A stretch of 30,698 nucleotides of DNA from Bacteroidota bacterium (lineage in GTDB: Bacteria > Bacteroidota > Ignavibacteria > Tepidaquicellales > Tepidaquicellaceae), in NCBI GenBank assembly GCA_003519545.1, contig DOWN01000016.1, forward strand, positions 1 through 30,698. The letters run 5' to 3'. Position 1 is the first letter of the stretch. Every line of letters begins with the position of its first letter. The notes below the pieces were generated by a model. The model searched no databases. It was not told the DNA's origin and saw nothing but the letters and a program-made list of their open reading frames with translations. Shown piece after piece: positions 1 through 30,698 of the stretch. Both the position numbers and the translations under genes were made by a program.

Positions 1-4
1 GCTA

Positions 5-520
5 TTGGCAGAAAGCTTAGTATTAGATAAGTCATTATCAAAACAACAACAATACGAATCACTTCTCCCCCAGATATTTTCTCTGATATCAGATGAGAAC
101 AATATAATCGCAATTCTATCAAATATTTCGGCTGCTTTAAAAGATTCCTTTGATTCATTCTCCTGGGTGGGTTTTTATTTCCTTAATAATAATTCCGGTG
201 AATTAATTCTCGGTCCATTTCAAGGAAAAGTTGCCTGTTCACGTTTACCGTCAGGCAAAGGCGTCTGCCATGCTGCTCTTATTAAGAATGAAACCGTTAT
301 TGTAGAAGATGTTCATAATTTTGAAGGGCATATTGCTTGTGATTCTGGTTCCAATTCGGAAATTGTTGTTCCAATTATTTATAAGGATGAAAAAATCGGT
401 GTGCTTGATATAGACAGTTATGAATTAAATAATTTTGATGAAACAGATAAAATATATTTGGAAAAACTGATTAAAAAGATTAATGAAAAAATATATTTAA
501 TTAAAAAAATGTATAATTAA
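5..520 (+). CDS. msrC: GAF-domain free methionine-(R)-sulfoxide reductase (fRMsr/YebR family)
   Basis: 171 aa, TTG start. Motifs WVGFY, LILGPFQGKVAC, GKGVC, HIACD and SEIVVP with all three family cysteines; LDIDS near the C-terminus. Confidence 0.9.
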   Translation: MAESLVLDKSLSKQQQYESLLPQIFSLISDENNIIAILSNISAALKDSFDSFSWVGFYFLNNNSGELILGPFQGKVACSRLPSGKGVCHAALIKNETVIVEDVHNFEGHIACDSGSNSEIVVPIIYKDEKIGVLDIDSYELNNFDETDKIYLEKLIKKINEKIYLIKKMYN

Positions 521-527
521 CGGTAAT

Positions 528-809
528 ATGAATAAGCAGACATTAATAAATAAGATTTTATTCAAGACAAGTTTAGACAGAAAAACTTCTGATCAGATTA
601 TAGACAGACTATTTGATGTTATAAAAAAAGAAATTATAAGCGGAAATAAAATAGAAATTGAAGGATTCGGAAAATTTGAAAAAATTCATAAAAAGATGTT
701 GAGAAAAGCGAATAAGAAAAGAAAAGTTGAAGAACTATTACCACCGAGAGATAAAGTTAAATTTGAGCCTTCTGAAAATTTAATAGAGGAACTGAATTCT
801 AAAAATTGA
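528..809 (+). CDS. HU/IHF-family DNA-binding protein, divergent (HU-CCDC81-like arm)
   Basis: 93 aa basic protein. MNKQTLI helix, IEIEGFGKFE and LLPPRDKVKFEPS; lacks the canonical GRNPxTG arm motif. Confidence 0.85.
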   Translation: MNKQTLINKILFKTSLDRKTSDQIIDRLFDVIKKEIISGNKIEIEGFGKFEKIHKKMLRKANKKRKVEELLPPRDKVKFEPSENLIEELNSKN

Positions 810-2974
810 AAAAAGAAGAACTTGTAAATATTGTTGTATCTGAATTTGGAGTTGATAAAATTGTCGCGACAGATTTTATTGACAATCTTTTTTCAGTTAT
901 AAATTCAGGTTTTAAAAAAGGAAAAAGACTGAATATTCCTGAGTTTGGAAAATTTATTCTTGTTTCCAAAAAAAATGAAAATAACGAAACCGTAAAAAGT
1001 ATTTCATTTTCACCCGTTAAGAAATTTTCTTTTGATGTCAATTCACGATTTAATAATTTAAATCCAATACCTGTTGCACTTCTGCTAAATCAAAAAGATG
1101 ATAGTCCTGAATATTATGATTTTGAACTTGATGATGATGTGATTGAAGTTTTTAAAGATGAGGAAACGGAGACTGAAACGGAAATTAAAGTTACTGAAAC
1201 ACCCGAAACTAAATCAATAGAAGATGAATCAGAAATTAAAGAGAAATCAGAAATTCAATCTCATTTAGAAAATGTTTCTACGGAAATTGAACAGAAAACA
1301 GTTACGGGTGATGAAGAATCAAAAGATGATTTAGATAATCTTATTGAAAAGAGAAGAAAATCATTTTTTGATTCTGACAGATATTTAAAAGGTAAATCAT
1401 TTGAGAGCGAAGAACCAAGTATCTCGGATAAAATTATAAGTGATTCATTAACAGATGACAAAAATTTAATTAGTGAGAGCGAAGATGTAATTGAATCTGT
1501 AAAAACAGATGATCCTCTCTCCGGCTCGGAGACTCCTTCTGAAAATGATTTAATAAAAAAACTTTCCGAACTTGATTTAAATTTTTCAAACTTACAGTCT
1601 CAGATAGAAAACAGTGTTGACAGTGAGATTGAGAATAAAGATTTAACTCAATCAAAGACAGAATCCGAAGAGAAAAAAGATGATGACTTATTTAAAGGAA
1701 TTGATATAAATAAAATTCAGGATGAGATTAATGCAAAGTTAAAAGAGACTTTCAAATCCGGAGATGATAATGATTTTATCAAAGATAAACTTCAGGACAA
1801 TAAAGAATTAAAAGACGATTTTGAAAAAACTGAATTAAATAAACCGGATGAACCCGAGATTAAATCTGATGAACCAAAAATTTCTTTTGATGATGTATTT
1901 GAAGATAAAGACAAAATAAAACCGGTTTCAGAATCAAAAGATGATGAAGAAATCAAAATTCCTGATATAGATTTTCAAAAAATATTTTCTGAAAACGTTT
2001 CCGAAACTCATACACAGGATACATCAGGAGATTTAAGTGAAACTTTCGAAGGTTCAGATATTTTAATTCCCGATGATATAAAAAAACTGCACAGTGAAAT
2101 TGAAACAGAAAAACCTGACACTGAAAAATCTCTTATACCGGAGGATGATGATTTTAATTTTATAAAAAATTACAGCGATATTTTTGAAAATAAATCTGAT
2201 GATGAAATTAAAGAGACCATAGAGGATAATGGAAATCCGGTTGATTTGCCACCTGTATATACAAGACCACCTGAAGAAGAAAAAGAAAGTAATAAAATTT
2301 TTTCCTTATCGGTTTTACTGGTTATAGTGATTACTGTTTTGGTATTTGCCACCACATATTTTCTCTTAACTTCAGATTTATTCAGTCCGAAAAGATTGCC
2401 GGTGATAACTGATACTTTAACAACTCAACAACAGAATATAACAGGACAAGACACAACTTTAAAAACTACGCCTTCAGATACTTCCAAAATAAAAATTATT
2501 GGCGGAGATACTTTCAGATTAAATGAAACGGAAATTCAAAAATCAAATGAAACCATTAGAGATACAGTAAATACACAAAAAGAGCAACCGGTAACCAATA
2601 ATAATCAACAGACACAACAGCAAACAACACAGCAGAATCAAACACAACAACAAACAAATAATCAACAAACAACTGCAAATAATACAAATCAAGAATCAGG
2701 ATATCGAAATTTAAAACCGGGTGAAGAAGAACAAATCAACGATCCTGCAAACGGAGTTGTTTATGTAAGAACAACAGACGGGGTTTTTATTCAGACAGGT
2801 TCATTTAAGTCAAAAGCAGATGCAGATAAAAAAGCAGGAGCATTACAAAAATCGGGCTTAAACATTCAAATAAAAGAAGCCAACTTAGGTGAAAAAGGTG
2901 TTTGGTTCAGAGTTCGTGCAGGAAAATTTTCTTCTGTTGAAGAAGCAAAAAATAATGTAACCAAATTAAAATGA
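806..2974 (+). CDS. HU-like N-terminal domain + ~400 aa acidic linker + single TM helix + Q/T/N linker + C-terminal SPOR domain
   Basis: TTG start overlaps the upstream TGA (TTGA). HU-like LNIPEFGKF...SISFSPVKK; TM IFSLSVLLVIVITVLVFATTYFLL (~2297-2368); SPOR-type VFIQTGSFKSKADA...GVWFRVRAGKFSSVEEAK (~2783-2971). Confidence 0.85.
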   Translation: MKKEELVNIVVSEFGVDKIVATDFIDNLFSVINSGFKKGKRLNIPEFGKFILVSKKNENNETVKSISFSPVKKFSFDVNSRFNNLNPIPVALLLNQKDDSPEYYDFELDDDVIEVFKDEETETETEIKVTETPETKSIEDESEIKEKSEIQSHLENVSTEIEQKTVTGDEESKDDLDNLIEKRRKSFFDSDRYLKGKSFESEEPSISDKIISDSLTDDKNLISESEDVIESVKTDDPLSGSETPSENDLIKKLSELDLNFSNLQSQIENSVDSEIENKDLTQSKTESEEKKDDDLFKGIDINKIQDEINAKLKETFKSGDDNDFIKDKLQDNKELKDDFEKTELNKPDEPEIKSDEPKISFDDVFEDKDKIKPVSESKDDEEIKIPDIDFQKIFSENVSETHTQDTSGDLSETFEGSDILIPDDIKKLHSEIETEKPDTEKSLIPEDDDFNFIKNYSDIFENKSDDEIKETIEDNGNPVDLPPVYTRPPEEEKESNKIFSLSVLLVIVITVLVFATTYFLLTSDLFSPKRLPVITDTLTTQQQNITGQDTTLKTTPSDTSKIKIIGGDTFRLNETEIQKSNETIRDTVNTQKEQPVTNNNQQTQQQTTQQNQTQQQTNNQQTTANNTNQESGYRNLKPGEEEQINDPANGVVYVRTTDGVFIQTGSFKSKADADKKAGALQKSGLNIQIKEANLGEKGVWFRVRAGKFSSVEEAKNNVTKLK
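2600..2693 (+). repeat. Low-complexity CAA/ACA/AAT-rich tract encoding a Q/T/N linker
   Basis: Encodes NNNQQTQQQTTQQNQTQQQTNNQQTTANNTNQ just upstream of the SPOR domain. Confidence 0.8.
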
Positions 2975-3040
2975 GTTAAACTCATTTATAAACCATTATA
3001 AAAACAGATATTAATAATCACGGATATATCCCAAATTACA

Positions 3041-3069
3041 TTGAAATTCCTTTAATTATTGAATATATT
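3041..3069 (+). promoter_or_regulatory. Putative sigma70-type promoter for the peroxiredoxin gene
   Basis: TTGAAA (3041-3046), 17-bp spacer, TATATT (3064-3069), 32 bp before the ATG at 3102. The AT-rich background lowers specificity. Confidence 0.5.
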
Positions 3070-3101
3070 TAATGTTCAATAAATAATAATTTAAATATTC
3101 T

Positions 3102-3587
3102 ATGGGTTTAGCGGTCGGTGATAATGCTCCGCATTTTACTTTAAAAAGCAAAAATTTAAACGGTGAAGTTAAAGATATTTCACTTTCTGATTATAAAGGA
3201 AAAAAGTTAGTTATTTTGTTCTATCCTCAGTCTTTCACTGGAGTTTGCACAGATGAAATGTGTAATGTTTCAGATGGATTAAATGATTATTTAAATCTTG
3301 GTGCTGATGTGATTGCGATAAGTGTGGATTCGATTTTCACACAGGATGCCTGGTCAAAAGCAAATAATATCAAAATTCCTTTATTGAGTGATTTTAACAA
3401 AGAAGTTATTGAAAAATATGGCACCCGTTATCCTGATGGTGGATTTGTTCACAATATGAATGGTGTTTCAAAAAGAGCGGCATTTGTAGTTGATAAGGAT
3501 GGTGTTATAAGATACACTCAAATCTTAGAATCTGCGGGTGACTTACCTGATTTTAATGCTATAAAAGAAACTTTAAAATCTCTTTAA
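3102..3587 (+). CDS. Peroxiredoxin (AhpC/TSA family, AhpE/PrxQ-like)
   Basis: FYPQSFTGVCTDEMC contains the PxxxTxxC active site plus a second Cys five residues later; conserved Arg in SKRAAFVVDKDGVIRY. Confidence 0.92.
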   Translation: MGLAVGDNAPHFTLKSKNLNGEVKDISLSDYKGKKLVILFYPQSFTGVCTDEMCNVSDGLNDYLNLGADVIAISVDSIFTQDAWSKANNIKIPLLSDFNKEVIEKYGTRYPDGGFVHNMNGVSKRAAFVVDKDGVIRYTQILESAGDLPDFNAIKETLKSL

Positions 3588-3614
3588 AATATTTTTGAGC
3601 GGGATAAGTTATTA

Positions 3615-4547
3615 ATGAAAATTGTCAGAACAGGTGATGAAATCAATTATGATAAAAAAAGTGTAATAACAGTCGGGACGTTTGATGGAGTTCATCTCGG
3701 ACATAAAGAAATTTTAAAAGTTCTAAACGTTGTAAAAGAAAATAAAGGATTGAGAAGTGTAGTTGTAACTTTTGAACCTCATCCGCAAATCGTTCTTAAA
3801 AATAAGGATAAAGATATAAAAATTTTATCCACCACAGAAGAAAAACTTGAGATTTTTAAATCCTCCGGAATTGATTTAGTTTACATTATAAACTTTACCA
3901 AAGAGTTTTCACTTACGTCTGCTGAAGATTTTTATAAATCTTACTTGATAGACAGCATTGGAATTTCCGATTTAGTTTTGGGTTATGATCATATGTTCGG
4001 AAAAAACCGTGAAGGTAACTTTGATTTACTTTCGGAAATTTCCGGAAAATTTCAGTTTAATGTTGATAAAGTGAATGAGTTCACGCTTAACGGTGAGCAT
4101 ATCAGCAGCACAGTGATAAGAAAACTTTTGTTATCCGGCGAAATTGAAAAAGCAAACGAAATGCTAGGACGTGAATATGAACTTTCAGGCACGGTCGTTG
4201 AAGGATTTAAAAAAGGTAGGGAGTTGGGATATCCAACGGCAAATATTAAACCGGATTCTGAATATAAACTTCTGCCCAAAAACGGAATTTATACAGTGAA
4301 AGTGTTAGTTGAAGGAGAAAGATTAGGCGGAATGATGAGCATTGGAAAAAATCCGACAGTTTCAGATTCTGAAGATATTAAAATTGAAGTAAATATTTTT
4401 AATTTTGACAGAGATATTTACGGAAAAAAAATAAAAATAAATTTTTTAAGTTATATAAGGGAAGAAAAGAAATTTGAAACCCTTGATGAATTAATTTCAG
4501 AAATGAAAAAAGATAAAGAAGTTTCATTAAAAAAAATAAATAAGTAA
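3615..4547 (+). CDS. ribF: Bifunctional riboflavin kinase / FAD synthetase
   Basis: VGTFDGVHLGH, GYDHMFGKNREG, ISSTVIR, GRELGYPTAN, SIGKNPT, IEVNIFNF. Confidence 0.97.
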   Translation: MKIVRTGDEINYDKKSVITVGTFDGVHLGHKEILKVLNVVKENKGLRSVVVTFEPHPQIVLKNKDKDIKILSTTEEKLEIFKSSGIDLVYIINFTKEFSLTSAEDFYKSYLIDSIGISDLVLGYDHMFGKNREGNFDLLSEISGKFQFNVDKVNEFTLNGEHISSTVIRKLLLSGEIEKANEMLGREYELSGTVVEGFKKGRELGYPTANIKPDSEYKLLPKNGIYTVKVLVEGERLGGMMSIGKNPTVSDSEDIKIEVNIFNFDRDIYGKKIKINFLSYIREEKKFETLDELISEMKKDKEVSLKKINK

Positions 4548-4554
4548 AAAATAA

Positions 4555-4824
4555 ATGTTAACAAAAGAAGCAAAAAAAGAAATCGTATCAAAATACGGAA
4601 AAGGTGAAAAAGATTCAGGAAGACCTGAAGTTCAGATTGCAATACTGACAAAAAGAATAAATGAATTGTCATCTGAACACTTTAGTTCACACAAAAAAGA
4701 TAACCACTCAAGAACCGGATTATTAAAAATGGTTGGAAAGAGAAGAAAACTTTTAAGGTATCTTGAAAATAAAGACATTGAAAGATACAGAACAATTGTA
4801 AAAGAATTAGAATTAAGAAAATAA
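4555..4824 (+). CDS. rpsO: 30S ribosomal protein S15
   Basis: [38 protein letters not shown]; located in the usual ribF-rpsO-pnp synteny. Confidence 0.98.
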
Positions 4825-4863
4825 AACCGGAAAACTATAAAAGTTATCTGAGTAAATCAATTT

Positions 4864-6963
4864 ATGATAATAAAAAAAAGCATTGAGATAGGTGGAAAAA
4901 CACTGACTCTCGAAACGGGAAGACTTGCAAAACAAGCCAATGGGGCTGTTTTAATTTCGCTGAATGATAATGTAGTTTTATGTACAGCAACTGCAAAAGA
5001 TGAAGCGGCTGAAGGGCAAGATTTTTTTCCGTTAACGGTAGATTACCGTGAAAAGACAGCATCAATGGGAAAAATTCCCGGCGGATTTTTAAAAAGAGAA
5101 GGAAGACCATCCGATAAAGAAGTTCTTAACTCAAGATTAATAGACAGACCTATCAGACCTATGTTTCCTGAACATTATTTATGCGAAACACAGGTAGTAG
5201 CAACTTTATATTCCAGTGAAGGTGATTTTGATGCAGGCGTAATAGGTTGCATCGGTTCATCAGCCGCGTTATTAATTTCCGATATTCCTTTTTCAACTCC
5301 CGTTTCTGAAGTAAGTGTTACAAGAGTTAACGGTGAACTGATTGTATTCCCAACAAGCGAACAGGTTTCAGCAGGTGATTATGAAATAGCAGTAGCGGGA
5401 ACCAAAGATTCAATTCTTATGGTGGAAGGTGAAGCAAAGGAAATTTCAGAAACTGAATTTATGGAAGCACTTAACTTTGCTCACTCTCATATAAAAATAT
5501 TATGTGAATTTCAGGAGTCATTCGCAAAAGAAATTAATGTGAAGAAAAGAGAAGTAGCAACTCCTGAATCTAACAATGAGTTAATTTCTGAAGTTAAATC
5601 TCTTGTGCTTGAAGATATAAGAGCATGGCAAAGAGGAGTATTGACCAAAGAAGAAAGAAAAGCAAGAAACAAAGAAATTCACGAAAAAGCAGAATCAACT
5701 TTACTTGAAAAATATCCCGAGTTACAGGATAAAATTCACAGCACAATAAATGATATTGAGTATTATGAAATGAGAGAGATGATATTAAATGAAAATAAAA
5801 GACTGGATGGAAGAACAACAAGAGACATAAGAAATATAAACTGTGAAATTAGTGTTCTGCCAAGAACGCACGGTTCAGCGTTGTTCACAAGAGGTGAAAC
5901 TCAAAGTTTAACAACCGTAACACTCGGAACGAAAAGAGATGAACAGATAATAGACGGTACAAAAATTGATACGACTAAAAAATTTATGTTACATTATAAC
6001 TTCCCTTCGTTTAGCACCGGTGAAGTAGGCGGAAGACCGGGACCAGGCAGAAGAGAAATCGGACATGGAAACTTAGCAGAGCGAGCATTAAAAAATATGA
6101 CGCCTGATGATGTAGAATTTCCTTATACAATCAGAATTGTTTCTGATATTCTTGAATCGAACGGATCATCTTCAATGGCTACAGTTTGTGCAGGTTCTCT
6201 TGCTCTTATGGATGCAGGTGTTCCAACAAAAAAACCTGTTGCCGGTATAGCAATGGGCTTGATTAAAGAAGGTGACAGAACTGCAATTCTATCTGATATA
6301 TTAGGTGATGAAGATCATTTAGGTGATATGGATTTTAAAGTTGCTGGAACAGTTGACGGTATTACTGCGATTCAAATGGATATAAAAATCCAGGGAATTT
6401 CATTTGATATAATGGAGAAAGCACTTGCACAGGCAAAGGATGGAAGACTACATATTCTTGGAATTATGAATCAGACAATTGAGAAACCAAAAGAAAATAT
6501 TTCACAATATGCACCTCATTTATTCTCGATGACAATTCCTGTTGATATGATTGGTATGTTAATCGGTCCGGGTGGAAAAAATATTAAAAACATTATCGCA
6601 ACAAGCGGTGCTGATGTTGATATTGATGATACAGGAAAAATTACAATTGCAGCAGTCTCTCCTACATCCGCAGATATTGCGAGAAAAATGATTTCAAGAA
6701 TGACAGAAGTTCCAGAAGTAGGGAAAACTTATGAAGGAATTGTTAAAGGTATGAAAGACTTTGGTGCTTTTGTTGAGTTCTTACCGGGCAAAGAAGGATT
6801 ACTTCATATTTCAGAAATTGCACACGAAAGAACAAAAGCAGTAAGTGATGTTTTAAAAATGGGAATGGAAGTAAATGTTAAACTCATAGGAATTGATGAT
6901 CAAGGCAAGTTTAAACTTTCCAGAAAAGCACTCTTACCAAAACCAGGTCCTTCAAAAGACTAA
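4864..6963 (+). CDS. pnp: Polyribonucleotide nucleotidyltransferase (PNPase)
   Basis: ETGRLAKQANG, FFPLTVDY, RLIDRPIRPMF, RREIGHG, SNGSSSMA, DHLGDMDFKVAG; KH (IGPGGK) and S1 (GLLHISE) domains. Confidence 0.99.
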   Translation: MIIKKSIEIGGKTLTLETGRLAKQANGAVLISLNDNVVLCTATAKDEAAEGQDFFPLTVDYREKTASMGKIPGGFLKREGRPSDKEVLNSRLIDRPIRPMFPEHYLCETQVVATLYSSEGDFDAGVIGCIGSSAALLISDIPFSTPVSEVSVTRVNGELIVFPTSEQVSAGDYEIAVAGTKDSILMVEGEAKEISETEFMEALNFAHSHIKILCEFQESFAKEINVKKREVATPESNNELISEVKSLVLEDIRAWQRGVLTKEERKARNKEIHEKAESTLLEKYPELQDKIHSTINDIEYYEMREMILNENKRLDGRTTRDIRNINCEISVLPRTHGSALFTRGETQSLTTVTLGTKRDEQIIDGTKIDTTKKFMLHYNFPSFSTGEVGGRPGPGRREIGHGNLAERALKNMTPDDVEFPYTIRIVSDILESNGSSSMATVCAGSLALMDAGVPTKKPVAGIAMGLIKEGDRTAILSDILGDEDHLGDMDFKVAGTVDGITAIQMDIKIQGISFDIMEKALAQAKDGRLHILGIMNQTIEKPKENISQYAPHLFSMTIPVDMIGMLIGPGGKNIKNIIATSGADVDIDDTGKITIAAVSPTSADIARKMISRMTEVPEVGKTYEGIVKGMKDFGAFVEFLPGKEGLLHISEIAHERTKAVSDVLKMGMEVNVKLIGIDDQGKFKLSRKALLPKPGPSKD

Positions 6964-6981
6964 CCGAAAAATTAAAACAAG

Positions 6982-7009
6982 AGGCAGGTTAATCCTGCCT
7001 TTTTTGTTT
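6982..7009 (+). terminator. Rho-independent terminator after pnp
   Basis: AGGCAGG (6982-6988), TTAAT loop, CCTGCCT (6994-7000), then TTTTTGTTT. Confidence 0.85.
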
Positions 7010-7068
7010 ACACGCATTAATCTTAAAATCTCACCTTTTTTGTTTATTTAAATCTTTTATATTGTATA

Positions 7069-7413
7069 ATGAGTAAGTATGTTAAATCATTTAAGGTTTC
7101 CGAAATTTTTAATAAACGGGGAAAATTATTTCAACTTGATGAAGAAACTGAAGTTGCGATTTTTAAAGTTCAGGATGTAATTTATGTCGTTGATAATTTT
7201 TGCCCGCATAATCATTCACCACTTATGTATCAAGGTTATATTGAAGATAATGAGTATGTCGTCTGTCCGATTCATGCTTTCAGGTTTAATTTAAAAACAG
7301 GCGAACAACCTCACGGTAAGGGATGTAAACTCAGAATTTTTGATTACAAAATAGAAGGCGAATATATTTATATTAAAAAACCATCTTTCCGAATTTTTAA
7401 TTTTGAATTTTAA
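7069..7413 (+). CDS. Rieske [2Fe-2S] ferredoxin (NirD/BphF-like small Rieske protein)
   Basis: CPHNHSPL...VVCPIHAFRFNLKTG supplies the CxH / CxxH ligands; 114 aa. Confidence 0.9.
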   Translation: MSKYVKSFKVSEIFNKRGKLFQLDEETEVAIFKVQDVIYVVDNFCPHNHSPLMYQGYIEDNEYVVCPIHAFRFNLKTGEQPHGKGCKLRIFDYKIEGEYIYIKKPSFRIFNFEF

Positions 7414-7422
7414 TTTTTCTAA

Positions 7423-8361
7423 GTGACCGGAAATAATCTAAAAAACAGTATTGTCAGAATATGCAAAGATTCAGGATTTAGTCTTGTTAAATTTTCAAAA
7501 CCTGAAATTCTAAAAAGTGAAAAATCATATCTTGAGAATTGGATTAAGGATAAAAAAAACGCTACGATGAAATGGATGGAAAATAATATCGAAAAAAGAG
7601 TTAATCCTTTTTTAGTTATGAACGATGTTAAATCTATAATCTCTCTTGCATTGTTATATGATACTCCTGTCTTACACTCAGATGACTCAAACTTACCAAG
7701 AATTTCCAGATATGCTTGGGGAAAACGTGATTATCATAAAATTATAAAATCCAAACTTAAACAAATTTGTAAAGATATAGAATTGCTCTCTCCTGAAATT
7801 AAGACTAAGTTCTATGTGGACGATGGTCCTATGATGGATAAAGTTTGGGCTGTGAGATCAGGTATTGGTTGGATGGGTAAAAACACAAATGTAATAAATC
7901 CTGATTTAGGCAGTTACTTTTTTCTGTCTGAAATTCTAATCAATATGGAATTAGAGTACGATGAACCAATTGAAGATATGTGTAAGAATTGCAGATTGTG
8001 TTTGGTTGAATGCCCGACGGGTGCTTTGTATGATGAGTATAAACTTGATGCGAATCTTTGCATTTCATACCAGACAATTGAAAACAGAGGAGAAATTCCG
8101 GATGATTTAAATTTAAACGGATGGATTTTTGGATGTGATATATGTCAGGAGGTTTGCCCTTATAATTCAAAAGGAGTTTTTACAGATGAAAATTTATTTT
8201 TTCCCCGTGAAGAATTAACTAATAAATCATTTGATGATTTATTAAATTACACTGAAAAAGATTTTAACGAAACTTTTTCAGGAACTCCGGTTAAACGCAC
8301 AAAATATACCGGATGGATAAGAAATCTAAAAAAAGCAAAATCCGAAATTAACAAAAACTAA
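7423..8361 (+). CDS. queG: tRNA epoxyqueuosine(34) reductase
   Basis: GTG start. ISRYAWGKRDYH, YVDDGP, GIGWMGKN, CKNCRLCLVECPTGAL, CISYQTIE, WIFGCDICQEVCPYN (two 4Fe-4S Cys sets). Confidence 0.96.
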   Translation: MTGNNLKNSIVRICKDSGFSLVKFSKPEILKSEKSYLENWIKDKKNATMKWMENNIEKRVNPFLVMNDVKSIISLALLYDTPVLHSDDSNLPRISRYAWGKRDYHKIIKSKLKQICKDIELLSPEIKTKFYVDDGPMMDKVWAVRSGIGWMGKNTNVINPDLGSYFFLSEILINMELEYDEPIEDMCKNCRLCLVECPTGALYDEYKLDANLCISYQTIENRGEIPDDLNLNGWIFGCDICQEVCPYNSKGVFTDENLFFPREELTNKSFDDLLNYTEKDFNETFSGTPVKRTKYTGWIRNLKKAKSEINKN

Positions 8362-8364
8362 ATT

Positions 8365-9462
8365 ATGAAACTTCTATTTACTGTAATCATTTCCCTGATT
8401 ATATCATCAAATTCATTTTCACAATATTCAAATCCTGAAAGTGTAACTTATGATCCTGTCGGAAAAAATTATTACATTTCTAACACTCTTTCACAAAAAA
8501 TTGTTAAAAGAGACCCTTCGGGAACTGTAACAGACTTTGCAACTGTCGGTTCTTCAATTTATGGTGTGACATATTATAACGGAAATATTTATGTAGCCAA
8601 TGGAAACAGAATCAGAGGGTATAGCATTGCAACCGGAACACAGGTATTTCTTGATACTGTAACAGGTGCAACTTTTTTGAACGGTATTGCGATTGATTCA
8701 ACTACCGGAATTTTATACGCTTCAAACTTTGCATCAGGTTTGAATGCAAGAATATATAAAGTAAATTTAAATAACGGCGAATCAAATGCTTGGGCTAATC
8801 TCCCAAGACAACCAAACGGTGTTTATGTGGATAAAGCAAGAAACAGAGTTTTAGTTTGTTCTTGGGGAGCAAATGCTGTTATTATGGGAGTTCCAATAAG
8901 TGATTCAACATCTGTCAGTACACTCATAACTACTCCTTATGCAAATCTTGACGGAATTAAACTTGACAGAAATGATCACGTTTATATTTCTGTTTATTCT
9001 TCAACAGGTTCAGTAGTAAGATATGATATTAATTTTTCATTTCCTGCTTTCGTAGTCGCAAGCGGATTTTCAAATCCGGCTGATATATATGTGAACAGAT
9101 GGACCGATACTCTTGTTGTTCCAAGTGCAAATACAAACACCGTATTATTTTTCCCGTTATCAATTCCGACAAATATTTCTCAGGTAAACGGAGTAATAAG
9201 TGATTTTAAATTAAATCAAAATTATCCAAATCCATTTAACCCTGAAACTAAAATTTCATTTTCTGTATTTTCAAAAGGAGTTGTAAATTTATCAGTATAT
9301 GATATTTCCGGGAAATTAATTTCGACACTTATTAACAGCGAATTAAACGCAGGTGAATATGAATATAATTTTAAGTCAAACGGTTTACCTTCCGGAATGT
9401 ATTTTTATAAATTAAAATCAGGTAATTTTACAGAAACAAAAATGATGACTTTAATAAAATAG
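8365..9462 (+). CDS. Secreted SMP-30/gluconolactonase-like beta-propeller with T9SS C-terminal sorting domain
   Basis: Signal peptide MKLLFTVIISLIISSNSFSQ; blade motifs NPESV, FLNGIAID, QPNGV, NLDGIKLD, NPADI; CTD LNQNYPNPFNPETKISF...LPSGMYFYKL...KMMTLIK. Confidence 0.8.
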   Translation: MKLLFTVIISLIISSNSFSQYSNPESVTYDPVGKNYYISNTLSQKIVKRDPSGTVTDFATVGSSIYGVTYYNGNIYVANGNRIRGYSIATGTQVFLDTVTGATFLNGIAIDSTTGILYASNFASGLNARIYKVNLNNGESNAWANLPRQPNGVYVDKARNRVLVCSWGANAVIMGVPISDSTSVSTLITTPYANLDGIKLDRNDHVYISVYSSTGSVVRYDINFSFPAFVVASGFSNPADIYVNRWTDTLVVPSANTNTVLFFPLSIPTNISQVNGVISDFKLNQNYPNPFNPETKISFSVFSKGVVNLSVYDISGKLISTLINSELNAGEYEYNFKSNGLPSGMYFYKLKSGNFTETKMMTLIK

Positions 9463-9464
9463 TT

Positions 9465-9878
9465 ATGGTTCAGATTGATATATACTATGAAGGAGGATTT
9501 CATTGCGAAGCAAAACACTTGCCGAGTGACAGTGTAATCAATACGGATGCACCGCTTGATAATAAAGGCAAAGGTGAAGCATTTTCTCCGACGGATTTAC
9601 TTGCGACTTCACTCGGAGTTTGTGGTATTACGACTATGGATATAAAAAATCCCGATCCGGAAAATATTAATTTGGCAGGTACAAAACTCAGAGTTGAAAA
9701 ATATATGACAACAACAATTCCGAGAAAAATAGAGAAGATAAAAATATTTTATGAATTACCTATGTCAATACCTGAAGATAAAAGAAGTGAATTAGAGTTG
9801 ATTGCTAAAACTTGCCCTGTTGCTTTAAGTTTGAGAGATGAAGTTATTAAGGAGTATTATTTTAATTATGTTTTATAA
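9465..9878 (+). CDS. OsmC/YhfA family protein
   Basis: TDAPLDNKGKGEAFSPTDLLATSLGVC and CPVALSL (two-Cys motif). Confidence 0.9.
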   Translation: MVQIDIYYEGGFHCEAKHLPSDSVINTDAPLDNKGKGEAFSPTDLLATSLGVCGITTMDIKNPDPENINLAGTKLRVEKYMTTTIPRKIEKIKIFYELPMSIPEDKRSELELIAKTCPVALSLRDEVIKEYYFNYVL

Positions 9879-9879
9879 A

Positions 9880-10374
9880 TTATTTTCTACCTGAAGTAAT
9901 GAATTCACCGGTTTCCGCATCCACTCTGAGTTGCGGAACACCGGTTTTATTTAAATACCAAAATCTCCATTCCCATTTTTCTTTTACAGGTTTATATTCC
10001 CACTTCATAATTTTCATTTCAAGTTCAGTTTCTGTTTTACTTTTTGCGGTTTGTAAATCTATATTTTTAGAATGAGGATTTAAGTTGTAATTAAACGGAC
10101 CATCTGAGGATTCTGCTTCCATCAATTCTCCGTTTTTTAAATCAAATTCAAATTTAATTTCACCACCGTCTTTTGCAATCATTTTAATTTCCCAATAACC
10201 TTTACCTGATTTAAATTTTCTTTCGGCTTTGACTATTTCACCTTGAATCAATCCGTTTGCTTTATTTATAAAATCGGTAATCTGTAAATTAGATTTTGTA
10301 GAATCGGCATATAATTCAGTAAAATAAAAATTAACACTAATCAATAATAAAAATATTGAAACAGATATTTTCAA
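9880..10374 (-). CDS. Exported PepSY-like domain protein (probably two repeats)
   Basis: TTG start, hydrophobic signal peptide; GEIVKAE...YWEIKM...EIKFEFDLKNGEL and LQTAKSK...WEWRF...LRVDAETGE resemble PepSY repeats. Confidence 0.6.
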   Translation of the reverse strand: MKISVSIFLLLISVNFYFTELYADSTKSNLQITDFINKANGLIQGEIVKAERKFKSGKGYWEIKMIAKDGGEIKFEFDLKNGELMEAESSDGPFNYNLNPHSKNIDLQTAKSKTETELEMKIMKWEYKPVKEKWEWRFWYLNKTGVPQLRVDAETGEFITSGRK

Positions 10375-10387
10375 CTTGTATTAAATG

Positions 10388-13120
10388 TTAATTGTTAGTT
10401 TTATGTTTTGATTTTATAAATGCTCTTGCAGCCGCAAGTCTCGCTATAGGAACTCTGAACGGTGAACAACTGACGTAATCTAAACCTATCTTTTCACAAA
10501 AATCTATTGTCTCAGGATCGCCACCATGTTCTCCGCATATTCCGACTTTTAAATCTTTTCTTACAGCCCGTCCTTCTCTGACAGCAAATCTGATTAACAT
10601 ACCAACACCATCCACATCAACAGTTACAAACGGATCTTTTTCGAGAATATCTTTCTCAAGATATTTAGGTAAAAAATGGCTCGAATCATCTCTCGAAATT
10701 CCATAAGTCATTTGAGTAAGGTCATTAGTACCGAATGAAAAGAACTGTGCTGATGAAGCAATCTGCGATGCCGTGAGTGCTGCTCTCGGAATCTCAATCA
10801 TAGTACCTACCATATAATTAATTTTTACTTTTCTTTCTTTCATCACTTCGCTTGCAACTTTTCTAACTACATTTTCCTGAGTTTTAAATTCATTTATATG
10901 ACTCACCAGTGGAATCATAATTTCAGGTTTAACTTTTATTCCGTCTTTTATGACATTAGCCGCCGCTTCAAATACAGCCCTCGCCTGCATTTCCGTAATT
11001 TCAGGAAATGAAACTCCAAGCCGGCAACCTCTGTGTCCGAGCATCGGATTAAACTCATGCAATGAGTCAACTTTATATTTTATCTCTTCAAAGTTTGTGC
11101 CAATCTTATCGGCAAGTTTTCTCATTTCAATTTCTGTCTTTGGTAAAAACTCGTGTAGTGGAGGGTCAAGTGTTCTTATAGTTACAGGTTTATCTTTCAT
11201 AACTCTGAATATTCCTTCAAAGTCATCTCTCTGAAAAGGCAATATCTGTTCAAGTGCTTTTCTTCTTCCTATTTCACTGTAAGCGAGAATCATTTCTCTC
11301 ACAGCATCTATTCTGTCTCCACCAAAAAACATATGTTCAGTTCTGCAAAGCCCTATACCTTCTGCACCGAAAGCAATTGCATTTGCTGACTGATCGGGTT
11401 GATCGGCATTTGTTCTGATTTTTAATCTTCTGTGTTTATCAACCCAGTTCATAAATGTTTTGTAATAACCGTATGTAACAGAATCAGACGGCTTTAATGT
11501 TTTATCAATTAATACCTGTAAAATTTCAGAAGGTTTTGGTTCAAGTTTACCTATTATAACTTCTCCTGTTGATCCGTCAATTGAAATATAATCACCTTCT
11601 CTTACAATCATCTCTTTATTTTCAACTTTCATCGTTTTAAGCAGGTAATCAATTTCCAAATCACCGCAACCTGCCACACAAACTTTACCCATTTGTCTGG
11701 CAACAAGTGCCGCGTGAGAAGTCATTCCGCCTCTTGAAGTTAAAATACCTTCGGATGCATTCATTCCTCTTATATCTTCAGGTGAAGTTTCAATTCTGAC
11801 AAGAATTACATCTTCACCTCTTGCGGCTGCATTGACGGCATCAAATGAATTGAAATAAACTTTACCCGCAGCAGCACCGGGACCCGCATTTAAACCTCTC
11901 GTCAATAACTTACCGTTTTTGATGGCAACATTTTTTTCTTTTTCATTAAATATAGGTCTTAGTAATTGATTTAACTGTTCCGGGTCAACTCTTAAAATTG
12001 CTTCTTTGTCATTGATTAATTTTTCTTTTACCATATCAACAGCAATCTTAACGGAGGCATACCCTGTTCTTTTACCGACTCTGCACTGAAGCATATATAA
12101 TACTTCTTCCTGTATAGTAAATTCTATATCCATCATATCTCTGTAATGCTTCTCAAGAATTTTTCTAATCTTCTCTAACTGGTCATATATTTTTTTATTT
12201 TCTTTTTTTAGTTTTGAAATTGGCAGAGGCGTTCTGATTCCCGCAACCACATCTTCACCCTGAGCATTCATAAGATATTCACCGTAAAATTCATTGTCGC
12301 CGTTTGAAGGATTTCTTGTAAATGCAACACCTGTCCCTGAAGACTCTCCCATATTTCCGAACACCATAGATTGAATGTTTACGGCAGTTCCCCATTCTTC
12401 AGGTATATCATTTAATTTTCTGTAAACAATCGCTCTGTCATTCATCCATGAGTTAAACACCGCTCCAATAGCACCCCATAACTGATCCATCGGGTCAGCG
12501 GGAAAATCTTTTCCGGTTTCTTTTTTAATTGCTGATTTAAATTCACTTACAAGTTCCTTTAAATCAGTAACTGAAAAATCTGTATCAAGTTTTATTCCGA
12601 GTTTTTGTTTTTTGTGTTCAATTATTTTTTCAAACGGATCTTCCTGATTTTTATCTTTCGGTTTCAAATCCATTACGACATCTCCATACATCTGAACAAA
12701 TCTTCTGTATGAATCATAAACAAATCTTTCGTTTCCTGTTTTATTGATTAATGCCTGAGCAGTTTTATCATTAAGTCCTAAATTTAAAACGGTATCCATC
12801 ATACCCGGCATAGACGCTCTTGCTCCTGATCTTACGCTTACGAGTAATGGATTTTTTTCATCTCCAAATTTCGAACCCATTTGTTTTTCAACTTTAGCCA
12901 AAGCATCTTTAATCTGTTTCTCAAGTTCTTTAGGATATTTTCTTTTGTTGGCGTAATAATACGTACAGACTTCGGTAGTTATTGTAAATCCCGCAGGCAC
13001 AGGAAGTTTGATGTTAGTCATCTCGGCAAGATTCGCACCCTTGCCTCCAAGAAGAGATTTCATTGTGGAGTTGCCGTCTGCTTTTCCACCTCCGAAGTAG
13101 TAAACGTATTTTTTTGGCAT
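10388..13120 (-). CDS. ppdK: Pyruvate, phosphate dikinase
   Basis: [29 protein letters not shown], phospho-His motif [47 protein letters not shown]. Confidence 0.99.
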
Positions 13121-13139
13121 ATGAATTTATTTTTTTAAA

Positions 13140-14948
13140 TTAACCGTATATCCATTTATTGTAAAATTTTAACTGTGAATCGGAACGGTTATCCATTATT
13201 TTCATTTTATATCTGGGTAAACCTGTTTTTAAAATCACCGATACAGTTTTTTCAAGTCCGTCTCTGTCAATTTTTATTTCAATCTCATCACCTATATTAT
13301 ATTTATCCAAAACAGACTGCAAATTATTTTTTGTTACCATCTCATCTTCAATTGAAATCAACTTGTCACGGAAATTCAATCCTGCAGCATATCCGCTGCC
13401 TCCTTCATATACTTTATTAATCATTATAACCGAATCAGTTATATAAGTATATTCAACATCCAAAGTAATTTTGTCATCTGCTGTCGTATTAATAAGTTCA
13501 ACTCCTGCAAGTTCCAGATATTCTTTAAGCGGTAAATCTTTTGTTCCGGCAATATAATCTCTCCAAAAATTATCCATATTAATTCCGGAAACCTGTTCAG
13601 AAAGTTCTTTTATTCTTCCGTCAGTATAACCTTTTGAAGGATTCTTTTTGTAATCATCATACAATAATTTTAAAACCTCATCGAGAGATTTTTCAGCATT
13701 TGTGGCTTTGATAATTTCCATATCAAGTAAAAACGCTACGAGTGCACCTTTTGTATAATATGAAATCTGAGAATTTTTTGAATTTTCATCCTGTCTGTAA
13801 TATTTTATCCAGTTATCAAAACTTGATTCTTCAAGGGATTGTTTGAACCTTCCCTGAAATCTCATAATATCGTTCACTTCATTTTCAAACATTGTAAGAT
13901 ATTCTTCATCATTAAAAATTTTGGCTCTTCTCAGCAACACATTGTCATAAAAACTTGTCCAGCCTTCAGTTACGTAATGCATTTTTGTATAAACTTCTGA
14001 ATCGTAGTTAAAAGGTCCCAAAACTTCGGGTCGAATTCTTTTCACATTCCATGTATGAAAAAACTCATGAGATATCAATCCGAGAAATCTTCTGTATCTT
14101 TCAGGTTTATCAAATAAATTCCTGTCGGCGATTACAGCGAATGAATTTTTATGTTCAAGTCCGCCTCCACCTGCCTGAACAAGCATTACTATAAAAGTAA
14201 AATCATTATAAGGTAAATCACCGAATAATTTTTCCTGTACTTCAACAATTTTTTTGAAATCACTTATAATCTTAGCGGGCTCATAATTTCCTTTTCCTGC
14301 CATACAGATAAAATGTTTTTTTCCGGAAACAGTGAACTCAAGAATTTCCTGATTACCTGCTACTATAGGGCAATCAATAAAATCATCATAATTATCTGAT
14401 TCATATAAATCATTTGATATTTTTTTCAACCCGGTTGAAATATTTTTCCAGTTTTTTGGTAGATTTATTTTTAACACACATTTATCTGAAAGTCTGCCTC
14501 TGACAAACATAAAAATATTAGATCCGTTCAGGAATGCATTATCAATATTTACCTGACTTGTTCTTACCGTAAGTTCATTGCAATAAACTCTGTATTTAAC
14601 TGAAATTTTACCGGGACCGTTTGTTATTATTTTCCAGGAGTTTTTATTTGTCTTAAAAATTTCTAATGGGGAATTATCAGATGTATATGCATTTACTTTT
14701 TCAATGTGTCGTGCAAACTCTCTGATCATATATGAACCCGGTGTCCATACCGGAAGAGAAACGGAGACTTCGTTTTCTCCTCGCGAGTCAAATGTCATCT
14801 CAACATTTACATAATGATTTTGAGGTTGTAAAAATGATATTGTGTAATGAGTTTCGTTGTTCACTCCGGCTTGTGTTAAATTTTGAAAAAAAATCAGATA
14901 AATAAAAATACCAATTATATATTTATAATTTATCCGGAATATTATCAT
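13140..14948 (-). CDS. M61 family glycyl aminopeptidase with C-terminal PDZ domain, exported
   Basis: N-terminal hydrophobic signal; LPVWTPGSYMIREF, GGGLEH, ISHEFFHTWNVKRIRP (HExxH), EGWTSFYD, SYYTKG; PDZ-like AAGLNFRDKLISI. Confidence 0.93.
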   Translation of the reverse strand: MIIFRINYKYIIGIFIYLIFFQNLTQAGVNNETHYTISFLQPQNHYVNVEMTFDSRGENEVSVSLPVWTPGSYMIREFARHIEKVNAYTSDNSPLEIFKTNKNSWKIITNGPGKISVKYRVYCNELTVRTSQVNIDNAFLNGSNIFMFVRGRLSDKCVLKINLPKNWKNISTGLKKISNDLYESDNYDDFIDCPIVAGNQEILEFTVSGKKHFICMAGKGNYEPAKIISDFKKIVEVQEKLFGDLPYNDFTFIVMLVQAGGGGLEHKNSFAVIADRNLFDKPERYRRFLGLISHEFFHTWNVKRIRPEVLGPFNYDSEVYTKMHYVTEGWTSFYDNVLLRRAKIFNDEEYLTMFENEVNDIMRFQGRFKQSLEESSFDNWIKYYRQDENSKNSQISYYTKGALVAFLLDMEIIKATNAEKSLDEVLKLLYDDYKKNPSKGYTDGRIKELSEQVSGINMDNFWRDYIAGTKDLPLKEYLELAGVELINTTADDKITLDVEYTYITDSVIMINKVYEGGSGYAAGLNFRDKLISIEDEMVTKNNLQSVLDKYNIGDEIEIKIDRDGLEKTVSVILKTGLPRYKMKIMDNRSDSQLKFYNKWIYG

Positions 14949-14958
14949 TTAGTTGTAG

Positions 14959-15429
14959 TTAAATGTCTATGAGGTTTTGTTCTTCTTCTTTAAACAACTT
15001 CAGAATTTCTGCAGGTGTTTTTGCGAGTAATAATTTATCCCTGAAATCTTCTTTATTCATTAATCTCGAAATTCTGCTTAAGAGTTTTATATGTGCATTA
15101 AGTAAACTGTCTTTGCCTACCAATAAAAAAATAAATTTTACCGGCTCTGAATCTATTGAATCAAAATCAATCCCGTTTTTTGTAATCCCAAATGCCGCAA
15201 CAACATCTGATATTTCGTCAGTTTTTCCGTGAGGCACAGCAAATCCTTTACCGACGCCTGTTGATACGATTTTCTCTCTTTCAAAAATACACTCTCTCAC
15301 TTTTTCCAGATCGATAATCTTACCGGAATTGTTTGCCAAATCCACCATCATATTGATTGCTTCCGTCTTGTCAGACGGATTCAAATCAATTGAGATAATT
15401 TTTTCGTTTAATATTTCGCTGATTTTCAT
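14959..15429 (-). CDS. Stand-alone PTS EIIA component (PtsN / fructose-mannitol EIIA family)
   Basis: REKIVSTGVGKGFAVPHGK (phosphorylatable His), GIDFDSIDSEPVKFIFLL, HIKLLSRISRL. Confidence 0.92.
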   Translation of the reverse strand: MKISEILNEKIISIDLNPSDKTEAINMMVDLANNSGKIIDLEKVRECIFEREKIVSTGVGKGFAVPHGKTDEISDVVAAFGITKNGIDFDSIDSEPVKFIFLLVGKDSLLNAHIKLLSRISRLMNKEDFRDKLLLAKTPAEILKLFKEEEQNLIDI

Positions 15430-15436
15430 AATTGTT

Positions 15437-17875
15437 TTACTCCGGTATATATTTTAATGCTTTTTCTTTATACTCATTCAGTAGTTTTATAGATTTCTCT
15501 TTATTATCAGTTTCTACATTTAAGTGAATTATATTTCTGTCTTTATCAGGAATAAATAAAACTGTGTCAGTTTCGCTTAACATAATTCTAACTCCGTCTA
15601 TCAATAATTGTTTTTTATCAATATTCTCTTCCATAAATTTTCTCATCACTTTGCCTTTTTCTTCTTTAGGGCAATTGAGATTTTCTTTTTCCATATAAAG
15701 ATGAGGAGTTGTCTTATCAAGTTCCTGTAAATTTACATTTGATTTTGCAATCAGTTCTAAAATTTTTGCGATAGAAAACATTCCGTCTGTTGCATATAAA
15801 AACTCAGGAAATAAAAAGCCGCCCATCACCCCACCGACAAACTTTACATCCTTATCATCACACGCAGCCATCATTGCATAATGAGAATCTTTCACTCTCA
15901 CAACCTCAACTCCAAATTCTTTTGCAACCAAATCAACTTCATTCGTTGCCTGAACCGGAACTGCAACTTTTTTTATTCCGGGATTTGCCATCAAAAACAT
16001 TTTGAGAACAAGCACAAGAAATCTGTGACCGTCAAGTTTAACTCCGTCTGAGGTAACGAGCCAAATTTTTTCTCCGCCTGCGTCTATCATAAACCCTAAA
16101 TCGTAATCAAGTGATTTAATTACATAAGTGAAATTATCAAATGCCTTGTTAAACTCTGCAACAGACCTCGTAATTTTTTCCTTATCAAGGTGAGCTGAGA
16201 GAGAAACAATTTCACAGTTTAATTCACCGAGTATATTGGGAAAAATTGTAGCCGTTATTCCGTAACTGTAGTCAATAACAAGTTTAAATTTTTTCTTCCT
16301 GATTGCTTCTACATCCAGTTTACTTAAGTATAAACTTTTATATTTTTCATTCGTTCTTTCCGGGAATGTCATCTCGCCTACGTCATAAAACGCGGCTCTC
16401 TGATACTCTTCCGAAAAGAATAATCTTTCGATTGACTTTGTTTTATTACTTGATAAGTCTTTTCCATCTTTATCAAAAAATATTATGTCGGTTGTTGCTT
16501 TATCAAATGGAGATTTTCTTACAAAAATTCCTCCTGACCCAGATCCACTCTTAAGTTCCTGTCTTAACATCGGTATCGGTATCACTTGTAAATCCAATAC
16601 ATCAATACCCGCAGATAACAACCCGCTTGATATGGCACGTTTTATCATATTCGAAATATCATCTATGTCCCTGCCGATTAAAATTCGTTTGTTCTCTCCA
16701 ACAAATGCTCCATATACAGAACCAAGTTTAGCGGCAAACTCAGGGTTTACCTGAAGATTTGATAAACCGGAAATTCTCGACTCGATAAATAATTCATTAA
16801 AAAATGTATCTTCATAAATTAAACTCTTCGTTATCTTTGCATTGTTATCAATTTTTTTATTATCCCAAATTCTTAAACTTGAACTTACAAAAACATTTTT
16901 TCCAAAGTCACAGTTATTACCGATGAATACATAATCATTAATTCTCGTATTCTGTCCAAAGTTACAGTTATTACCTATTACATCAAATAATAATGATACT
17001 TTTGAATCAAGATTTATATTTTTCCAAAGAACTGAATTTCTGATTATGCTGTCATCTCCAATAATGCAATTATCACCAATAATACTGTTTTCAATTGTTA
17101 CATTATTTCCAATTTTAATATTTTTCCCAAAGCAGTTTCCGTTTTTATCTGCTTCTTTTATATAATCCAAATCACCTTTGAGTGCTTCAAGATTTGCAAT
17201 AATATATTCTTCAAGATTTCCGACATCTCTCCAGTAACCTTCACATCTGTGTCCGTATAAGGGAATATTTTCATTCAACAATTTTGGAAATAAATCTTTG
17301 GAGAAATCAAAGTTTTCATTTTTAGGAATGAAATTAAAAATTTCTTTATTAAAAAAATATATTCCTGTATTGATTGTATCAGAAAAAACTTCTGACGAAG
17401 AAGGTTTCTCGAGAAACCTGATAATCTTTCCCTGTTCATCAGTCAGAACTATTCCAAACTGTAAAGGATTTTCAGCGGAGTAAAGACTTATTGTTGCAGT
17501 TGCATTTTTATCGTTATGAAATTTTGCAACTTCAGTTAAATTAAAATCTGTTAAAACATCACCGCTGATAACAATAAATTTATCATCAATAAATTCTTCG
17601 GCAAATTTCACAGCACCGGCAGTTCCGTAATCTGCATCAGGAATTATATACCTAATGTTGACACCATATTCTTTTCCGTCGCCAAAAAAATTTTTAATTT
17701 TTTCGGGCATAAAATATAAGAGCATTACATAGTCAGTAATCCCGTGAAGTTTGAGCAGATTAAAAATATGCTCAAGCATCGGTTTATTCACAACCGGAAC
17801 CATTGGTTTAGGAATATCATTCGTGAGTGGTCTCAGTCTTGTTCCAAAACCACCTGCCATTATTACGGCTTGCAC
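15437..17875 (-). CDS. Sugar-phosphate nucleotidyltransferase (mannose-1-P guanylyltransferase-like) + left-handed beta-helix + degenerate phosphohexomutase-like domain
   Basis: GTG start. [44 protein letters not shown]; hexapeptide repeats; PMM-like C-terminal half ([12 protein letters not shown]) with eroded catalytic motifs. Confidence 0.88.
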
Positions 17876-17881
17876 AGTATT

Positions 17882-18490
17882 TTATTTTTTTTCGTTTTTG
17901 AAATCAAATTTTACATCAGGTGCTTTATCTGAACCTTCCTGACTTTTGAAATATTGCTTTTCATTAAATCCAAAAATTTTTGCAATTATCAATGTTGGAA
18001 AACTTCTCACTGATGTATTATAATGCTGAACTACTTCGTTAAATCTTCTTCTTTCAACTGCAATCCTGTTTTCTGTTCCTTCTAACTGTGACTGAAGTTG
18101 CAGAAAATTTTCATTCGCTTTTAACTGCGGATAGTTTTCAGCAACTACAAGCAATCTTGATAAGGCACTTGATAACTGATCCTGTGCCTGCTGGAATTGC
18201 TGGAATTTTTGAGGGTCGCTTAAATCATCTGCCGTTATATTCACGCTGCCAACTTTACTTCTCGCATCAGTTACTTCAGTCATTGTTGATTTTTCAAAAT
18301 CAGCAACTCCCTGGACAGAGCTTACCAAATTAGGAATCAAATCGGCTCTTCTTTGATATTGATTTTCAACCTGACTCCATGCAGAATTTACTGCTTCTTC
18401 CTGAGTCACCAGGTCGTTATAACCACAACCTGAAAAATTTACTGTAAATAAAAAACCTGTTATTAACAGGAATATATATTTTAATTTCAT
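17882..18490 (-). CDS. lemA: LemA family protein with lipoprotein-type signal
   Basis: ATG at 18490 preferred over the TTG at 18508. Lipobox-like FSGC, then GYNDLV; WSQVENQYQRRADLIPNLV, VVAENYPQLKAN, LEGTENRIAVERRRFNE. Confidence 0.93.
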   Translation of the reverse strand: MKLKYIFLLITGFLFTVNFSGCGYNDLVTQEEAVNSAWSQVENQYQRRADLIPNLVSSVQGVADFEKSTMTEVTDARSKVGSVNITADDLSDPQKFQQFQQAQDQLSSALSRLLVVAENYPQLKANENFLQLQSQLEGTENRIAVERRRFNEVVQHYNTSVRSFPTLIIAKIFGFNEKQYFKSQEGSDKAPDVKFDFKNEKK

Positions 18491-18535
18491 ATCCTTATTT
18501 TTAATCAAAAATAGTATTAAGTATAATTATAAACA

Positions 18536-18564
18536 ATTATAAAGTATTAGAGAATTTTCCTCAA
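18536..18564 (-). promoter_or_regulatory. Putative sigma70-type promoter for lemA and downstream genes
   Basis: On the - strand: TTGAGG (18564-18559), 17 bp, perfect TATAAT (18541-18536). It lies in the only sizeable gap of the minus-strand run. Confidence 0.5.
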
Positions 18565-18570
18565 AAACCT

Positions 18571-19179
18571 TTATTTAGACGGCTTAAATTCTATCTTATC
18601 GCCCTCATTGATATTATATTTTTCCGTAAGACCTGCATTTATTTCTACAACATATTTTGAGGGTTTATTAGAAGGTAAAGACACAGTGCTAAACGGTGTT
18701 GTGTTTCTATAAATTTTTACAATTTTAAAATCTTTATCAACATAAATTATATCAAGTGGTAATTTTGTATTTCTCATCCAAAATGATTGAATTTCTTCAT
18801 TTGGAAATAAAAAAATCATACCTTCAGTATCTTTCATCGTTGATCTGAACATCAATCCTTGTGCCCTTTCAATGTTGTCATCTGAAATTTCTGTATCAAT
18901 CTTTAATAATAAATTTCCTGACCCGGCTTTTAAAAATTTTATTTCACCTTCTTTTGTAAAAACAGTATCTGTCATTGGACCTTTATCTAATGGGTTTTGT
19001 GATTGCTGTTGTTGTTGCTGTTGTTGTTGATTGATTATATTTAAAACCGGTTTTTCTTCTTTTTTAAAAACCGTAAAATATAAAACGGCAATTAATGCCG
19101 CCACAATAACAACTGAAAAAATAATTTTTGAATAATCTTTTTTTTCCGGTTGATTATTTTTGTTTTGAACTTTTGACAT
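18571..19179 (-). CDS. DUF192 family protein with N-terminal membrane anchor and poly-Q linker
   Basis: TM IIFSVVIVAALIAVLYFTVF; EISDDNIERAQGLMFR, GMIFLF, SFWMRNTKLPLDIIY, KYVVEINAG. Confidence 0.9.
   Translation of the reverse strand: MSKVQNKNNQPEKKDYSKIIFSVVIVAALIAVLYFTVFKKEEKPVLNIINQQQQQQQQQSQNPLDKGPMTDTVFTKEGEIKFLKAGSGNLLLKIDTEISDDNIERAQGLMFRSTMKDTEGMIFLFPNEEIQSFWMRNTKLPLDIIYVDKDFKIVKIYRNTTPFSTVSLPSNKPSKYVVEINAGLTEKYNINEGDKIEFKPSK
19003..19029 (-). repeat. Poly-Gln trinucleotide tract (CAACAACAACAG)x2+CAA
   Basis: Nine consecutive CAA/CAG codons read directly from the sequence. Confidence 0.9.
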
Positions 19180-19180
19180 A

Positions 19181-19942
19181 TTAATTTATTAAACTTTTTG
19201 GTAACATATTTAAAAAATTCATACACTTATCCATTTCAATATTATAAAAATCCTGTCCTAAGTTAAGATTTTCATAATATTGATTTCTGTTATTGAAATA
19301 ATATTTTTCTGACTGTATAAACCAAGCCAAATCTTTCAGGAAGTTTGATAGAAACCATTTTTCTGTTAATCTCGCTATTCTTCCGTTTCCATCAATAAAA
19401 GGATGTATCTGTGCTAATCTTAAATGAATCATTGAAGCAAAATAAAAAATCTCTGTTTCACGTAAATCAGTTTTAAGCAATTTTTCAATTTCAGTAAACA
19501 AGTTGCTCATATAATTTTTTACAAATTCCGCTTCGACTGCTAAATAAATCAATCCTTCTGGTGTGTAAATTCCAACCGATTCTTCACGGTAAAAACCTTG
19601 TTTCGATTTTATCAGTATTTCTTCTGATAAAATTTTATGAGCATTCAGAAAATTTTTCTCGTTAAGTTCGTTTTTTTTTGAAAAGCCATAAGCACTTATT
19701 AAATTTTCAATTTCACTTAATTCTTTAGATTTATTTTTTTTAAGGTCGTTTTTTAGATTTTTAAATGAATTAAAATCAATTGTATTTCCTTCAATGTTTG
19801 ATGAAAATACAGCAGAAGATTCAATCATAAAACTAAAATCATTGATTTCATTTTTCTGTTTTAAATTTTCAATTCCGGTTTGAATTAAGTTTTTTAATTC
19901 ATTTTCATATACCTCTAAATATTTGTCAGTTAATAATTCCAT
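19181..19942 (-). CDS. Fic family protein, class II (N-terminal autoinhibitory helix)
   Basis: Intact catalytic motif HPFIDGNGRIAR; inhibitory (S/T)xxxE(G/N) motif SSNIEGN near the N-terminus. Confidence 0.92.
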   Translation of the reverse strand: MELLTDKYLEVYENELKNLIQTGIENLKQKNEINDFSFMIESSAVFSSNIEGNTIDFNSFKNLKNDLKKNKSKELSEIENLISAYGFSKKNELNEKNFLNAHKILSEEILIKSKQGFYREESVGIYTPEGLIYLAVEAEFVKNYMSNLFTEIEKLLKTDLRETEIFYFASMIHLRLAQIHPFIDGNGRIARLTEKWFLSNFLKDLAWFIQSEKYYFNNRNQYYENLNLGQDFYNIEMDKCMNFLNMLPKSLIN

Positions 19943-20707
19943 TTATTTACGGTTTAAAAATCCTGAAACACCTTTTTTACATTCTTCGGTCATTCGCGTT
20001 ATTGCATTTAAATCCACCGCGTAGTCAAGTGCAGATTCCAAACTCATATTCGATACATTTTTAAACATCTCTTTTGTCAGCATCAATGAACTCAGAGGTA
20101 ACTTATTAATACTATCACAAAGATCTTCTGTGAATTTGAAAATCTCATCTTTTTTAACAGCGTAATTGATAAATCCGATTCTCTTTGCTTCTTCTGAATT
20201 TATAAATTTTGAAGTAAGCAATAAATCTTTTGCGTGAGTTTCGCTTACTTTCTTTAAAAGAAAAATCATCACTATCGCAGGAATAAATCCAATCTTAACT
20301 TCCGTATATCCGAACTGTGCATCATCAGAAGCGACTATAATATCACACACAGATGCAATTCCACATCCACCTGCCAATGCATATCCTTCCACCTGAGCAA
20401 TTACGGGCTTTTTACAAGTATAAATTGCCATCAACATATTTTTAAACTTGGTAGAATCTTCTTTGTTCTGTAAAATATCAAACTCGGAAATTTTTTGTAA
20501 ATAATCCAAAAATAATCCTGAACAAAAATTTCCGCCTGCTCCGGAGATAACTATTGATTTTGTGTTTTTATCATCAGAGAGTTCGGTAAAAACAGATGTC
20601 AATTCTAAAATCATTTCTTCATCAAGTGAATTTCTCTTTTCAGGTCGGTTTAGAATTACTTTTTTTGTCGCATTGTAACTTTCTACTAATATTTTTTTAT
20701 ATCCCAT
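19943..20707 (-). CDS. Enoyl-CoA hydratase/isomerase (methylglutaconyl-CoA hydratase-like)
   Basis: LNRPEKRNSLD, FCSG, KPVIAQVEGYALAGGCGI, FGYTEVKIGFIPA. Confidence 0.92.
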   Translation of the reverse strand: MGYKKILVESYNATKKVILNRPEKRNSLDEEMILELTSVFTELSDDKNTKSIVISGAGGNFCSGLFLDYLQKISEFDILQNKEDSTKFKNMLMAIYTCKKPVIAQVEGYALAGGCGIASVCDIIVASDDAQFGYTEVKIGFIPAIVMIFLLKKVSETHAKDLLLTSKFINSEEAKRIGFINYAVKKDEIFKFTEDLCDSINKLPLSSLMLTKEMFKNVSNMSLESALDYAVDLNAITRMTEECKKGVSGFLNRK

Positions 20708-20711
20708 AATT

Positions 20712-21509
20712 TTATAATACTATATAATTGTTGTTATTTATTTTTACTATTTCTGTTTCAGTTAGAAAATATTTTTCAATATTTTCTTTTGTTAAAACGA
20801 GGTCAGGTTTGTCAAATTTTATTAACTCACCATTATTTAAAAGCATAGTTTTATTCGTATATTTCAAAGCAAGATTTAAATCATGTATTACCGTTATTAT
20901 CGTCAGATTTTTTTCTTTGTTGAGTGAATTTAAAATATCAAATATTTCTTTCTGATGATGTATATCAAGATGTGTGAGCGGTTCATCAATTACAAGAATT
21001 TTATTTTTTAAATTTCTCGATAAATTAAGTTGCACAAGTGACAGCCCTATCAGGCATTTTTGTCTTTCACCTCCGGAGAGTTTATTAAGAATTTTATTTT
21101 CATACTCTTCAAGTTTGAGTTTTGAGATAACATCATTTACAATCTCTTTGTCGAGTTTCGAATATGAAAAATCAAACTTATCTTTAAAAGGAAATCTGCC
21201 GAGAAGTAAAAAATCTTTTACCTTAATATCAAAAATATCTTCAAGTCCTTTCTGTGAAAGATAACTCATATATTGAGCAAGACTTTTTTTATCAATCTCT
21301 TTAATATCCTCATCATTGAAAATCACCTTTCCTGTATAATTAAAAAAAATTCCAGTTATACATTTTATTAAAGTTGATTTACCCGAACCGTTTCTTCCTG
21401 TTATACTTATGAAATCGCCCTGTTTAACTTCAAAGGAAATATTTTTCAAACCGAACGATTGTCCGGGATATTGAAAATTCAGATTCTCTATATTTAATAA
21501 AGTTATCAA
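20712..21509 (-). CDS. ABC ATP-binding protein of the iron-siderophore/heme/cobalamin (FepC/HmuV/BtuD-like) class
   Basis: TTG start. Walker A GRNGSGKST, LLGRFP, LSGGERQK, IDEPLTHLDIHHQ, IHDLNLA. Confidence 0.88.
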   Translation of the reverse strand: MITLLNIENLNFQYPGQSFGLKNISFEVKQGDFISITGRNGSGKSTLIKCITGIFFNYTGKVIFNDEDIKEIDKKSLAQYMSYLSQKGLEDIFDIKVKDFLLLGRFPFKDKFDFSYSKLDKEIVNDVISKLKLEEYENKILNKLSGGERQKCLIGLSLVQLNLSRNLKNKILVIDEPLTHLDIHHQKEIFDILNSLNKEKNLTIITVIHDLNLALKYTNKTMLLNNGELIKFDKPDLVLTKENIEKYFLTETEIVKINNNNYIVL

Positions 21510-21513
21510 TTTA

Positions 21514-22005
21514 TTATGAAAATTTTAAAGTATCTGCATTGAAATACCAGTTCAGTTCAGCGTTTTTAGAATTTCCTGAAAAGGTCAAAGAAGCAATTCC
21601 TGATTTTGAAAATCCGCTTGAAAAATTTCTCCCCGTGTAGTCATACACTAAGTAAGAAACTAAAGGTTCGTGTGAAACAAGCGTTATGGTTTTATATTCA
21701 GGATACTCTTCCAGCATATTTATTACCAGTTCAGATGTAGATGAATGTTTTAATTCATTTCTCATTTCAATTCCGATTTCATTATTTATCTCAGATGAAA
21801 ATATTTCTGCAGTTTGAACTGCTCTGATTAACGGACTTGAAAGTATTAATTCAGTTGATGTCAGTTTATCTTTAAGTTTGCTGAAAATCTCATGAGAGAG
21901 TTTTCTTCCTGCTTCTGTGATATATCTTTTATCATCAGTTGTAACAGTGCCTGTTGAAAAATTAATCGCATCTGTATGTCTTATAATAAAAATATTTTTT
22001 TTCAT
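21514..22005 (-). CDS. sixA: Phosphohistidine phosphatase SixA family
   Basis: FIIRHTDA, SSPLIRAVQTAEI, LVSHEP; ATG overlaps the mtaB stop (ATGA). Confidence 0.82.
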   Translation of the reverse strand: MKKNIFIIRHTDAINFSTGTVTTDDKRYITEAGRKLSHEIFSKLKDKLTSTELILSSPLIRAVQTAEIFSSEINNEIGIEMRNELKHSSTSELVINMLEEYPEYKTITLVSHEPLVSYLVYDYTGRNFSSGFSKSGIASLTFSGNSKNAELNWYFNADTLKFS

Positions 22006-23303
22006 TTTACAGGAACCACTTTCACCGGGTTTATTCCGTTTATCTCTGTTAGTTTTACTTCTTTAATATCGTTTTCTGAAATTTCATTTCCTGTATAAAC
22101 TACACGTATATAGTTAGATGTGTATCCTGAAATTGAATTATCAGGTTTTTTAGATTCAAAGAGTACTTTCTGGTTTGTATTTAAATATTCCGAATAAAAA
22201 TCGAACCGTTTTTTATCTGAAAGTCTTCTCAAAAGTTCACTTCGTTTTCTTCTCTCTCCTACATCCACTTTACCCGGAAGATTTATTGCGTAAGTATTTT
22301 TTCTTTCTGAATATGTAAATGTATGTAAGTAGCTAACAGGTAACGAATCCAGAAAATTATAAGTGTTCTGAAAATGAACTTCGCTTTCACCGGGAAAGCC
22401 TGTAATCACATCCACACCAATTCCTGCGTTCGGAATTTTATTTTTGATTTTTAAAATCAAATTTTTATAATAATCGGAATTATATCTTCGTCTCATTAAT
22501 TTCAATATCTCTGAATCCCCGCTTTGTAAAGGGATGTGAAAGTGTTTGCAAAATTTTTCAGAATTAGATACGTGATTTATTATTTCATCATTTAACAAGT
22601 TCGGCTCTATTGAACTGATTCTAATCCTTTCGAGAGATAATTTTTCAAGCTCATACAAAATATGAATGAGTTTATATTCAGAACCGTTTTTATAATTATA
22701 ATCGCCTGTATTTACTCCTGTTAAAATAATTTCTTTATATCCCGCATCAATTATTTTTTTTGCGTTTTCTATAACTTCATTTATGGGAAGACTTCTTGAT
22801 TTACCTCTTGCAAGTGGAATTGTACAGAATGAACATTTATAATCACACCCATCCTGAATTTTCAGAAATGCTCGTGTTCTTGAATCTGTATCGGCACTGT
22901 AAGCAGCGTTAATTCCTGAAATTTCAGATTCGGGGGATCGGAAAATACACGAGACATCATTTTTTTCAAAACTGTCTATATATTCAAATAATCTGAATTT
23001 CTCATTAGCACCGAGAACAGCATCCACACCTTCTATGTTAGCAATTTCTTGAGGTTGCAACTGTGCGTAACATCCTGTCACGATTACATAAGTATCCGGA
23101 TTTTTTCTAAGCACACCTCTGATAATTTGCCTGCATTCTTTATCGGCATTTTCAGTAACAGAGCATGTGTTTAAGACAAAAATATCGGATTCCTCGCCAA
23201 ACTCTTTTAAGAGAAAACCTTTATTTTCAAACAGTTTAGAGATTGTTGAGGTTTCGCTGTAATTTAATTTACACCCGAGAGTATGTAATGAAACGGATTT
23301 CAT
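22002..23303 (-). CDS. mtaB: tRNA t6A37 methylthiotransferase (radical SAM, MtaB)
   Basis: TLGCKLNYSET, LNTCSVT, VTGCYAQ, RTRAFLKIQDGCDYKCSFCTIPLARG, RIRISSIEP, HFHIPLQSG; C-terminal GYTSNY typical of MtaB rather than MiaB/RimO. Confidence 0.92.
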   Translation of the reverse strand: MKSVSLHTLGCKLNYSETSTISKLFENKGFLLKEFGEESDIFVLNTCSVTENADKECRQIIRGVLRKNPDTYVIVTGCYAQLQPQEIANIEGVDAVLGANEKFRLFEYIDSFEKNDVSCIFRSPESEISGINAAYSADTDSRTRAFLKIQDGCDYKCSFCTIPLARGKSRSLPINEVIENAKKIIDAGYKEIILTGVNTGDYNYKNGSEYKLIHILYELEKLSLERIRISSIEPNLLNDEIINHVSNSEKFCKHFHIPLQSGDSEILKLMRRRYNSDYYKNLILKIKNKIPNAGIGVDVITGFPGESEVHFQNTYNFLDSLPVSYLHTFTYSERKNTYAINLPGKVDVGERRKRSELLRRLSDKKRFDFYSEYLNTNQKVLFESKKPDNSISGYTSNYIRVVYTGNEISENDIKEVKLTEINGINPVKVVPVK

Positions 23304-23445
23304 ATAATATCAAAATTAACCATTTAAAAAACGAATAATAATGTAAATTATCGGTTTAATATAAAGCGAATTTCATTAAAAATTTTTTTAATATAAATTT
23401 AACTACATTTTAAATTTATTTTCATTAATTTATATAAATTTAAAT

Positions 23446-24288
23446 ATGAAAAAATTATTCTTTTTTCTTTTTATTTTATCTCCTCTATTCCTTTTAGCAC
23501 AGACTGATGAATCAACAGATTTTAATTCTGAAAACTCTGAAGTTTCCGATTCTACTCAAGTAACGGAAGAAATTCAGGAAGTTGTTCCCGATCCTGTTCT
23601 GGAGTTTGTAATTGCGACTATTAATAGTGTAAATGAAAAATGGTTGGAGGTTAATAACATTTCTGCTGAAGGGTTAATAAAAATTAACACTCGTAACATT
23701 CAGGAAGAAGCAGATATTGTAGTTTCTGTAAAGAAAAAAGATGATTTGTATTTTAAAATTGATGGACCTATGGGTATAGATGTTGGAGCGGGACATTTTA
23801 ACAGAGAAAAATTTACTTTCGCGGATTACTTAAATGATAAGGCATATACAGGCACAACCAATGCATTAAATATTTCATCACTTACAAAAATTCCCGTTAC
23901 GTTTGATGAACTAATGAATATTATTTCAGGAGGTGCAAGAATCAGAAAATATGATACTGATACCTGCTGGTACACAGAAGAAGGGGATTATATTGTATTA
24001 CAGTTTTTATCTGCAAAAGGCACTTACAGAAAATTTTATGTGAATAAAACAGAAATGTATGTTGACAGATTTATTCACATTAATAATAAAAAACAAATTA
24101 CATTAAATGTTCAGTATAGCAATTATGTTAATTCAGGAAACGGGATTTTTGCAAAGAAGATTTCAGTAAGCAGACCATTCAAAGGAGAGTCATTCATTTT
24201 TACATATACAAAGTTTGTTACCGGAAATACTTTTTTGAATTTTAAAGTTGATATTCCGTCAGATTTTCACAGGGTAAAACTAAAATAA
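23446..24288 (+). CDS. Exported DUF4292-like (LolB-fold-like) protein
   Basis: Signal peptide MKKLFFFLFILSPLFLLAQ, short acidic linker, then a beta-rich domain (KKKDDLYFKIDGPMGIDVG...FTFADYLNDKAY) resembling DUF4292. Confidence 0.6.
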   Translation: MKKLFFFLFILSPLFLLAQTDESTDFNSENSEVSDSTQVTEEIQEVVPDPVLEFVIATINSVNEKWLEVNNISAEGLIKINTRNIQEEADIVVSVKKKDDLYFKIDGPMGIDVGAGHFNREKFTFADYLNDKAYTGTTNALNISSLTKIPVTFDELMNIISGGARIRKYDTDTCWYTEEGDYIVLQFLSAKGTYRKFYVNKTEMYVDRFIHINNKKQITLNVQYSNYVNSGNGIFAKKISVSRPFKGESFIFTYTKFVTGNTFLNFKVDIPSDFHRVKLK

Positions 24289-24906
24289 TTATTTATATAA
24301 ATTTATCATCTGGATAAGACCTGAGACAATCATTTCTACTGCTATAGCGGCAACTAAAATTCCGGAAATTCGTGTCATAACACTTACTCCGTTATCTTTC
24401 AGATAAACCTGCATTTTTGCGGCACCTCTAAGTGAAAAATATACGGCAATACCTATTATAAATATAACGATTGTTAGCATAATCCAATCAAGAATTGTTG
24501 TGCTTTGAGTCGCATAAAGTATAACACTACTGATTGGTCCGGGACCGGCGAGCAACGGAGTTGCAAGTGGAACGATTGCTATATCTTTTTTAACAGGTGT
24601 AGGAGAGTTTGGGTTATCTTCATCATTTCCCAAAACCATTTTGATAGCGATTAAAAAAATTATGATTCCTCCCGCAAGTGTAAAAGCGGGAATTGTTATG
24701 GCAAATAACTGTAATACAAGTTTACCGAGAAACAAAGTGAATAAAAGTATCGTAATAACACCTATAGCCGCTTGCTTTGCTATTTTTGATTTCTGAGCCG
24801 CATCCATTGATGCCGTAGAACTAAGAAATAATGGAATTCCTTCAAGCGGATTCACCAGCACAAATACCGAAATAAATACTTTTAAATAATAAGTTAATTC
24901 TTCCAT
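24289..24906 (-). CDS. MarC family integral membrane protein
   Basis: ATG at 24906 (MEELTYYLKVFISVFVLVNPLEGIP); FTLAGGIIIFLIA, IAIVPLATPLLAGPGPISSV, RISGILVAAIAVEMIVSG. Confidence 0.93.
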   Translation of the reverse strand: MEELTYYLKVFISVFVLVNPLEGIPLFLSSTASMDAAQKSKIAKQAAIGVITILLFTLFLGKLVLQLFAITIPAFTLAGGIIIFLIAIKMVLGNDEDNPNSPTPVKKDIAIVPLATPLLAGPGPISSVILYATQSTTILDWIMLTIVIFIIGIAVYFSLRGAAKMQVYLKDNGVSVMTRISGILVAAIAVEMIVSGLIQMINLYK

Positions 24907-24914
24907 ATTTATAA

Positions 24915-25649
24915 ATGAACTCACAAAGATACATAAAAAATATTTATGATAAATTTGCAAAAGAATATCATAAAAAACGGCTTGATAAAATCAGAGGATT
25001 TTGGAATGAACATATTGAAAATCCTTCATTGCTGGAGTTATCAAAAAATCATATCAAAAATAAAAATATTCTTGAGCTCGGTTGTGGTTCGGGTTTATTT
25101 ATAAAAAAAATATTAAAGTATAGACCAAAGTCCGTTACAGGTTTGGATATGTCAGAGGGATTACTTGAAATTGCAAAAAAGACTTATCCGCAGATAAATT
25201 TTTTTCAGGGTTCCGCAGAAAAAATTCCATTTAAGAAAAATATGTTTGATACAGTGATAAGCGGATTAACTTTGCATTACATAAAAGATTTATCAAAAGT
25301 ATTCGGCGAAGTAAAAAGAATTTTAAAATCAGGTGGTAATTTTATTTTTTCTATTCATCACCCAATGATGGAGTGTACAGAAAAAGAATCCCGATCAGGA
25401 AATGAATATATTCTTTATCCATATAACCATAATAAAGAATATAAATGGAAAATGATGGAAGGGATGGAATTAATTAGTTACCATCATACTTTTGAATATT
25501 TAATAAACGGATTGATAAAAAACGGATTTACGATTCAGTCAATTAAAGAAACTTATCCGGATAAAAATTCCAAAAAAATCAAGCACGAAGATTTTGAAAA
25601 AGCAAATAAATACCCTTTCTTCCTCGTTATTCAAGCAAAAAAAAGTTAA
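24915..25649 (+). CDS. Class I SAM-dependent methyltransferase
   Basis: YDKFAKEY, ILELGCGSG, GLDMSEGLL, FDTVISGLTLHY, LKSGGNFIFSIHHP. Confidence 0.9.
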   Translation: MNSQRYIKNIYDKFAKEYHKKRLDKIRGFWNEHIENPSLLELSKNHIKNKNILELGCGSGLFIKKILKYRPKSVTGLDMSEGLLEIAKKTYPQINFFQGSAEKIPFKKNMFDTVISGLTLHYIKDLSKVFGEVKRILKSGGNFIFSIHHPMMECTEKESRSGNEYILYPYNHNKEYKWKMMEGMELISYHHTFEYLINGLIKNGFTIQSIKETYPDKNSKKIKHEDFEKANKYPFFLVIQAKKS

Positions 25650-25686
25650 TTATTCTTTAAATTCAAATAGATTATTTTAATAACTA

Positions 25687-27468
25687 ATGAAACTATTATT
25701 AAATTACCTTAAAAATTACAAACCTCTCATCGCTCTTGCATTGTTTCTAGCGACTATTAACCAGACGTTCTCAATGCTTGATCCATTTATTTTCAGATAT
25801 GTAATTGATAACTATGCAACCAAATTTGACCAATATACAACCGAACAGTTTTTAACGGGAGTTATACAGTTATTACTACTTGCTGTTGGTGCGGCATTAG
25901 TCTCCAGAATTGCAAAAAATTTTCAGGATTATTTTATCAATGTAATTGTTCAGAAGTTAGGAGCAAAAATTTATTCAGACGGAATAAAACATTCTCTCGA
26001 ACTTCCTTATCAGGAATTTGAAGATCAGAGAAGCGGTCAGACTTTAGGTGTTTTACAAAAAGTGAGAACTGATGTTGAAAAACTAATTATGACTGTGATT
26101 AATATTTTGTTCACATCTCTTGTTGGTATTATCTTCGTCGGGATTTATGCTTTCACTGTTCACTGGATAATTGCTCCAGTTTATCTTTTAACTATCCCGA
26201 TTATAGGTTTGTTAAGTTCCAAACTCAGCAAAAAAATTAAAGTTGCTCAAAAAACAATTGTAAAAGAAACCACAGAACTCGCAGGTTCTACAACTGAATC
26301 TCTCAGAAATATTGAACTTGTAAAATCTCTCGGACTTTCCGCTCAGGAAATTGACAGACTTAACGGAACGACAAATAAAATATTATCTCTCGAGTTAAAT
26401 AAAATTAAATATATTAGAAGATTAAGTTTTATTCAGGGAACTATTGTAAATCTTATAAGAACCTCCATTCTTCTGATGATGATGTATTTCATTTTTACTC
26501 AACAAATTACAGTTGGTCAGTTCTTCACTTTGTTTATCTATTCATTTTTTATTTTTGGACCACTTCAGGAACTTGGTAATATAATTAACATTTACCGTGA
26601 GACAGAAGTATCATTGGAAAATTTCAAAAAAATTCTTGATACACCTGCCGAGAAGAAACCTGAAAATCCTGTGAGAATTGATAAACTGAATGATTTATCG
26701 TTTGACAAAGTTTGTTTCAAACATAAATCTGCTTCAAGATATGCACTTTGTGATGTTTCATTTGATGTTGATATAAAACAAACCATTGCATTCGTAGGAC
26801 CTTCAGGTTCAGGAAAAACTACACTTGTAAAATTACTTGTCGGATTATATAAACCGGAAACAGGTGAAATAAAATATAATGGTATCTCTTCACAGGAAAT
26901 TGACCTTGATGCTTTCAGGGAAAAAATTGGATTTGTAACCCAAGATACACAGTTATTCTCCGGCACTATAAGGGAGAATTTATTATTTGTAAACCCTAAA
27001 GCAACAGATGAAGAATGTATGGATGTATTGAGAAAGGCACAGTGTGAAAGTCTGCTTGCCAGAGCGGATAAGGGGCTTGATACTGTGATAGGTGAAGGAG
27101 GTGTGAAAGTTTCCGGTGGTGAAAAACAAAGATTATCAATAGCCCGTGCTTTACTGAGGAAACCAAATTTATTAGTTTTTGACGAAGCAACTTCTGCACT
27201 GGATTCTATCACTGAAGAAGAAATTAATAAAACAATCAGAAAAGTTTCGCAAAGTGATGAACACATAACTATTATGATTGCCCATAGACTTTCAACAATT
27301 ATGCATGCTGATTGTATTTATGTACTTGAAAAAGGGAAAATCGTTGAATCAGGAAGTCACGATGAATTACTTGAAATCAAAGGATTATATTATGCTATGT
27401 GGCGTCAACAGATTGGCGAAAGAGAAGATATTCAGTTTTTAAATCCTGAAAAAGTTTCTTTAAATTAA
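25687..27468 (+). CDS. ABC exporter, fused TMD-NBD (MsbA/MdlB-like half transporter)
   Basis: About six hydrophobic segments; Walker A GPSGSGKTT, signature VSGGEKQR, FDEATSALD, IAHRLST. Confidence 0.93.
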   Translation: MKLLLNYLKNYKPLIALALFLATINQTFSMLDPFIFRYVIDNYATKFDQYTTEQFLTGVIQLLLLAVGAALVSRIAKNFQDYFINVIVQKLGAKIYSDGIKHSLELPYQEFEDQRSGQTLGVLQKVRTDVEKLIMTVINILFTSLVGIIFVGIYAFTVHWIIAPVYLLTIPIIGLLSSKLSKKIKVAQKTIVKETTELAGSTTESLRNIELVKSLGLSAQEIDRLNGTTNKILSLELNKIKYIRRLSFIQGTIVNLIRTSILLMMMYFIFTQQITVGQFFTLFIYSFFIFGPLQELGNIINIYRETEVSLENFKKILDTPAEKKPENPVRIDKLNDLSFDKVCFKHKSASRYALCDVSFDVDIKQTIAFVGPSGSGKTTLVKLLVGLYKPETGEIKYNGISSQEIDLDAFREKIGFVTQDTQLFSGTIRENLLFVNPKATDEECMDVLRKAQCESLLARADKGLDTVIGEGGVKVSGGEKQRLSIARALLRKPNLLVFDEATSALDSITEEEINKTIRKVSQSDEHITIMIAHRLSTIMHADCIYVLEKGKIVESGSHDELLEIKGLYYAMWRQQIGEREDIQFLNPEKVSLN

Positions 27469-27477
27469 TTTTCATTT

Positions 27478-28530
27478 ATCTCATTTGTCAGTATAAATAA
27501 CGGAAGTTTTATTTTATCCGGTAAACCATTCAGGTTTATCGGTTGCAATATGTATGGACTTGCTTTCGCCGGTAAGGAGTTAATAGATAAACTCACGGAC
27601 AATGCAGCCAACGAAGGATTTAAAGTTATCAGGTGTTGGGCTTTTGAAGATGTGAACTATGAAGATCTTCATTTTCTTTGTGATAAAATTAAATCACTGG
27701 ATATGAAGTTAATTCTTTGTCTTGCAGACAGATGGGGATTTCTTCAAAGTTATAAAATTGATGATGAATGGTATAAGAATGAATATAAAAACAAATATCT
27801 CTCTCATGTAAAAAATGTTATAAGTGAATTTAAAAACAGAGATGAGATTATGGTGTGGGAACTGATTAATGAACCTGAAACTTCAGATTATGAAATTTTT
27901 AAAAACTTTGTGAAAGATGTTTCAGCAATTATAAAAAATATTTCACCTTTTCAATTAGTATCACTTGGAACTATAGGTGGAATAGGTGATAAACTCGGTT
28001 CCGTTTTTTCAGTTTTTAATCATAAAAAATTTAAAGAGTTATATTCCATTAATACACTTGATTGTATTTCGGTTCATGATTATTCTTATGACGCAGGTAT
28101 ATTCGAAAGGTTGGATATTTATTTCAGGTTTAAAGATAAAAAAACTGCTTCAATAATTACAGGAGTAATTGCTAAGTTTTTTGATGCTATTTCTAAACCT
28201 ATACAGAATTTTTTTGTTTCAAAACTTAACAGATTATTTTTCTTTCCTGTTACGCTAAGAGGTCTTTGGAATATATACAGTAAATTTGATTATAAAACAT
28301 CTAAGGAATTAAAAAAACCAATATATGTTGGTGAAGTAGGATTCAAAAAAAAGCATAAAGAACTCAGAAAAAAAATTCTTGAACTTGATATTGAAAAGAA
28401 ATTTTCAAACGGGGTTTCCGGTTATATATTATGGTCTTTTGAATCAATGGGTTATAATCCTGATGGACATGATTACGGTTTTGATGAGAGCGACGGATTT
28501 AAAGAAGTAATTAAAAAATTTAATTCATAA
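27478..28530 (+). CDS. Glycoside hydrolase family 5 (beta-mannanase-like TIM barrel), no signal peptide; start uncertain (ORF track ATG 27550, homology-like sequence extends to ~27478)
   Basis: FVSINNGSFILSGKPFRFIGCNMY, IRCWAF, WELINEP (acid/base Glu), SVHDY, KPIYVGEVGF (nucleophile Glu), GYILWSF. Confidence 0.8.
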   Translation: MSFVSINNGSFILSGKPFRFIGCNMYGLAFAGKELIDKLTDNAANEGFKVIRCWAFEDVNYEDLHFLCDKIKSLDMKLILCLADRWGFLQSYKIDDEWYKNEYKNKYLSHVKNVISEFKNRDEIMVWELINEPETSDYEIFKNFVKDVSAIIKNISPFQLVSLGTIGGIGDKLGSVFSVFNHKKFKELYSINTLDCISVHDYSYDAGIFERLDIYFRFKDKKTASIITGVIAKFFDAISKPIQNFFVSKLNRLFFFPVTLRGLWNIYSKFDYKTSKELKKPIYVGEVGFKKKHKELRKKILELDIEKKFSNGVSGYILWSFESMGYNPDGHDYGFDESDGFKEVIKKFNS

Positions 28531-28535
28531 TATTT

Positions 28536-29237
28536 GTGAAAAATAAATTATTGATTTTACATGGGGCTTTGGGATCTCAGGAACAATTTGAAAATCTTGA
28601 AGAGAACCTGACTGATGAGTTTGAGGTTTACAAATTTAATTTCACCTGGCACGGTGGCGGAGATATTCCACCTCAGAGTTTTTCGATTGATTTGTTTTCA
28701 AAGGATTTAATTGAATTTCTCAAGAAACAAAATTTCCAGGACATTAATATTTTCGGATATTCAATGGGAGGATATGTTGCGTTATATACAGTTATTAACA
28801 GTAATTCACTGATAAATAACTGTATAAAAAAAATTTTTACATTAGGAACAAAATTCAACTGGAATCCTGAAACATCACGGAAAGAAGCCTCTATGTTGAA
28901 TCCCGAAGATATAGAATCTAAAATTCCTAAATTTGCAGACATCCTGAAAAAAAGACATACTGAAAAAAACTGGAAATCAGTTTTAAATAAAACAGCGGAG
29001 ATGATGATAAATTTGGGTAATAATCCTGAAATTAAAACTGAGGATTTAAGTAAAATTGACATTCCTGTTTTAATAACAGTCGGGGATAAGGATAATATGG
29101 TAACTATTGATGAATCTTCCACAGTTGCAGGGAAGATTAATGGAGCAAAATTTAAAGTTTTGGAAAATACATTTCACCCGATTGAAAAAGTTGATATTGA
29201 AATGTTATCAAATGAAATAAAAAATTTTATTAATTAA
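28536..29237 (+). CDS. Alpha/beta-fold hydrolase
   Basis: GTG start. LILHGALGS, nucleophile elbow GYSMGG, TVGDKD (acid), FHP (His). Confidence 0.88.
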   Translation: MKNKLLILHGALGSQEQFENLEENLTDEFEVYKFNFTWHGGGDIPPQSFSIDLFSKDLIEFLKKQNFQDINIFGYSMGGYVALYTVINSNSLINNCIKKIFTLGTKFNWNPETSRKEASMLNPEDIESKIPKFADILKKRHTEKNWKSVLNKTAEMMINLGNNPEIKTEDLSKIDIPVLITVGDKDNMVTIDESSTVAGKINGAKFKVLENTFHPIEKVDIEMLSNEIKNFIN

Positions 29238-29247
29238 ATTTAAAAAT

Positions 29248-29631
29248 ATGACACCGAGAGAAAAATTTTCATCAGGAACAATCTGGGAAGAACAGGTTGG
29301 TTACTCCCGAGCGGTTAAAGTTGGTAACAATATATATATTTCCGGAACAACATCAGTTATCGGAGATAAAATAGAAGGAATAGATGACCCATTTAAACAG
29401 ACAAAAATAATTCTTGAAAAAATAAAAACAGCACTTAATTACTTTGGGGCTGATATGGAGCATATCGTCAGGTTAAGAATTTATTCAACGAATGTAACAC
29501 AATTTGATGAGATAGCACTTGCCTGCAGAGAATATTTTAAAGACTTAAGACCTGCACAGACTTTCGTTGGAGTGAACGCACTTGTAGTAAAAGAAATGCT
29601 CGTAGAAATAGAAGCAGAAGCGGTTATTTAG
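29248..29631 (+). CDS. RidA/YjgF/YER057c family protein (YjgH-like)
   Basis: WEEQVGYSRAVKVGNNIYISGTT, RPAQTFVGV, LVEIEAEA. Confidence 0.92.
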   Translation: MTPREKFSSGTIWEEQVGYSRAVKVGNNIYISGTTSVIGDKIEGIDDPFKQTKIILEKIKTALNYFGADMEHIVRLRIYSTNVTQFDEIALACREYFKDLRPAQTFVGVNALVVKEMLVEIEAEAVI

Positions 29632-29636
29632 TTAAG

Positions 29637-30440
29637 TTGGACAATAAGAACAAATACGAAAAATACAGACCTAAAAAATTTTTAGGTCAAAATTTTTTAA
29701 CTGACGTAAATATTTCAAAAAAAATAATTTCTTTTCTTGAAATAGAAGATGGCGATACAGTTTTAGAAATAGGACCCGGTCACGGGGCTTTGACAGAACA
29801 TCTTGTCAGTCTTGATATCAATTTAACTGCTATTGAATTTGATAAATTTGTTTATGAAGAATTAAAAAATAAGTATGGGGTTAAACTAAATATTTTAAGT
29901 GAAGATTTTTTAAAAACTGATTTAACAAAATTATTTACAGGAAAAAAACTTAAAATTATCGGAAATATTCCTTACTATATAACTTCACAGATTTTATTTA
30001 AACTATTTGAAAACCATAAAATCATTTCACGATCAGCATTAATGATGCAAAAAGAAGTTGCGATGAGATTAAAATCAGAACCGAATTCAAAAGAATACGG
30101 AATACTTTCAATATTTACTAACTTATACACGATTCCGAAAATTGCCTATTCGGTTCCACGTACAGTTTTTTTTCCGAAACCTAAAGTTGATTCTTCAGTT
30201 GTATCATTTGATTTTAAAATTAATGTTGAAGAGCCGGTTCAACCTGAATTATTTCGCGAAGTTGTCAGGACTTCTTTTAATCAAAGAAGAAAAACTCTCA
30301 GAAACTCTTTACGAAAATTTTTTGATGATAAAAATATTGATATAAATTTAATAAAATTTGATTTATCCAAAAGACCTGAAATGTTAAGTATTAATGATTT
30401 TAAAATTCTTACGGATGAAATTATTTCCGTAAAAAGATGA
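29637..30440 (+). CDS. rsmA: 16S rRNA m6,2A1518/1519 dimethyltransferase
   Basis: TTG start. PKKFLGQNFL, LEIGPGHGALT, IIGNIPYYITS, MMQKEVA, FFPKPKVDS, FNQRRKTLRNSL, RPEMLS. Confidence 0.97.
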   Translation: MDNKNKYEKYRPKKFLGQNFLTDVNISKKIISFLEIEDGDTVLEIGPGHGALTEHLVSLDINLTAIEFDKFVYEELKNKYGVKLNILSEDFLKTDLTKLFTGKKLKIIGNIPYYITSQILFKLFENHKIISRSALMMQKEVAMRLKSEPNSKEYGILSIFTNLYTIPKIAYSVPRTVFFPKPKVDSSVVSFDFKINVEEPVQPELFREVVRTSFNQRRKTLRNSLRKFFDDKNIDINLIKFDLSKRPEMLSINDFKILTDEIISVKR

Positions 30441-30447
30441 ATATTTT

Positions 30448-30698
30448 TTGATCGAACTAAAAAATAAAATTTTTAACACAGGAAAGTTTAATGCTTTAAA
30501 TTCACTTGAAGCAGGGGAATCCTATTGCCTAAACGGAGTTCATGGCTCATTAAAATCCTTTATTATTGATTTTCTCTCTAAAAAATTCAAAAAAATTATT
30601 GCTGTCACATCTGAAAAAGATTCACTCAAAAAAACTTTTGATGATTTACGAATTATTTCAGATTCTGAAAATATCTCCGTTTTAAAATCGGGAGATAT
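30448..30698 (+). CDS. mfd: Partial ORF running off the window end, resembling the N-terminus of transcription-repair coupling factor Mfd
   Basis: Not in the ORF track. TTG at 30448 opens a stop-free frame MIELKNKIFNTGKFNALNSLEAGESYCLNGVHGSLKSFIIDFLSKKFKKIIAVTSEKDSLKKTFDDLRIISDSENISVLKSGD. The G..GSLKSF and ..DDL pattern is Mfd-like, but only 83 codons are visible. Confidence 0.5.
   Translation, partial: MIELKNKIFNTGKFNALNSLEAGESYCLNGVHGSLKSFIIDFLSKKFKKIIAVTSEKDSLKKTFDDLRIISDSENISVLKSGD

What the first reader, a model, noticed from the sequence alone, without database searches (positions are those of the whole stretch)
528..2974. Coupled HU + HU-TM-SPOR pair: candidate nucleoid-to-septal-peptidoglycan tether, in split form
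Seen: a 93-aa HU-like gene overlaps (TTGA) a 722-aa gene with a second HU-like domain, a long cytoplasmic acidic spacer, one TM helix and a C-terminal SPOR domain. Both HU domains keep the G/E-FGKF strand but lack the intercalating GRNPxTG arm. Established: HU works as a dimer, SPOR domains bind denuded glycan strands enriched at the division septum, and HU-CCDC81-type proteins with TM plus peptidoglycan-binding domains have been predicted computationally in Bacteroidota. Inference: the small HU supplies the partner subunit, so a soluble + membrane-anchored heterodimer would physically link the chromosome to the septal wall, a segregation/occlusion system distinct from SlmA/Noc/MatP. I know of no experimental characterisation of this split arrangement.
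Basis: partly seen in the sequence, partly recalled or inferred. Interest (0 to 1): 0.72.

Follow-up and report, generated by a model that had tools for sequence, protein, structure and literature searches.

The report
Membrane-anchored HU pair with SPOR anchor
Two overlapping genes in an uncultured Ignavibacteria bacterium encode a small HU-type protein and a second HU domain joined by a long acidic tether to a membrane helix and a cell-wall-binding SPOR domain; this probable chromosome-to-wall link was predicted by computer analysis in 2017 and is still untested, so it is a well-preserved new member and not a new kind.

Summary
A 93-aa HU gene (528-809) overlaps by 4 nt a 722-aa gene (806-2974) encoding HU domain, about 400-aa acidic spacer (net about -73), one TM helix, Q/N/T-rich linker and SPOR domain. 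One nuance: the small HU keeps a full-length arm and has lost only the RNPxTG tip; the long protein's arm is truncated.

Pairing is well supported:
- the pair is kept in four families of the class, usually with overlapping stop and start codons;
- several genomes fuse the two HU types in gene order;
- the heterodimer model scores 0.80 against a best control of 0.00.

DNA binding and septal localisation are inferred. The split operon, the heterodimer and the nucleoid-envelope tether were all proposed by Burroughs et al. 2017 (PMC5499826), and I found no experimental work. This scan has reported similar pairs on other DNA (e.g. e1-5234414, a LysM version).

New details:
- split plus SPOR form, which the 2017 paper says does not occur;
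- Pfam HU-CCDC81 models do not hit, and profiles place both domains between canonical HU and that clade;
- the SPOR domain lacks its last strand and has an N-terminal hairpin;
- two conserved short motifs in the spacer;
- a conserved operon with a free methionine-R-sulfoxide reductase and, in many relatives, a TPR-SPOR protein.

Verdict: new member of a known, predicted kind.

The parts
5..520 (+). GAF-domain gene, an ortholog of free methionine-R-sulfoxide reductase. It ends 7 nt before the small HU gene and is a conserved upstream operon member in relatives. The contig begins here, so anything further upstream is unknown.
   Evidence: Pfam GAF_2 41 bits. PDB: 3ksf 6.6e-46, 3mmh 'Methionine-R-sulfoxide reductase' 5.3e-41, E. 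coli YebR 1vhm 6.3e-39. A GAF gene sits directly upstream of the small HU in 23 of 34 fetched loci, often with overlapping stop and start codons.
528..809 (+). Stand-alone divergent HU (93 aa, 'S type'). Full-length arm, no RNPxTG tip, conserved LLPP(K/R)DK motif on the return strand, net charge +8.
   Evidence: Pfam Bac_DNA_binding 64 bits, 1-90 of 90. The family profile aligns gap-free to Thermotoga HU 1riy. Arm 26 residues, R61 basic in 0% and P63 in 0% of 18 family members. It is an extra paralog: the genome has two canonical HUs at 97 bits.
806..809 (+). TTGA overlap: TTG start of the long gene, TGA stop of the small gene (translational coupling).
   Evidence: Overlaps of 4-11 nt in 11 of 20 relatives' loci, gaps of 4-30 nt in 5 more.
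806..1075 (+). HU domain of the long protein ('B type', res 1-90). Arm cut to 15 residues, followed by a conserved tail FSPvKKF..vN..F.nL (N79 invariant).
   Evidence: Pfam Bac_DNA_binding 30.9 bits. Alignments. In the heterodimer model V78/N79 contact D75/K76 of the small HU.
1076..2296 (+). Cytoplasmic acidic spacer (res 91-497), mostly unconserved and probably disordered; about 31% D+E, net about -73.
   Evidence: In relatives the spacer is 264-825 aa and always net negative (-17 to -112).
1883..1900 (+). Spacer motif B, first copy (SFDDVF, res 360-365).
   Evidence: Pattern [STNP][FYML][DNSE][DE][IVFY][FL] found in 16 of 20 family spacers against a mean of 0.43 (max 3) in 1000 composition-preserving shuffles. 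The pattern was chosen after seeing the data.
2066..2101 (+). Spacer motif A (IPDDIKKLHSEI, res 421-432), about 75 residues before the TM helix.
   Evidence: Pattern found in 11 of 20 family spacers, across two families, against a mean of 0.017 (max 1) in shuffles. The pattern was chosen after seeing the data.
2168..2185 (+). Spacer motif B, second copy (NYSDIF, res 455-460).
   Evidence: In the fused soluble forms the same motif lies near the C-terminus.
2297..2371 (+). Single transmembrane helix (about res 498-522).
   Evidence: The only Kyte-Doolittle 19-residue windows above 1.6, maximum 2.85. One TM at the equivalent place in most relatives.
2372..2707 (+). Periplasmic Q/N/T-rich low-complexity linker (res 523-634).
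   Evidence: 48% Q/N/T over res 526-655. pLDDT under 50 in the fold for the part that was modelled. Unconserved.
2708..2974 (+). SPOR domain variant (res 635-722). Two extra N-terminal strands (642-646, 651-655), then beta1-alpha1-beta2-beta3-alpha2. The protein ends after alpha2 with no beta4.
   Evidence: Pfam SPOR 42.3 bits, profile positions 4-65 of 76. AF2 pLDDT above 90. RlpA SPOR 6i05/6i09: Z 8.0/7.9, rmsd 1.8 A, 63 residues; model 67-130 against chain 266-329. The N-terminal extension is conserved and the C-terminal end is the same in 16 homologs.

Best explanation
The two genes make one asymmetric HU-type heterodimer.

- The small protein contributes a full-length but non-intercalating arm.
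- The long protein contributes a short-armed HU domain that is tied to the inner membrane by an acidic, probably disordered chain of about 400 residues.
- The long protein crosses the membrane once (N-terminus in, C-terminus out) and ends in a SPOR domain. SPOR domains bind peptidoglycan glycan strands stripped of peptides, which are enriched at the division septum.
- The head, basic in this organism (small HU core +7, long-protein HU domain +3), most likely binds nucleoid DNA non-specifically and without the sharp proline-driven bend of HU/IHF. The complex would then hold chromosome DNA to the cell wall and membrane, preferentially at division sites.
- Two conserved short motifs in the membrane-proximal part of the spacer probably dock further cytoplasmic partners.

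Shown here: domain content, gene coupling, conservation, natural fusions, a confident model of the heterodimer, and a SPOR-like fold.

Inferred: actual dimerisation, DNA binding, glycan binding, septal localisation and any role in segregation.
For: 1. Domains and topology.

2. The pair is conserved.
- A long homolog occurs in 21 of 24 other same-family genomes, and as short fused forms in 2 of the remaining 3.
- All 11 sampled genomes of the sister family have it, and long frames with an adjacent small HU frame occur in families f14 and f20.
- The small HU lies directly upstream in 16 of 20 fetched loci, overlapping by 4-11 nt in 11.

3. Natural fusions of the small-type domain followed by the long-type domain, in gene order: L053, L054, L056, L100, L101, G007, G016. 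In every locus where both positions could be read, the two types occur together.

4. Complex prediction: score 0.80 against a best control of 0.00. That mark was reached by 58 of 80 solved complexes and 2 of 110 mismatched pairs. Partner pLDDT at least 86; the runs agree in at least 95% of contacts. Family-specific conserved residues are predicted to touch (small HU D75/K76 with long-protein V78/N79).

5. The AF2 model of a fused form (best-model pLDDT 77, pTM 0.67) matches single-chain IHF 2iif/2iie over 184 columns.

6. The small HU is an extra paralog beside two canonical HUs.

7. SPOR: Pfam 42 bits; RlpA SPOR Z 8.0, rmsd 1.8 A over 63 residues; Q71 and R110 of the fold region are nearly invariant.

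8. The window's head is basic.

9. The same reading was reached independently for this architecture by Burroughs et al. 2017.
Against: - R61 and the intercalating P63 are lost in all 18 small HUs. Net charge of the head is not conserved: small HU core -4 to +20, long-protein HU domain -6 to +7. DNA binding may therefore not be the conserved function.
- The fused form's best structural match is a chain of a eukaryotic doublet microtubule (8snb_1K, E 2.9e-5). CCDC81-type tandem HU proteins bind proteins there, and the 2017 paper itself suspects protein binding for two-domain versions.
- HU and IHF dimers are solved, so the complex score may partly come from memory and says nothing about specificity against the genome's canonical HUs.
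- The SPOR domain lacks its last strand, so glycan binding is not assured.
- Some relatives have no SPOR domain on the long protein (tail-anchored or soluble forms).
- A net -73 spacer next to a basic head could mask it.
Confidence: 0.55

Rival explanations
1. Same heterodimer and same membrane/SPOR anchoring, but the HU head no longer binds DNA. It binds a protein, and together with the two conserved spacer motifs it makes the complex a trans-envelope scaffold of the division or envelope machinery (a DamX/FtsN-like role) and not a chromosome tether.
For: - Loss of R61 and P63, and non-conserved, sometimes negative head charge.
- Arm reduced to 6 residues in fused forms.
- The fused module's best structural matches include doublet-microtubule chains. 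Entry 8G2Z contains a CCDC81 homolog that binds CFAP52.
- Burroughs 2017 suggests protein binding for two-domain forms.
- Conserved short motifs in the spacer.
- The operon often includes a TPR-SPOR protein.
- The only FtsN-model match in this 88%-complete genome is this protein, at 27.6 bits.
Against: - The window's own head is clearly basic (+7 and +3), with a +8 arm of full length.
- Basic positions K3, K9, R55, K64 and K74 are kept in at least 60% of small HUs.
- Both domains are closer to canonical HU than to HU-CCDC81 by profile comparison.
- No partner protein has been identified.
Confidence: 0.27
2. A membrane-tethered DNA-binding regulator. The SPOR domain senses cell-wall state, and the HU head is sequestered at the membrane or released by proteolysis to change DNA structure or transcription.
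For: An N-terminal DNA-binding domain, one TM helix and a periplasmic sensor-like domain is the layout of membrane-bound one-component regulators (general knowledge). A long protease-accessible linker is present.
Against: - HU folds are generally non-specific.
- There is no recognisable protease site or partner protease in the operon.
- The spacer length varies from 264 to 825 aa, and tail-anchored or soluble variants exist. That fits a tether or scaffold better than a signalling device.
Confidence: 0.06
3. The adjacency has no functional meaning. The small HU is an ordinary nucleoid protein that forms homodimers, and the long protein is a SPOR division protein with a vestigial HU-like N-terminus.
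For: Both proteins match the general HU Pfam family. HU proteins usually form homodimers (general knowledge).
Against: - Overlapping stop and start codons are kept across four families.
- Natural fusions occur in gene order.
- The two types always occur together where both positions could be read.
- Family-specific motifs meet in the model.
- The genome already has two canonical HUs.
Confidence: 0.04

Closest known systems
Bacterial HU-CCDC81-clade membrane proteins with an operonic stand-alone HU (Burroughs, Kaur, Zhang, Aravind 2017, PMC5499826; Pfam PF18174/PF18175)
   Same: HU domain with truncated arm, disordered segment, one TM helix, extracellular peptidoglycan-binding domain (SPOR or LysM). 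Single-HU versions sit in a two-gene operon with a classical-looking HU. A heterodimer and a nucleoid-envelope tether were proposed. Found in the Bacteroidetes-Chlorobi lineage.
   Different: - The paper states that SPOR (FtsN) versions always carry two HU domains and that the split form goes with LysM. Here the split form carries SPOR, in four families.
- Pfam HU-CCDC81_bac models do not hit the window's proteins or its genome.
- By hhalign both domains are nearer canonical HU (scores 73 and 76) than HU-CCDC81 domains (38 and 45).
- The spacer is much longer and strongly acidic.
- Bona fide members found here are 316-434 aa.
IHF alpha/beta and HU alpha/beta heterodimers (DNABII, PF00216)
   Same: Same fold. 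Two paralogous subunits are predicted to form an intertwined dimer, and the fused form superposes on engineered single-chain IHF.
   Different: One arm is truncated and the other lacks the intercalating proline and R61. One subunit is membrane-anchored. The genes overlap.
SPOR division proteins FtsN, DamX, DedD and RlpA of Proteobacteria
   Same: Bitopic N-in/C-out layout, Q-rich periplasmic linker and C-terminal SPOR domain. The closest solved structure is RlpA SPOR bound to denuded glycan. DamX also has a long cytoplasmic region (general knowledge).
   Different: FtsN model only 24.9-27.6 bits against a cutoff of 107.65. The cytoplasmic part is an HU domain plus an acidic spacer. The SPOR domain lacks beta4 and has an extra N-terminal hairpin.
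Noc (Bacillus), SlmA and MatP (E. coli): proteins that couple nucleoid and division site
   Same: Proposed function only: a DNA-binding protein that links the chromosome to the membrane or the divisome. Noc recruits DNA to the membrane (cited).
   Different: No sequence or fold relation (no such Pfam hits). Noc binds the membrane through an amphipathic helix and has specific DNA sites. Here the link would reach through the membrane to the wall.
Eukaryotic CCDC81 / Tetrahymena IJ34 (tandem-HU microtubule inner proteins)
   Same: The fused two-HU module of close relatives has doublet-microtubule chains among its best structural matches (8snb_1K, 9e78, 9e2g, 8g2z). The sub-threshold Pfam hits to HU-CCDC81_euk_1 (E 0.005) and _euk_2 (E 0.11) for the window are to its small HU. 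Relatives' long proteins give sub-threshold HU-CCDC81_euk and _bac_2 hits.
   Different: Those are eukaryotic, single-chain and bind tubulin or CFAP52, not DNA. I could not verify which chains in those entries are CCDC81.

Membership tests
HU/IHF (DNABII, Pfam PF00216) | Match to the family model above the curated cutoff | tested here: met
   Small protein 64 bits, long protein 30.9 bits, cutoff 22.4.
HU/IHF (DNABII, Pfam PF00216) | Long beta-ribbon arm with RNPxTG tip and intercalating proline | tested here: not met
   The small HU keeps the arm length (26 residues) but has no P63 or R61. The long protein's arm is 15 residues and has no proline.
HU/IHF (DNABII, Pfam PF00216) | Intertwined dimer | tested here: inconclusive
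   The model supports a heterodimer: 0.80 against a best control of 0.00, a mark reached by 58 of 80 solved complexes and 2 of 110 mismatched pairs. The fused form resembles single-chain IHF. This is prediction only, and similar complexes are solved.
Bacterial HU-CCDC81 clade (PF18174/PF18175; Burroughs 2017) | Match to the HU-CCDC81_bac models above the curated cutoff | tested here: not met
   No hit at E up to 1 for either window protein. No PF18175 match at E up to 0.001 in the own genome. Relatives reach 18.7-25.8 bits against a cutoff of 35.
Bacterial HU-CCDC81 clade (PF18174/PF18175; Burroughs 2017) | Truncated tip of the beta-hairpin arm | tested here: met
   Long protein: 15 against 26 residues, and 6 in fused relatives. 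This is not true of the small HU, in line with the paper's description of the operonic partner.
Bacterial HU-CCDC81 clade (PF18174/PF18175; Burroughs 2017) | Disordered segment, TM helix and extracellular peptidoglycan-binding domain; for single-HU forms, an operonic stand-alone HU | tested here: met
Bacterial HU-CCDC81 clade (PF18174/PF18175; Burroughs 2017) | Closer by profile to HU-CCDC81 domains than to canonical HU | tested here: not met
   hhalign:
- small HU against canonical HU 73.0, against bona fide domain 1 37.6 (91.7%, PPK motifs aligned);
- long-protein domain against canonical HU 75.8, against bona fide domain 2 45.2 (94.9%);
- bona fide domain 1 against canonical HU only 3% probability, so the small HU bridges the two.
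SPOR domain (PF05036) | Match above the curated cutoff | tested here: met
   42.3 bits against a cutoff of 21, profile positions 4-65 of 76.
SPOR domain (PF05036) | Complete beta-alpha-beta-beta-alpha-beta fold | tested here: inconclusive
   The model matches RlpA SPOR at Z 8.0, rmsd 1.8 A over 63 residues (chain 266-329), but ends after alpha2. Two conserved N-terminal strands are extra and may replace beta4.
SPOR domain (PF05036) | Binds denuded glycan strands and localises to the septum | not testable with these tools
   Needs a sacculus-binding assay and localisation.
FtsN (TIGR02223) | Match above the curated cutoff | tested here: not met
   24.9 bits and 27.6 bits against a cutoff of 107.65. 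The match covers only the linker and SPOR part.

The most novel reading that the evidence does not exclude
The Ignavibacteria pair is a still-split, little-derived stage of the lineage that produced the tandem HU-CCDC81 proteins of Bacteroidia and, by transfer, the eukaryotic CCDC81 microtubule inner proteins. On this reading it works not as a simple DNA tether but as a trans-envelope coupling device. The SPOR variant reads denuded septal peptidoglycan outside. Inside, the one-armed HU head and two conserved docking motifs on the acidic spacer bring the nucleoid and cytoplasmic division or segregation proteins together. That would give an FtsN/DamX-like role to a lineage in which no true FtsN was found.
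Probability: 0.2. Interest if true: 0.7.

Novelty: new member of a known kind. Interest (0 to 1): 0.4.

Why it matters
How bacteria of the Bacteroidota/Ignavibacteria group coordinate the chromosome with the closing septum is unknown. A protein complex that reaches from DNA through the membrane to septal peptidoglycan would be a direct physical answer, and different in principle from Noc, SlmA or MatP.

The idea dates from 2017 and has never been tested. This locus and its relatives give it a firmer footing: natural fusions, motifs that are conserved together and predicted to touch, and a graded series from full-armed split forms to fused armless ones. They also supply concrete handles for experiments, namely a compact head for binding assays, a SPOR variant, and two short docking motifs.

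The locus also bears on the bacterial origin of the eukaryotic CCDC81 fold.

Tried and rejected
- **The search for related loci with alignment A1:** failed because no stretch was conserved enough. Repeating it with the single protein worked.
- **Promoter and terminator scan of 1-3700:** at chance level (20 found against 18.5 expected; 2 against 1.1). It says nothing about operon boundaries.
- **NCBIfam on the GAF protein:** no hit. Its identity came from the PDB sequence search.
- **First narrow pattern for spacer motif A:** found only close relatives. I widened it after inspecting juxtamembrane segments, so the shuffle statistics are after the fact.
- **Profile search of PDB sequences with the fused form:** did not reach the doublet-microtubule chains. 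Their identity as CCDC81 homologs rests on a paper about entry 8G2Z only.
- **Model coordinates:** not exposed. The placement of the extra SPOR strands and the exact packing of the fused module could not be inspected.
- **FtsN membership:** considered and rejected.
- **Literature:** four searches found no experimental study of HU-TM-SPOR or HU-CCDC81 bacterial proteins in the held library. Subscription journals are largely outside it.
Full report
**1. What is there**

The window carries a 93-aa ORF at 528-809 and a 722-aa ORF at 806-2974 on the + strand. They overlap by the four bases TTGA. Pfam places the small protein in Bac_DNA_binding over the entire profile (64 bits). In the long protein it finds Bac_DNA_binding at residues 1-82 (30.9 bits) and SPOR at residues 659-722 (42.3 bits).

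Between these two domains lie:
- about 400 residues with 31% Asp+Glu and a net charge of about -73;
- one hydrophobic helix at about residues 498-522;
- a Q/N/T-rich stretch.

The HU domain starts at residue 1 with no signal peptide, and SPOR is an extracytoplasmic domain, so the topology must be N-in/C-out. The TTG start is credible because the N-terminus aligns exactly with ATG-started homologs.

**2. The two HU domains are not alike**

I aligned them with the genome's own canonical HUs.
- The small HU family keeps an arm of canonical length (26 residues) and aligns gap-free with Thermotoga HU. It has lost R61 and the intercalating P63 in all 18 members. It has gained a conserved LLPPKDK motif on the returning strand.
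- The long protein's arm is cut to 14-15 residues, and to 6 in some relatives. It is followed by a conserved tail, FSPvKKF..vN..F.nL, with an invariant Asn.

The head would therefore have a single, non-intercalating arm. The genome also has two canonical HU genes (97 bits each) and a fourth paralog, so the small HU is an extra, specialised copy.

**3. Do they pair?**

Four lines of evidence say yes.
- **Conservation.** A long homolog is present in 21 of 24 other genomes of the family. Two of the remaining three carry a short fused form. All 11 sampled genomes of the sister family have a long frame, and families f14 and f20 have a long frame with an adjacent small HU frame.
- **Coupling.** In 16 of 20 fetched loci the small HU lies directly upstream, overlapping by 4-11 nt in 11 and separated by 4-30 nt in 5.
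- **Natural fusions.** Several genomes encode small-type and long-type domains in one polypeptide in the same order as the genes: L053, L054, L056, L100, L101, G007, G016. In every locus where both positions could be read, the two types occur together. L070 is cut by a contig end just upstream of the long gene.
- **Predicted complex.** The complex prediction scored 0.80 against a best control of 0.00. That mark was reached by 58 of 80 solved complexes and 2 of 110 mismatched pairs. Partner pLDDT was at least 86, and the runs agreed in at least 95% of contacts. The family-specific motifs touch each other (D75/K76 of the small HU with V78/N79 of the long protein).

HU and IHF dimers are solved, so this pass shows likeness and not specificity. 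An AF2 model of a fused form (best model pLDDT 77, pTM 0.67; the other four models 53-62) matches single-chain IHF over 184 columns.

**4. The wall end**

The C-terminal 90 residues fold with pLDDT above 90. They superpose on RlpA SPOR, including its complex with denuded glycan, at Z 8.0/7.9 and rmsd 1.8 A over 63 residues. CwlC and DedD follow.

The match covers RlpA residues 266-329 and model residues 67-130. The protein ends after helix alpha2, at Pfam position 65 of 76, and has two extra conserved N-terminal strands. All close relatives end the same way. In families f14 and f20 the SPOR sequence continues past alpha2, where the final strand would sit. Whether the N-terminal hairpin takes the place of the missing strand could not be checked.

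**5. The spacer is not featureless**

It is unalignable across the family and always net negative (-17 to -112). Even so, two short motifs recur in its membrane-proximal part:
- IP..h..LH.EI, in 11 of 20 proteins against 0.017 expected from shuffles;
- [SN][FY][DNS][DE][IV]F, in 16 of 20 against 0.43 expected.

The patterns were written after seeing the data. They do span two families, however, and in soluble fused forms motif B lies near the C-terminus, next to a separate TM-SPOR gene. I read them as docking sites for unknown partners.

**6. The operon is larger than the finding**

The GAF gene that ends 7 nt before the small HU is a clear ortholog of free methionine-R-sulfoxide reductase (3ksf 6.6e-46, 3mmh, YebR). 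A GAF gene sits in the same place in 23 of 34 fetched loci, frequently with overlapping stop and start codons. In many loci it is preceded by a TPR-SPOR protein of 535-733 aa.

The contig starts at the GAF gene, so the window cannot show what lies upstream. A same-genus relative has an unrelated, opposite-strand gene there. I see no functional reason for the reductase link and record it as unexplained.

**7. Does the head bind DNA?**

In this organism the small HU is basic (core +7, arm +8) and the long protein's HU domain is +3, comparable with the canonical paralogs (+8, +16). Across the family the charges range from -4 to +20 and from -6 to +7. Some classical contact positions are kept (K3, R55, K64, K74), while R61 and P63 are not.

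The fused module's best structural match is a chain of a sperm doublet microtubule (8snb_1K, E 2.9e-5). Similar chains from three other organisms follow. Entry 8G2Z is known to contain a CCDC81 homolog that binds CFAP52.

DNA binding without sharp bending is therefore my preferred reading for this locus, but a protein-binding head is a serious rival.

**8. Comparison with what is known**

Burroughs, Kaur, Zhang and Aravind (2017, PMC5499826) described bacterial HU-CCDC81 proteins with these features:
- a disordered segment, a TM helix and a SPOR or LysM domain;
- single-HU versions that sit in a two-gene operon with a classical-looking HU;
- a proposed heterodimer, and anchoring of the nucleoid to the envelope.

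No experimental follow-up was found in the held library.

This locus differs in three ways:
- That paper says SPOR versions always have two HU domains, whereas here the split form with SPOR is the rule in four families.
- The Pfam HU-CCDC81_bac models miss the window's proteins and genome.
- By hhalign both domains are nearer canonical HU (73.0 and 75.8) than bona fide HU-CCDC81 domains (37.6 and 45.2). The small HU nevertheless bridges to HU-CCDC81 domain 1, which is itself undetectable from canonical HU (3%), with the PPK motifs aligned.

Taken together, the sequence of forms runs as follows: f14/f20 (long protein matches the full small-HU profile), then f1/f2 (short arm on the long protein), then fused forms (6-residue arm), then Bacteroidia HU-CCDC81. 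This looks like a graded series, but no rooted tree was built.

The organism is an uncultured Ignavibacteria MAG, and public records name the long protein only 'SPOR domain-containing protein'. Earlier reports of this scan reached the same conclusion for a LysM version on other DNA.

**9. Verdict**

This is a real, conserved, well-preserved example of a predicted but untested kind of system, with several new details. It is neither a new kind nor an artefact. Interest is moderate: the biology would be important if shown, but the hypothesis is published and the host is uncultured.

Noticed in passing
window 5-520: The free methionine-R-sulfoxide reductase (GAF) gene is tightly coupled upstream of the HU pair, here and in 23 of 34 fetched relatives' loci. 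No functional reason is apparent. In the window an AhpC/TSA peroxiredoxin follows the pair at 3102-3587, as it does in the loci of two relatives.
   Followed up: partly
L075:3257-5224 (also L061-L073): A 535-733-aa TPR plus SPOR protein precedes the GAF gene in many Ignavibacteria loci, giving a four-gene block: TPR-SPOR, GAF, small HU, long HU-TM-SPOR. The window's contig starts too late to show whether it has one.
   Followed up: partly
L100:69-995 and 1010-3343; L101:6-1046 and 1064-3451: In genomes with fused two-HU proteins that lack a predicted TM helix, a separate TM-SPOR gene of the same SPOR subtype (N-terminal hairpin, no last strand) lies directly upstream. The soluble protein ends near spacer motif B, which hints that motif B docks onto the membrane partner.
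   Followed up: no
L053:2904-3503 (fused two-HU module, model m6d3f8099951d): Its best structural match is a chain of the sea-urchin sperm doublet microtubule (8snb_1K). Leishmania, Trypanosoma and Tetrahymena doublet chains are also in the top ten, probably CCDC81-type inner proteins. Chain identity is unverified.
   Followed up: partly
G000:C206:4107-4379 (L004): A further HU paralog in a 159-aa frame has N- and C-terminal charged extensions and a near-canonical arm tip (ARNLKTGE).
   Followed up: no
G000:C265:1969-2193 and 5613-5879 (L008, L001): One of the two canonical HU genes lies about 3.4 kb from another SPOR-domain gene (310-aa frame) on the same contig.
   Followed up: no
L050:3004-3934: In one relative about 930 nt, apparently holding other reading frames, separate the small HU gene from the long gene. 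This is the only uncoupled case seen.
   Followed up: no
window 15437-17875 (-): An 812-aa fusion of a sugar-nucleotidyl transferase with a phosphoglucomutase/phosphomannomutase. The same fusion lies near the HU operon in a distant relative (L075).
   Followed up: no
window 8365-9462: An SMP-30/gluconolactonase-like protein with a type IX secretion C-terminal sorting domain, in keeping with a Bacteroidota-group host.
   Followed up: no
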